Source: Fistulifera solaris (lineage: Eukaryota). Taken from it: a stretch of DNA of 64,000 bases. The stretch covers positions 1,736,001-1,800,000 of the forward strand of contig AP026164.1 of assembly GCA_030295235.1 (NCBI GenBank). Reading direction: 5' to 3'. A program made the translations under genes and the position numbers. The notes under the pieces were generated by a model that worked only from the letters and a program-made list of their open reading frames with translations, made no database searches and was not told the DNA's origin. The first letter of the stretch is position 1. Each line of letters opens with the position of its first letter. Of the stretch, positions 1 to 64,000 are shown piece after piece.

Positions 1-1743
1 GTACGGTCCTTCCTCTCCCTCCTCTTCGTCGTCGTATTGTTCATCATAATCTTGCCCATCCTCTGCGTACTCTTCATCTTCATATGTCTCCTCATCATCA
101 TATCCCTCCCCTTCGTCTTCATAGTCCCCATCGTCTCCTTCATCGTCATAGGCTTGTTCATCATCGTATACTTCACCATCGGGTTCGTAAGCCCCGCCAT
201 CGTCATCTTCATAATGCCCTGGATCTTCGTCGTCGGCGTCATGGACATCCTCCTCATCTTCGTATTCTACGACAGCATCGTTCTCGCGTGCATCTTCATC
301 TCCGTACGAAAATCCAAATCCTCCTTCATCGGCACCACGATTTTCCGTGCTTTCTTCGTGGGACTCTTCGTTGTCGTTCGTCTGATTGGATGGTGCTACA
401 TTAAACGAATCCAAATCACCACTCGGAGGAATGTACTCCTGTCGAGATTGTTCAAACTTGGAAAGCGTCCCAATGTGGGTCGGATCGGTACCATCGTCGC
501 TGCGTACCGCTCGTTTCGAAGGTCCTCGGGACGAACGTCCCGACAAAAGTCCCAAACAGACCAGAAACAAGAAGGCTCCACCAACGGCGACCAACAACCA
601 TGACCACCATTCCATTTTGTCCAACCCTTCTTCGGATCCTCTCGGCACGACATCGGTCGAATTGGACGTACTGGGAGGTGCGACGGGTGCCCCGTTGGGC
701 GATGGTGGTGACAAGACGGTGGGTGCCCCAGTCGGAGCTCGTGTCGAACTGGTGGGAAGTTCGGTGTCACTCCACGTGGGCCAGAACGTACTAGTAGGGC
801 CTATCGTGGTGGGTGACAATGTCGGTTCTGCATTGGGCGCCGGTGTATCCGAAGGTTCCGTTGGCGATGGCTCTGAATTGGGCGCCGGGGTAGAAGAAGG
901 TTCCGAGTTGGGTGCCGGGGTAGAGGAAGGCTCTGCGTTGGGAGCCCGCGTCGAGGTAGGATCCGCATTGGGTGTAGGACTCGAGTCGGATGTTGGCGTG
1001 GAAGGAGTCGGAGCACTGGGTACTCCATTGGGGGCCACTGTTGGCACCAGATCAAACAAGTTGGTGCCAATATAGCCAACACCAACCAAAAACTCACTCG
1101 ACGAAGTCAATTCGTCCGATTCCATAGATTCGCGAACAACTGGGAGAACTGTCTCTTCCACCTCTTCCATACTTTCGAAACCTTCCCCAAAAACACTGAA
1201 AAATCCCTTTACCACATAACAATCTGCATCATCTACGGGTTCTTCACATGATACTGCAGAGAAAAGGTGAGAGACTTATGTGCAGAACCGCCAAGCAGCA
1301 CACGAGCCGCTTGATTTCTTTTTTTACTTACGACCGGATTCTACCACGACATCTTGGGGACGCCAGCTGATCCCTTCAATGCTTTGACTCTGTAATCGCC
1401 GACGTGTCTCGCAATCAAAAAAGCTCGGCAATATACTTTCGGTAATTTGTTTGTCGAGTGGTGGCACCACGAGAACGCGAATCTGCGATATTCGGGTCCC
1501 TGGTTCCACGAAGATTTCGTAAATATATTCGACTTCGTACACTGACCCAATCGGTTCACCGTAGAATCCTTGTTCATTCAAAGTACATTTTCGACTTTGT
1601 ACTTTCCTCAAGTTTTGTTGTTGTGGCAGAGTGTTGTGAAATGACGTTTCTCGAGAACGACCGACCCGATTGGATGTTTCTACTGCGAGACACCTCTGTA
1701 GTAGCAACCAAAAGGACACCCAGACGGGCTGCCGTATTCTCAT
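1..1743 (-). CDS. Type I membrane/cell-surface protein: signal peptide, Cys-containing domain with RRL motif, Pro/Thr/Ser stalk, TM helix, acidic D/E/Y/G tail. Exons 1743-1332 and 1253-<1; 3' end lies beyond the window.
   Basis: ORF 1324..1779 (MRIRQPVWVSFWLLLQRCLA...) joins through a GTAAGT...CTGCAG intron (1331-1254) to a stop-free frame running off the left edge. That frame reads ...APNSEPSSTPAPN... then WWSWLLVAVGGAFLFLVCLGLL then ...YDDEGDDGDYEDEGEGYDDEE. Confidence 0.8.
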
Positions 1744-2436
1744 TTTCAGTGAAGCGAGATTGTTGATGGGGTCAGTCAAGTAACGTGAGTTGTAATGAAG
1801 GTGTTGGGGATTGCAAGGTTTGATGCTATCTTGATGATTGGATGATGGTGAAAATGGTTTTCTTTTTATTTATTTTGGTTTTTTGTTCAATTCGATGACC
1901 CCAACGGAGAAAGGCGGAAAGACGATTGACGAAATCAGACTACTTCGCAAATCATACTGTGTTAGTGCTCTATACTAGGTAATAGAATGAATGGCAATCG
2001 TGCTTGTTATGCGCGTTTCAAAATGTGCGTTCGCCTAAGTAATGAAGTTCCAACGGAAATATCCTCACAGATTCGGTTTTTCCGGCCCAAATTGGTAGGA
2101 GTTTTCGACCATTTTTGTCGATTGACAATGGGGATTTCCCCAAGAGAAACGCTCGCCCAACAACAATTTTTTTAAAAAAAGTAACAACAATTGCTCCTCC
2201 CCAAGTACTTGTACAGATCTGGTCTTGTCTCTCTAGAGAGAGATCCAGTTGAAAAGCTTGAACGTTGATGATTGAGACTCGGGATTCGGGAGATACTGTA
2301 TGACGCACGCATGCACGGACTGACTAACGACGTCTGATCACCTCCCGGCGTCGCAGTTCCGATTTCCGAGCCGTTCCCTTTTATACTTGCCTAGTTCAGC
2401 GAAACATCTACATCTACTTGCTGATTGTTCATCAAA

Positions 2437-3630
2437 ATGGCGGTTCGTCTGAAACAAGAAGTCGAGGACGATTACATCCCACAGGATGTGGACATGGACG
2501 TCTTTCAGGACGAAGTCGTTCAGGAAATCGATGTTTTCTTGTGCCCGGAGTTGGCTTCTCAAATGTATTTATTACAATATCCTTTACAACAGGATCCGAC
2601 GAATCATCATCATGACTCTTTGCCGAAACAAGCACGCATCAAACCCCAACACGGCTTGTTGGAGATGACACATGATTTGCCCCGATCCATGTTTGCCCTG
2701 GATTCCAGTCCCCATTGGGGGATGAAAGATCGAACTTTACCAGTCATACGGTTCCGTTGCAAACGCACATGTGCTTGGGGCAGTTACGGGACAATCGCTT
2801 GGAGCTGTTTCCATTGAATCATATCGCACAAATGCGGCCGTCTTTAGATCACATCAATACCGAAATGGAGGCATCGGAAACGAAAGAACCGGAGGATGAT
2901 ACCAAGAAACCGGTTGTCTTTCAAAGGAGAGAATCCGAGCGAGCGGCAATGGCACGTAGGAGTAGTTACGCGTATAAGAAAGCTTCGGAAGATGCCGAGG
3001 AATGGCATGAACTATCGGTGAAACCTGCCTCTTCCATTCGTGGCGTGGTTCCCACCTCATCGATGTGCGTTCTTGCCACTAGCAATCACAAAGAGTACTT
3101 GGAATCTCTGAATTATATGCCCGCAGTGGAGTCGGCGAACGAAACGCCCACACAGAATGCTTTGGTCAAAGAGATGAGTGAGCTTTTGCACAAAGGATTG
3201 CCAGTACCGTTTTCAATTCTGAGAATGCATGCTCCCGATGCGGATGAGTTTGACATTTTGGAGGCCTTGTCTTTTGCGCTGTCCAGGTTCAAGGGAATTA
3301 CTTATTAAATTCGCAACGCTTGATTCAATGGAAAAGGAACATCAACGAGCGCGCACCTTCATACTTCTCTTGTTGCAACAAAGAGGTATCATTGAACGGC
3401 CTCGGCTCCAGAAAGCTCTACGAATACCAGCGCCGACTACGAATGATATCTTGCAGCTGGTAGCAAAAAAGACAACGCTTGGCTGGGTGTTGAAAATAGA
3501 ACGAGACTCTCGGCATTTGACGGAATACGCGAAAAATCGAGATCTGCATCTCCAGTACTGGCAGAGACAAGCAGAACGCTTTCGAAAAGAGTTAAAACTT
3601 TACGACTCGCCCATAAAAATTGATGAGTAA
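2437..3630 (+). CDS. RPC5: RNA polymerase III subunit RPC5 (Sin-like); frameshifts near 2736, 3272 and 3332
   Basis: Sin_N-type motifs DEVVQEIDVFL, MYLLQYP, ARIKP, IAQMRPSLDH and RRSSYAY. AVQVQGNYLL is recovered after frameshift correction. Confidence 0.8.
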
Positions 3631-3648
3631 ATACATCTAAAACTTTGA

Positions 3649-5898
3649 CTAATTAACATTCTTGGCTTTCATAGCCTCGCGGATAAGTGCTTCGGCAAAT
3701 GCTTCTGCTTCGTTCTTTGCTATATCTCCACTCGCCATTCGCGCGAGTTCGTTCCTGCGGGCGGTGTTCTCCACCGATACAGCATTCACTCTAGTATTCT
3801 TCTTACTCGGCTTACGAGCAGCCGGATATTCTCGCTGTACAACAATATGCGAATCAGCTGCTGCAGCTATGGATGCGCTGTGAGTAATTGCAATGACCTG
3901 GCTCCATTTCGATTGTTCCACCAGCATGCTTCCCATTGCAACTGCAGCGCGGCCACCAACATGAGCATCTATTTCATCATACACTATGGCGATTGGGGGT
4001 AAGCCTACCAATTCAGCTTCCGTTTCATCTTCCTTTTTCACTCGTGCCACAGCATACGACGCAGCTACAGACCCAGGTAGCTCACATTCAACGCACAAAA
4101 GAATACGGGCCTTTTCGCCAGAACTGGCGATTTCGTTCATTCTACCACCATCGGCCGCCTTTTTCTCGTCATCGGCGTTTCGATGCAAAAGAAGAAACTC
4201 AACAGTATCATCAGAATTTGGTGCATCCCCTCGAGGAGTAATACTTGCTGTGAAAATTGATCGTTCCATGCCGACCAGTGGTAATCGACTCGTCACCGAC
4301 GACGTGAGTTCATCGGCTACTTGTTTTCTTTCCAGTGTTAGCTTGGACGCCACGTTCAGAAAAGAAGATAATTTTGCTTCTTCATCCTCAACAGCTGCCG
4401 GCAGTAGTTGTCGGGCATTCACGTTACCGTCCCTCTCGTTTTTCAAAGATCTGTGGCACGTCGGCAATGAACTGGGAATAATACCGTGTTTCCGTGCAAG
4501 CGAACTCCAATCTAATAGCAAGGAGTCAATCTCCTCCAGAGAAAATGGGCAATTTTCACGTAAATACTCAATTGTGCGAATAAGACCTTTCTCATCGTCT
4601 TCCATAAATTTTGAGCAAGCATGAAGAGCATACTCAACGGCATTGAGCAGTTCATGTGATCGCTCCGTGGCCTTTTGCAAACTACGTGTGGAGGCCTTGC
4701 CGTGATCACCGCTGCCCAAGCTGTCCATAATAAAGGACCGCGTTTTTTCAATGGCCGTTATGGCTGACTGATCGCTGGATAGAGCTGCCAAAGCGTCTCT
4801 CGCATTCTGGGCGGCTACCAGCTGTTCGTCCAGAGACACAATCACGTCACGAAAATCCATGAGAGCTTCGAACATAGCTCCCTCGTCATCATTATCCCAG
4901 TCTGATTCGGCAAATCTTAGAATCGCATCGTGAACTTCATTTATTTGTTCGATGGATCTGGCGACTCGTTCTCGAAAAACTTGTACCCGGTCGCGAAATA
5001 CACCAAGCTCTCGAATCCAGTGATTCATCAATTCGACATTCTCGTCGTCATCTGATTGAACAAATGTACTGGGCAGTACCCTCTTTTTCAATTCACGTTC
5101 TATCGCTTCACGCTTTCTTCTGGCCTGTCTGTATTGTCGCCTAGCGTCGTTCACTTCGGATAAGAGATTGGGTGACACCGCACTATCGATGATGGCCAAC
5201 CGTGCCTCGGGCTTTGACAAAGCTGCAGCAGCAGTGGAAGCGTCTACCACAGTCACCATCGACCGAGAAAAGGCGGTCAATGCTTTCAAGGTTACCTGTT
5301 GATTGTTGATATGACAAATAGATTTGACGCGTCGACCTTGTTGTACAACAAGCGACCTTCTCAACACCATCATTCCCGTCGACGGTACATCCACTCCGAT
5401 TGTTTCCAGGAATGATTTAGCTGCTTTCAGATAATGTCCGCATAAGTTCAACTCTAGCTCTACTACAACTGGCTCCCCAACTTTAACATCCTCACTATTT
5501 TTGCTTCCGAGTAAAGCAGTGGAAATTCCCTTTCCTCCCGTCACCACTTCCAGTGCCCGCGCCACAAATAGGGACTTTCCAGATCCTGTTTCCCCCGTAA
5601 TAGCCGTCATTCCATTTTGAAAATCAATCACAATTTGATTGTCTTTCCTAGAGCTTTGTGCTCCAGCGAGATTTTGTGATCGGATCGAAGCAATGTAGTT
5701 TTTGTCAGACAAAGCCAGAGCCCGTTCGGTCCGAATCGGTGTGCTCCTATGATGGGGCGGCCAACCTCTTTCAAATACACCATCTTTTGTGGTCAAAAGA
5801 AAAGAGGTCGAAGCTTTACAAGCAAAAAGAAGAATAGTCAAAATTGACAGCATGAGTGGTGTTCTCCGAAGATCGAGCATGGCCTGACGAAGAATCAT
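3649..5898 (-). CDS. recN: DNA repair protein RecN (SMC-like ATPase) with N-terminal organelle-targeting leader
   Basis: Walker A TGETGSGKS, signature ASSGEKARILL, Walker B/D-loop IVYDEIDAHVGG, QVIAITH and C-terminal RRNELARM. A hydrophobic N-terminal extension ends ...ASTS-F. Confidence 0.88.
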   Translation of the reverse strand: MILRQAMLDLRRTPLMLSILTILLFACKASTSFLLTTKDGVFERGWPPHHRSTPIRTERALALSDKNYIASIRSQNLAGAQSSRKDNQIVIDFQNGMTAITGETGSGKSLFVARALEVVTGGKGISTALLGSKNSEDVKVGEPVVVELELNLCGHYLKAAKSFLETIGVDVPSTGMMVLRRSLVVQQGRRVKSICHINNQQVTLKALTAFSRSMVTVVDASTAAAALSKPEARLAIIDSAVSPNLLSEVNDARRQYRQARRKREAIERELKKRVLPSTFVQSDDDENVELMNHWIRELGVFRDRVQVFRERVARSIEQINEVHDAILRFAESDWDNDDEGAMFEALMDFRDVIVSLDEQLVAAQNARDALAALSSDQSAITAIEKTRSFIMDSLGSGDHGKASTRSLQKATERSHELLNAVEYALHACSKFMEDDEKGLIRTIEYLRENCPFSLEEIDSLLLDWSSLARKHGIIPSSLPTCHRSLKNERDGNVNARQLLPAAVEDEEAKLSSFLNVASKLTLERKQVADELTSSVTSRLPLVGMERSIFTASITPRGDAPNSDDTVEFLLLHRNADDEKKAADGGRMNEIASSGEKARILLCVECELPGSVAASYAVARVKKEDETEAELVGLPPIAIVYDEIDAHVGGRAAVAMGSMLVEQSKWSQVIAITHSASIAAAADSHIVVQREYPAARKPSKKNTRVNAVSVENTARRNELARMASGDIAKNEAEAFAEALIREAMKAKNVN

Positions 5899-6391
5899 CC
5901 TGTTGCTGTGATTCGTTCTCGATCCATCGAGGCGTTCTTGTCGGTTCTTGAACTACTACTATTTGCGCTTCTACGCTCTCAACTCACTCTCGATGAAAAA
6001 AAAAACGGAAAAGTCTTTCGGCAAATGATTTGTGGGAAGCAATGATTTTCAATACTTTGTACGTAGTATTTATCGAATTATGGAATGCCTTCCGACACGA
6101 AAGAATGGTTGTGGAACAAAAAATCCTTTCTCAGCGCGTTTCAGAGCAAAAGAGGAGAACCTTACGGGTTACGGGTTACGATTTACGATGTCGAACTCGT
6201 TTACTCATGTCCGTCCTTCCACCCGCTTCTCCACGTGTCTCTACAAAGTATCGTCGCCCTGTTTCGTGTGCATGCACATTTCGTATTTTAGTTGCACTCC
6301 ATTGTGAGGATTGGACTCGATCACTTTAACGATTCTGATCATTTGATTCTCTTGTTTATTAACCCAGACCACTTTTACAAAACTACAGACA

Positions 6392-7001
6392 ATGCACACT
6401 GTTTGGGTTCGACTAAATGCCGTTGTCTTTTTCGGTCTGACAGTTTTATTGGGTTTGTCTTGTATGGCCGCCCTCAGCAAAGTAGGACACACCTTGCGTC
6501 AACGACCCGGTAAGCAGCAATATATTGTTGCTTTTTTCAGATCTTTGTATATCAATGAATCTTGATCGACTCACTCATTGTGTTGCTGCACTATCAGTGG
6601 TGAAGAAATTAGAAATGAGAAAATTCCGCTCGCTCAAAAGTCACGGAGGAGTCGATCGCGCCTTGCTTTCGTTTGATTTAGATGTGGATTTGACACCGGC
6701 GTTTCACTGGAATATTAAACAATTGTTTGTGTACGTAGTGGCTATATACGAAACGAACGGCCGGTACAATCAGGTGGTGTTGTGGGATAAAATTGTGGAA
6801 GCAGGTGATTCGAAAGTGTTGAAAGAAAAGAATACCTTTATCAAATACCCTTTGGTCGATAAGCGTGGTGGTGAACTGCGTGGAAAGGAAGTAACTTTAC
6901 AACTGCAGTGGGATCATATGCCGATCACCGGCTTGCTTCATATGGACAAGCAACCTTTGGACACTTCCTCCAAATTCTTTTTACCGACGGAGTATCAATA
7001 A
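6392..7001 (+). CDS. SPCS3: Signal peptidase complex subunit SPC22/23; exons 6392-6509 and 6598-7001
   Basis: N-terminus MHTVWVRLNAVVFFGLTVL. A GTAAGC...TATCAG intron restores the frame. Motifs FHWNIKQLFVYV, NQVVLWDKIV, KYPLVD and WDHMPITG. Confidence 0.92.
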
Positions 7002-7396
7002 GCCAATCTTGTAACGAACTAAGACTTTTTTAAAGAAAAGAAGACTAATCAAAAGATAACGATCATGGCTAGCACGTTCTGCTTGAACAAACCTTTCTAT
7101 CGTCAAATCCTGGTAGCTCGTTCACCATAGCTCTATCTCACCTTATCGACGGATAGATGACAGACGCTGCGCATTGCTCGAGTTAGTTAATTAGTTAGTT
7201 AGTGCGAGAGTCAGTCAGTCGCAGTTTACATGGTACTCTGACACTATTTCGAGAACTGTATCAAGTGTGTCAACTTACTTGGAACTCCAAACAATCACTT
7301 TCGGTTTGCAAAATCTGCGCGTTGCGACTTGCGACCCAAAAACTACAAACCAAATAGAATCGAATTTTCAGAGATCGTAAAACGAAAGATCGCACA

Positions 7397-10300
7397 ATGA
7401 TCGCACTCAATCTCATCAGTTTTGTGGGCCGCGAATCTGCATTTGATGATAAACAACGAGGAATGGATCGCGTACTGAATGTCTCAGCTCGTCTTGAGGG
7501 CAGCACGGCAGATTCTGAGGATGTTATCGACCATGATAGTATTGCCGGTGTCTTGCCTTCATCGAGTTCTCTGGTCGATACGACAATCGTTGACTGCGGT
7601 GCATCGTCGTCTGTTCATTGTGGCGAAGAAATCTCCAGAAAAACGCTACATGCTGACATGGCTTCAACTTTCCCTTTATACGGCGATCGTTTCCCCTTGA
7701 TCCTCACTTCATTGAAAATTGACTCAAGCAGTGCAATTGACGGTTTTCAGGGCGATATAAAAATTGGGCGGAAAAGAAAGAGAAGGAATGTCGCAAGTAC
7801 CGCATGTTGGGGCGTATCTTTTGTTCTTTTATTCATTATGGGAATCGGTTTAATCGACCAGGGGAAACGTTTCATCTTGCCTCAGAGTCGCTTCTGTCCA
7901 TCGACACGTGGTTCGAACCCATTTTATGACGGTGTAGCCCCTTATTTCAAGCTTTTCTTACCGGATCTGCGGTCTACACTTCACAACAATCGACAAGAGA
8001 GACGATTAGCCTCCGAGCCACCACAGGGACCGACACTGGTGATAGCAGGGAAGATGACGGTAGCGGACGCCCCTTGTAATATCGCTCAGATGGATCTTAA
8101 TTCACACGAGTGGAGCTTAACAGAGAGAATTCAGTTGTCGCTTTATAACTCTTATTCGGGTGGAGAAGTTTACAGCTTATTGGCGAATTACACTCTTCGT
8201 CATGACGAACCGGCCAGCAATCAATCCGGACTTTTCCATGCTCCACCTCGGCCGCAGCCTATCAAGTATTCTGGATCGGGAGAATTAATCGTTGTCGGCG
8301 CCTTCGATACAACTTATAGAAACAGTCAAGTCACGTATTGCTCCGTAGGCACATGGAATGGATTTCAGCTTTCCAAAGTCGGCGAAGGGTTGTGTAATTC
8401 AGCGCTGAGCAAGGGAATGAAAATCACAACCGCTGCTCTGGCAGGCCCCAATGATGTGTATGTTGCTGGGTCGTTTCAAACACAAGTGTGGAACGGAGAA
8501 CGCAACGAGTTTGTCAAGATCTTCAATATCGCGCATTTCAATGCTTTGGAGCAAGTTTGGCTGCCTTTGAATGTCGGTCAGATTACCTGTTCCTGGTGCA
8601 CAGTAACAGTGTTGGCGCTGGCGTGGGATTCGAAAAGAAGACAGCTTCACGTTGCCGGGAAATTTAATGCAATTGATGGCCGAAATGTACCTGCCGGCTT
8701 GGCAATCTATGACTACGACTCGGGACATCTGGTGGCACATCCCGGTGGAGGCCTCACCATGAGAAACAAGACACAGGACGGCGTTGCAACTGCGCTTCAG
8801 TTAGACGAAGATGCCGGGGTACTTTATGTCATGGGATCCTTTGAAAGACTAACGGAGACATCTGAAGTGTGTCTTGGCTTGGCTGCTTATGAAATTGAGA
8901 CGCATAGATGGACGTGTCTTTCGGATGCCAAGCATAGCGTCCTCCGACGGGTGGTAGCAATATGCTGTTAACTCCTTTTGGATTAATGGTTGCTGGTAAA
9001 ACGACGCCGACTACGGATTGGCCCGACGAATCACGGCCTTACACGATAGCATTGTTGAAGTCGACTTTGAAAGCACTCCCCAAAAATGATCGGGGTGATG
9101 ACGATGAGCCCGTGTCTGAAAAAGAAATGTATCATGATTTTAATTGGTCATGGCTTTCCGGTTTCAACGGTCACGATGAACCTCTACATGCGCTGACAAA
9201 CGGCTACGGTAAATTCGAAGGGAACGTGTTCATCGCTGGTGATAATCTTGTTGCGAGGTGGTACTATAAAACGAAAGCGTCGGACTCAGATTACAATCGA
9301 AGACTAGCAGATACCTCCAAAGGGGGCTCACAGCCTTTGCTAGAACCAACTACGGAGATATTATCTGACGGAGTCGTGTGGGGTGCTATCTTAGCGATAT
9401 CTCAACTGGAACCGAAATTGGACGAAGAACAAGCCATCTCTTCTGGAAGTTCCGTGAACATCACGATCATTGTTTATTGCGTTTCTGTTGGTTGCGTTAT
9501 AGGTGTGATTGGGGCGATCTTATGCAACAGAAATGTTGCGATGGCTTTGTTCTCAAAGCAAGAAAGCTTATCTGGTTTCACTTTGGATACACTGTCTTAC
9601 AGTCCACTTGAGAATACATCTATCAAAGAGGCCTACAATCGAGCTATGCAAACAAGATACGTTGAACAGCCCCACTTACTGACCCTTATCGATCCGCAAG
9701 AGATATTCCTACAAAGAATCATTGGAGAAGGAACATTCGGTCGCGTTTGGAGCGCCAAGTGGAGAAGTTCAAGCGTTGCCGTGAAAGAGTTCGTTTTCGC
9801 ACAAGCTGCAGTCGCTGGTAAATCATCTATGCAACAAGAAATCGTTGAAGAGATTATAGGTGAAGCTGGAATGATGGCAATACTACGACATCCTAATGTT
9901 TTGCAACTTTTTGGTTGTTCGATAACTGCGCAAGCAATTTGGATTGTTAGTGAGCTTTGCTCGCAGGGAAGTCTACGGCAACTACTGGACGACAACGAAC
10001 GGGTCCTAAGTGTTGATTTGCGATTACAATTAGCCTTACAGGTTGCTGAGGGAATGACATATTTGCACAATCAGGAACCACCCATCATTCATCGCGACTT
10101 GAAGAGCCACAACATCTTTGTACATGAAACATTCACGGATGCAGAGGATGGCAGCACAACATCGTCAAAACCAAGGATTTCAGGCCAACACTACGAGAAA
10201 CTGGAAACCCAATCAGTAGTAATAGCGAAAATTGGTGATTGGGGATCTGCTCGAGCAGCTCTGTCAGGCTCGCGAACCATGACTCATGGTGTCGGTACCG

Positions 10301-10614
10301 CTTGTTGGTTGGCACCAGAAGTTATCAAACATGCACGATCCTCTAAGTACAGCGACGTGTATGGCTACGGTATAGTCTTGTGGGAGCTGGCGACCCGTGA
10401 TGAGGTCTACAAAGGCTTGGAAACGACACAGATTATTGCCAAGGTGGCAAACGAGAATCTCCGCCCCCCTGTGCCGCAAGACTGTCCGTGGAAAGATATA
10501 ATGGTGAAGTGTTGGGCTGAAAATCCCAACGATCGCCTCGAATTCAGCGATATTGTGGAAGAACTCAATAGGCTGAGAACTTCACCTACGGGCGCTATTA
10601 GGGAAGTTATTTGA
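7397..10614 (+). CDS. Receptor-like TKL (Raf/MLK-type) protein kinase with a Rax2-like beta-propeller ectodomain; one frameshift near 8942; start codon uncertain
   Basis: Kinase motifs IGEGTFGRV, VAVK, LRHPNVL, IIHRDLKSHN, DWG, GTACWLAPE and SDVYGYGIVLWEL. Hydrophobic segments flank repeats such as VYVAGSF, LHVAGKF and LYVMGSF. Confidence 0.8.
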
Positions 10615-10944
10615 GCTGTCTTCCTTCGAATTATAGTTTTGTACATTGCTCCGGACCTACGACAGGGCAAGACTGTCCTACGTTTTTGTGTTCGTCCTTC
10701 CGGTACAAAGGATCTAATAAAAGAATATTGTAAAGACTATACCATGTTTTTTACTATGCAATTGCTCTTTTCTCGTCCATACTCCTTTGTTTCGTCTGCA
10801 CAAACGATAATAAATCGACGCAAAAAGAACGAAAATGGCCTCTGCAACTGCAACGCTTGACGTGTCGAAGTCCCAGAAAAAGAACACGAACATTGAAGCA
10901 ACGTCTCTCGTCCCTTTCTAACAAACATAACTTTGATTGTGAAT

Positions 10945-13900
10945 ATGAAGCCGACAAACGCAAGAAAGAACGAGAAACAAAATACATACAGAACTGGCCG
11001 CGCACACGAAGCAGAAAACGATATGAGCGATCGTAACACCGAACCGGTTGCTGAAGTCGACAGTATTTCGAATCATCAACCCGTCGGCCGTGAAAACAAT
11101 GAGGATAGCCAGGAGAGAGAAACGGAAGCTCCATCAAACACATTTTGGGTGAAAAGGTTTTTAGTCAAGAGAAAGAAGCGATCCGTTGAAATTTTGTCGA
11201 GAGAACTCCGGACGAGTCTTGATGCTGCGGCTACAACGCTACTAGATCTCCTCCAAGGACATTTGAAAGCAGATGGTGCAGCACAGAAAAAGCGTGATAA
11301 ACAAGGACTCTCCTTACCTGCGACGGCTGTTGGCTGGTTAGCGATTGAAATGTACTCTTCTGAACCAAGGGAGGAGTTTCGGGAAACATTAGCAGAACTT
11401 CGGACTCTCCTGCCTCAAGTGACCCGCGTCAGGATTACAGCCGATGAATGGCCGGTACTCCCCACGAGTTCGAGCAAAACGAAGGAGCGGCAGAGAGGCT
11501 GGGAAAATTTAGGGGAACTTCGTGACGGTGGATTCCTTACAAATGATGGTTTCGAGGAAACTTGGCTTTTCCTTGATTATTACAGTGCTCTCATGGAATG
11601 CCCGCCCGTCGACATGTGCTTGTTCCCGGGCTGCGAAATTTTACTCGTTGAAAATATACCTGAAGGCTGCGTTAGAAATGTGAACATGATTCAAAGCTCT
11701 CTCAAGGTGTTTCGTGTTGAGAATACACCGATCACGGACTTGGCGAGCTTACTCATACCGCTAGACGCTTTCGACACAAATGAGGAGGACTCGCAGTTTC
11801 TAGCGATATCACCAGATGATCCACTGGCTCCCTCTATACCACTTACGAGTCCACGGGCACTTTTTCCACAGTTGACTCATATCAAGCTCTCTGGTTGCGG
11901 CCTGTCAGATAGTTACGGCACAGGGCTAAGTGAATCTGAAAGTGGCTTGAAACATTCTCCTTTGTCCTGCCTTACAAATTTGCAATCTATATGTTTATCC
12001 GAAAACGATCTTGTCTCGGAAAACGCTCTGTCAGGGCTTTCTAAAATGCCTCACCTTGCTAAAGTCGACTTGTCGTATAATCGGATAAAGAGCTTGAAAA
12101 ACGCCCATTACCACCTTGGGAACATCCAGACACTCGTATTGTCGCACAACCATCTAAAAAGTGCGGAAGGCATCGAACGGCTCTATTCGCTGCAGGAGTT
12201 ATGGCTCGACCATAATCGAATTTGCGACCTTAGCAAAATAAGCGCTATAGCACGTCTGCCCGAACTGGAGACCCTGCATCTCAAGGGGAATCCGATTGAA
12301 CTGAAGACACCAAAGAGATGTCGAGTCGAAGTACTATCGCTGTTTCAGGAGAAGCGAAAGAGTTATTTGCCAGTAAACGCGACTTATCGAGATTTGCAGG
12401 CGCTTCTACCATCGCTGGATGGGAAAAAGGCTTCCGTTGAAGAAATGAAAGCAATCAAGATTAGAAGTTACAGACCGCCCAGTGTAGCCATTCCTGGTGC
12501 AGATTCAGATGTATCAAATATCATCGATCTTTCTTCAGAAGCAGGAATATGTGAGCGGACGCTAGCAGGCGGAATCGTTCCTACCCGTGGAATAAAACGT
12601 AAGTTTAAAACAAGGCAAGCGGAAGTCGACAATCCCACCAACTACGTTGTTCTGAAACCCTTGGAAGCTACTTCAACAGCTGAAGGAGGACCGGTTGTAC
12701 GTTTCACGCTTGAAGATGTTCTTCAATCACTCTGTAGGCCCGAAACACCCGACGAAGTGCATGTCATTGAAGAAGACGAAGGCGACGAGGCATCGTTAAA
12801 AGTTGAAACAGTTGGTGAAGCGAAAGGGCTACTCGTTGAAGCTGAAGCACCGCGGACACCAACTACCAGAAAAACTGACACATCGGGGGACTTGCTTGGA
12901 AAAGAAATGGATGGAGATACTGAATTAAGTCTGCTCGTTGATGAAAGTATACCGGGGAATGCTATTGAGGTCAAGGAGACTACAACCCAGAAAAATAAAC
13001 CAGACTTTGCGCAGGTACGCAAAGATGAGACGAACGAGCTTGATCGGCTAATGCTATCTCCGATCAAGTGCGATAACGCAGAAGAGCTCAAAAGTCTACT
13101 TCTACCACCGAGGCATCTGCCGAGACGCATGTGGGAGTCGATACTGAAGTTGAAAAGGCGTATACTATAGAGGATGCCAATGCAGCTAATGAATCCACAC
13201 AAGATCATCACTCGACAAGCTCACATGATGAAGCTCAAACTGGACATCCTTTACTAGTGCGCTTATCAGGACAATTTCCGGATTCTGTTACACAAGATGA
13301 TCAAAGCTCTTTTCAAAGCTCAGTCGGATCACCCAGTTACGACGGTACAGTGTCCGTAGGGAAATATCACTTAGCCGAAGACAACTCAGTATACGACGGT
13401 CCTCCCAGCTACGGGACGCTCAAAATTTGCAAGGAGCTTGAGCTTTATTTTCGCGTTTTTGTTTTCCCTGCACGAGTTAACGACAATTCTTCATCACAGT
13501 CGTCACCTTATCCGGGGGCTGCAGAGAACGACTGGCGAGACATCTTGAAGAATGAACCAAGGATACAGCTTTGGCCTGCTGACAGAAAGCAGCTGCATTC
13601 TACGGGCAACTTAAATCTGTCAATTGGTACGGGCGGTATAGAGCGGGCAGAAGAGTTTCGTCGTCTTTGGAAAGAAAGAGTTGTGGGATGTGGAAAATCA
13701 GCACTTCGTCGACTCACTCCCAACCGGGGCGCCAGGTATGGATTTCACGGAGAGCTCCTGTGGTCTGACTCGAGCTCGTCACACATACGGCCTGATACTG
13801 TTGCCGAATTTCGCGAAGTCATTGCATGTTTTTCGAATTTGAGCTTTTATCTGATAGTTGATCATGACAAAGTAAGCATAAGGTCCAAGAAGCGCTTCCC

Positions 13901-14616
13901 TCTCCCTATCGCCAAGGAGGCCGAGTTCATGCACGCTGTTTGGCCGCATGCGCTTGCGCGGCACCCGTTTTCTACTTTGAGAGCCGTTACGATCGGATTT
14001 GGTTTTCAGAGGCTCACGTTGAGATTCGGAAATTCCCAAACGCCGTCTGCTGACGATTTTATCTATGCTCTTCTCATTTCGAATAAAGCCGAAACAGTTG
14101 CTCTATTAAAAGATATCCAAGACCTTTTCAAGAGTCGCAGTTAGGAGTGAATATGTTTGCTGACGATAGTGAAAATTTGCTGATCGAGAATGATGACCGC
14201 CATGTGCTTGATGCGCTGGGTGTTGCTGTGGCACCCGACGTTATAGGGGTCGTCCTGCATTACCAAATATTAGGACAACGTTGGAGAAGAGGGGACAGGG
14301 GTATTGCTCGCCGTGTTTGCCTTTTGACTGACACCAAGCTTTTTCTTCTTGACGAGGATTATGTCGGGGATGGCTCCGAGTCTGTTGAAGCAGAAACAAG
14401 GCAAGTCGGCGAGACGGTGTACCGGCTGGTCGACTCGGCTGCTCTTTACAAGTCGCCAAAGTGCAAGCAGCAGATGCTGATCCAGCAGCCATCACTATTA
14501 TCATTCGCCCAACTACTTCCTTTCAAAAGTCACGTAACTGGCGGTTGCAATGTCGTGATCGCGTTGGCGCAGAACGGCTTGTTGAAGATGTACGAAAAGC
14601 CTTATCCATGGCTTGA
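10945..14616 (+). CDS. Large leucine-rich-repeat protein, nischarin/STK11IP-like; frameshifts near 13105, 14140 and 14450
   Basis: LRRs LAKVDLSYNRI, LGNIQTLVLSHNHL, LYSLQELWLDHNRI and LETLHLKGNPI. The C-terminal region has IGFGFQRLTL and CLLTDTKLFLLDED. The corrected frame ends VEDVRKALSMA*. Confidence 0.65.
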
Positions 14617-14676
14617 ACGAACATGACCCTTTTGGTGAATAAAAATATAGCTCGTATATTTCTTGTCCTCATTAAC

Positions 14677-15990
14677 TCAAATGAGCTTCGAAGCACCTGT
14701 TTGTGAAGTAGCAGGGGCATGTAGGCGGATAAAGCCCTGCTCGTCTCGACGAAACTCAACTACATCACCCGCTTGACGTTGAATGAATCGATTGAGGGGC
14801 TCCCGGGTGGTTGGGAATTTTACATGGGGCCAGACTTGTTGCCATTTCTTTCTAACGTTCGACATGTCAAGCCCTTCCTTCCCAAACTCCATGATAACTG
14901 CTAGTAATCGTGCCTTGAAAAACTCAACATCGTCGTCATCTGTATTCGCAACAAGTGCATTCCCTTGTGTGTCCAACATCAAAGGTAAGTCATGCGTGGG
15001 ATTTTGTTGCGTGCCCCTACCGCCGCAATGCAACAAATGATGGTACGCTTTTTGAACCGCGTGAAAATCAGATAAATCGTCGTTCGAATGTTTCTTATCG
15101 GGATGCAGTAAGCGTACTTTAGCTTTATAGGCGGCCCGAATGCGAGCTAATCTTGTTTCTTCCGCAGCCTCCAAATCCTTCCTCTGCAATCCCAACACAA
15201 CACAACTTTCCTCCCGCTCTCGACTGGCGTGTTCTCTTAAATACTCTGCCACGACCCGGTGACGTGGAGTGTTGGCCATGTCCGCGAGAACAGCAGCGTA
15301 ATTGCCAGCATCGTCCGGAGCATCATCCCATAGATCACACTCTTGGTGCAGAAACTTAACCAGTGCCAAATGTCCCATCCATGACGACTTGTGTAATGCG
15401 GTATGTCCACTTTTTTGTTTAGCACTGAAATCAATGCCCGGTAATGACTGCAGCCACCGCGCCATAGGAAGCAATCCAGCACCGGCTTCACCATCCTCGG
15501 TATCGGCTCGGGGGATGGGTACAATCCCCAACCAGTGCACAGCTCCGCATCCAAAATCGTTCACTTGCGTCGGATCGACTTGACACTGTTCCACCAACCA
15601 TTGACATAATTCGAATCGATTCTGAAAGACCGCCAACTGGAAGGGCGTTACACCTTGCTTGGCATTGTGATTGACATTGGCGCCTAATTCCTGAATGAGA
15701 CACTGGGCGGCCCGTAAGGCTCCATTCCGACACGCATAATGCAAAGCTGTTCGTCCACTCGCGGCACGCTTGGCGACGGTTTGGTCGACGGGCATCCCTC
15801 GTTGGGTGACAAAATAACGCAAGGTTTCCACTTGATTGGCACCTGCCGCCCAATGCAAGACCGTACAACCCGAAGTACAAACCGTGCTCAGTAATACTTC
15901 ATCGTCGACCAACTCGAGCACGGAAATGTTTCCGTCATGAGCTGCTTGCAACAAGGACTGATCACGCGGATGAGCGGCGCTGATTTTCAT
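14677..15990 (-). CDS. Ankyrin-repeat + DnaJ (J-domain) + probable OST-HTH/LOTUS domain protein
   Basis: Ankyrin repeats GCTVLHWAA, GRTALHYAC, GVTPFQLA and GHTALHKS. J-domain IRAAYKAKVRLLHPDK...FHAVQKAY. C-terminal LLAVIMEFGKEGLDMSNVRKKWQQVW. Confidence 0.8.
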   Translation of the reverse strand: MKISAAHPRDQSLLQAAHDGNISVLELVDDEVLLSTVCTSGCTVLHWAAGANQVETLRYFVTQRGMPVDQTVAKRAASGRTALHYACRNGALRAAQCLIQELGANVNHNAKQGVTPFQLAVFQNRFELCQWLVEQCQVDPTQVNDFGCGAVHWLGIVPIPRADTEDGEAGAGLLPMARWLQSLPGIDFSAKQKSGHTALHKSSWMGHLALVKFLHQECDLWDDAPDDAGNYAAVLADMANTPRHRVVAEYLREHASREREESCVVLGLQRKDLEAAEETRLARIRAAYKAKVRLLHPDKKHSNDDLSDFHAVQKAYHHLLHCGGRGTQQNPTHDLPLMLDTQGNALVANTDDDDVEFFKARLLAVIMEFGKEGLDMSNVRKKWQQVWPHVKFPTTREPLNRFIQRQAGDVVEFRRDEQGFIRLHAPATSQTGASKLI

Positions 15991-16197
15991 CCTTCGCCTT
16001 CCTGTAGTTATTTCGGCATCTGTCTACGATTTTCTTGCTTCCTTTGCTCCTTATATGAAGGTTTATTTTAGAACCATCATGAGCCACAACATAAAAAAAT
16101 GAGTTTGCCTTAAAATGCTGCTCACGTAAAGACATGTCAGACATAATTTCCGTCTTAGTCGTAGTTCTACTCAGTGAACTTTCGTCTCCGTCAAGAA

Positions 16198-16430
16198 CTG
16201 GCCCAGAATTTCTGGGCCGCCCCAATTTCTGTATGAATGAAATTCAACTGGTCCGGAATTTCTGGACAAATTTCATTCATACAGAAAATCTGCGGTTGTC
16301 CAGAAATTCTGGACCAGTTAATTTCATTCATACAAAAATCTGGGGCGGTCCAGAAATTCTGGACCAGCTGAATTTCATTCATATGAAAAATCTGGGGCGG
16401 ATTCAGCTTTTCTGGACCAGCTGAATTTCG
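16198..16430. repeat. Array of ~50-bp units with a 17-bp palindromic core; the leftmost unit is inverted relative to the others
   Basis: Cores of consensus GTCCAGAA(A/T)TTCTGGAC at 16201, 16251, 16298 and 16348, plus a degenerate core at 16401. Bases 16229-16244 are the reverse complement of 16269-16284. Confidence 0.9.
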
Positions 16431-16526
16431 TTATTGTTTTGTCAATAACGCTTTCCAAAAAGACGATGCTTGTTGCTTTCATTCTTTGCCTCAACAAAAG
16501 ATAAGAATTCCCCCACAGATCACATC

Positions 16527-18387
16527 ATGAGCAGCGAAGAAAGAATACACGATTCTCTTTTGCGCAAAGAAACGGTTACGACCAGTACCACAGAATCCCT
16601 GGAACTGAATAATAGCGTACTGGATGCGGATCATGCCTCACAAGTTCGCCGAAAAATGCATTTTCTCACTGCCATGGCCGCCTTGGGTGGTTTTCTCTTT
16701 GGTTACGATACGGGTGTCATATCCGGGGCTCTGTTACCCATCCGCCGGGCGTTTCACTTGACGGCTGGACAACAAGAATGGGTCGTCTCCAGCACTGTGC
16801 TCGCCGCGTTGCTGAGTTCGTTATTGAGTGGAGGTGGACTGAATGCACATTGGGGACGAAGGCCGTCCATACTGCTGGCCGCAGCTATTTTTACACTAGG
16901 AAGTTTCCTCTTGATGTTCGCCTGGAATTACGAAAGTTTGCTCGTAGGACGTACTGTGGTGGGGGTCGCGATTGGCATCGCCTCGTTGACGACCCCGTTG
17001 TACATTGCGGAAGCGGCCGAACCTTCGTTGCGGGGACAATTGGTCACGGTGAATGCTTTCTTAGTGACCTTGGGACAATTCACGGCGGGGATGGTCGATG
17101 GGTTGTGGGTAAAAACGGAGGATGGATGGAGGTACATGTTGGGACTGGCGGCGATCCCCAGTCTGATGTTGTGGGCGGGATTCTGGTTTCTTCCCGAGTC
17201 GCCGCGATGGTTGATTCTGCAAGGAAACATAGATGATGCAAGAATTATACTACGATCGTTGCGAGCGACGGAGCAGGAAGTCCATGAAGAAGTACAGGAA
17301 ATTATCAAGTCGCTATCGCAAATGAATCCAAATAGAAGTGATGCTATTGTCCATCACGAACGAGAAACGTGGGCCTACGGGTCCGGTTCTTCCCAGCGCA
17401 CCTTCTCGGAAAGTATTCAACCTGATTTTTGTGGGAAATTTCGCAGCCATGCTTCGCGATCGAGGGGCCAGAAGCTCCCTACTTTTGGGATGTGGCTTGA
17501 TGCTCATTCAGCAGTTTAGTGGAATCAATACGGTCATGTATTATGCTGCCACCATTTACGAGATGTCACATTTTGATGAAGTTACGGCCGTTTGGCTGTC
17601 GGGATTTACAGCACTGGCACAAGTGGTGGGTATTAGTTTGAGTATATATTTGGTAGATCGAATGGGTCGAAGAACGTTGGTACTGACGTCCCTAGCGTTG
17701 GTCACAGTGTGTCTATTCTTCTTGGGACTTTCCTTTTATTTAACTCGGGTTCTATCGGAGGCTGTATCACAAACTTATGATCCATGTCACTCACAACCTG
17801 GAATGTTGTGGAATGGTAAGACAAAGTTTTGCTACGACTGCATAAATATTCCGGGCTGTGGCTTCTGCGACGGTCACTGTGTGCAAGGATCATTGACGGG
17901 TCCAGCCGATCTCTCACAATGCCCCATCGGATCGGAATGGGTGTTTGAGGCATGTAACAGTCCTTATGGATACATGTCAGTACTCGCCATGGTGGCGTAC
18001 TTGCTCGCTTTTGGGATCGGCATGGGAGGACTTCCATGGACCATTTGTTCCGAAATCTTTCCTCTCCAATATCGCTCCATCGCTATCAGTTGCTCAACAG
18101 GGACCAACTGGTTTGGGAATGTTATAGTGGCCGCAACATTCCTGTCGATCAGTAGTCCACAAGTTTTGACAGCCTATGGAGCTTTTTGGATGTATGGTGC
18201 TGTGGCTCTGATTGGATTTGTGTGGCTGCATCAAGTACTCCCGGAAACCAAGGGAATGTCTCTGGAAGAGATCGAATGTCATTTTCAAGGACTACATCAA
18301 AGTGGTTATTCTTCAATCGCCGATTCTGATGAAAGAGAGAGGCCATCATCCAATAATGTTTCGCGTGGACAGTATTTGTCGCCTTGA
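16527..18387 (+). CDS. MFS sugar porter, proton myo-inositol cotransporter type (HMIT/INT); frameshift near 17425
   Basis: Motifs GGFLFGYDTGVISGA, WGRR, PESPRW, QQFSGINTVMYY, DRMGRR, SEIFP and PETKG. A Cys-rich extracellular loop (CYDC...CGFC) is typical of INT/HMIT. Confidence 0.88.
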
Positions 18388-18551
18388 TCAAGACTACTAC
18401 GCTGAAACGCTGCTAGGTCAGATTCTGTTTTCGACACACACTTTGTCAAAAAGGAACGTTCTTTTAAAAATTCTCCTAGCGCTATGATACGAGATTAATT
18501 GAAAAGGATTTCTATATTTCGTGAACATTAGTTGTAGCGTCTTTTCACATC

Positions 18552-19718
18552 TCACCATAATTCTTTTGAATCTGTCCATACTTGTACCGTTTTCCCAATC
18601 AAGTCGTTGTTGAGAAGCGCATCTACAGCCGCCCTAGCGGCGTCTCGGCGATTGATCCTTCTTCTATTCTTTTCGTCTACTTGCAAAGGATTCGATGTCA
18701 CATCTTTGTACTGCAACTCCATGTTTTCTTCGACAAATGTATCATCGTATTCACACAGTTGCAAAATCGTACTTGTAAGACTCGGAAAATCATCTCGTAT
18801 TATTTTTTCGCCCAACGATTTGATGCCCCAGAACGAACCAAACGGCGTTTCGAAATCGCTATATGTACCAGGTGCCATGGAGACATGTACAAAACTGATG
18901 GGATCGTTGTTTTGACACGAGTCTCCGATCAATCTTCTTTTCCGTTCAGCATCTTGTCGAGCCACTTTCAAAGCACCCAACATGTTTTCCAGTCCTTCTA
19001 CTTCCACTCGACCTTTGGTAGGTCTTGATATGGCTCGGAATAAGAAAGCAAAGTTGAGACTCGCAACAGCACGAGGAGCATTGCCATTAAAATCCGTGGC
19101 ACACCAAATCACCGAATCACACCCTTCTACGACCGTCTGACACTGCACTGGATCCAATAGTTCACATTCCACGAGACGAAGATTCTGTAAATTGTAGCCA
19201 TCCATACCTTGTGGATCATACTCAAACGTCGCCGTGCGTTCCTCACTACTCCAAGCGGCCCCGATCTTCCCGACCCCATCTTCGGCCCCGACTTCGTAAC
19301 TCAATCGAGCGTATCCCCGAGCTGTGGGACTGTTTTCACCAATGACATGGACCGCCGCCACGACCTCGGTGTCGGGATGCGTCCGTAGTAAATATCGACA
19401 CACCATACTTCCCAATCGACCGTTGGCTCCTGCCACGAGTACGCGTTTCTTCCGCAACGTTGGTTCCTTTGTTGTTTCCGTTTGCGGACTGTCGTGTTTG
19501 CGACGACGGTCTGTACCTAATTTCTCTTCCATGCTACGAATCTGTTCTCTTAATTCTTGAGCCTTTTGTTTCATTCGTTCGGCTTCCGAGAGGTTATTGT
19601 CATCGTCGACGGTGCTGTGGATTCGCGTAACACTCGACGTTCGCAGAGTCGCGACAAATGCTTCAACGAATTGTGCACTAACGAACAGGAGATGTATCGC
19701 GATGAATGTAATTCTCAT
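18552..19718 (-). CDS. Plastid-targeted atypical SDR / NAD(P)-binding Rossmann-fold protein
   Basis: Bipartite leader MRITFIAIHLLFVSAQFVEA-F. Motifs VLVAGANGRLG, DSVIWCA, VEVEGLENM and INRRDAARA. Confidence 0.75.
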   Translation of the reverse strand: MRITFIAIHLLFVSAQFVEAFVATLRTSSVTRIHSTVDDDNNLSEAERMKQKAQELREQIRSMEEKLGTDRRRKHDSPQTETTKEPTLRKKRVLVAGANGRLGSMVCRYLLRTHPDTEVVAAVHVIGENSPTARGYARLSYEVGAEDGVGKIGAAWSSEERTATFEYDPQGMDGYNLQNLRLVECELLDPVQCQTVVEGCDSVIWCATDFNGNAPRAVASLNFAFLFRAISRPTKGRVEVEGLENMLGALKVARQDAERKRRLIGDSCQNNDPISFVHVSMAPGTYSDFETPFGSFWGIKSLGEKIIRDDFPSLTSTILQLCEYDDTFVEENMELQYKDVTSNPLQVDEKNRRRINRRDAARAAVDALLNNDLIGKTVQVWTDSKELW

Positions 19719-20116
19719 TCTATAATTTGTTTCCTTTGTTGCAAGATAGGGTTTATGTGTTCTATCAAAAAAATTACTCATGAAGTGTTGCTAAACAAGC
19801 TGCCTATTATTTCCTAACAATGAGAAAGGCGCAAATTTTTGTGCGAGAGAAATAATTAAGTCGTCGATGAGCGATGACGCAAGCAAACGTCTCTTGCTAC
19901 CCTTGACTATAGTCCGAAGTGTAAGCGACCGTTTTTCGTGACTTGATTTCAGTCACGAGCCTGTGACACCCCCCGCGAACGAGTTCGCAGAAAATCCGAA
20001 AACGAAAACAATAACATGCCATTGTGTTCTTTTTTTCCTTGCGCGTTCTCATTATACTAGCAGGAATAAGGCATCTCCTGTTTCATTACTTTTCATCCTT
20101 CACTTACCGAAAAACG

Positions 20117-21325
20117 ATGATGAAACGACTCCTTTCTATCCCGCAGCGACGCTTCTTCTCTTCGTCGTTTCAACACGCCCCCGTGACACTATTCTCTGAA
20201 GACGAAACACTCACCCGCGAGAGTGCTCGTTTGTGGGCGACTCAAGAATTGAAGCCTGTCGTCCGTGCTATGGACGATGCCGCGCAATTGTTACCTTCCA
20301 TTCTTTCAGGCTTGTTCCAAAATGGATTCATGGGCATGGAAATTGATCCATCCCACAACGGTTCCGGCCTTTCGTTTACGAGTGCGTGTTTGGTGGTGGA
20401 AGAAATTGCCCGCATTGATCCTTCCGTCGCCATTCTAGTGGATATTCAAAACACCTTGACGAACAATGCCGTACGATTTTGGGGATCGCCGGCTTTGCAA
20501 GAAAAATGGTTGCCGCGACTGGCGACCGACACGGTCAGTGCCTTTTGTTTGTCGGAAGCAAATAGTGGGAGTGATGCCTTTGCGATGCAAACCACGGCGC
20601 AAAGGAATTCGGATGGTTCCTACGTTTTAAATGGGACCAAGATGTGGATATCGAATGCGGAACACGCGGGTGTGTTTTTGGTCTTTGCCAACGCCGATCC
20701 TTCGAAAGGATACAAGGGTATTACGGCTTTTGTGGTTGATTCCCAGACAGAAGGGATCACCGTGGGGAAACCGGAAAACAAGTTGGGATTGCGGGCATCT
20801 TCCACGTGCCCACTGATACTGGATCATGTACAAGTGACCGCGAATGATGTTCTGGGAGATGTGGGGATGGGTTACAAGTACTGTATCAACATCCTCAATG
20901 AGGGTCGAATTGGTATTGCTGCGCAGCAAATTGGGATAGCGAAAGGGTGCTTCGACATTACCCTGCCCTATTTACAAGAGCGAAAACAGTTTGGTACACC
21001 GATTTTTTGATTTTCAGGCCATGCAGCATCAGGTAGCCATGGCTGCTACCGAAATTTATGCAGCGGAAACGATGACGTATAATGCGTGTCGATTGAAGGA
21101 GGCAGGATTGCCTTTTGTCAAAGAAGCTTGCATGGCCAAATTATATTCCAGTCAAGTTGCCGAAAAGACGGCGAGCAAATGTATTGAGTGGCTGGGTGGG
21201 ATCGGGTTTACCAAGGATTTGCTCGTTGAGAAGTTTTTAGAGATTGTAAAGTTGGTTCTATCTACGAGGGAACATCAAATATTCAACTGCAAACAATAGC
21301 TAAGCTTGTAAAACAAGACTATTAG
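20117..21325 (+). CDS. ACADSB: Short/branched-chain acyl-CoA dehydrogenase (mitochondrial); frameshifts near 21005 and 21238
   Basis: Motifs [48 protein letters not shown] and [10 protein letters not shown]. Arg-rich presequence. Confidence 0.9.
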
Positions 21326-21504
21326 TAGTCATGAGATTTTTTCGAACGTGAATTTATGCATCCATTTTTTATACTCCGTTTGGTGCGGTGGAAAAGCTGG
21401 CGATAGCGTGGTTTCTCGCTCGGTTCGAATCAACTTCGATAGTAGGGCTCTGTAGCTGCGTGCAATGACTAGTCGAATTCAACTTTTGCTGCGTCAAAAG
21501 TGTT

Positions 21505-22813
21505 TCAAAAAGCAAAAGTCTTGGATCCTGGTTGCGGACAGGCAGAAGTGTTGCAGCTTGTCCGGATATAAGCCCCAGCGCCAGGGGGGAGAAGGGTGGT
21601 GGTGTCGATGAAGTGACTCTGCGCTGATGGAGAAGCTATCATCGCCTGCTGTTGGGCCAGCTGAACTAGGAGGCCTGGGTTAGAGAGTAGAAGCGCCATC
21701 TGGTATTCCATTCCGATCGGCTGAACGGGTTGCGTATTAGACTCTCTCTGGTCTTGCAAGAAGGCCAACAAATGCGATGGCTGCGAAATAGCTGTATTCT
21801 GGTTGGGAGCAGTACTGTAAGTAGGCGACACAATAGGAGGCACGAGAGTCTGTACTGTTTCGAAGCCACCTTTCATCGTGCATTCAGGCGGAGGAGTCGC
21901 ATTTGCTGAAACGGATTGTGGCGGGGACGACGAAACAGGCGTCGCTCGACTCGATGACACTGGAGAAAGGGGCCATTTCAGGCTGATGGCGTCAAAGTCT
22001 GGCTCAAAATTCGGATACGAAGCAAGTTTGGATCCTTCCTTGCTGCCATACATGTATCTGCAAAGGTGAGGCAGACCACGGAGCATGCACTTTATTCATT
22101 CAAAGGGTAAGAATTCTTGTAGAAGCAAAGATGAAGAAAACGTAGAATGTATCTTACCTCGTGATAGTAGCAACCTTTGTTCCGGCTATTTACCAACGGC
22201 TTCAGACCATTGCTCCGAAGCTGACTCAAGAAAGTGGAAAAGAGATTGTGGCCGAAATAACGATGCAAGATCTTTTGCTCTTCAAGCTGACGGGGGATGA
22301 GGATACGAAACGCGCGCCCATGAGGCTCCCAAGCGATGAAAGTGGAATACTTGGGCTCAGAGAGAATGTGATGAAGCTTCTCTCCAAAGTTCATGTCTTC
22401 GACTGCTGATGGCGCTTCATAGTCATCTTCGCCCTTTACCAAAGAATAGTCCTGGTAAGAGCTGATTTGAATGCACGGAAGAAAAAGAAAGGTTAGTCCC
22501 AAGAAGTCTAGAGCACTGAAAACGTCGTGCACTGTACGTACTGGTCCATTCGGATCTCCGAAGGGCTGCATACTTGAACAACCCCGGCTTGAGCAGAATA
22601 GTTCTCATGGATCGACTCAGCGGATTTCTCTGATTTCTTCTTTCTTTTCGTAACCTTTGCCTTCAACTGACGTACCCGCTTCGAGGTGTTTTTTTCACCT
22701 CCACGTCGTTGGCGGTTCGGTTTTTTCACCGGTACCATTGGAAAGTTAGGAACGGCAGCGGAATTTAGCCCCAGGAGGACTTTGACAGCAACAGCTTCGT
22801 CGATGTCAAACAT
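21505..22813 (-). CDS. HSF-type DNA-binding transcription factor; exons 22813-22542, 22461-22158 and 22089-21505
   Basis: The spliced product reads DHSYQDYS...FGEKLHHIL...IAWEPHGRAFRI...YFGHNLFSTFLSQLRSNG...YYHECMLRGLPHL. Both GT-AG introns (80 and 68 nt) keep the frame. Confidence 0.85.
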
Positions 22814-23457
22814 GCTTGATGAGCTCCAGTACGTTTAGCAATTAGGTAAAAGTGCGAAGAATGGGCAATGGGAAGAAGATCTGCTGACCAGGTATACAGA
22901 GAAGACTTTCTCACTTGGATCGGAATGCGAAATTATCGGAAGTGCAAGGTGTGGTGCTGTGGATTGTGTGTTGTGTGTGATTATCCGCAAATTGCAGTCA
23001 TCATCTTCGTAAAGTTACAAGTTACAAGCATCCTCATTTCCGAATCATGTTTCAGCATTCTGTCTTTCAGCCAATCACATTACGTCCTATCAGCAGTCTT
23101 GAAAATTAGTTGTGGCAAACGACGAACTAGCCAATCAAAAATCGATTATACTTGCCTTTCAGTCGTCACCAAGATCGTTCAGAAAGAAGGTGTTAGTTGT
23201 TTCTTACTCTGTGTTTGCATTTCGCAGTCTGGATTGACAAATTCAGTAAGTATATGAAACACGTAACCGGAAATCAGCAATGAGCCCCACAGTAATAGCC
23301 ATACTAATCTCTGCTCATTTTTTGTTGTGTGTTTGTTGTTTTGGCTTTCGGCTTGGCTAGCTGAGGTCTCTAGCGAGAGAGCCTAAAATCAAAACATTTT
23401 CTTAGCATGCTACGTGTAACTTAGCTCTATATCTGTATTTAAGCTCACACTCTATGT

Positions 23458-25165
23458 CTATTTTTGTTTTGCTCGGCGCCGCGCGCAAACGATACATAGG
23501 TCTTGAAAAGAAATGAAGCCTTGATCCAGTTTGTCCATCAAATCAAAATCATCCTCTGGCTGGTGAAACAATCCCAATTTTGGAGCGGCGCGGATGAAGC
23601 GTCTTTTCGAAACATAAAGATGCTTCTTGCCGGAAAACCTGAAATAATCCCACAAGTTGTTAAAGTACACCAAGAAGAGAATGAATAGGTAAAAACTGTC
23701 ATGGTCGAACACTTTTTTCTCCCCCCAATCCGACGCGGCATACACGCCGAGGGCCAGTGGTTTGCTCGCAGAGTGTGCATGTGTCAAGTGAAAGCCTTTC
23801 TCAATATCCGAAAACTTTATCTTTCCGTTGCCAAGAACGTCTATTCTGCGAAAAAGGTCGCATACTGTTTTCCCTCGTCGGGACGAAGTTGGAGTCGAAC
23901 ATATAAAGGATTTCTTGGATCGGAGCCAAGTTGACTGGAGTGGATGTGAGAAAACGGGAGTATCTTGCATCGAATACACGCCGCCACTGCTATTCATACC
24001 TTCGCTAACTTCTTCTATGACGGTTGATGGAGTCGCCACTTCTTTAGCCGCATTCTCATTCTGGGAAACGTCCCATCGCTTATCACCAGCCTTTTCATTG
24101 TTCGTCTGAATTCTTTTACTAGCACATAACGTACAAAATGGGCTGAAAAGAATACGACCGCGACCCTCTGTGTCAAGCTCGGAAAACGTAGCCGATGGGT
24201 TGTCGAAGAGACCCAGCTTTTGTGAAACGCTCACAAAATCCTTTTCCGAACACTCAGGCCAAATCTATGGTCCCAATACACAACATCTTTCCACACGTTA
24301 TTGAAAAAGGCCAAAAAATGAATGAACTGCTGGAATTCAGCGATATCCACAAGGCCATCATCTCGATTACTTGACTGCAGGGACTCGTACGCAAGGAGCG
24401 CTAGAGCATGACAATCGAGGCCAGGGTACAGCTCTTTGATCACTTCGCTAATTTCGTCAAGCGATATTTGCTCTTGTTCAATGTTTTCAAAGAAATTTCT
24501 AACACCTCTACGTGCCGCGGCAGCTATTCCGGCGCGAGTTTTCGTTTGTTCCGCAACAAGCCTTTCCTTCGCAATGGGAGACATCTTTTGCAGCAAGCGA
24601 TTCGGTGTCGGTCGGCCTCGCGGCGGAAGACGTTGACTTGTACTTTTAGTTGTACTTCGATTAGAACGGGTTGGAGTTTCGTTGGTAAATAGCTGCCGTT
24701 TGACGGCAAGGGTGATTTCGCGCGAGCTGGTGCTGCCATAGCCTTATCGTGCGAAGCAGTCATAGTTGCCGGGAAGTCTGGTACCGAGTCGGGAGAAAAA
24801 ACCAAATTCTGCGCCCTTTGCAATTTGCCAGAGGAGAAAGACCGCTTTTTTGAGGTTGAAGGTATTTCACCACGGTCACTATACAAATCGAAAGGGTTGA
24901 GTTGCCGCCTGGCGGAATCTTTGGGAGTTTGATAAGCGGGCGAAAGCCGCGTTTCGGGGCTGGTGTAATGGCTAGTAGAGAGCGAAGCCGCAGGAATCAT
25001 TAGGACATCCCCTGTCGAGGATGGTGTTCTCGCACTCGAGGACGAACACCGGCCCATTTTGCTCGCGGTTGTCGGCGTATTGTAAAGACGTTCGTATACA
25101 TCACGGCGTAAATAGCCATGTAGCCGTTCTAAGTCATTTTCTTGCAAAACTGGGGAACTCTCCAT
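23458..25165 (-). CDS. EF-hand protein with two calflagin-like modules and a low-complexity N-terminus; frameshifts near 24600 and 24240
   Basis: EF-hand-like loops DTEGRGRILF, DVLGNGKIKFSDI and DKLDQGFISFQDL. Repeated F..FI.FL..FNN.W motif. N-terminal VYERLY motif. Confidence 0.65.
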
Positions 25166-25670
25166 TGTGCATTAAGACAAAGCATATACCAGAACCTTTC
25201 TTTATTCACTGATCTCTCTTGGGTCGGTATCTTGAACCGATGATTCTTATAGAGAGTTTTTCGTCGGGCGAAAACTTAGCGGTGTTCGCACCTCGACGAT
25301 TTTCGACACTCCAACGGAAAGTGGCAAAACTAGGTCACCAGGAGAGTGAGTTAGTCTCGTTTACAGTATGTTTACCAGGTAGACTTCTCGTCTACCGCAA
25401 CTTAAATATCACTCGAGAACGAAGAACAGTTCTAATGGTTTTGATTCATCAACAAAAGAAATTATTTGTAGTGCAAGGCACGTTCACTGTGTCGTCGACA
25501 TCATATTAGTTTACTTTACACGGGATAAACCTAAATCGAAACGTAACCTATTCGGTAACATGTATTGGGCCACATTATGAAAGTTTGCGCTGGTCTTTGA
25601 CCATCAGACGAAGAAGCTGACGAATAGCATAGTAGAATACTCGGGCTCGTCATGGTCGTTTCTGACATAG

Positions 25671-26591
25671 TTACACATGTTTTTTCCGGGCACATTTCGC
25701 ACACAGGGCATCAAACATGATATAGCCTTCCTGTTCTTTATCCATTTCCACATAGGCAGCCTCCAAATCGTCAAATAAGTGTAAGCGTTCTGCAACGGGC
25801 TCAAATTCACCCTTCGAAATACGTAGATCATCATCATCGATGAACACAAAGTCGTCGTACAGAATATGAAAGTACACGAGAAACAGAAGGAAATACTGGA
25901 AATCCGCTAATTCCAGAGATCCGGTCGGACTGTCGGAACGCTGTGTATAATTTTGCACCGCTGTAGAGGTGCAGAGGTCCGGATACCGGTGTTCGAGTTC
26001 GTGCACGACATCGTTCAGTTCCACCGCACCTCCTCCGATGCTGTGGAAGAGCGCGGTGACTTTTTCCTCAATGGGAATTTCAATCATATCGACCAAATCC
26101 TCTAGAGTTGGGAGTGTGGCATCACCAAGAACGGAGGAATGCGAAGGTGTGCTCTGCACGGTATTCGGGGTCGATGGGAGAACCGAGGCGGGCGTTTGTG
26201 GTGCCACGGACTCTTGAGGAGAGAATAGTGGCGACTTGTTATTCGAACGAGACGATGACGGGGTTGCTTTGGCCAACTTCCCGGCAGGGGTTTTCGCCGC
26301 TGGGGATTTTTCCGGTAATTGACGAGCTGCCGGTGGTATTACAGCACGTTTTTGTCTTGTCGTTTTCCGAGAAGGCATTGAATTCTCTCCAGCATGGAGA
26401 GGATCGTCGTGTTTGTGTTTGTACGCCTCTGTACTAGCGAAAAGACGGGAATTGGGATTGATTTCAGCGGTTTGCTTCAATTTTGGCTTCGAGATGTTAG
26501 CCGACGCTATTTCTTGCTTCCTGCTAGAAGCAACCGTCTGCGTGCTATAGAGACGCTCGAATACGTTACGATTTAGGTATCCTTGACTCAT
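25671..26591 (-). CDS. EF-hand calflagin-like protein, paralog of the adjacent gene
   Basis: RNVFERLYST motif. DFQYFLLFLVYF...ISKGEF...EMDKEQEGYIMFDALC. Confidence 0.7.
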   Translation of the reverse strand: MSQGYLNRNVFERLYSTQTVASSRKQEIASANISKPKLKQTAEINPNSRLFASTEAYKHKHDDPLHAGENSMPSRKTTRQKRAVIPPAARQLPEKSPAAKTPAGKLAKATPSSSRSNNKSPLFSPQESVAPQTPASVLPSTPNTVQSTPSHSSVLGDATLPTLEDLVDMIEIPIEEKVTALFHSIGGGAVELNDVVHELEHRYPDLCTSTAVQNYTQRSDSPTGSLELADFQYFLLFLVYFHILYDDFVFIDDDDLRISKGEFEPVAERLHLFDDLEAAYVEMDKEQEGYIMFDALCAKCARKKHV

Positions 26592-27188
26592 GGTGATTGT
26601 TGCCGTTTTCACTGTTGTAAAAGTAAAAACCAGTTTGTGCCGCAACATCATCGACAAGTCGACAAGTTATTCTCCGACCGTCTTTTAAGCGCGGAGGGAC
26701 TTCGTCCGTTGATCAAAGATCTCGTCCGTTGGCTTCTTCGGTCTTCATGTCAAAAAATTCAAGTTCTACAATTAGCAGCTGTGATTGTTGACCGGTGGGG
26801 TGATTGTTATATATAACTCGTAATAACATGTCGCAACAAGATTAAAACATTTTACTGCTTGGTAGTATTCGTGACGAGTGACGAGTAACACTGTGACATT
26901 TTGCATCTTAGTGTTACTGTGGAGCGTGAGTGTGGAGAGTCGAGACTGTCCACGCACGCACGGGCGCATTGAGAACGATCAAAAATTCTCCACCGTCCGC
27001 GGCAGAGGTGCGATGTGCGGATGTGCGATCCTTTTGAACTTCATCGCTACAAGTACTAAAAGTACCGGTACCACGCATCATCACCGCCAGTGTTGCCATG
27101 GCAAAGGTCTCTTCCCTTGACCCAATCGAGTTCGAAGAGGCCGCTAAAAACTACTTGATACACTGAAAGAGCTTTATCCGAACTCATA

Positions 27189-28034
27189 ATGTCCTCGTAT
27201 CAAGACCGCGACGAGGAACCGCCGAGCGGCCCTCCGCAGCGTGACCGCGATGATCGTGACAGCGACCGCCATCGCCGACGTCGACGCAGTCGCTCGTGGT
27301 CAAGATCGCCCGATCGGCGCCGCGGACGATCTCGATCCCGCAGTCCTCGGCGGTATCGTGAGCGCTCCTACTCGCCTTCGCCGGATAGTCGGAGATTCCG
27401 CGACGATCGCTACCGCGGGCCTCCTCCTCGAGACTATCGTTACCCGCCGTATCACGACGAATTCCGGCATCGTGACCACGGCCCTCCTCCCCCGTATGGC
27501 GATCCCTACTATCGTGGTCCCCCTCCTCCTCATTATCACCATGGTGGACCACCGGGTCCTCCGCGACGACAAGACCGGGGAGAGAGAAGGAGAGATGAAG
27601 GACCTCCCGGTGTTAGTCTTCTGATACGAAATGTATCCCCTGACATTACCACTCAAGATCTTCAAAACGCGTTTGGGCGAATCGGGGAAATCAGGGATGT
27701 TTATATTCCCCGTGATTACCACTCGCAGCAGCCCAAAGGTTTTGCTTTCATCGAGTACGCTACGGCTGCCCTGGCGCAGGAAGCGCGCGATGAAATGGAT
27801 CGTTTTGTGATCCGAGGGCGCGAGCTGGAAGTTGTGTTTGCCCAAGAGCGCCGCAAGACACCGAACGAAATGCGCGGCCGCGTGGTGAATCAGCACAATC
27901 GGGGAGGATCGTCCGAACGACGAGGCCGATCGTCGTCATTCGAACGACACAAACAGCGCGAACGCGACGACTCCACGAAGAACGATGGACGCGAAGAAGG
28001 AGAAGGCGGCAAGTCGTCATCGGACTCGGTGTAG
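27189..28034 (+). CDS. SR splicing factor, SC35-like (SCL/SRSF10-type RRM)
   Basis: RS-rich N-terminus. RRM reads SLLIRN...DVYIPRDYHSQQPKGFAFIEY...VVFAQERRKTPNEMR. Confidence 0.88.
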   Translation: MSSYQDRDEEPPSGPPQRDRDDRDSDRHRRRRRSRSWSRSPDRRRGRSRSRSPRRYRERSYSPSPDSRRFRDDRYRGPPPRDYRYPPYHDEFRHRDHGPPPPYGDPYYRGPPPPHYHHGGPPGPPRRQDRGERRRDEGPPGVSLLIRNVSPDITTQDLQNAFGRIGEIRDVYIPRDYHSQQPKGFAFIEYATAALAQEARDEMDRFVIRGRELEVVFAQERRKTPNEMRGRVVNQHNRGGSSERRGRSSSFERHKQRERDDSTKNDGREEGEGGKSSSDSV

Positions 28035-28817
28035 ACTGATGTATACGTGTCTGCAAAATGTTGTCTATTTCACCAACTCGGATGCATCAGTTGAAGTGAA
28101 TCTTTTAAGTCAATGTTGTTAAGTGCAGTAGTTTACAAGCAAGGCCAAGCCAAGGTCAAGATAGTAAAATATAAGTCAAGAAGAGCCTTACAAGAAACAT
28201 ATGGCTAGCGCACAATGCGCTCTTCATAGTACATCCTAGAGAATGCAGGAACAAGATGTTTTCGTATAGCCGAAGCCTAGTGGGAAGAGTTTCATGCAAG
28301 AACATCCTAGATCACTGAGCAGCTACCACTCATGTGTTAATCGTTTTCGTTTTGTACCACTTATTTCCCGAGGCCGCAGTTCCATGCTAGAATGCAACGG
28401 AGTTGAAGTGCACCTAGTTGTCAACCAACATGTTTTCCCTGCTCCCTTACAAATAATAACAAAGACTGACAACGGCGAACGAAAGTGACAGAATTTAAAT
28501 GGTAACAATCAACCTGGAACGTTTGGTTAGTCGATGACAGTCTATTGCAAATACTCCCGAAATGATCACTCATTCCTCCTTTCCTTCTTTTTGCCCATCG
28601 CACCGTTCACTTGCTGGAATCGATAACGCTGCTTTGCTATGTCGCGTCACGCAGTACTGGGTAGATATTACATATCTGAGTGTATTATGGTCGCTTGCGT
28701 TTGCTTTAAAAAATCCATCTAATGTTAGGCTATTTACGATAGGAAGACTAGGGAATCAGCACTAGCATAACGCAAGAATGAAGCAACCATGTAGTAGTGA
28801 GAGAGGCAACCGTCAGC

Positions 28818-29652
28818 TTATTTGAGAGCTAGCTCGCGTTCGCGAGCTTGCTTCTTCTGTATCACCTGCTTGACTGCCTCTTCTTCATACGTAAGCTTGA
28901 ACTGAGCAAATTTAGCTTCGTCAATGACAATGTCTGAAAAGAAGAACTGAGGTGTTTTGCCTTGTTGTCGAAGCATGTTTTTGTAAGCGAGTCGTGCGGC
29001 TGCATCGTAAGGAATAGAGAGATCATAGGCTTTCTCCGTAACAGATGCTTTCGAAACTGGATTCTGTTCTACTGGCGCTTGCTTGGCAGCAGTCTTAGAC
29101 CCAGAGACAGCGGTAGCTTTACCTTTCGACTGTGTACCAGAAACCAACGAGGACAATAAAACTGCTAGGATCACTATGCCGATACCACCGACGAAAGGAA
29201 CAATCAAATCCTGTATTAATAGTATTAGAAGACGAATTATCAGTCGAAGCAACAGATCCTACTAAGACCAATCGGTCACAACAAACGTACCGAAGCAATT
29301 TGTAAATTGACTTGATTTCCAAGCTCGACTGTATTCATGTCTTGTGTTAACTTCACCGCATCGGCAAGCATGTCACTAAGCGATGACTCGACTTCTTCTG
29401 AAGCCAAGAGAAGGCCATTCATACTGACACCTGCCGATGAGATATCGCACGCACCGATGTGTGCTTTCTGCAAGCAAAAACATGATCTAATTAGTACTTT
29501 TGAGCGCAAGTATTTTTTTCTTGGTTTTGACTGGTAACTTACTTGAAGAGAAACGGTCTTTCGTGTGGAACTTGACAAAATGAGCTTCCTTTCTCAATAA
29601 GGAGAAAGATTGCGACAGCACATGCCCTGAAGTGCAAGTTGTTGAACATCAT
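28818..29652 (-). CDS. Putative plastid-targeted membrane protein of unknown function; exons 29652-29543, 29467-29291 and 29210-28818; one frameshift near 29440
   Basis: Leader MMFNNLHFRACAVAIFLLIEKGSS-F. Two GT-AG introns. TM segment LIVPFVGGIGIVILAVLL. C-terminal DLSIPYDAAARLAY. Confidence 0.6.
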
Positions 29653-30100
29653 TCCTAAGCTTTCCTATGAATTGCAGGTAGTAATTTCTAGAGAGGAGAA
29701 TCCAGACTTGTACAGCACATCGACGAAGTCCTTGTCGCACAACTAATAGATGACAGATAGGACGCTTGGTGGAGGATGAGTTGCACGGAAAGGACGCATG
29801 GCAACGAACGATGACGCCATCAAAGTTTTTTGTTCCATTCAAATCCGGGACTGAACCCTAGTTGAGTCGTGTCAGAGAATGGCGTCGTTCGCGTTTATTG
29901 GTGTTCGCATTCTTTGGGACTATACAAAAAGCTACGGGAGTGAAATTTCCCCGTGCCCGTGCCCATCATGGATGTCAAAACGTGCGGTGTCAAAGAACAA
30001 CAAAAGAGTGCCGCTCACGCTCACTTTACATCGTCACAGATCCAGGATACAATCTTTCATCCACACGTAGTAATCAATTAAGAATTCAAAAGAATATAGC

Positions 30101-30427
30101 ATGGGAGAAGCATCACAGAAACCCACCTTGGGTGAGGAGTTATTTATGATTCATCTTTCGAGGATGAGTGACGCCCCCGACGATATCGACAGAGAGATCA
30201 GCCAAATCCACGAACCCCAAACCACGGTGGGAGAATCCCTCTGGCAAGTTCATCTCAATCGAAGCGCCGGATTGCAAGAAGAATCGGACGAGGAAGATAT
30301 TGTGGGCCGTCAGCCATCCTCACGCAAGAAATCAAAGTCGAAAAGGCTCAACAGAAAAGTCGACTCGTCTCGACGTGTACCTTCTCGGATCTTGAAGCTT
30401 CGCAACAGAAAAGTGACGATATCTTGA
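30101..30427 (+). CDS. Small hypothetical protein with an internal repeat and basic tail
   Basis: ATG-initiated 108-aa ORF with TLGEELFMIHLSR / TVGESLWQVHLNR repeat. Confidence 0.5.
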   Translation: MGEASQKPTLGEELFMIHLSRMSDAPDDIDREISQIHEPQTTVGESLWQVHLNRSAGLQEESDEEDIVGRQPSSRKKSKSKRLNRKVDSSRRVPSRILKLRNRKVTIS

Positions 30428-30749
30428 TATTTGAATGGTGTGTGGCATCCTCCATTTAATAGTTGCATGTCGCATCTGTTCAGCATGTATTTTCAAGAAT
30501 TGTAGAGCAGGAAATGGCTTAATGCAACCTAGTCTACTTTTCAATTCTTGAATGCTTCAAAGTGACGTCTTTTGTAACTGCTTTACAGTCATTGTTATCT
30601 ACCTGGTATTTGGAGCAAGAAACAAAGCCTTCGTTACTATTTGGGGTAGACGTCGTTTTGTATACTACTCCTTTTTTTGCAAAATGATAAATTTGCTATT
30701 TTAAGCCAATCTTAAATCAGCATCCACAAGCAGCCTTGATTTATAGCCT

Positions 30750-33700
30750 CTACGAGCCAGCTCGGCGCTTTTCCGCCAACCATGCATCCATTCTCGCTTT
30801 AAGTTCAATGGCCGGCTTTATATCGTTTACGGTCATCGGTTCTCGACTAAAGGGGTCGATGGGGTCATTCAGTAAATGCTGCGTGATAGTAGAACGGTCA
30901 ACAAAGTGACCGGAAGGCAATTCGACAGGATCCTTCATGTATGTAGCAAGAATTTCGTCCAAGAAATCATCCGGTGCATCAGCAGTCAGAACTGCATCTT
31001 GATTCACCATTTTCAGCGCCTCTTCAACTAGACCCGGTAAAGACTCGAACGCAGTCATCGATTCCCCGGTGATAAGATTAAGCCGGCGACACGTCTTCAC
31101 CGCCGATTGCAACAAGCTTGGATCGCATCCTGCTCGCGCACACTCGAGCTGGAAGACTCCCTGTGCAGCAAAGAGTGAGAAGATAGCACATAGATCGCGC
31201 AGCATCTCTTTTGGCCGGAATTCGTATTGCTCTGGATTGTCAACTTTCAATTCGAGTCCCCGGGAACCCACAAGTTTGGTCAACACATGGAGAAGCATAC
31301 CGACGAGACGCGGGCACAATTCCTCGAGAAGAAAGAGGCTACGGATGTCAGGATCGGTGTTGAGATATCCGAACATCTGAACTGTTTTGTTGCACAATGG
31401 GAGCGCAGACTTCACTTCCCGCTCGCTGTCTTCTAAACGACTTGTAATCTGGCTCTGTTCCTCTTCCGACAACCTTCCCCATTCTTCGACATTCTTCATC
31501 TGTTCTTGAGCACTCCGAATTTCGGGAAGCTTTTGCATAACAGTGGCAATAAGAGTATTTGTTTCGTTCATTATACCATTGGCGAACTTGATAAACGATT
31601 CTTTGTTTTGCGTGATGCGTCGAAAAGCAGATCGATGTTCCGCGCTTTCCCAAAGATATTTGATCAAAGAAGCTATCTTAGCTCTATGACTCATTTTATC
31701 ATAATAACCAGTGTGCTCAACCTCGCCGTAAAGTAACAAAAGCGATGGGGCTAGGCTTTCTTGGGCGGCTGGGTCGGATAGAAGGTACGTCTTACCGCCC
31801 GCTAGAGGGTCTTCGCTGACGGAAGCGGGAACATCTCGTCGATCATCTGCGTCGGTCGGCAAGAAAAGCTCGTACAAAACATCTCCCATTCGTGCTCGAA
31901 GGTTGTAGTTTCGAACCATCTAAAAAATACGAGTTAGCTTTTTGTGAACAAGGGTTTTGTCGGCGAGGATAAATGAACTTACTGGTGCATATTGTGCCGA
32001 CAACAACTTTACGACCATTTTGAAAACATTTCGAAAATCAATACCGGCCAAAAGTTTGCTCTTCAACTTTGCAATGGACATAATGATATGGCAAACGTCG
32101 CTGACGAAGTCTTCCGGCATGGTCCTAAGAGCAGAATCGCTGACCCCTAGTATAACCGATGCGATGAGATCACAAAAACGTAATGTGTCCGTTACCATCT
32201 CCTCTTGATAAAGCGCAACTTCCAAGGAGCGTTGCTTGCTCACCATATATGCAAACTGCGGGTCCGATTGTATGTCTCGATTGTTCTGCTGCATGTCCCA
32301 GTGAGTGTAACTTATGCGACGCAACAGGTTCTCTTGGAAGCTCAGAAGAGGCGAAATGCCATAATGAAAAGATCGAGCACAAAAGAAGAAACATTGAGGA
32401 ATGAATTCATTTTTGGGCTTGTAAGGTTCAGTCATCGTTTGGTCCGTGCCTTCACCCAGGCGAGTAACGGCGCGATCGCCGCTTGCTTCGAAAAACTCCA
32501 CGGTGATCGTGCATCGACGAGACGAATCCCGGGTCAATCAAGTGATGCTTCGTAGGATCGTTTACAAATGGTTCACAGAGTTTCAACAGAATTACCGACA
32601 TGTTGAGCAGTAAACTCGAATTGCTAACTTTCGAAGGATCCGGCTGCATAGCGGAGGCTCCATAATTGACTAAAAGTGCATCTGCAAACCATTGCATCAC
32701 GTTTGATTTCGCATTAGGTCCCCCTTTGATTAAGTTCAACACGAAAGAATAAGCAGCCTCTTGTTGTACTCGAAGGTGTTGCCGTTGCTGCCGAAAAGTT
32801 TTGTTCACAGTGTCGACCGATTGGCGCAGCACTGACGTTGGAGAGAAAGACGTGTTATTCTTTGGGAGCCCGACGCGCAAAACTAGTCCCAAGATAGTAT
32901 TCTTTTCCAATGCCGGCCCGGAACGTTTCTGGTACGGTCGATCAGCCCTCCGAGCATTTGAAGCAAGCTCGCGGCACCGCCTACAGGATTCAGCATTGCA
33001 GGTCGAATGACTTGAGAGGCTTCAAGCGTACCTTCTGCAGGAAGCAAGAAGTTTGCGGTACGAGTAATCGCCTCAGCAGCTTTCTTGTGCGTGCAGACGG
33101 CAGATAGGGCCGACACCATAATGACAGCGCTCCCATCGGTGTTGCCATCGAAAACGGTTTTGAATTTACTCAACAGCTCCGAAATGTATTTTACCACTTC
33201 TTCGATTACAGAAGCAAACACGCTTTCATCTTGATGAATGAGTTCCTCGCAAAGGCTGTAGTAAAACGAATGAGCCACTTTGCCGGTAACACCAAAAGTG
33301 ATGGAAGCTGACTGGTCCGACACAGACGATACCAAGCATCGCGCCAATTGTTGCACCGCGTCGTCGGCGGCAAGAAATAATCCTGGAACCATCAAGCAGG
33401 ATCCAGCGTAGTTTGTAACCTGTTTTTGAATCTCTTGCAAAATGGCGAGCATTTCCTGGTGTTCCTTTGAAGGTGCCTTGGCTGCTTTCGATTGCAGCAT
33501 AGTCTTGATCTCCTCCGATGCTCTTCGATGACATTGCCCCAGATAAAAGATAAGAGAAGGACGCTGCGAAGCGACAGGATTGTTATTCGGAGATTCCTCC
33601 ATGTTCAGTCGAGTGGCGATCACATCCGTAATCGTTTGTTCGTTAATTTCGGTAGACCCATCCAGATCGACTTCCTTGCAAGAAGGATCACTCGGTACGA

Positions 33701-34077
33701 CGCCCCCAACCAGAGTCACCTCAAGTACTTTCTTGATTAACAACTCTTTCTTCCGTTGCTGTTTTTTCGATGCGTCCGAAGGAGAAAGCTCAGTTTTCTT
33801 CTTTTCGTTTGCGACACCATTACTTCTTGTGGTTTCTGCGGCGGGGGCGACGCCGCAGGCGAAGGTGTTGCCTCACTTTTCGGAGAATCCTTTTTGGGGG
33901 ATCAATATCCATCGGTTCAGGTTGCTGCGTCTGTTGCATCTGTTCGAGACGAGCGAGGCGCTGTGCCCGCAGTTCGGCGGCACTCATCTGCGGCTCCGGC
34001 TCGTTTTCGTTCTCATCATTCGAATTATTTCCTCCGCGGAATGCCCAATTTGCAATATCAGGGATTAATCCACTCAT
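30750..34077 (-). CDS. UFD2: Ubiquitin conjugation factor E4 (Ufd2/UBE4) with U-box; intron 31982-31920; several frameshifts
   Basis: Motifs AELRAQRLARL, VRNYNLRA, FIKFANGIMNET, LKVDNPEQYEFRPKEML. U-box PDDFLDEILATYMKDPV...HLLNDPIDPFSREP. Confidence 0.92.
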
Positions 34078-34412
34078 TATGTATGGTGAAGATCAAGTGT
34101 TTATGAACAAACACTTGTTAAATGAAAGTGTTTGTTGTTTTACTGTTTCGATCTTTGCTATTTTTACGTTCCTCCCACTCGTGCTTTTTTCGGCTCGACG
34201 CAGAATCCAGCCGAACTATGACGATGATCTTCATGCAGTCCCGAAGCGAGAACAGTAGTGTTCAGGTTTAATCTGGCCGTTAACTCCTCCACGCATTCAT
34301 TCTCGTTTAGATCGTGATGCGACTTGACCTTACAACATTACAGACCACGAATTTTAGAAAAACATTTTCGATGAACGCACAAAATAATAAAGCATTCGAG
34401 CCCTTCCATAGA

Positions 34413-36956
34413 ATGAATGCAACATACAAACTCGTCCAGATCGCAACAAGAAGATCCCTTACAAGATTAAGTGATACAGTTGAGGTTGGGCGTATTACTT
34501 CTTTGCGCTCACGAAAGTCCGTCGTAAACAGTCTCGACTTTGAGTGTTCGAGGCATCGATATTTCTCGTCTTTGAAACGAAGTGACCATGTTTCTTACAC
34601 GGACTTGAAGAAGTGGTCACAACAATGGCTGGAAGATACTCATAATACGCGCTGGACAGAAGAAGATGTTTCACTTGCGCAGTTCTTGCTGCAGAAATGG
34701 ATAGATGATAGTCCAGGGGGAAGATCGAATGGCATCCACCAAGTGGGCCATTCGCATCTTGCGACGTTGGTTACAATATGAGCAGCAATTTCGGACCGAC
34801 CCGAGATTTATCGAAAGTATATTACTTATTGACAATCTACATCGTCTCTTGCACATTCTTGGGAAACTGGAAGAAACTACGACGCGGAAAAATCCTGTAC
34901 CTTCGTGTGATTCGAGCACCCCATGTCGAGACCTATCGGTGGACTTGTTGAACCTATTCTCAAATGCAGCTGAACAGTTACAAGAGTCCCGCTTAAAGCC
35001 TGGGAACAAAACGATCACGATGGTACTCAACACTATTGCAAAAAGACCAGATATAAGAGGATCAGCGGAATTGGCGAAAGACCTCGTTGAGACTCATCTA
35101 AAACACGGAAACGATTCATTGGACCTCACCACATATTCCACGTACTTACATGTACTATCTTGTTGCAGCCCGTACAATGAAGAGGCTGCGCAAATTGCCG
35201 AGCAAGTACTTACTGAAATGCAGTGTCCTGATACGAAATGTTATGGATCGGTGATCCGTGCTTGGGCAGGCGTAAATGCTCCAGATGCGATCCAACGAGC
35301 GCAATTTTGGTTTGTTCGTTCCTTGAAAGAAAATGTATTTGAAAACAAAACTGCTACAATCACATTCAATATTGTTCTCAGTGCCTGGGGTCGCTTGCAC
35401 CAAGCGGAAAGAGCCGAGCACTTTCTTTTGACGTGATAAAACTATGCGAAGATGGCAGCTTTACCTTCAGAGGACCCGACAATCTTTCCTTTTTGATGGT
35501 TTTGAATGCTTGGAATAGAAGCAAACTAGATTCTTCCCCTGAGCGTGTTAGTAAGCTGCTGTCAACAATGAAGCACTTATGCAACAATCATCAATTTCAG
35601 TTGTTGCACCCATCTATTGAGGTGTATAACGTGGTTCTTGACACATGGGCGAAACAACGAAATTCGGGGCCTCGTGTTGCGTCAATGTTGCAACAATTAG
35701 AGCAAGAATATGAACGCAGCGGTGAGGCGACCCCGCGTCATTCACTCAGGTCTTATGTCGCTTCCATGCAAGCTTGGGCGAACACTGCTTCCGATGACGC
35801 GGTTTCTCACGCCCAGATGACTGTGAAAAAACTGGAGAAGCTCGGTGCAGAAGGAGCAACAGATTTCATTCCAGACACAATGGTGTATACATCGCTGATG
35901 CAAGTGTATGCCAACTCAAAGCACGATGATGCAGTGGACAAAGTTTTGGTGTTACTCAACAAAATGCACCGTCTTGCCCAAAGTGGCGAACGGCAGGCAA
36001 TACCCTCAGTTGTTACCTACAATGTCGTTTTACATACGCTCGTCAAATATCATGAATTCGATTTCGCCCTGGAAATACTTTCAAAGATGGTCCATAGTTC
36101 GAGCCCGTTCGTTCCCCGGCCCGACACTATCTCCTACACGACTGTTTTGCACGGATTGCAGCATTCGAAGAACAGACCGGCCACAAAGCTTATTTTCGAA
36201 GTACTGGACATGATGGAAGAACAAGTGGACGCTAGTGATGGGGGTCTTGTTCGGCCGAATGTTGTTTATGATGCAGCGGTCAGAGTTCTACAAAAGTATC
36301 CTGGATCAGAAGTAGCAGAAGACGCAGAAAGGATTCTCTGGCGATCGCAAAATCGGATTGAAACAGGCAAGAGCTTAACCAGACCAGATCACCGACTGTG
36401 CAATTCGATTCTCAAATCTTGGGTCCAAAGCAAGGAAGGGTTTGCACCTGAGCGTGCAGAGGCACTGTTCCAATGGATGCAACGAACGAGCAATTCTACA
36501 AAGAATTCTTCATTAGTTCCGAATGCGGAGACCAAAAATCTCATGATCAAAGTTTGGGCGGTCTCGAAGCGCAAAGGAGCATGGTACCGCGTGAAAGAAT
36601 TATATGAGGACATGAAACGAGATGCGAACGTCGACCAAGATGGTTGCGACTTCAATCAAGTTCTGGTAGCCTTGAAAAATTCTGATGTGGAGGATAAGCT
36701 CTTGTTTGCGAACGAGATTTTGAATGATATCCTTTCGAGGTACAAGACGAAGGAACGGTACCCTCCAAATAACCAGACCTTTCACATCTTGTGTGATATA
36801 TGCGAATCACAATTACAGCATGACAAATCCGGATCGAAAAATATGCTTTGGAATGTAATCCGCGTGATTAACGAGGAGAGCATTAAGGTTTCATCTCCAT
36901 TGAAGTCAAAAATAAGGAAATTGTGCCTACTTTTCGAGATAAACGGAAATTTTTGA
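34413..36956 (+). CDS. Pentatricopeptide-repeat protein, probably mitochondrial; frameshifts near 34715 and 35425
   Basis: PPR-type repeats PDTKCYGSVIRAWA, TFNIVLSAW, PDTMVYTSLMQVYA, PSVVTYNVVL and PDTISYTTVL. Basic N-terminus. Confidence 0.85.
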
Positions 36957-37264
36957 ACGAAACGAAGTCACGTGCACTTCAAATTGAACAGCAATGGTAG
37001 ACTACAGATAATAGAATAATAGAAAACCCTAGATCCTGTAATGCATTATACGGAGTAACTATAACGCTAGCCCCTGTCACGTCGTACGACGTACAGAGCC
37101 TTTAGCGATCGAATAATATAATCATCTTTGTTGAATTTTTTGTTTGTCACCTTTGTATTTGAGAACTGCGAACCTTCAAAAACCTCGCGAAGAACGGACA
37201 ACGAACAACCGTACTTTTTACGAATTTCGCATTGTCGTATATCCATTCCGAAGGCCGAGTCGCC

Positions 37265-37954
37265 ATGTCAAACGCAAACATTTCAGCGCTAGACACACTT
37301 TTGGGGCCCCAACTCTTCGCCGGAGGGCGCATTAAGAAGTCAAATGCGTTTGTTTCCAAGTCTACGAAAGAGATCATTCGCGACAAAGACTTCGTTCTTT
37401 TGTACTTCTCAGCAAGCTGGTGTCCGCCTTGTCAGGCATTTTCCCCTGTTTTGATTGACTTTTACGATCGCTATGCGGCGGCGTTCAAGCTGGAGATCGT
37501 TTACGTCTCGTCGGATCGCTCGCTCAATGAATTCAGCGACTACTACGGCAAGATGCCTTGGGCCGCTATCCCAACGGATAATGGCGCAGCAAAGATCAAA
37601 AGTGAGCTCGCCAGCAAGTTGCAAATCCGCGGTATTCCTGCATTGATTGTCTTGGACGCCAAGTCTGGTTTGTTTGTTACCGCGGACACGCGCGAACAAA
37701 TTCAGCGATTGAAGATATCGGACGCCGCAGCCGCGAAGCAATTGGTGGACTCGTGGAAGAACACGGAACGCTTGACTCTGGAAGAAGGTGCCAAGAAACA
37801 GTCTGGCGGAAGAAACCTGTTCGTGCAACTTCTCCTCACGATTTTGAAAAATCCCATGTACATTTTCGGCTTGCTCTACTTCGCAAAAATGGCAATGAGA
37901 AAGTTCAAAGACATCACTGGCGATTCAGGAGAGGACGTCAACAAAGAGTTGTAG
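37265..37954 (+). CDS. Nucleoredoxin/tryparedoxin-type thioredoxin with C-terminal membrane anchor
   Basis: Motifs LYFSASWCPPC, EIVYVSSD, MPWAAIP and IRGIPALIVL. Hydrophobic C-terminal segment. Confidence 0.88.
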   Translation: MSNANISALDTLLGPQLFAGGRIKKSNAFVSKSTKEIIRDKDFVLLYFSASWCPPCQAFSPVLIDFYDRYAAAFKLEIVYVSSDRSLNEFSDYYGKMPWAAIPTDNGAAKIKSELASKLQIRGIPALIVLDAKSGLFVTADTREQIQRLKISDAAAAKQLVDSWKNTERLTLEEGAKKQSGGRNLFVQLLLTILKNPMYIFGLLYFAKMAMRKFKDITGDSGEDVNKEL

Positions 37955-38640
37955 AAACGCTGCTTGATGAGTACTGCTGCCTATTAAAACATACTAGGAA
38001 TCGATGCATGTTCCTTGCCGTATTGGGTCTCATTTTAAGGGTAGTAATTTCCGCATATCCTTTCTGGTTGCCTCTTGAAATTAAAGTTGACCATACAGAA
38101 CACGATGCTATTATAGGTCGAGAAATGAATTAGTTTGATTCCACGCATCGGTTATTAACGTCACAAAAAGATGACTTTACACCCTTGTGTAGTATATAAG
38201 CACGACTGCCGATACAGGCATGATTCATCAATTTTCCGTGTCAACGGATGAGGATAGGAGGAACTGTCGTCGTCGATGCTCATGATCAGCTACCTGGTAC
38301 TTCTGAAATCAAATTCACAAATCAAGATTCGGTTTTATTTGAATCCATTTACAAAGCACGCTTCGATTATTGACTGCGCATACTGCGAATGAAATGATCA
38401 TCGCTTCCTTCATTAATGCCTGGCATCAGATGTGATGAAAAAGTGCATCACAATTCACGATGTACAGTTTACTGCTTTCGTTTTACGACTCATGTTAGTC
38501 ACGAATGACGTGCCGATGAACATCGACCAAAGCATCGATTGTGCGTGGTGCAGAACCAGAAGTGCCATCATCATCAACCATGATCAGCATCAGTAGATCA
38601 ACGTTGTCCTTTGTCATAGAAACTTCATACCTTTTACCTC

Positions 38641-39707
38641 ATGCTGACGAGAAAAAGATCCCTCATCGTCGGTGGACACGATGCAGCTCAGGGACGCTAC
38701 CCTTACTTTGCTAGCTTCGATCATTTTGGGGGAGGTGTTCTAATTGCCCCAGACATCATTCTGACAGCCGGTCACGTGTATCCGCCACCAGAGCAAGTCG
38801 TCAAAGTGCGATTGAATCATACGGACTTGACCCAACCTGCAGAGTTGGAAACGTTTTCTATTGCATCGCAGCATCGCCATCCTGACTACTTCGAAGCCGC
38901 ATGGGATGCCAAGGGCAATGACTATAATCTCATAAAAATCAATGGCTTTTCAGCAATAAAACCTGTGAAACTGAACCGCGACGCCAAAGTTCCTTTTTCT
39001 GGAGCCACTGTTACAACGATTGGATTTGGAAGTACGTCGCCAGATCCAGCTACTTTTGTAGAATCTGCTTCCAACGTATTACAGGAAGTTGACCTGGATA
39101 TAATTCCTCATTCTAAATGTGAACGGAGTCACGATCGAAAACGAAACATTAGCTATGCTGGACTATTCATGAAAGAAAGTATGATTTGTACAAGTGGAGG
39201 ACCGCACAATGAGAAAGATGCCTGCGCCTTTGACAGTGGAAGTCCCATTCTGCTAACCCATGAGAACAGTGACCAAGAGGAAGATCTTGTGGTAGCTCTG
39301 GTGTCATGGGGAATCGATTGCGCCGACCCCTTTTCCCAGCTGTGAATGCTCGTGTATCTTTTGCTATGGATTGGATTGACGAAACGGTATGCAAGGTGTC
39401 CAGTGCGCATTCGTGGCAACTATTCGAATTTCGTTGTGAACGCTTCCACCCATCGCGCATTGATTGGCGGCGCTTTATTCACCATTCGACAAGTCAGTTA
39501 TGGCAAGATGGCCAGTCTTATCCAGAAGATCTCGGAAAACTGTACTTGTCTTTCGCTTTATGTCTTTGTTTGTTGATCGGTTTCGTTGGAAGTCTTTTCC
39601 ACAAGATGCGTTCCTCTCGGCGGCGTGTATCTTTATCTTCAGATGAAAGTGAGCGCAAGCCTATACCACACAACGGTCGCATGGTACAATCATACAATAC
39701 TTTATGA
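38641..39707 (+). CDS. Trypsin-like S1 serine protease with C-terminal TM anchor; frameshift near 39330; true start probably upstream
   Basis: RSL-IVGG activation site; LTAGH; DYNLIK; DACAFDSGSP; LVSWGIDCA; hydrophobic LYLSFALCLCLLIGFVG. Confidence 0.85.
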
Positions 39708-40173
39708 TCGAAGGAAATAATCTACGAACGCTACCAAGCGGGAACTGACCGACTACACGAAACGCTAATGGTTGAAAGATGGAGAGAAATTCTCAAAGTG
39801 CGAACAATCATCCGCATTAAGTGCTGTATATTTCATGTATGCTCTCTGTCTTTGAAATGTTTCTTCTATCAAATGATATTTGGAATGATTGCGTTTTTAG
39901 CAAACGACTATGCTCTACGCTCTACGATCTTTGTTCGCCAAACAACGGTTTTCGAAACCGCTAAGACAGACCCACTTTTTCTACGGATGATGAATGCGAT
40001 CTTTTTCCTTTCGAAAAAGACACAGGACGAAAAAAGCTGCAACCGGTCCGGCCATTTGTTGCGACTCATTGATTGCTACAATAGTGTCTTGGTCCTGTGC
40101 TAACGCTACTCGTCGCACTGTATATATCTTTCGTATCTAATCCTTTTCAACTTCTGCTCTGCGCTAGGACACG

Positions 40174-43100
40174 ATGCCTCACAACAAAGGACGGAATCAG
40201 GGCAAGAAGGGCAACAATAAAAGGCCCGCCCGCAGCCGGCGAATACCCCCGCAGCTCAAGGTAACGAGCGTCAGCCGTCGTTACTTCAGCGAATAAAAAG
40301 CAAACTTCCCACATTTCATAAGAAAGAGAAAATAGCACCAAATGGAGTCGCCAGCGGTGCATACTACGAAATGTACAAGGCAGCGACGGCGCAGTTTCAC
40401 GATTGGATATCCAAGGACGCTTGGCCCCACAGCAAAATGACCGCTGTCAATGATTATCGCAAGGGAGTAGATCAAATTATGGAGTCGAATATGAGAATCT
40501 ACCAGGCGATGGATGTGTCGCAGCTCGATGCACTGATTGTGGCTCCACCAGATATCATGGCCTCGTTAGCATCGAGTATTCGATTGCGAGTGAATTTTAC
40601 ATCGGACCGCTTCGGGTCGAAAGATGGAGGCGATATCGGGCACCAGTACATCGTTGAGGTGCTACAGTATTGTCATGATGCACTTTTATTTAGCAATAGA
40701 GTCGCGGCAGCCGCCCGCAAGGCAAGTGGCGACAAAGAAATTCGAGTACAAGACGCGATCGGTGGACGATTCAATGCCTTGGCCCTCGATGATGACTTGG
40801 AGGAAGACATCGATTGGGAAAGTATCGATCGTGATATCAAGGACGGAAATGTGCCCAAATATGTCGGAATTGAAGTGAAAGAAGAAATTGACATCAACAA
40901 AGCCATTTTGAAAGGTGACGATCGCTTTCAAGCCATGGCTCTCTTGTACACTATGGAAGAGTTTATGCATTCTGTTTACACTCACTACGATCTCCTGAAG
41001 GCGTACATGAGAGGGGCCGCAGATACACACCAAGATTCAAGCTGTGTCCAGCTATTGATGGAATGTGCTGTAGTCGCAAACTTAGCCACTGAGAGTGTGA
41101 ATCGAGCAGCGAACAACTTGGCGATTGAGCATCCCCACCTTTCGTCTTTTTTATCATATCCTAGCACTTGTGAAAATGCCAGAGACAATAGCCGAGATCA
41201 ACAAGTTGCTCAAAGAGACGAAAGCAAAAGGCGACCCTTCCTTGGCTCTGCAGTTTGTTGCCGAAATCATCGAATGTGCATTTCACAATCGCGGGCAAGA
41301 TCGAACTCCCTCCGTCGTGAAGCGATTTATCAAGAAATCTGGTCTAGACCCACAATATCTGGAACAGTCTGCTCATCAAATCTTTATGCTGACGTTTACG
41401 GAGACTCTTTTCAAATTTGAGGAGCGTCTCAATCCAATGCATACTGCCGTGATGGCCGCAACTGGTATGAGATCGCATGCATGGCTTGATGCAAGCGAGT
41501 ATATTGGGGGCAATTGCTGCATTCTGAATACACAGAGGATTGTTCAGATGGTATTGGAGCAAATGAAGGATGATCAAAGACTTACTGGACGGCCAGGATT
41601 CTGGGGACCGTCGTTCGACGAAGACAAATATCGAGCGACTCGTATATGGGGGGATCTCGATGAAGCATTTGCGGCCAGCATCATGCCGGAACTTATGGAG
41701 ATCTGTCGAAACGCGCCGTTCCAGTGCTTGCCTGACCGGGAAAATTTGTTTACTGTGATTGATCTATTGCACCAACAAGTGAAAGGAGACCGGACCAGGC
41801 CTGTACCCATAGCTCTGACCTTCGGTCTACATGCTGTGTTGATGTCTATCTTTGCTCTCCAGGGTGACGGAGACCTGGCGCGTCTCGCTGGGTATGCAAA
41901 GCAGTCGTATAATTTACTCTTTGAACAACTACACGCTTCTTCCGATCCAAGCAAATCTACCGAAAACTCGCCGTATTGTTACCTGAATCTTCTGTTGTTT
42001 CGTAATATTGCGGAGTTTGCCAAGCCGGTTCCTATCATCAAAGCTGATCAAAGTCAAGTGACCGTGGATCAGGTCGCAGCGGAAAGGCTTTCGTTCTGGA
42101 ACCCTCTCATTGGAGGTGAATACATGCTATACGCAACATACATATGCTCCATCGGCTTGGGGTCTGCTACTGTCGATTCACTTGGGCAATTGAGATTTGC
42201 TCTCCACCTGTACAACGGGCTACAGATTCGCGAACCATCTTGGGAAGTTCCATTTCTGCGAAATATTGACTCAGTGTTTAAAGACACCAAAGCAATTTGG
42301 GTTGGCGGAAAGCCGGGGAAAGGGTCTTGTTGCAAGGTCTTCTGGATGTCGTGGGGGATGAGCGCAAGTCAAGCTGCCCGTCGAGCGTCTCAACAAGTGA
42401 AAAGCGATTCTGTTTCGGCTAGAGCTTCTAAGAATGGAGTGGACGATCTAAGGTAGGTACACTTGTGGCAGCGGTGATGGTGAAATTTTGCCCACTGAAT
42501 CAATTTCTTTCATACATCACAGACAGCTCAACGAAATTCGCCCGGAAGAGTTTAGCGCGTCGTATCGTTGCCTCGTCAAACAAGATTTTCAATCCGAAGA
42601 TTTGGAGAATCACTACACTAGTCAAAGCCGAAACACAGGGAAAAGCGACGGGGGCAGCGTCGCGAAAAAGAACTACCGTTCTCTAGTTAATCTTTTGACC
42701 AGGATCAATATCACGCGCGACGCCATGGACGACGACGAACGCAATGTTCTTCCGGTCAACTTTTCCGCAGTTGGATCGATCTTATTGGAGTTTGTAAATG
42801 CTTTGTCGGATCATATGGGATGGACAAATATTCTTGTCGAAGAACTTCGGAAGAACCCTGAACTTCGTACCGGTAAAGCCATGACAGGAAGTTCACTGAA
42901 AGGCTTTACAGCTTCCGATCTGAATTTTACAATTCAGGGTCTGGCTCACTTTTGGGGACATCTGTTGTCGGCCCTTGACCAAGACTACACGGATCAATTG
43001 TCGCCGATCTTCGACCTAGACAAAATTGCAGCATTCACCAAGTCGTTCTTCGAAAAGGTGGAGAAGAGTCGCTACATCTTTTTTGTCAAGAGGAAAAGAT

Positions 43101-43614
43101 CACGGCTGCCAACAACCGCAATCCACTGGAAGGAAGTTATCCCTTTGGACGAACTGGGAAGACAATGGGCGACCCGCTCCTGGGGTACTGGTCGTACGCT
43201 TTTAGCAAACGCGGAGAACGGGAGTCGAGACTTGTTATTCCAGGCCGTCTAACTCCCCTGGAAGTTTCCGAGGAAGGGTTGCCTGTGTATATCGGTGCAA
43301 AGAAGTTGAAGCTGGGATCTCGCGGAAAGTTTCGCCATATTGCAAGCTACAGTCTAAACGAGTTGCTCGCATTGAATTGGGACGGATCTCTTTATGTTTC
43401 AACAAGAGCGAAGCATGCGGCAAACGGATATCACGTTCCTTTTATTCCTGGATATGACTCGGATAGTGAAGACGAATATGAACCGATCGACATCCAGCGT
43501 GGAAAACAACAGGGCACAATCAGTCTTTCGGATGCACAAGTCGGCCTGTATATGGAATTTCCTATTGACGATGAAACGAAGTTGGTGCAACTAAGTAGAG
43601 GAATTAGGGGGTAA
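40174..43614 (+). CDS. Large protein with DUF6604-like N-terminal domain; intron near 42452-42530; frameshifts near 40220, 41150 and 43185
   Basis: Pattern YEMYKAATAQFHDW...LASSIRLR...GHQYIVEVL...GRFNALALD. Later motifs WNPLIGG and LHLYNGL. Confidence 0.55.
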
Positions 43615-43971
43615 AGTGAATGCATAAAGTAACAGTTTCATACGATCGTCCTTCTATAATTTTGGTCTCAAAGCTAGACTCTCTCTAGGAAGATATTTTT
43701 AGAGTTTTCGCCCCATGACGACGACTACTCCTCATGATCGGCCAGTGCCGGATGGTACACCGAAAGTCATTGTCGACGTCACACTGCTGTGAGTATGGTT
43801 CATGTTGAAAGTGACCACGTCACAATTATGTCACTCAACGTGTGCGTTGCGGCAAAAAGATCGTCCCAAACTTGAGTTTTTATGAAATCACTCCATTGAC
43901 CTCTTCTCGAAGGAAAAGTAATAGCAATAACTCAAGTTTCATTCCAATTATACCAGTTGAACATTTGAAAT

Positions 43972-44835
43972 ATGGCGTTCAAAAAGCGACCTGACGAAGA
44001 TGCTGCCGCGGAGGATCCTACTGGCTGGTTGATTGCTGGTAGTCTCGCGGAATTTTTGCTTTTGCACACCGACCAAATTCGGTACATGGCTATGTTTGGT
44101 TACACATACTTGCATGGTAAAATTATTACCTGCTTTGGCTGATCTGTTTGATTCTTAAAGGTATCTACCTCATGTGTCGACCTTTTCTCCATCGCAGGCG
44201 TCAAACTTTTCCCGACTCTCCCGAAGGACTCTGCCTTGTCGTTCAAGTTTGTGTCGATGATTTTCCAGTGCGTTGGAGGTGGAATTCTTGTTCCTCTTTT
44301 CATCAACTCGATTCCCGTACCGCTTTCGACAGATGCTTATCCCATTGCGATCTTCGCATCGTTCTTGTTGCACCAGTACTTCCCCATCTTGAGAGACGTC
44401 GTCCTGCTCTCGCCTCTCCTCAAAACGGCTTTCATCGTCTTGTACGAATGCCAACGAGCTGCTGTTGTGACCAAGTTAACTTTGGCTGCCGCAGCTACTA
44501 TTGCCCCGAGTGATTTCAGTAGTATGGCGGTTTTTGGTCCCATTTTCTGCGGTGCCGTTTCGGGCTGTGGTGGAGCTTTCCTTCCTCTGAACAAGGGTTT
44601 GAGTCCCATTGAGAAGACTGGGCTAGCGCAACCCATGTTGTCGGCCCTTATTGCTGCAACGTGCCTTCATTTTTTCATTGGAACGAGTCTTTCCGACGGA
44701 GTTGTCGAGGCAAAGAAGAAGGCGCAGGTCGTGATGGCTATCTACTTTATTGTCTACAATCTCTACTCGACCTTTGCTCCGACCTATCTGGCCAGTACAA
44801 AAACGCAAAACGGAGAAAGTAAGAAAATCAAGTAA
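43972..44835 (+). CDS. Multi-pass membrane protein, TRIC channel-like; intron 44082-44160; frameshift near 44183
   Basis: Duplicated glycine motifs QCVGGGILV and SGCGGAFLP; several hydrophobic helices. Confidence 0.6.
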
Positions 44836-45029
44836 GTGAGCGCTCTATATCACTTGCAATGGCGTCTTCAGTTGAGCCAACGTAATATTATAAACAATAG
44901 GATTCGTGTACTGTAATACTTCTCAGTGTTGTAAACAACGCCTTACTATGTTCGTAAGATTCAACGAGAAATTTTAAAATACTTTATTTGTAAGGAAAGA
45001 AGAGATGTGAAAGAAAAGCTGTTTGTTCT

Positions 45030-47995
45030 TTATCGAATGCAGTCGGAAACCAATTGCGAGACTTCGGCATCATCACTGCGAACCGCAATCTTGAGAACCA
45101 CACCACCGTTTTCACCTTGCATGGCGATTTGCGCTCTGGCAAGCACCTGCTGTCCCGTAACGAAAACACCTGACAAATGAAGCATATGCGGCTTTCCTCC
45201 TGGTTTGACTACACCGGTGCCATCGCAGGGTTGCATGCCCAAAAAGTCAAGTACAGCGGCAACGGCGTCTTCCATCTTCTTGAACTGCAAAGCGAACTTG
45301 TTCAAAACTTCATTGTCATTTCCTACAGTGTCCCATGCTTTCTTAAAATCCGGCACCGCTACTTTAGCCATAAAGTCAGATGTCGAGATCTCCAAATCCT
45401 CCACAGGGTATTCCTCCTCAAAAGAGTCTCCCAGTTCCTCACCACTCGCAGGGTCTACCATACAGACCGTGAAGCGTAACTCACAAGTGAAGGAGCTTGG
45501 AGAGAGGGGCATTTCTGTGTTGCGTTCCAAAACGGTAAAGCAACTTTTCGTCTCTCCGTACTTGATACCAGCGCAAGCAATTTCACCAGACGCGCTAAAG
45601 ATCTCTGAGTCACTGTCGTCGACTAAAACTGTCACGTTATCCAGCCGCTGGTCCTCAATTGTGTTCTGTACAGTGAATTGCAAGACGATGTATTGCTTGA
45701 AAACATGCTTGATACATTGAACAACATACTCGGTCTCGCTTTCCGTGAGCGGAACAGGAAGAGACGACCGAAAGGCTCGACCAAGATGCGCAAGCTCTGG
45801 AATCGCATAGACAGCGGCGGCCGGATCTACAACTTCTTTTACAGTTTCTTCCATACTGACAGTAGCAGCAATATCCAAATCATCTGTCTCTGTCGTTGTG
45901 GCAGCTGTGGAAGGTCCATCTTCGACAACTGGCAACGAGGTAAGAACGATAGGTTCGGGGTTGTTCATTGCATCGGGAGCTGCCATGTAGACCTTCATAC
46001 TTCTCTCCAGCTTATCAAAGCTCATCGGTAGAGATTCGAGCACTACAAAGGCGGCCGTGTCATCTTCGGCGGGGTTATCTGGAGGGATCTCCCCCCTTCC
46101 AAGTCCTCAGCTGGCGCTACGTAAGGGAACTTTTCAATAGCATCTTCAAGGATGGACACAGCCAACGCGGCACGATCCCGAGTTTCATCGTCTTCATCGA
46201 CAAGTGACCGTTTTAAAAGTGTCATGATCGATGTTCTAAGCGAAGGGCAAGCTGCTGCGAATCTCGCGAGGGCGGACACAGCTGCAGCGCGCACCGCCGA
46301 ATTTTCGAGAATCACGCGGTTGTAAATAAAACGAATGTACCGGGCCGGAGCAGACGTGGTAGGACCAAGTTCTCCTAGCAAATTCAAGATTCTGGTAGAC
46401 AACATCGTGAATTCACAGTCTTCAATGAACTCGCACAAATGAAGCAAAGAAGATTCAGTCGACTCGGGTACGGCGCGAATGAGTGAGATGATTGAATTAA
46501 CAATTGAGCGCTTGAAGTCAAATCCCCCTTCCTCGCGCAAAAAGTTAGATAAGAATCCAACCAGCACGCGATGTTTTGCCGGGTATGTAAGACAGAGCTT
46601 CTGCAAACTTCGCACGACAGTAATCTTGTACTCGTCAGCGATTTCGGTGAGAAATGCCGAGATTTGTTTCAGCAGTCGATCAATGGAGTTTTCACTTCCC
46701 GTTTTGAGGAGAGTCGTGATGGCCAAAGTCGCAATCGAGCGATTCGAGTCGCCAATTAGGCCTTCAAGATCTTCGTTGCACTTGGACACAACGCGGGGAT
46801 GCGTATTGGCAACAGCGGCCAAAGTCCGGATCGATGCGAAACGAACAGCTGGTTTAGGGGAACTTAAAAATAGTTGCAAGACCGATATAGCAGGATTCAA
46901 GTCCTGAGGCTCAGCTGCGGGAAGGTTGCACAAAGCTCGGGCTGCTTCGTAGACGACGAGTTCTGACTTGTGTCGTAAGCTGGCTTCCAAGAACGCATAA
47001 CCAGACTTGATAACAGGAGAGGTTGCTTCTTGATAAGATCCTGAATGACGTCCATCAGCGACTTCGTCATGAAGAAGCTTGGTAGTGTAACGTACGAGGA
47101 GTACCAAGGCAAGTGGCGAACGAAGAGTGTTTCGCTGACTGTACTGAGTAACAAGCTTTGACACCCCAAGTCGGTCGTTGCTTTTAATCTGGTAAAGTAG
47201 CTGCATAGCGTGAAACTGTACCATCTCGTTGGAGCTCTGTGTCGCTTCTGTCGTCTCGCTGATCCATCGCTTCACTAGCGCAGCACACTCGGGAGACTTC
47301 ATAAACAGATGAGTTGCTGAAACTAGAGCAGAACTGGACACTTGACCGGAGGAATCCACAACAGCTTGCTTCACATAACGCTCAATCGCACCCAGCATCG
47401 CGGCATCAACAATACGAACCAAGACGCGGAGTGCGTTACCTCTATAAAGGTCAACATCGCAAGTCATGTCTTTCGTGAGACACGAGGTCACAATGATAAC
47501 ATCATCAGGGTTACAAGTCTCCGCAACATCCTTGATAAACAAATACACCATCCGGCGCAAGGAGGCGTCGTCGCTCATGAAAAGCTTTGTTACCCCAAAA
47601 ACACCTCGGTTGCTTCCGTTCCCGAGAGGTACTGCCCGGTGTTTTGCAAATGCAAAAGCTGCGCAATCACAGTGCAGCATTTGCGGGGATTTTCTCTGAC
47701 AGCATTTCCGTCATGAAAAATTCTGGCTTCTTGCAAAACTACAAGAGATGAAAGCGAGCAATGTAAGATACGAATAGAACGGATAGCAAACGCTCAACAC
47801 TATTTCATTATCCTCCAATGAAAGCAACCCGGTCACAACGGCACCGTTGCTGCAATGCCAAGACCTACCTTGTGCCTTTTCCAAATGCGCGTACGGGCTG
47901 ATGTATTGCTCATCCTCTTCTACTTTGAATTTTTCCGCGAGCTCTTGGACTTCCTTGAGCATGCTGCTCACTCCGTTTTCACCCATGTCGCCCAT
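45030..47995 (-). CDS. COPG: Coatomer subunit gamma; intron 47868-47739; frameshifts near 47640 and 46095
   Basis: Motifs LEKAQVLQEARIFHD, TKLF, LRRMVYL, IIVTSCLTKDM, NRSIATLAITTLLKTG, LCEFIEDCEF, YIRFIYNRVILEN and LTESETEYVV. Confidence 0.95.
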
Positions 47996-48503
47996 GGTGG
48001 TTTTATGCTGTGCTTTTGCAACAGCGTTTTGCTGCGGCGGCACACTCCATGCGTGAAGATCGGTTGAGCGGATCGTTCACGATGACCTCACAGCTACTGA
48101 TTATCTGACAGTAAATTCAATGCGTACGATGGAAGGACGAGCCTCGTTCACGTTCGTATGACTTTCCGAAACGGCTCTAAGTGGAATACCGGTAAGATTT
48201 CAATTGTACTAAAAGCACTTTAGCAATTTAACGGTAAAATGGTTGACAATCAACTAGCATGTTGTCTTGTTATCGATACAAAGTACTTTGTACGGAGTAC
48301 AAGTAGTAAACTTTAATTATTTCCACCAACAGGGCAACGAGGTGGGAAGGGCACTACTGTGCGTGACTGAGTTCAGTGAGACGGACACGCGAACATAAAA
48401 AGACGAACAGATCGGATCAACACTTTCGTGCATCGCGTCTCTTGTTCCATTCTTTTCGTGTCATGCTGGAAACATCCATTGCGAGAGATCTTTGCTTAAT
48501 ACA

Positions 48504-51036
48504 ATGAAAGAAACGTCTGTGATCTCTTCGCGTCACGAGATTGGCGGAGAACCTTATCACACAGCGCTCGTAACGATGAACCGAGACTTGGATCCTCGTG
48601 AGGATGACAAAGAAAATCGTTCTCGGCAGAATGGGAAGCGATTGCATCATAAACACCGCAGATCCCCATCCTCTGCTCTTGAAGAAGATTCACTCACTTC
48701 AAGCTTATCGCTTCACGAGAATGGAAACTTCGCTGTAGCCTCCGCTAAAATTTCCCTCTCACCGTTGCTCAGAGTCGACCGAACAAAAACGGGGATCCTA
48801 ACTGAAAATCAGAAGGAGAACGTACCCTTTCTCGACCCGAAACAGCCGAAAATGACCATATCCGACACGTCGAGTAGTTTTACGAATATAAACACACAGA
48901 TCAAAGATGGCGCTTTTACCATTTTGGGTGTTGGATCCAATGACATGACTGAGGGTATATTCGACGACAAGACAAACAAAGAAGCGGATGCTCTTTCGGC
49001 GCCTACAACACAGCTACGACGTTCAAGGCGTTTGAGAAAAAGGCCCTCACGCTTTGACGCCGAATTCGATGGCTTGGGTTCCCTTCCAAAACCGGAAGCA
49101 CGAGGAAAGCGAAGCGATGATGAGAATGACAACGAAGATCCACCAACGCCAGCAACAATACAAGAGCTTGAAGACAAACAAAAGCCACATGCGCAATTAT
49201 CAGTACAAGAGCTTGAAGTTCTTCTTAGTAAGAATTTTACGCCACTGCCTTTCTGTGATCCGCTTTCCAGCATTTACTCGTTCGGCGCTATCGGGGACCG
49301 TAAGCAAGGTTCGCATTGCCATGACTCTGATAAAAGCGTCTCGCTAGCGGACGTCTTTTGTCCGGAGGGTGTCTTTAGCAGCGTGAAGTTACTCAGTCAG
49401 TTCGATCTCAAGCTTGACGAAGATCGAGAAGATTCTAAAGCTTCCAAGCACGCCGACCTCTCCGATACCGTGTACCAAGGGCAGAAAATAGCGGACATGA
49501 AGCTCCCTGCTTACTGTCGTATGCTCAAAAATATTGCACACAATTCGGAGTCTCCAGATCAAGCTCAAAATATTCTTCGGGTTACTATCCAGCAATATCT
49601 TGACTGCATTGGCACTCTTCGTCCAAATGGTGCATGTTTCAACGCGGTTATCCATGGATACGCACAGCTGGGATACGCCGCCGCCGCTGAAAATGTTCTA
49701 TCGCTCATGTTTCAGGACTACTTCAATTACCACAATACGCTTGCGAAGCCCAATGTGCGTGTATACACTAACGTTTTGCATGCATGGCGCAAGTCTAATT
49801 CCCCCGACGCGCATGAGAGATGCGAAAATCTTCTTGAAGAGATGCATCGGCTTAGCGACACCGGTGTTGCCCCTGAGTGCAAGCCAGATGCGTACGCTTA
49901 TACTGTTCTCTTCCACTGCTTAGCTGAATCCGATTGCGCCGACGGTTCCGAAGTCGCAGAGCGTCAGTACGTGAAAATGAAACAAGGTGCGAAGATGTTG
50001 CAAGTTGACGCCATCGCCTATTCCAACCTCTTGAATATCTTCACGAAGAATCCGTCTACCCACAAACGTGCTGAGCAATTGCTATGGGAAATGGTTTCGG
50101 ATTATAAAGGAGGGAACAAGAAAGCGAAGCCACATACTCGGAATTTCAACACAGTGCTAGCAATGTGGGCGAAATCCAACGATCCCGAATCAGCTCGACG
50201 AGCCCAGTTGGTCGTGGAACGCCTCATCCAGTTCCAAGACGAAGGAACACTTCATGTGAAGCCTGATGAGTATACATACAGTCTCTTGTTGAAAAATTGG
50301 TAAGGTTTGTCGATTGATTGCGATGATTTGTACATCAAATTGTTTCTAAATTCCGGGTATCCATTATAGGGTGTCGAGAGGCCAAAGTGGGATTGATCAT
50401 GCTGTAAATTGTCTCCATTGGATGGAGGAACGCTATCGACACGGAGATAAGGCTGCTAACCTGGATACCATTAAGTATACGACTTGCATCAGTGCATTAG
50501 CAAAAGAAGGGCTGCCTCACCAAGCCGAATGCTTACTAAAGAAAATGGAATACGACCATCGGAACGGAAATAAGGCAGCCCGCCCTGACGCGAAAAACTT
50601 CGAGACGATTATCAGCAGTTGGTCGGGCTTTTATGGCAATCACCACGCCGTCAATGAAATGAGGGCAGAAAAGCTTCTAGAAATGATGTGGAATTTAGGA
50701 CAGCAGCCCGAATTCACTCATATCCGTCCTGGGCCAATCGCGTATACTCGCGTAATTGAAGCGATGGCGAAGAAAAACAATCCGGAACGTTCTGAGAAGC
50801 TGTTGAACGAAATGATCACTTTCCATAAGCTCGGTCGTTTGCCTGCCGGACCTGATGTGCACACCTATCATGTGGTCATCGACGCATGGGCTAACTCCAA
50901 TCGACAGGAGGGACTTCTGCGGGCCGGCCAAATGCGCACGCATATGAATCGACAACTTGGGATTGAAAACAACAACAATCAAAGGGCGCACCACCGCAGC
51001 AAAATGAACTTGTTTAAGATTTCTTCTAAGCTTTAA
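48504..51036 (+). CDS. Pentatricopeptide-repeat protein with long low-complexity N-terminus; intron 50300-50369
   Basis: Repeats PNGACFNAVIHGYA, PNVRVYTNVLHAW, PDAYAYTVL, PDEYTYSLLL and PDVHTYHVVIDAWA. In-frame GT-AG intron. Confidence 0.85.
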
Positions 51037-51139
51037 CGAATCAAACTTGAAACTTGTATTCCACTCTTCCCTGACTTCGAGTGCGCTTCTCAAAATTGCA
51101 CCAAGTCGTTTTTACAACACATCTTGGATTACTGGCAAG

Positions 51140-52338
51140 CTATTTTGTAATCGCGTTTTTGACACATATTTTTGCTTGCTTCTCGCAGTCTTTACTGAGT
51201 TTCGTGAACTTTCCTTGCACTTCGAGCACGAGTCCGCTCATCGCCAGGGCCAACCCAACGGATCCCTGATTCGAGAGTACATGACCTTTTGATATCACAC
51301 TCCACAGAACAGAAAGCATTTTCCGAGTTGTCGTTATGGTCGAACAAACCATCGGGTCGAACGTGGCCACGACGAAAAAGATGAAGGACTGCCCGATAGC
51401 GGAACACAAACAGACCTTCCAGATCATTCTAGCCACAACTGGGTTTTCTCCCAGAAAAAGGAGGCCGGTGATCAGATCCTGCGTGACAGCGGATATACTC
51501 AGAGCCACAACGCACATGGCCAGATTGGTGTACAGCAAGAAATCATACGTCGACGGAGGTGTTGCCCTATACGTCTGCTTGAGACGCTTCTGGAAGCCAG
51601 CTGTAATCCCGTCCATCACCAATGATATCAGGATGAAACACAAACCAGCTGGTGTGTCGGGCTCGTCTTTGTGTTTTTGAGAAGATCCGGCCGATAGCAG
51701 AGCGGTTCCGCAGACAATTAATAGAACGAATAGTAGATCTCGGAGCCCGTATTTCGAACCGCCCAACAAGAGCTGACCGAGCATGACGGGGACAATTTTT
51801 GCCGATTTCGCTAGAATACAAACTGGAAAACTCAAACCAGCTGCCAGCGCCAGTGATGTGAAGGCTTTCGCGAAGACTTGAGAGCAGCCCGTAGCGATGA
51901 ACGGTCGTAGAGAGAGATTTGCACGGCCACCAAAGATACGTCGGCCAACGAGACCCACAAAAATATTTGCAAGACATTCAAGCGACTGCAAGAGCCATAC
52001 AGATTGAAAGGAGGTACTGTCGGTGGATCGATATTTGAACAAATCTTCTTGAATATGCCCATAATATAAGTAAGCGGAGTAAATTCCAGCGGCGCCAAAC
52101 AGTAAACGGGGCACTAGGTGCTGAGCTGCATTCTTTTGGTGGGGATCTCTTCCATAGATGAGTCCGAATCCGACAATCCCGCATCGAGTGTAGCCGCTGT
52201 AGGTCTCCGTGAAACACGACTGTTCGGTTTAAGGAGAAATACTTGACTTTCTAGGTCGTCACTTTTCGCTATTGACTCGTCATGAAACCTCTCGATTATT
52301 CCTAAGTTGTCGGTCTCGATCACAACTTTACCAGCCAT
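51140..52338 (-). CDS. Nucleotide-sugar transporter, UAA family (SLC35B1/UTr1-like); frameshift near 52114
   Basis: Motifs GIYSAYLYYGHIQE, FPVCILAKSAKIVPVM, LVMDGITAGFQ, SAIGQSFIF and ITTTRKMLSV. Confidence 0.88.
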
Positions 52339-52927
52339 CTTTGTAGTTTTCTTTTCGATTGCTTAGCGTAATAACGAAAGGAGTGAATGAGCAGGCCAGG
52401 GGGAGGTGAGAAGAAAAAGGATGGCAAAAACAAAGAAATTTGTTGTCGTTGCAAAATAGACAGTGGCGTGTTGTTCGCCTGCTTCGTCCAAGACAAGTCT
52501 TGTCCAAAATTATTATTGGTCGCGTTGCTCTGTACTGTTCACGACACAAATAACTCTCCATTCCTTGGTGGACTAAACTGTGAGTAAAGCTTCTACTACG
52601 TAACACTTGCAAGAGAAGCTTCCGTTGGTTGGTTATTTATTCAGGAAGTGGAGTATCACCCTTAAGTAAATTCTCGTACCCCGCGCACGTGACTTAGTCA
52701 AAAAACTAAATGTTGAATTCTTGAACGGTACAGTGAAACAATATGTGTTTCTCTAGATAACTAATGACTACCGTATCGACAACTTACTATAGTCTAAGAA
52801 GAGAAAGAATTCCCTATCTAATTGAGTATTTAGGAACTTGTTTCTCCTCGTCCGCGCTCCCTACATGGTGACTCAAACTAAAGACACACATTGTAATGAT
52901 ACAATAAATACTGTCTGATTAAAAAAA

Positions 52928-55844
52928 TTACTGAATCTCGACAGCACCCCTCGCCATCATTCCATGATCAAAAAGGAATTCGAGCATGTATTGGTTCCCA
53001 TCACTGATGCGGATCAAGTCGTCGTATCGCATCTGAATGGACTTGTGAATGGCACGAAAGGATCGCATAAAGATCCCACGATGGCGTTCCATGTACAAGC
53101 CATGGGTTTGTAGCATTTCCAAGCTCCATCGGAGATAGTATTCAATGTGGGGTGACTTGGCCATGGTTTGCGCGAGATTCTGCAAAAGACGTTCCAGTGT
53201 GCTAGGCTCGGCGCGTTCAAACGATCGAATGACCAAGGGAATGGCGTTAAAAGGGACGTGATCCATCACTTCGCGTATCAGACTAGATTCATTCAGGTGC
53301 AACGCCATGCGCAAGGCTAGACTAAACTCTCCAATCTTCACTTTGGTCTGTACAAGTGCGGGGGTGATTTCTTCTGTGAGGCCAATTGGGTCAAAAATCA
53401 TGTCTTCGTCCAGCGAGTACACGTGCAATCCTTCTCCCGAAACAGTGGCCCATTCTCTTCCGGTCGATGAAAAGAAACGGCCATTGTAAGAACCTCCACT
53501 TTGGAACGTCTTGATCCATCGTCTTCGCGGCGGGCTCCTGGTAGGTTCAGAGAGTTGTAGGTAGATTCGTCTTGGTCAGGATCTGCGTGATCATCAATTG
53601 GACCTGCAGGGCCTAAATTCTTGGAATTTAGCTGTAGAAAAAGCATGGAGCGCGTGAGAAAACGGAGATCATAGTTGACACAAATAAAAAGTTTCAAGTT
53701 CAAGAAATCGCTCAGACATCCAAGGAAGTTATTTTGACCCACTGGTGTCTCTACCGTCGACGCAATCTGCGAACGTTTATGGGAAGTTCATCATCATGAC
53801 GATTCTTTTGCCGATCGTCACTGCATACCAACGACAAAAATAAAGAACGGAACGTACCTCGTCGAGCACCCCGTCCAAGCTTCGATTGAATGTAACTTGA
53901 AACTTCTTGAGCAGAATTTGCTGAGAAAGTTCATAAATACATACATACTTCGAGTTTCCACCCGCCAGAATGAAAGACCCATCCGCAGAATAGCATACGG
54001 ACGTAAAATATCGACCGGCGGCATTGTTATCAGCCGTCATGCGGTCGTTCATCTTCCGACCACCGGAAATATCTCGGCGTCCATCGATCTCGTATTTTAA
54101 ACGCCCCGTCTCTACATCCCAGATGCATAACATACCACCCGTTGTACCTGAGCATATTTCTTTGCCGTCCGGACGAGAAGCGACGCAAACCACGTCTGCC
54201 GTGTGCTGAAGGTTCTCTGTGGCGACGTTCTTCTTGTACAAGTCCCACAACTTGACTGTACCATCCCAAGATGCGCTGACCAGAACGCCACCACTGGGCT
54301 GAAAAGCCATGCTACAAACAGGACCAGCGTGCCCAGTAAAAACATCAAGAAGCTTGCCAGTTTGCAGGTTCCAAGCGTAAATATGAAATGGATCAGTACT
54401 ACCGGCAGTGACGATTTCTCCGCTCGGATCGATCGCCAGCGAGAGAAACTGCACAGGAGTGGGCGTCGTCAGTGTGCGAAACGTTCTATATCGATGTAAA
54501 TCGTGGGCTCTGACGGTCCCGTCCAAACTCGCAGAAAGAACGACGCTTGCTTTCGCAAAAGCGACAGCTGTGACAGGTGCTGTATGATTTTGTTCGAGGG
54601 TGACGTAACAGAATCCCGATGTTGCATTCCATAGCTTGATCTTTCCATCTTCTCCCCCAGTGCAAAGAATCACTCCATCGGGAGAATAAGCCATACACCG
54701 CATCCCGTACGCATGGCCTCTTTGCTTGAGAACGTACGTTTCAGATCGCCACTCCCAAACCAGCAACTGCTGTGATTTGGGACACGCAAGGGCTAACCAT
54801 TCGCCAGAGTGATTCAGAGCAGAAGCCCGAATGAGCTGGTTCGAACCAATGGACAAGGTGTGTAGATTCGCAGCGGATGGCATTTCGTAGAGTCCGAAAA
54901 GTCCAGAAGAGAAGCCAACTGCCATTATCTGACCACGCTCCGAATAGGAAACTGTAGATACGATGGCATTGTCTTGATTAAAGTAATGTCGATTCTTCAC
55001 TTTCCAAGTTCCCTTGACAAGATGTTCGGCGTGTGTGTAAGAGGACGTGACCGTGGATTCCACCGGAGCGGAAGCATTGCCCCCAGTGAAGAAGCCGACT
55101 GCATCGTAATCATCCGTTGTATCCATGTCTTCAACTTGAATTGATTCATCATCATTGTATTCGCATTCCCAAGTGACGAGCGCGCCGTCTTCGCTGACGG
55201 AATAGCACGTGTGGACTCGGTCACCAGAAGCCAGTAGATACAGTCCCACGATGGGCTTCTTGTGTCCCGCTAATGTGACCGGCTCATAATTCAAAGTAGA
55301 ATGCAGCGTCCAAATGCGAATAGAACAATCGCGACTTCCCGCGGCAAGAAAAAGACTCATCAGGCGACCAAGCCAAGCAGGTAACATCGTCTCCCAGACC
55401 CGTGTACGTGCGATGCAGCACTAAAGGAGTCAATTCCTTTTGCATGCGAGGGGTACACCAAACCTGAACATGCTTGCCGTGGGTGACGGCAAGATAAGAC
55501 GAGCTGGCTGGACTAAACGCCATGTGCCGAACGCGCTGGGAAAACTTAAATCGATGCAACACAATCCCTCTGTGAAAACTGATGAGCAGAGCATAGTTCA
55601 AGACATCGACCGCGATCAACAAAGAATCATCCTTCGATAGCGCGAGAAAGCGAATGTTCGATCGAGCTTCGATCGGCAATGCCCTGACGGTGTGGGATTG
55701 TAAGTTGAGAACTTGAATGCGGTTGGTTACTGCCGAAATCAACGAATTCCCGGTCGAATCATAAATGACGTTCGAACCTCCTTCTCCCGTCGGACAACCG
55801 TAATAAGCACCACATAATCTTTGAAGCTTGTAGTTGAATTTCAT
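52928..55844 (-). CDS. PWP2: Periodic tryptophan protein 2 (Pwp2/Utp1, SSU processome WD40 protein); intron 53857-53632; frameshifts near 55350 and 53470
   Basis: Motifs MKFNYKLQRLCG, LLVWEWRSETYVLKQRGH, SLDGTVRAHDLHRYRTFRT, NRSLDGVLDE|LNSK, ALRMALHLNE and SPHIEYYLRW. Confidence 0.95.
53702..53807 (-). ncRNA. U14: Box C/D snoRNA U14 (SNORD14/snR128 orthologue), intronic in PWP2
   Basis: Box C ATGATGA at 53797-53791. Domain A CGTTCGCAG at 53775-53767. Domain B CTTCCTTGGATGT at 53728-53716, directly before box D CTGA at 53715-53712. Terminal stem AAGAATCG/CGATTTCTT. Confidence 0.9.
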
Positions 55845-56367
55845 CTCATCGACATTGTACTCAGAGGAATCGTTGCACAGCAATCGTAGCGTGCTTGTAA
55901 TTCCGAAATGAGAGTGACTGTTATGCGAAAGATGTCCATGACAAAATGAATGGCTCGATGCTCGATACTCGATCTTCGATGGCGTTTTGAAGACTACAAA
56001 GTACGGAGTATTATTTTTCGTGGTGTCTGTCGTCAAACCCATAACCCAGACAGTCGACTGACGCATCACAGACGAGTTTCATTTATCCGGTATACAAGCG
56101 GTACTCATAAATACAATACTCCGTATTGTTTTCAAGTGCTCTACAAAATACAGTAGAAAAAATGTACTGAAATGGTGATAGACGGGATCCGACCGTGACT
56201 AGCAATATATGGATACATTGTACAACAGCTTCTCGATTCTTAGCAACTATGAGGTTAAGGGTTATTCAATTTCAACCATCCATTTCTAGTGGCTGCCGTT
56301 GAATTCGAAAACACCAACGCAACCGTCGGAATTACATAAAGGTAAATTTCTTCTTGATTGATGTGAT

Positions 56368-56438
56368 GCAGCATTGGTTTAATGGCAAAATTCGACGTTG
56401 CCATCGTCGAGCTCCGAGTTCGATTCTCGGATGCTGCA
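56368..56438 (+). tRNA. tRNA-Gly: tRNA-Gly (anticodon GCC)
   Basis: Acceptor stem GCAGCAT/ATGCTGC; anticodon arm CGACG-TTGCCAT-CGTCG; T arm CCGAG-TTCGATT-CTCGG; downstream T-run Pol III terminator near 56448. Confidence 0.95.
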
Positions 56439-57034
56439 GTGACTCTCTTTTTCATTCTTTACCTTGCCATTGAGGTCCTACATGCGCTCGGTTGCCATTA
56501 AGATCTTTAAAAGAAAGCGTCCTCTCACTTTATTTTAGAGTTCAAAAACAAGCGTTCGGCGCACTGTATTCCCCCTCCAATAGTGCCTAGCATTTGAATC
56601 TACGTCAGTATATTGCTAGCTAAAAGCATATGGCATCTAATACTTTTTCTTTGCGCGTTAGTGGGTCGACAATTGGGTGTTACTGGTAGAGAGCAGTTGA
56701 CAGCTCTTAACGAACGAGAATGTTGAAATCTGGGATATGCAGTATTGCATTGAATACAGCACTGCTCTTTGAAAATCGGAGCAAACTGGATTTAGACCTT
56801 AAGTAAAGACTTCTTGATAGACTAGACTATTGCCATGCGAGGTCGTTTGAGAATTACCAGGTCCCCGTATTTCCAGTTCGTTTCAACGGTCATATACTTT
56901 ACCCAGTACCGGTACGATACGATGACATGTCGACGATAAAAAAAGAAAATAAGCCGCGCATTTATTTATTTCGATCGATCATCAACTTGATATTTACCAT
57001 TTTGTATCAAGTAGTTGTCACTTTTAATCAGAAA

Positions 57035-58630
57035 ATGGCGAACCCAGCAGAAGATCTCGACGCATTTCTAACGACCGTCGAACTAAAGCTCCGCGGGCCA
57101 TTCTCGTCCTTAGAACTTACCAAAACAGCCCAAACCGTCGGATTGCGGAAGCCAGAGGACGATTCGGCGCCGGTCGAATTTCTGGAACGATTGGCACAGG
57201 TTCTGCATCGCACGGACAAAATAACAATTCTGCGTATACTGATAGGTTTGCTAGGATTTGACCCGGACCACGGTGAGCTGGATGCGCAAATTGACGCGAT
57301 TTTGACGGATGCCCAGGAATCCCCCAAACATGAAGAGTGGGTTCGTGTCATAGCGGGCCTGGTACAGGGCATCATGTTTCAGGAGGAAGGAGAAGATTCA
57401 AATGAATGCCGAAGATCATGTCGGGGAGAGGAGTCAAATGATTTATTGGAAAAAACATGCAATGCTATCATTAATTCTGTGCAACAGGTGGAGAAAAGCA
57501 CCGAAGGTGTGGACGCCAGTGAACACCCTCGTCTTCAGGCGGACGCCAATCCTATGTTCGCTCCATTTCGATATGCCTTGCTCAAGCCGGAAATGATTGA
57601 GCAGATTGTTCCGAAAGAGCATGGACATTTTACGGTGAACCGTTCTTCTGATTTACTGACAATGGACGCGAAACAGGATGCGTTAAAAGCCCAGGAAGAA
57701 AAAGAGCACGAAACCATCCCTGGAATGGGAGCCATCGCCAACGAAACAAAACCAGTAGCAGTTAAAGAGACTCTGACGCCAACCTTTCCAGGATTCCGTT
57801 CTACATCGTCGAACAACAAACCCACTGCGGGAGCACAACGACCTAAGTCATCCATGTTTATAACTTCCAAAAAGCCCGCAGCTGTCATGGCTAAAACTGT
57901 TTTGCATCAACGGCGAGCCGGTGGAGCTCAAGCGCTGGTAGGGAAGGGCCGGGGTCGGATGGCGGGGGCAAGTGGCAGAACGACAACGCTCATTGCCGGA
58001 AGTACCGTGGCTGGAGTGAGAGGTAGAGCTATGCAAGGTACGGCAGCGCGTTCTCGTATGAAAATGGTAGATGATGAGGAAGCGAATGTCTTGTCGACCA
58101 GTCAGCAGCACCAACAGCAAGTTGCGACGCCACAGCAAGTTAAAGCTGGCCGGAAACGAAAAGCAGAGATACTAGGGAATGATAGCACAAAGTTAGCGAA
58201 AAGAGAAAATGACGCAACCGCAGTCCATGGTAGTTCTGACGATGCCATGTCGGGATCTACGAAGAAGACTGGAGATGTTTCGTTAGCAACTGCTGTACCG
58301 GCTGTTGCGAGAACGACACTGAAAGCTGAATCCTCAGAGAAGGCACTTGCTTCCGATAAGACGTCTGGAGGACACCATCGGCAACAAGACTGGCGGTCAC
58401 TACTTGAAAACAAATCGAATCGTTTATCGGACGAAGATCGTTCGCGCGTGGAGCAATTCTTCATGGATCATACCAATCCGACCCCCAGTCAAACGCATTA
58501 CAAGATGAAGCTGCATGAGGAACGAACCAATGATCCGACAACAGGACAGCCAATGAAAGAGACGTATTATCTCGAACTAGATTACACGAATTTCACGTCA
58601 AAGCAGTCGAAAAAAGTAAAACGATATTGA
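57035..58630 (+). CDS. NELFA: Negative elongation factor A-like protein
   Basis: N-terminal ILRILIGLL...ILTDAQ...EEWVRVIAGLV; HFTV; RMKMVD. C-terminal VEQF...NPTP...MKLHEE...LELDYTNFTSKQSKK parallels the conserved NELF-A blocks. Confidence 0.7.
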   Translation: MANPAEDLDAFLTTVELKLRGPFSSLELTKTAQTVGLRKPEDDSAPVEFLERLAQVLHRTDKITILRILIGLLGFDPDHGELDAQIDAILTDAQESPKHEEWVRVIAGLVQGIMFQEEGEDSNECRRSCRGEESNDLLEKTCNAIINSVQQVEKSTEGVDASEHPRLQADANPMFAPFRYALLKPEMIEQIVPKEHGHFTVNRSSDLLTMDAKQDALKAQEEKEHETIPGMGAIANETKPVAVKETLTPTFPGFRSTSSNNKPTAGAQRPKSSMFITSKKPAAVMAKTVLHQRRAGGAQALVGKGRGRMAGASGRTTTLIAGSTVAGVRGRAMQGTAARSRMKMVDDEEANVLSTSQQHQQQVATPQQVKAGRKRKAEILGNDSTKLAKRENDATAVHGSSDDAMSGSTKKTGDVSLATAVPAVARTTLKAESSEKALASDKTSGGHHRQQDWRSLLENKSNRLSDEDRSRVEQFFMDHTNPTPSQTHYKMKLHEERTNDPTTGQPMKETYYLELDYTNFTSKQSKKVKRY

Positions 58631-58686
58631 AAGGTAAAAGGCAGGAGAGTTTCGGCTATATAACCCTATACACAGGCTTGAGTGCA

Positions 58687-59943
58687 CTAGCGAAACAATG
58701 TGACTAGGTCAGATTGTAAATCTTTCAGGAATGAATCCTCATCAATCGTCATTCCTTCTCTCAACTGAATAGTTGGTTCATGTAGTCTTTTCAAAACCCA
58801 CTTTTCCTCCTCTTTATTTAAGGCAAGCCCTAACGCGCTATTTCGGAACGATGCTATGTCTTTGCCGTTATTCATATTCACCCATGCGTTCACGCATTCT
58901 TCGACTGTGGGGTCGATTCCTTTTGTATCGCAACCTGCAGATTTCGAAAATGCCAATTCATTAGAAAAGATTGGTGTGTAGCTGCAAAACCTTGATCATT
59001 ATTTTCATACCTGTGTTACATGTTCCAAGACGTGGGAAGGAGGGGTACTGTCGTATTTAGTATTACCCGTTCCATATCGACGAAGTTTCCGCAACTCCTC
59101 TATTTTCTCTGGATTTCGGACCGCTTTTCCGGCGATCAAAGCATAGCGGAGTAACAAGGCAATGCGCGGAGCCGACCTAGCGTTTTCCAATGTACGTTTC
59201 AGCTGCAACAAGATATGAGCGTCACGGCTCGAAAAGGGTTGAAAGGGAAACGTGCGCCCGGGTCGACTGGGTCGATCCGCCATTCCTGCTGCGATCATAC
59301 AGAGATGTCGACAAACGTTTTCAGCGCCCTCGAGTTGATTCCAATGTCGCTCTTCCGCAAGGTCGGACACACGCTGTCGATCCGCTTCTTTTACTTTGGC
59401 TAAGCCATCAATATTTCCCGGTCGGTCAAACGATGTTTGCAATTGCTTGAACGGGAGATCTGTAAATGATTGAGTTTGAGCGACTAGACATCCCGACAAA
59501 AACTCCAGAGTCGTTGCCTTATCTCTGGCCAACAATATGATCTCGAATCTTGCACAATTAGAAAGCACTACACATTCCAGTAACCAGCTGTTGATTTCTT
59601 TGCCATCGCAATGAGCAGCCGCACTTTGCAAGATGTACTCTTGCAAGGCATGCAACGTCTTCGGCCGTGGTACGAAAAAGTCACGGCCATCCCCCAGTAC
59701 CTCGTCTTTCCAGCGCCATGTATCCCTAACCGTCTTGCTGAAATTTATCGGATCATCCAATGATGACCATTTTAGCGAGAATAGGTGAACGTCGTAATCG
59801 ATACTCGAAGATCGATCCTCTCGTGTCGCATGAAGGGAACATGGACGGGGAATACTGCGCAAATAAGGAATTGTAGAGAAACATTGGGCAAGCGTTGTCA
59901 ACGCGAATGAATTGAGCACTACCAGGAGACCATTTGCACCCAT
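58687..59943 (-). CDS. Plastid-targeted glutamyl-tRNA reductase (HemA)-like protein lacking the NADPH-binding domain; intron 59010-58935; frameshift near 58921
   Basis: Motifs ECVVLSNCARFEI, RHLCMIAAGM, DAHILLQLKR and ALIAGKAVR, followed shortly by dimerisation-type LHEPTIQLR. Signal peptide ...LAQC-F. Confidence 0.7.
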
Positions 59944-60472
59944 ATCGTTGATACTAACAGCCAAGATTTAGTTGTATCATCTTCATGGTGCTGCCGATTT
60001 TTTGTTTTTGTTGTTTCCGTTGATCTGTACAAGGTACAAGGGTACTGGTACCTGGTAACTGGTAAAGTTCGCAAAAGGCGCAATTCGATTTTACTATGGT
60101 TCAAAGTGTTGTCTGTTTTTCACCACGACTGAGTTTCAGTCATGAATTCCTTCGATTTTTTTGCAACTTAGGGTAAATCAACGCGACGTGTTTTCCTCAT
60201 TACTCATTAGTCATTAGGAATGGCCAGACTTGGTTATTGTAGGCCGACTTTTCTGAAAATAGGACAAATAAAAGTATTGGTCGACTTTCTATCAACATAC
60301 TCGTCAAAATCGTTCGCCATGTGCTGTGTATAAGCCTGTCAAACGTATTAAGCCAGTTCGACGCTGATGCCTTTCATTCCAGTTACCTCTTAGCTCCATT
60401 ACCATTTGGTCAAGCATCGAAAATCGAATGCGAACTAACGATGTCGAAATTTTCTATCTAGTAAATACAGAT

Positions 60473-61651
60473 TTAAGCTACAATATAACGAGCTTGAACC
60501 GGGTTCGAAGCCACTCCTCGTTCTTCACAATGGGTAAAGCCGGCCTCTTTCATGAATTCTTGACATTTGGTTGCCGGCAAACCGCATGTACCTAACCCAG
60601 CCCCATGATCTTCGGATGTGGAACAGGCAAGACATAGAAGGCATGAAAAGCCGTAAAACAAGGCAGACGCGGGCGATTGAATATTAGCCGTCACCGTGTT
60701 TTGGCATTTGATATCGACAACAATCCAGCATCCTCGAGGACTCAATTTTGTTTTAACATCACGAATCAAGCTTTGCGGATCCGTCATATCGTGCAACAGG
60801 TCGTGCGAATAGACAAATGAGAATTCTGAAGCATCACCGTCTGGTCCATCTCCCACGCCCCGTTCCGCAACATTGCACACGACAATATTGGGAATGTTTT
60901 CGGCATGAATTCGTTCTTCAAGAACTTGCAATGAAAGTGCGGATGCTTCATACGCGTGTATGGTTGATTTCGGAAACGCCTTGGCCAGTGTGATGGAAGA
61001 CGCCCCGCAGCCACAACCGATATCGGCCACGTGAACACCCCGTTCCAGCATTTCGACCAGTGGCTCGCCGGTGGCTGGAACATTTACATCTTTTAAGACA
61101 TCCTTCACCAGATAATCCCGAAACCAATTGTAATTTTTGCGGTCGATGCCTCGAATAATTTGTGCATTGCTAAAATCATAATCCACTCCTTTTCCGGATT
61201 GAATCGCCCGTACGACCACAGATTCCGCCCGCTTGACCAGAGGAAGCAACATCTCAAACAACCCCGCCAAGCTGCGCGGGTTTGTCGCAGGATTGCACAA
61301 CAATGGAGCGTAACCCGGTGTCATGGAAAATTTGCCATCACGGAATGTGCAAATACCAGCCCCGGCGGCCTGTGCCAAAAACTCTTGTAACCAGCGTTCT
61401 GACCACCCCGTCGCTTCAGCAAACTCTTGAGCAGTGACTGGTCGTTTCATGGCTTCCAAGTGATCGTACAATTCCAGAGAATCTCCGGCATGAATCAAAG
61501 CACCCGTGAAGGAATGCATCACGATACACCACAGGTGCTGTTCCGGTGATAGCTTCATCATTCGCTTGGCTACAAACAGACCCAGCGCAGTGCCGGAGGC
61601 AAATGCTGTGATGAGGAGTGGGAGGTATGATTTAGAGACGGGAGCCGTCAT
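60473..61651 (-). CDS. Class I SAM-dependent methyltransferase with N-terminal winged helix (Rv2258c-like)
   Basis: GDSLELYD...TAQEFAEATGWSERWLQEFL; VADIGCGCG; LAKAFPKS; DLLHDMTDP; GAGLGTCG; EAGF. Confidence 0.85.
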   Translation of the reverse strand: MTAPVSKSYLPLLITAFASGTALGLFVAKRMMKLSPEQHLWCIVMHSFTGALIHAGDSLELYDHLEAMKRPVTAQEFAEATGWSERWLQEFLAQAAGAGICTFRDGKFSMTPGYAPLLCNPATNPRSLAGLFEMLLPLVKRAESVVVRAIQSGKGVDYDFSNAQIIRGIDRKNYNWFRDYLVKDVLKDVNVPATGEPLVEMLERGVHVADIGCGCGASSITLAKAFPKSTIHAYEASALSLQVLEERIHAENIPNIVVCNVAERGVGDGPDGDASEFSFVYSHDLLHDMTDPQSLIRDVKTKLSPRGCWIVVDIKCQNTVTANIQSPASALFYGFSCLLCLACSTSEDHGAGLGTCGLPATKCQEFMKEAGFTHCEERGVASNPVQARYIVA

Positions 61652-61956
61652 TTTTAACTATGAATATTGTAAACTTTGTTTTGATTGCAGAATAAAAATT
61701 TTCGATGATTATTTGCTCCACATTATTTTTTTGTTTTTTTCTCAGCCTGTGTCCCTCCGTCGTCTTGCCGTGCACCGTAACTCTTGGCATCGTGACGTCA
61801 CAAGGCCAGGTATCTTCAACGAATCTTTTTGGCGGGTTTTCGAGTGCATATTTTTGCACTTTCGCTTTTTCGACCCATCGAACTCCAACCACCATTTTCA
61901 CAACAACACAACTTCTTTTTCTTGTTTCACATTACAACTTTAATCGCTTGAGCCGA

Positions 61957-63594
61957 ATGAACAGTATCATGCAAAACTATCAGAGACAAAGCGAGCATAC
62001 GCCGCTCTTGAGCGTTCCAGAATCTGTGAACAGCCGTAAGACCAATTGCACAGAAACAATGAGTGTTTACGGAATTGTCGGCGGCATCCTCGTCGGCATG
62101 GTTGTCGGCGTTCTGGCCATGTCCACTCACGGGTCGACATGGTTTCCTTTCCCACGTCATTCGCGTCTCTATACGTCCAAATATGCCAAAGTCCAAGGAA
62201 TCGGCTTTCAAATATACACCGGCGGAGCACCCGCGTTTTTGGATCGCAACAATACCGGGCCACAGAACCCCGAATGCATCGGCCTCGATTCGTACGGTGA
62301 ATTCTACGACGAAAATGGTTTGCAATATCAGTGCTATCTTGGTCTCGAAGATCCTATTGATGATGTTCGTGTACGAATTCAATTAATGAAAGACGCCATT
62401 GAAAAAGCGTACGATGTGGCCGATCATAATCCCAGCATTTTGAGAAGTATTCATTGCACCCGAATTCTACTGGCGGGGCATCGATGGTGCATATATTATG
62501 GAAGATGAAGAAGATTATACGCATTGTGGGCCCATTTGCGATTTAATGCTCGCCATGGAAGAATTTGTGGCCGACCCCAAATACCAAGATTGGCTCTTTC
62601 TGATGGGCACCGTCATTGCCTCGCAGGTCTTGCCGGAAGAAGACCCGTACAATTATCTATTCTACAACTTTGCTCTACTATATAAAGGCTACGATCCAGC
62701 GAAACAGGATCACACCGGAAAGCGGTACCTCGTTCCGAAGCGTATTGTGAGTGGACAGGACTTTTTGTTACCACGCCGATTCATGTCGAATCAGTCCGCC
62801 ATTCTGGAACTGCTCGCGGAAGATCTGCCAGAAACGGACAATACTTTGTTCATACCGTTTGGTCAGAACAAGTACGACGTCGATGCTTGGGATTTGTACA
62901 AAGTTGATCTTCATGATCGGGGGTAAGTGGCATTCGTTGTCGTTGTGAGATGTCTTCGAACAGTAAGGATGGAATTGGTAACTAACCCTTCGTACGACTT
63001 GTCCAGTTATCACTTGATTTATAATAACTGGTTTTTGATTGACGGGATTTCCATGACGTGCGAAATTTGCTTTGATCATGATCAGCGAAGAGCCAAAAAT
63101 ACGTATATGGCGGACATGGTTTCGGGTCGCAGTACGTTGATTCCTAGCTACTCGGATGAGAATGGTTTTGCCTATGTGAATATTCCCGAATATCAGGCAC
63201 AAATTTCTCTCGTTTCTAGCGCCGGCATGACGGTGACCGAGGACTCACTCGTTCTGACGAATGGGGGTGTCATTTTTCTGCAAGACGGTCAGAGCAATGC
63301 AGCCAACGATGTGACTTTTGGAAATGTGGCAGAATGCGATGGGTTCCGTCAGGATGGTTACATTTTCACGGGTGGTACGCAAGCGGTTCAGCGAGAAGCA
63401 GTCGTCTCGTACATGGATGCCTTATTTGAGTTCAAGTCCTTGCATAACTTTGAAAAGTACTCAATATGGGAGCACTGGGAAAGAAGTTAGACGGCGTGTT
63501 TTCCGCCGCATTGTATGAACCGCAACTTGCTGTATACGAGCCTGTTGAAATCGCTCAAATCAAATCGAATCAAAGGAATCATGCTGACTTCTAA
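61957..63594 (+). CDS. Membrane-anchored carbon-nitrogen hydrolase (nitrilase-fold)-like protein; intron 62923-63006; frameshifts near 62445, 62495 and 63480
   Basis: N-terminal TM helix. After frame correction: VFIAPEFYWRG, LMGTVIA, YNFA, VPKR...DFL and CEICFDH, giving the E-K-C triad pattern. Confidence 0.6.
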
Positions 63595-64000
63595 AAAGTG
63601 ATCGATGAAGTGCACTGCTTTTGTCATTTGTGATTGACAATCGCGACAAGTTCGGGTGACAAAACTATATGTAGACTATCTTTCTGACCATGCAATACGC
63701 TTTTGTGAATCGTCAACAAGATTTAGGCCACCTTTCTTCTTTTTAGTCAGCGTTCGGTGATACTACTTTTTGAAACTGAGTCGAATTTTCTTTAATTAGT
63801 GCGGTCAATAGTTACCAGGACTGCAAAATCGTTCAGTCGGAAAACTGTGCCCAACACTTTCTTAAGAAAGGAACAGTTTAACAACGAGACAACATATCCG
63901 CTAGTATTCTTGCAACTCTTTTCGTTTCATTTCTTCATAAAATATGGCCTGTGCGTATAAGAATTGCCCCGTACCCGGTAAGGTTAACATTTTCAGGGAC

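What the first reader, a model, noticed from the sequence alone, without database searches (positions are those of the whole stretch)
53632..53857. U14 snoRNA nested inside the intron of the SSU-processome gene PWP2/UTP1
Seen: this 226-nt intron is 2-3 times longer than the typical introns here. It carries box C, box D, a closing stem and both U14 antisense elements: domain B CTTCCTTGGATGT next to box D, and domain A CGTTCGCAG. Established: U14 is needed for 18S processing and guides Cm414 (yeast) / Cm462 (human). It is hosted in hsc70 introns in vertebrates, is dicistronic with snR190 in budding yeast, and is clustered in plants. Inference: here one transcript would deliver both a UTP-B protein and a U14 RNA for the same pre-90S particle, a host arrangement I do not know from model organisms. 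Domain A reads CGTTCGCAG rather than CATTCGCAG, which predicts a compensatory CTGCGAACG in this organism's 18S rRNA.
Basis: partly seen in the sequence, partly recalled or inferred. Interest (0 to 1): 0.82.

Follow-up and report, generated by a model that had tools for sequence, protein, structure and literature searches.

The report
Diatom U14 snoRNA inside PWP2 intron
The only intron of a diatom gene for a ribosome-assembly protein (PWP2) carries the gene for U14, a small RNA that helps make the same ribosomal subunit, and the same pairing recurs in other diatoms; it is a new host for a well-known kind of intron-borne RNA.

Summary
On the minus strand, 53704-53805 is a box C/D snoRNA with box C, box D, a 7-bp closing stem and both U14 antisense elements. 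Rfam SNORD14 matches full length at 45.5 bits (E 2.5e-6 for the window), below the curated cut-off of 64. It lies in a 226-nt GT..AG intron (53632-53857) of PWP2/UTP1. Spliced contigs in 3 of 4 public runs skip exactly these 226 bases.

A metagenome scan for the U14 motif gave 138 loci, and 8 (8 contigs) carry PWP2 exons beside the U14. It sits in the same intron ("beta") or one exon upstream ("alpha"), and three loci have a copy in both. These loci look like raphid pennate, Chaetoceros-like and Leptocylindrus-like diatoms. The terminal stem covaries, and only the snoRNA part of the intron is conserved.

The G in domain A pairs with U by wobble, 12 of 14 related U14s have A, and 47 of 47 surrogate 18S fragments keep T.

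Not shown: the mature RNA, the methylation, this organism's 18S, and whether other U14 copies exist. One diatom-like lineage has tandem U14 outside PWP2.

Verdict: a real U14 in a new, conserved host gene, with an ordinary mechanism.

The parts
53632..53857 (-). Intron 'beta' of PWP2, 226 nt, GT..AG, phase 0, lying between ...LDGVLDE and LNSKN...
   Evidence: Spliced contigs in runs X2, X3 and X4 join 53631 to 53858 (table 5). Sequence.
53704..53805 (-). U14 (SNORD14-like) box C/D snoRNA including the terminal stem. The Rfam match covers 53708-53802.
   Evidence: RF00016 45.5 bits, E 2.5e-6. Aligned with 13 related U14s.
53799..53805 (-). 5' arm of the terminal stem (GAAUCGU)
   Evidence: Pairs with 53705-53711. 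The stem covaries across 14 sequences: 80.2% of cells paired, 6 of 7 pairs changed on both sides, and 0 of 500 shuffles reach the covariation score.
53791..53797 (-). Box C (AUGAUGA)
   Evidence: UGAUGA is invariant in alignment A1.
53767..53775 (-). Domain A (CGUUCGCAG), which pairs with the 18S 5' domain stretch CUGCGAAUG by 8 Watson-Crick pairs and one G.U
   Evidence: 9 bp, -14.7 kcal/mol.
53757..53760 (-). Degenerate box D' (UCGA). It aligns with CUGA in 9, CCGA in 4 and UUGA in 1 of the 14 sequences; the final GA is invariant.
   Evidence: Alignment A1.
53736..53742 (-). Degenerate box C'-like element (GUGGGUC, aligned with AUGGAGC of relatives). A short hairpin at 53745-53756 lies between D' and C'.
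   Evidence: A hairpin is predicted at this place in all 14 sequences, with different letters.
53716..53728 (-). Domain B (CUUCCUUGGAUGU), a 13-nt guide directly upstream of box D. The fifth base upstream of box D pairs with the first C of ACAUCCAAGG in 18S.
   Evidence: 13 bp, -22.2 kcal/mol. Invariant in A1, partly by construction of the search pattern.
53712..53715 (-). Box D (CUGA)
53705..53711 (-). 3' arm of the terminal stem (GCGAUUU)
53858..55844 (-). PWP2/UTP1 exon 1, starting at the ATG at 55844 (MKFNYK...). The window has one base too many in an A-run at 55349-55352 relative to all four runs.
   Evidence: (table 4).
52928..53631 (-). PWP2/UTP1 exon 2 (Utp12 domain), with the stop codon at 52928-52930. 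The window lacks one A after 53469 relative to all four runs.
   Evidence: (table 4).

Best explanation
This is the diatom orthologue of U14, an intron-encoded box C/D snoRNA. Shown: it sits on the sense strand in the single intron of the PWP2/UTP1 coding region, and that intron is spliced out. Inferred: during or after splicing, the core box C/D proteins (Snu13, Nop56, Nop58, fibrillarin) bind the C/D kink-turn closed by the 7-bp stem. The lariat is then debranched and exonucleases trim it back to the protected RNA of about 100 nt. Domain B with box D would guide 2'-O-methylation of the first C of ACAUCCAAGG in 18S rRNA (the site called Cm414 in yeast and Cm462 in human). Domain A would pair with CUGCGAAUG near the 18S 5' end, the interaction that 18S processing needs in yeast. 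Each PWP2 transcript therefore yields one mRNA for a UTP-B subunit of the small-subunit processome and one U14. The arrangement is old and maintained: the same or the neighbouring PWP2 intron carries U14 in pennate-like and centric-like diatoms.
For: The RNA:
- Full-length SNORD14 match, E 2.5e-6 in the window, and the only SNORD14 match there.
- All defining elements are present.
- The terminal stem covaries among 14 related sequences: 80.2% of cells paired against a shuffle mean of 68.0%, 6 of 7 pairs changed on both sides, and 0 of 500 shuffles reach the covariation score. Slid controls give 24-55% paired.
- Domain B forms 13 bp (-22.2 kcal/mol) and domain A 9 bp (-14.7 kcal/mol) with standard 18S stretches.

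Host and splicing:
- PWP2 is identified.
- Exact 226-base skipping is seen in 3 of 4 runs, all from one study.

Conservation:
- 8 loci on 8 contigs have PWP2 exons beside U14 on the same strand.
- The beta intron has the same phase-0 position in the window, L076, L036, L090, L100 and L134. The alpha intron, one exon upstream, occurs in L036, L090, L138 and L066/L102.
- L036 and L090 have U14 in both introns, and Rfam finds a second copy in L066 as well.
- One public gene model (P0006, 1 of 120 PWP2 proteins scanned) reads through the beta intron and spells the translated box C/domain A and domain B.
- Between loci, the snoRNA core is 70.6% identical while the intron flanks are 32.8% and 35.8% identical (34 pairs).

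Position in the intron:
- Box D lies 80 nt from the 3' splice site here and 61-112 nt (median 80) in 10 introns.
- This is near the spacing that favours splicing-dependent box C/D assembly in vertebrates (passage in PMC8162545).

Intron retention:
- Every PWP2 intron seen in the window, L076 and L036 carries a U14.
Against: - No RNA evidence for the mature snoRNA. The RNA-like contigs X2-X4 do not cover the intron, and the one run that does (X1) behaves like DNA.
- The Rfam score is below the gathering cut-off (45.5 against 64).
- The predicted fold is no more stable than shuffles (z -0.43), which is usual for box C/D RNAs but gives no support.
- Boxes D' and C' are degenerate in the window (UCGA, UGGGUC), whereas most relatives have CUGA and UGGAGC.
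- The organism's own 18S and the rest of its genome were not available, so the targets and other U14 copies are unchecked.
- The related loci were found with a pattern that fixes 24 of about 98 core bases, which inflates core identity. Without those bases it is about 61% by my arithmetic.
- Three loci with the same U14 subtype show no PWP2 beside them (L050, L081, L104). L050 and L104 hold tandem pairs. L050 is diatom-like by its coatomer gene: the named best hits are all diatoms at 67-80% identity.
- So PWP2 is not the only U14 context in this group.
Confidence: 0.85

Rival explanations
1. It is a real U14 but an independent transcription unit that merely lies within the intron. It would be made from its own promoter, as are many plant and yeast snoRNAs, so PWP2 expression and U14 supply are not coupled.
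For: Tandem U14 pairs outside PWP2 exist in a diatom-like lineage (L050, L104). This shows that U14 of this subtype can be expressed from a context other than a PWP2 intron. No read evidence here ties the mature RNA to the spliced intron.
Against: The snoRNA is on the sense strand in all 8 PWP2 loci and in the window. Only 34-83 nt lie between the 5' splice site and box C, and these flanks are not conserved (32.8% identity), leaving little room for a conserved promoter. The box D to 3' splice site spacing clusters around 80 nt.
Confidence: 0.1
2. It is a decaying or redundant copy. The working U14 of this organism lies elsewhere, and the intron copy is a passenger without function.
For: The window copy has the lowest Rfam score but three among the 17 SNORD14 matches scored (45.5 bits; relatives 35-60.4). 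It has degenerate D' and C' boxes and a G.U in domain A. The rest of the genome could not be searched.
Against: Box C, box D, both antisense elements and a 7-bp stem are intact. The stem differs from relatives by changes that keep pairing. It is the sole intron kept in the gene, and the position is shared with other pennate-like loci (L076, L100, L134). The G variant also occurs in L100.
Confidence: 0.04
3. It is a chance resemblance of intron sequence to U14 motifs.
For: The score is below the Rfam gathering threshold.
Against: E 2.5e-6 for the whole window over the full model. Homologous sequences at the same intron position occur on independent contigs, with covariation.
Confidence: 0.01

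Closest known systems
Vertebrate U14 (SNORD14) in introns of hsc70/HSPA8, and of RPS13 (the RPS13 host is recalled)
   Same: Same RNA family, with box C/D and domains A and B. It is intron-encoded on the sense strand, one copy per intron, with several copies in different introns of one host gene. Three hsc70 copies are described in the PMC7277114 passage. L036, L090 and L066 have two PWP2 introns each with a copy. The hsc70 arrangement was itself recovered as a control in L047: HSP70 exons with 3 U14 matches.
   Different: The host is a small-subunit processome protein rather than a chaperone or ribosomal protein. Domain A complementarity is shorter (9-11 bp here; the Rfam consensus continues further). 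These sequences score below the Rfam cut-off (35-60.4 bits).
Yeast U14 (snR128), co-transcribed with snR190 (the dicistronic unit is recalled)
   Same: Domains A and B and their 18S targets. Domain A pairing is required for 18S maturation in yeast (passages in PMC7277114).
   Different: Yeast U14 is not intronic. It carries the essential Y-domain stem-loop between the two rRNA-pairing regions. The diatom RNAs have only a short 3-5-bp hairpin flanked by D'/C'-like boxes at that place.
Functionally coupled snoRNA-host pairs: rRNA-targeting snoRNAs in ribosome-biogenesis or ribosomal-protein genes
   Same: An rRNA-targeting snoRNA sits inside a ribosome-biogenesis gene. In human, ribosome-biogenesis hosts are 3.45-fold enriched among snoRNA hosts, and such pairs are classed as 'functional coupling' (passages in PMC13736004).
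   Different: That work covers vertebrates and does not mention U14 or SNORD14 (0 occurrences). Here the pair is U14 with a UTP-B subunit in diatoms, and the host's only introns are the snoRNA carriers.
Plant U14 gene clusters (recalled)
   Same: Tandem U14 copies also occur in the diatom-like contigs L050 and L104.
   Different: The window's copy is single and intronic, not part of a cluster.

Membership tests
U14 / SNORD14 snoRNA | Box C (RUGAUGA) near the 5' end and box D (CUGA) near the 3' end, brought together by a terminal stem | tested here: met
   AUGAUGA at 53797-53791, CUGA at 53715-53712, and a 7-bp stem. The stem covaries in 14 sequences.
U14 / SNORD14 snoRNA | Domain B: about 13 nt complementary to 18S directly upstream of box D, placing the conserved C opposite the fifth guide base | tested here: met
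   CUUCCUUGGAUGU abuts CUGA and forms a 13-bp duplex with ACAUCCAAGGAAG (-22.2 kcal/mol). This was tested against 18S fragments of other eukaryotes only. Their target was required by the search pattern, so its presence there is not independent.
U14 / SNORD14 snoRNA | Domain A: complementarity to the 18S 5' domain (CUGCGAAUG...) | tested here: met
   CGUUCGCAG forms 9 bp including one G.U (-14.7 kcal/mol). 47 of 47 surrogate 18S pieces have T at the wobble partner. This is shorter than the Rfam consensus element.
U14 / SNORD14 snoRNA | Rfam RF00016 curated gathering score (64 bits). This is an annotation threshold, not a biological feature. | tested here: not met
   45.5 bits over the full-length model, E 2.5e-6. 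All 16 SNORD14 matches in the 11 related loci are also below it (35-60.4 bits), so the model appears to under-score this lineage as a whole.
U14 / SNORD14 snoRNA | Accumulates as a stable nucleolar RNA bound by fibrillarin, Nop56, Nop58 and Snu13 | not testable with these tools
   No RNA run on record covers the intron, and the single read-laying run used assembled contigs.
U14 / SNORD14 snoRNA | Needed for 18S rRNA processing and for methylation of the target C | not testable with these tools
   Needs depletion and RiboMeth-seq experiments.
Intron-encoded, splicing-dependent box C/D snoRNA | Lies in a spliceosomal intron on the sense strand, one snoRNA per intron | tested here: met
   The intron is confirmed by spliced contigs. 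There is one SNORD14 match in the window.
Intron-encoded, splicing-dependent box C/D snoRNA | [quoted passage not shown] | tested here: inconclusive
   Box D to 3' splice site is 80 nt here, and 61-112 nt (median 80) in 10 introns. The branch point is not mapped, and the rule comes from vertebrates (PMC8162545 passage).
Intron-encoded, splicing-dependent box C/D snoRNA | No promoter of its own; released from the excised intron by debranching and trimming | not testable with these tools
   No read-level RNA data were available.

The most novel reading that the evidence does not exclude
In diatoms the PWP2 introns persist only because they carry U14. On this reading, an essential 18S-processing snoRNA and a UTP-B scaffold protein of the same early pre-40S particle have been produced from one transcript since near the origin of the group, in one or two copies kept alike by gene conversion. 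snoRNP assembly on the intron may also feed back on PWP2 splicing, so the two components are held in proportion. That would be a selected co-production unit rather than a passenger arrangement.
Probability: 0.3. Interest if true: 0.6.

Novelty: new member of a known kind. Interest (0 to 1): 0.42.

Why it matters
U14 is one of the few snoRNAs needed for making 18S rRNA, and its genomic home differs among lineages. This finding gives diatoms, a major algal group with almost no described snoRNAs, a U14 and a conserved host. The host is itself a part of the machine that U14 works in.

It is also a clean natural example of an intron kept in an otherwise intron-free gene because of the RNA it carries.

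Default Rfam thresholds miss U14 in this lineage (35-60 bits against a cut-off of 64). At least one public gene model translates straight through the snoRNA. The mechanism itself is the ordinary one for intronic box C/D snoRNAs, so the advance is one of cataloguing and evolution, not of principle.

Tried and rejected
- **Own genome:** not held, so the organism's 18S and other U14 copies could not be searched.
- **RNA runs:** no RNA holder listed. The four runs laid are assembled contigs from one study. The parts without cover say nothing about expression.
- **Loose end at 55881** (table 7): its 30 letters match nowhere in the window with up to 3 mismatches. It lies 37 nt upstream of the ATG in contigs of the divergent second haplotype, so I read it as haplotype divergence in the 5' UTR, not an intron. 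This was not followed further.
- **Records behind the metagenome loci:** could not be extended. The alpha intron of L100 and L134 and the beta intron of L138 therefore remain unseen.
- **Search with the read-through part of P0006** (residues 682-750): found only P0006 itself.
- **Unconstrained duplex prediction** of whole U14s against a 420-nt 18S piece gave meaningless long bulged duplexes. It was replaced by short-segment duplexes.
- **Earlier-findings look-ups:** all returned nothing.
- **Literature:** six searches found no paper describing U14 in a PWP2 intron or a diatom U14. The terms were U14+PWP2+intron+snoRNA (6 papers, none relevant); snoRNA+diatom+U14 (3); snoRNA+Phaeodactylum+intron (32, 15 listed); U14+hsc70+snoRNA+host gene (8); PWP2+'intronic snoRNA' (0); and 'position within the host'+snoRNA+branch point+intron (6). 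PMC4247016 mentions a snoRNA only as a qPCR reference (passages). PMC3675471 has 0 occurrences of U14 or PWP2. Subscription journals and supplements were not searched.
- **Rejected readings:** chance match; recent retroposed copy (the position is shared across lineages); and a snoZ157-type assignment (17.1 bits against 45.5 for SNORD14).
Full report
**What is at the coordinates.** The feature lies on the minus strand.
- The intron starts with GTACGT at 53857 and ends with CAG at 53632, 226 nt in all.
- Box C AUGAUGA is at 53797-53791 and domain A CGUUCGCAG at 53775-53767.
- Domain B CUUCCUUGGAUGU is at 53728-53716, directly followed by box D CUGA at 53715-53712.
- Seven bases on each side (53805-53799 and 53711-53705) pair to close the RNA.
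- Rfam's SNORD14 model aligns from its first to its last position at 53708-53802. It scores 45.5 bits, with E 2.8e-8 for 701 bases and E 2.5e-6 for the whole window.
- The curated cut-off is 64 bits, so the default scan lists only a tRNA.
- It is the only SNORD14 match among 6 matches with E up to 1 in the window.
- The minimum-energy fold is not unusual (z -0.43; 61 of 200 shuffles fold as well). This is expected for a box C/D RNA and is neutral.

**The host gene and the intron.**
- The flanking reading frames encode PWP2/UTP1. The upstream exon matches Periodic tryptophan protein 2 chains of solved small-subunit processomes (5oql_A E 2.6e-137, 7mq8_LO E 3.4e-128, 5wlc_LO E 3.8e-122).
- The downstream exon has the Utp12 domain (E 4.3e-19).
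- Four public runs from one study hold this stretch.
- Laid on 52800-56200, contigs of X2, X3 and X4 join 53631 to 53858 and skip exactly 226 bases. They leave the intron uncovered, as spliced RNA would. X1 covers everything and has no joint, as DNA would.
- The same call shows that all four runs have one more A after 53469 and one base fewer at 55349-55352. Both places are A-runs. These differences remove the two apparent frameshifts of the window.
- The coding region therefore runs from the ATG at 55844 to the stop at 52928-52930 with this single intron.
- The best PWP2 relatives are diatom proteins: 76% identity to an unnamed protein and 72% to Seminavis robusta, followed by Nitzschia, Mayamaea and Pseudo-nitzschia. 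This came from 2488 proteins with E up to 1e-30 among 7997 candidates scored. The organism is therefore a raphid pennate diatom.

**Relatives.**
- I scanned the metagenome collection for TTCGCAG, a gap of 20-50, then CTTCCTTGGATGTCTGA.
- 138 loci are held, on 119 contigs by my count. L080-L138 carry only about 300 bases on each side.
- tblastn with five PWP2 proteins found PWP2 exons in 8 loci on 8 contigs: L036, L066, L076, L090, L100, L102, L134 and L138. In each, the exons are on the same strand as the U14 match and directly beside it.
- Two intron positions are used. 'Beta' is the window's position, phase 0 between ...LD(E/K) and LNSK.... 'Alpha' lies one 70-residue exon upstream.
- Beta carries U14 in the window, L076, L100, L134, L036 and L090. 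Alpha carries it in L036, L090, L138 and L066/L102.
- L036 and L090 have a copy in both introns. Rfam finds a second, more divergent copy at the beta place of L066 as well (35 bits).
- The window and L076 have no alpha intron at all.
- In the window, L076 and L036, every intron seen in PWP2 carries a U14.
- One public gene model, P0006 (979 residues, 69% identical), reads through its beta intron. After ...LDGVLDE it spells ...RYDDELPINIRS...NFLGCLS..., the translation of box C/domain A and of domain B. It is the only one of 120 proteins scanned that does so.

**Taxa of the related loci.**
- By best PWP2 match, L076, L100 and L134 are pennate-like.
- L138 is about 80% identical to a Chaetoceros-type group.
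- L090 is 79% identical to the cluster that includes Leptocylindrus danicus. L066/L102 are nearest to that group.
- L036 is 78% identical to an unnamed protein.
- The arrangement thus spans pennate-like and centric-like lineages. That it dates to early diatoms is an inference from these affinities.

**Evidence that the RNA is under selection.**
- In the alignment of 14 U14s of this subtype, the seven terminal-stem pairs form standard pairs in 80.2% of cells, against a shuffle mean of 68.0%.
- 6 of 7 pairs show changes on both sides, and no shuffle of 500 reaches the covariation score. Sliding the partner by 1-3 columns drops pairing to 24-55%.
- Between domain A and domain B, most relatives have CUGA (box D'), a 3-5-bp hairpin of varying sequence, and UGGAGC (a C'-like box). 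The window has UCGA and UGGGUC there; the GA of D' is invariant.
- Between loci, the snoRNA core is 70.6% identical on average. The intron parts before and after it are 32.8% and 35.8% identical (34 pairs).
- The search pattern fixes 24 core bases. Without them the core is still about 61% identical, by my arithmetic.
- Within a gene, the alpha and beta copies are 97.9% (L036) and 88.7% (L090) identical, while their flanks are 33-48% identical. This points to duplication or gene conversion confined to the snoRNA.

**Targets and the domain A variant.**
The G of CGUUCGCAG faces the U of CUGCGAAUG and can form a wobble pair.
- The 9-bp duplex is -14.7 kcal/mol, against -15.1 for A-variants of the same length and -16.7 to -17.7 for 10-11-bp variants.
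- 12 of 14 aligned U14s have A. The window and L100 have G.
- In 47 of 47 eukaryotic 18S pieces found as contaminants in bacterial assemblies (33 distinct), the base is T and never C. These are not diatom sequences, and this organism's 18S was not available.
- Domain B pairs over 13 bp (-22.2 kcal/mol). It places the first C of ACAUCCAAGG opposite the fifth base upstream of box D. By the box D+5 rule (established knowledge), that is the methylated site.

**Likely mechanism.**
- Shown: sense-strand location, splicing of the intron, conservation and covariation.
- Inferred: snoRNP assembly on the pre-mRNA or lariat, debranching, exonucleolytic trimming, methylation through domain B, and chaperone-type pairing through domain A. 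The inference rests on what is established for U14 in yeast and vertebrates (passages of PMC7277114).
- Box D lies 80 nt from the 3' splice site here, and 61-112 nt (median 80) in 10 introns. The introns measured whole (9) are 178-284 nt.
[quoted passage not shown] The branch points here are not mapped.

**Evidence against a strict coupling.**
- Of 13 distinct U14 sequences with the subtype-specific CCCAUAAAC motif (135 distinct matches in all), those of L050, L081 and L104 have no PWP2 beside them.
- L050 and L104 hold tandem pairs.
- L050 is diatom-like by its coatomer gamma gene: the best named hits are all diatoms at 67-80% identity, and unnamed ones reach 85-100%.
- Some relatives therefore keep U14 outside PWP2. 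Whether they also have PWP2 copies is unknown.

**Other U14 hosts in environmental eukaryotes.**
- I scanned 119 same-strand reading frames near U14 in the non-PWP2 loci.
- They include HSP70 (L047 with three U14 matches, and L096), which is the classical arrangement and a positive control.
- They also include a poly(A)-binding protein (L011), IMP dehydrogenase (L061), exportin-T (L079) and mitochondrial ribosomal protein L46 (L023/L040).
- U14 changes hosts readily, so a new host is not in itself surprising.

**Comparison and novelty.**
- The RNA is a U14 by its defining elements, although it and all 16 related matches fall below Rfam's cut-off (35-60.4 bits).
- The biogenesis mode is that of vertebrate intronic U14.
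- Hosting of rRNA-targeting snoRNAs in ribosome-biogenesis genes is a described pattern (passages of PMC13736004).
- New here: the host (PWP2, a UTP-B subunit), the lineage (diatoms), conservation at two adjacent intron positions, and the fact that these are the only introns of the gene.
- Six literature searches found no description of it. Subscription journals and supplements were not covered.
- I rate it a new member of a known kind, of moderate interest.

Noticed in passing
window 53469 and 55349-55352: The window differs from all four public runs by one base in two A-runs inside the PWP2 coding region (one A missing after 53469, one base extra at 55349-55352). Each causes an apparent frameshift. 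These are probably homopolymer errors of the assembly, and they would break the gene model.
   Followed up: partly
window 54182-54461, 54602-54955, 55136-55395: The runs contain two versions of the gene, one identical to the window and one with about 7-10% other letters (28 of 280, 32 of 354, 17 of 259). These are two divergent haplotypes or homeologous copies. One DNA-like contig of the second version covers the U14 intron with two single-base indels (after 53803 and at 53845).
   Followed up: no
window 56367-56439 (+): tRNA-Gly (GCC), Rfam tRNA 58.6 bits, lies about 520 bases upstream of the PWP2 start on the opposite strand.
   Followed up: partly
window 16227-16337: Overlapping sub-threshold matches to three plant or animal microRNA precursor families (best MIR8562 45.9 bits against a cut-off of 211). 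This is probably a repeat or hairpin-rich stretch, not a miRNA.
   Followed up: no
L036:1972-2065 and 2385-2478; L090:272-364 and 653-746; L066:1997-2087 and 1576-1666: Three metagenome PWP2 genes carry U14 in two consecutive introns. The two copies within a gene are far more alike (97.9% and 88.7%) than their intron flanks, suggesting gene conversion limited to the snoRNA.
   Followed up: partly
P0006 residues 682-750: A public predicted PWP2 protein (979 aa) translates through the U14-bearing intron. This is an annotation error that betrays the snoRNA.
   Followed up: yes
L050:703-797 and 822-914; L104:272-367 and 427-522: Tandem pairs of the same U14 subtype lie outside PWP2, on contigs that look diatom-like. 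Their D' box is CCGA rather than CUGA.
   Followed up: partly
L061:1471-1722; L011:2001-2061; L079:770-843: U14 matches lie between exons of IMP dehydrogenase (two copies), of a poly(A)-binding protein and of exportin-T in unidentified environmental eukaryotes. These are further host genes for U14.
   Followed up: no
L139-L185: At least 47 bacterial or archaeal genome assemblies in the species collection contain short contigs with eukaryotic 18S rRNA sequence, which is contamination.
   Followed up: no

Follow-up and report, generated by a model that had tools for sequence, protein, structure and literature searches.

The question raised by this locus is what a glutamyl-tRNA reductase (GluTR, HemA) can still do once its NADPH-binding domain is missing. 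HemA consists of catalytic, NADPH-binding and dimerisation domains, and in the synthesis of chlorophyll and haem the GluTR step is rate-limiting and the most tightly regulated. A gene of the pennate diatom Fistulifera solaris, located in the 64,000-nt stretch of DNA analysed here (hereafter named the window), had been described in an earlier note as encoding a GluTR-like protein devoid of the NADPH domain, a candidate pseudo-enzyme or regulator of plastid tetrapyrrole synthesis. GluTR control in diatoms and dinoflagellates has been little studied, and a paralogue that is conserved while its active site has been rebuilt is a direct, testable candidate for such control.

The paralogue gene consists of two exons and is intact

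The gene lies on the minus strand, with its ATG at position 59943 and the TAG ending at 58687, and its two exons (Table 1) give a spliced product of 393 aa. Exon 2 of the window matches residues 312–393 of the homoeologous protein GAX13223.1 (FisN_17Hh156; P0376 in our set, 393 aa), in which the junction is in frame. In the window this exon is out of frame because one T was missed in the T4 homopolymer at 58921–58924. The donor at 59010 was supported by spliced contigs of the public runs X2–X4, run X1 being unspliced. Since the four runs come from one study, none is on record as RNA and X1 is unspliced, they are evidence for the splice and for the base that the assembly lacks, but not for the level of expression. 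The homoeologous copy (contig C3, locus L005) has a 75-nt intron in the same place, and in this assembly it carries the same short T run together with a compensating extra base. The hemA of this genome has 99% identity to that on record for F. solaris. Both canonical hemA copies of the assembly also contain single-base homopolymer shifts; the assembly is therefore prone to indels and the paralogue gene is intact, the exon-2 frameshift being an assembly error and not a biological one. In-frame GT/GC-AG introns listed by a script were rejected: the true intron is absent from that list, the window being one base short. Given homopolymer errors in both hemA and both paralogue copies, frameshifts elsewhere in this genome are also suspect.

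Table 1. Features of the GluTR paralogue gene and its product, with positions in the window
Feature	Position	Strand	Remarks
Exon 1, codons 1-311	59011..59943	-	Leader, catalytic domain, linker and start of the spinal helix; ORF, with donor from spliced contigs
GT-AG intron, 76 nt, with CTAAT branch-like motif	58935..59010	-	Joint found in 3/4 public runs
Exon 2, codons 312-393 and stop	58687..58934	-	Remaining spinal helix and shortened dimerisation-type three-helix domain
T4 homopolymer, one base short in the assembly	58921..58924	.	Extra T in 4/4 runs
Bipartite-type leader: hydrophobic segment, putative cleavage C21/F22, Ser/Thr/Arg-rich stretch	59800..59943	-	Heuristic
Family-specific motif WxWKDxxLGxGxDxFxP, residues 76-92	59668..59718	-	
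SNCARFE catalytic strand-turn	59542..59562	-	Cys130 = M. kandleri Cys48, Arg132 = Arg50, Thr47 -> Asn
PFSSRDAHILLQ substrate loop	59203..59238	-	Arg240, Asp241, His243, Gln247
GKAVR end of the catalytic domain and 26-residue linker at the HemA Rossmann position	59038..59130	-	
LHEPTIQLR, equivalent of HemA LHGP, dimerisation domain	58759..58785	-	His363 invariant

By codon comparison the paralogue was shown to be under purifying selection (dN/dS of 0.19 between the two copies, 263 codons), and it evolves much faster than HemA, for which the pair of hemA copies gave 0.015 (155 codons).

The genomic neighbours of the gene are unrelated. A convergent 607-aa ORF (56807–58630, plus strand) has no Pfam match and may be NELF-A-like; only 56 bp separate its end from the paralogue's stop codon, and the 3' UTRs of both probably overlap. 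The upstream neighbour on the same strand (60473–61657, minus) encodes a class I SAM methyltransferase with an Rv2258c-like winged helix, an architecture of bacterial type. Among 51 metagenome loci of the family this methyltransferase was not a conserved neighbour, and no conserved gene neighbours were found in these loci beyond near-identical loci and antisense-frame artefacts.

The protein derives from GluTR

The earlier note had read from the sequence a GluTR catalytic-domain pattern with the nucleophile Cys, a diverged substrate loop, and the motifs GKAVR and LHEPTIQLR. All of them are present, as LSNCARFE (residues 127–134), SSRDAHIL (238–245), GKAVR (272–276) and LHEPTIQLR (362–370; window 58785–58759). 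A Pfam comparison supported the assignment in part: GlutR_N was matched by exon 1 with an E-value of 5e-5, but the score of 23.6 bits is weak and lies under the 27-bit cut-off. The same domain was detected at E<=0.01 in 77 of 114 family members. The derivation from GluTR stands in spite of this weak match, since the profile-profile comparison of 148 family members with 40 diatom HemAs gave a probability of 95.5% (E 1.5e-8) and the predicted fold matched that of GluTR.

For the structural comparison, AlphaFold2 models of the family member P0033 (mean pLDDT 91.6) and of the homoeologue P0376 (87.9) were used. With VIA-align, the P0033 model matched Arabidopsis GluTR (4N7R) with Z 18.1 (rmsd 3.8, 229 aligned) and Methanopyrus GluTR (1GPJ) with Z 14.1 (rmsd 6.4, 232 aligned); the corresponding values for P0376 were Z 16.7 (rmsd 3.5, 244 aligned) and Z 13.1 (rmsd 5.5, 233 aligned). 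Among 48,161 chains these two GluTRs were the only matches with Z>=8, the next ones reaching Z 7.2 and <=6.4. The alignments start at the first strand and continue through the whole dimerisation domain (up to residue 524 of 4N7R and residue 404 of 1GPJ), with an identity of 14–19%. In the P0376 model a helix at residues 70–83 overlaps the N-terminal motif, and a long helix at 303–346 (the spinal helix) is followed by helices 352–370 and 377–392. The top six Foldseek matches were GluTR chains, and the best E-value of a sequence alignment search of the PDB (0.0037) corresponded to Arabidopsis GluTR. Structure matches in the ESM Atlas, made with a low-confidence Atlas model (TM 0.41–0.47), were all to HemA-type clusters; the feature matches (0.76–0.83), to short bacterial GlutR_N proteins or unnamed clusters, are leads only. 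The profile-profile and structural matches make the homology of the paralogue to GluTR secure.

Homology does not make the protein a HemA. The score of P0376 against TIGR01035 was 11.9 bits, versus a cut-off of 209.55 and 384.1 for the HemA control P0257, and all five family members tested were far under the cut-off. With this low score, no NADPH domain and a changed substrate loop, the paralogue is outside HemA.

The NADPH domain has been lost

The spliced protein has 85 residues between GKxxR and LHEPT, in agreement with the approximately 90 aa estimated before, versus 245 in canonical diatom HemA (as measured in five HemAs); about 150 residues of the NADPH domain are replaced by a linker of 26. 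Spacing between GKxxR and HxP ranged from 74 to 142 residues (median 86) in the 74 of 224 sequences with all three anchors, the few long values being due to intron read-through or to a mis-anchored motif.

The claim that the Rossmann domain is missing between the two motifs was borne out across the family: PF01488 was found in none of 114 members, and the Rossmann GAG motif (GAGxM) in none of 224 family sequences versus 119 of 120 HemAs. A missed Rossmann exon was also searched for, and tblastn with the HemA Rossmann segment gave no match in the window, locus L004, the homoeologous locus L005 or the 51 metagenome loci. In 25 of these 51 loci, those that were measurable, the genomic distance from GKxxR to HxP was 255–524 nt, versus 735 nt needed by HemA, and is therefore too short for a Rossmann domain. 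Two complete canonical hemA genes, the separate full-length copies that the earlier note had proposed to look for, are located elsewhere in the genome (C1 and C2). The HemA Rossmann segment had two matches in the genome, both of them hemA genes, and no separate copy was found. Taken with the models, these sequence comparisons indicate that the paralogue arose from GluTR through a clean deletion of its NADPH domain. Since the domain that supplies NADPH is absent, the protein cannot reduce alone by the HemA route, as had been claimed. Neither of the observations that would have refuted the earlier note, a Rossmann domain in a missed exon or assembly gap or the lack of any GlutR_N match, was made.

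That the gene might be a pseudogene of hemA, or that its model might lack an exon, is hardly credible. The window frameshift after the intron, and the short run with a compensating base in the homoeologue, would be expected of such an artefact, but it is refuted by the runs (missing base in 4/4, spliced form in 3/4), by the in-frame homoeologue, by hundreds of orthologues with the same gap and by the genomic spacing; the similar homopolymer slips in both copies of hemA, an essential gene, also count against it.

Reduction by an unconventional route is improbable. Electrons would reach a glutamyl-thioester from outside, by way of a separate Rossmann protein, a partner HemA acting in trans, flavin or ferredoxin, or a cofactor at the LGxGxD loop. 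The residues of the first half-reaction are kept and the new N-terminal motif contains a glycine-rich GxG loop, but neither a stand-alone Rossmann copy in the genome nor a Rossmann segment near the gene in the 51 metagenome loci was found, and the Gln beside the hydride path is now His.

The active site is remodelled

Conserved residues were compared with those of M. kandleri GluTR, which keep their own numbering, with the register taken from the family-HemA profile alignment. Cys130 and Arg132 occur in all 110 rows with a residue there, and His243, Gln247, Gly272 and Arg276 in 114 of 114 rows; all of them are also present in the 24 most distant members. The Glu/Asp134 of the carboxylate site is kept. 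Around these residues the pocket has changed. Thr47 is replaced by Asn129 in 108/110 rows, and the Gly of the HemA motif GEGQ by Arg240 in 113/114; Asp241 takes the place of Glu, and the position of His243 is occupied by Gln183 in diatom HemA and by Glu101 in M. kandleri. The GL(D/E)S..xGExQIL loop of HemA is replaced by GMA..(insertion)..PFSSRDAHIL, and the DS pair (M. kandleri Ser94) is not kept in the family.

His213, the equivalent of M. kandleri His84, was found in 93 of 114 rows. Codon 213 of the homoeologue P0376 encodes Arg, while the window copy, P0002, P0003 and P0378 keep His; the Arg213 homoeologue is possibly an allele of reduced function. P0203 and P0223 have NCKR instead of NCAR.

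The family-specific motif near the N-terminus includes W78, K79, G84 and G86, present in 94 of 94 full-length rows, and it accounts for 9 of the 31 columns that are conserved at >=95% in these rows. It appears to replace the 'EVREKLAIP' of HemA, with an inferred register, as the profile alignment is weak there: the alignment to HemA has a probability of 55% at the N-terminal motif and of 10.6% in the C-terminal part, and the register there was taken from the secondary structure of the models.

Mean top-residue frequency in the family is 0.60–0.68 in the pocket but drops to 0.39 for the spinal helix and 0.43 for the dimerisation domain, whereas in HemA it is uniform (0.84–0.88); since the HemA set contains diatoms only, it is the within-protein pattern alone that can be compared. 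The pocket being more conserved than the spinal helix and the dimerisation domain, selection acts mainly on the pocket. The alignments thus portray an active site that is remodelled, not decayed. The term 'pseudo-enzyme' is consequently doubtful, given the invariant Cys130 and Arg132, the new invariant His243 and a conservation concentrated in the pocket. Of the roles suggested in the earlier note, this pocket-centred conservation favours binding or hydrolysing Glu-tRNA over heterodimerising with HemA.

A non-catalytic partner, which would pair with HemA through the dimerisation-type domain and inhibit, anchor or stabilise it, like plant FLU or GBP, is on the unlikely side. The spinal helix and the three-helix C-terminal domain are kept, His363 is invariant (105/105 rows with a residue), canonical HemA is present in the same genome, and FLU acts on the dimerisation domain of GluTR (PMC4726326). 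Nevertheless, the dimerisation domain is divergent and shortened, particularly in its first helix (GlutR_dimer, PF00745, in 11/114 members; weak C-terminal profile match), and is among the least conserved parts, with 2 of 57 columns at >=95%, while the HemA surface that it would have to meet is nearly fixed (0.84; 41/81 columns). Moreover, a partner of this kind leaves the invariant Cys, Arg and His unexplained.

The same residues, together with the aromatic W76, W78, F90 and F234, might form a pocket that binds without turnover. It could hold glutamate-1-semialdehyde (GSA) as a Cys thiohemiacetal, to buffer it or to deliver it to GSA-AT. Alternatively it could bind a tetrapyrrole, with Cys130 and His243 as ligands and the two Trp stacked on the ring. 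Being toxic and unstable, GSA requires channelling (PMC6399207), and neither mode requires NADPH. Even so, we regard a ligand sensor or carrier as rather unlikely, because the basic motifs of the tRNA side (GKxxR, QLKR) are kept or strengthened and DUF2470 (GBP-like) genes, with seven matches, already exist in the genome.

A plastid-like leader

The window protein passes a home-made plastid-leader heuristic (a hydrophobic segment plus [ASGC]F). This strict form was passed by 75 of 158 family N-termini versus 72 of 83 HemA N-termini, and a relaxed form (F/W/Y/L) by 119 of the 158; the internal controls gave 0/148 and 0/83. From these leaders, import of the nucleus-encoded paralogue into the plastid is likely. 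In two unnamed distant members, P0182 and P0188, the leader is very long and contains two hydrophobic segments, a pattern that resembles euglenophyte plastid-targeting presequences.

Distribution of the family

Sequence searches retrieved 247 family proteins, and, with clustering at 50%, 254 representatives. The earlier note had proposed to look in other algae for orthologues with this deletion, and they were found in diatoms (Fistulifera, Mayamaea, Amphora, Cylindrotheca and Thalassiosira exigua), in dinoflagellates, mostly Symbiodiniaceae (Symbiodinium, Durusdinium, Effrenium, Cladocopium and Dinoflagellata sp. MGD), and in the green alga Cymbomonas tetramitiformis. As most members are unnamed, this taxonomic range is a lower bound. 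The named members are annotated as hypothetical, by a single GluTR domain or, mistakenly, as uidB; the Symbiodinium members P0203, P0384 and P0390 carry this last label at NCBI, apparently a misannotation. A quickly built tree with 49 rows, rooted at the midpoint and containing several long branches, serves as a description alone and supports no claim about the donor or the order of events; it placed the named non-diatoms in one well-supported group of 14. Two narrow motif-pattern scans of GTDB contigs for prokaryotic relatives returned 6 and 22 stretches, none of them confirmed by tblastn; with patterns so narrow this is weak evidence of absence.

The accessible parts of the literature searched, including PMC6078071, PMC13564367 and PMC3592843, contain no description of the family, and the supplements could list such genes. 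A survey of the haem pathway of Phaeodactylum (2025) reports a single GluTR gene (PMC11914136).

A non-reducing Cys-His acyl-enzyme as the proposed explanation

The paralogue is built on HemA and probably half-works like it. The best explanation, to which we give somewhat less than even weight, is a plastid Cys-His acyl-enzyme that would catalyse Glu-tRNA deacylation or non-reductive glutamate transfer, perhaps braking ALA synthesis. The glutamyl donor, most likely plastid Glu-tRNA, would still be bound, with Arg132 holding the side-chain carboxylate. Cys130 would attack the aminoacyl ester to give a glutamyl-thioester, as in HemA, and His243, without NADPH for reduction, might activate water or an acceptor, the net result being Glu-tRNA deacylation or glutamyl transfer. 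HemA substrate would likely be drained or held in this way and ALA and chlorophyll synthesis throttled, a physiological role that is the weakest link of the proposal. If true, this would be a natural case of the GluTR first half-reaction without reduction.

The His243 site is that of the HemA residue that faces the incoming nicotinamide; E. coli Gln116, at the same position, presumably serves hydride transfer, its mutation leaving the esterase. M. kandleri Arg50, His84, Ser94 and Glu99 presumably bind glutamate. The newly conserved basic residues K79, R240, K249 and R250 would fit RNA or an acidic substrate.

The HemA reaction begins with an attack of the Cys on the aminoacyl bond of Glu-tRNA, and NADPH, supplied by the second domain, then reduces the thioester (PMC3778395, PMC6399207). 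GluTR also has an esterase side activity, which good accommodation of NADPH is thought to prevent (PMC4726326). Diatoms have light-dependent POR only (PMC12016751), and organisms in this situation have been argued to need tight suppression of ALA (PMC9992760); a brake role is therefore plausible, although unproven.

Several points weigh against the acyl-enzyme. The proximity of His243 to Cys130 derives from the alignment alone, and since M. kandleri has Glu at the His243 site, this position is not the same in every HemA. Plastid translation would suffer if Glu-tRNA were hydrolysed without regulation. The lower proportion of family N-termini passing the strict leader heuristic, and an evolution much faster than that of HemA by dN/dS, would also seem to speak against it. 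With Thr47 replaced by Asn, the DS pair lost and His213 in 93/114 rows, the pocket is altered, and the substrate may therefore be neither glutamate nor tRNA.

Another reading is an acyltransferase with a Cys-His pair on the GluTR scaffold and an unrelated substrate (for example a pigment, lipid or protein acceptor, and a donor other than Glu-tRNA). It could account for the replacement of several glutamate-pocket residues by new invariant ones and for the patchy algal distribution, yet it is highly doubtful, as the carboxylate site retains Arg132 and Glu/Asp134 and no pathway link was found, the neighbours being unrelated and not conserved.

Under the glutamyl acyl-enzyme, a new class of plastid enzyme can be put forward tentatively, a Cys-His aminoacyl-tRNA deacylase or glutamyl-transferase on the GluTR scaffold that controls how Glu-tRNA is divided between translation and tetrapyrroles. 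In diatoms and dinoflagellates it could act as the dark brake on ALA synthesis; alternatively, it could provide the donor step for a tRNA-dependent glutamylation. In more general terms, this second, remodelled HemA copy, present in diatoms, in dinoflagellates that live as coral symbionts and in at least one green alga, probably serves another purpose than HemA, possibly that of restraining pigment synthesis.

Comparison with known systems

GluTR (TIGR01035; PF05201+PF01488+PF00745; 1GPJ, 4N7R, 5CHE, 5YJL) and the paralogue have the same catalytic fold and spinal helix, a C-terminal helical domain with HxP, the GKxxR motif and the QIL/HIL..Q helix, as well as the nucleophile Cys, the carboxylate-binding Arg and, in algal GluTR, the plastid-type leader. 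They differ in the changes from GEGQ to RDAH and from TCN to NCA, in the loss of GLDS with an insertion of 13 residues, in the new WxWKD..LGxGxD motif and in the shortened first helix of the dimerisation domain.

GBP has a fold that we take to be of the DUF2470 type, unrelated to the paralogue. Seven matches to DUF2470 (PF10615) were found in the genome (contigs C29, C3, C5, C4, C27 and C6), and they represent candidate GBP-like genes. What FLU and GBP of plants and FLP of Chlamydomonas may have in common with the paralogue is a role in the post-translational control of plastid ALA synthesis (PMC4726326, PMC9992760). The means differ, since FLU has a TPR fold (PMC4726326) unrelated to the paralogue, whereas the latter is itself derived from the enzyme and has kept its nucleophile.
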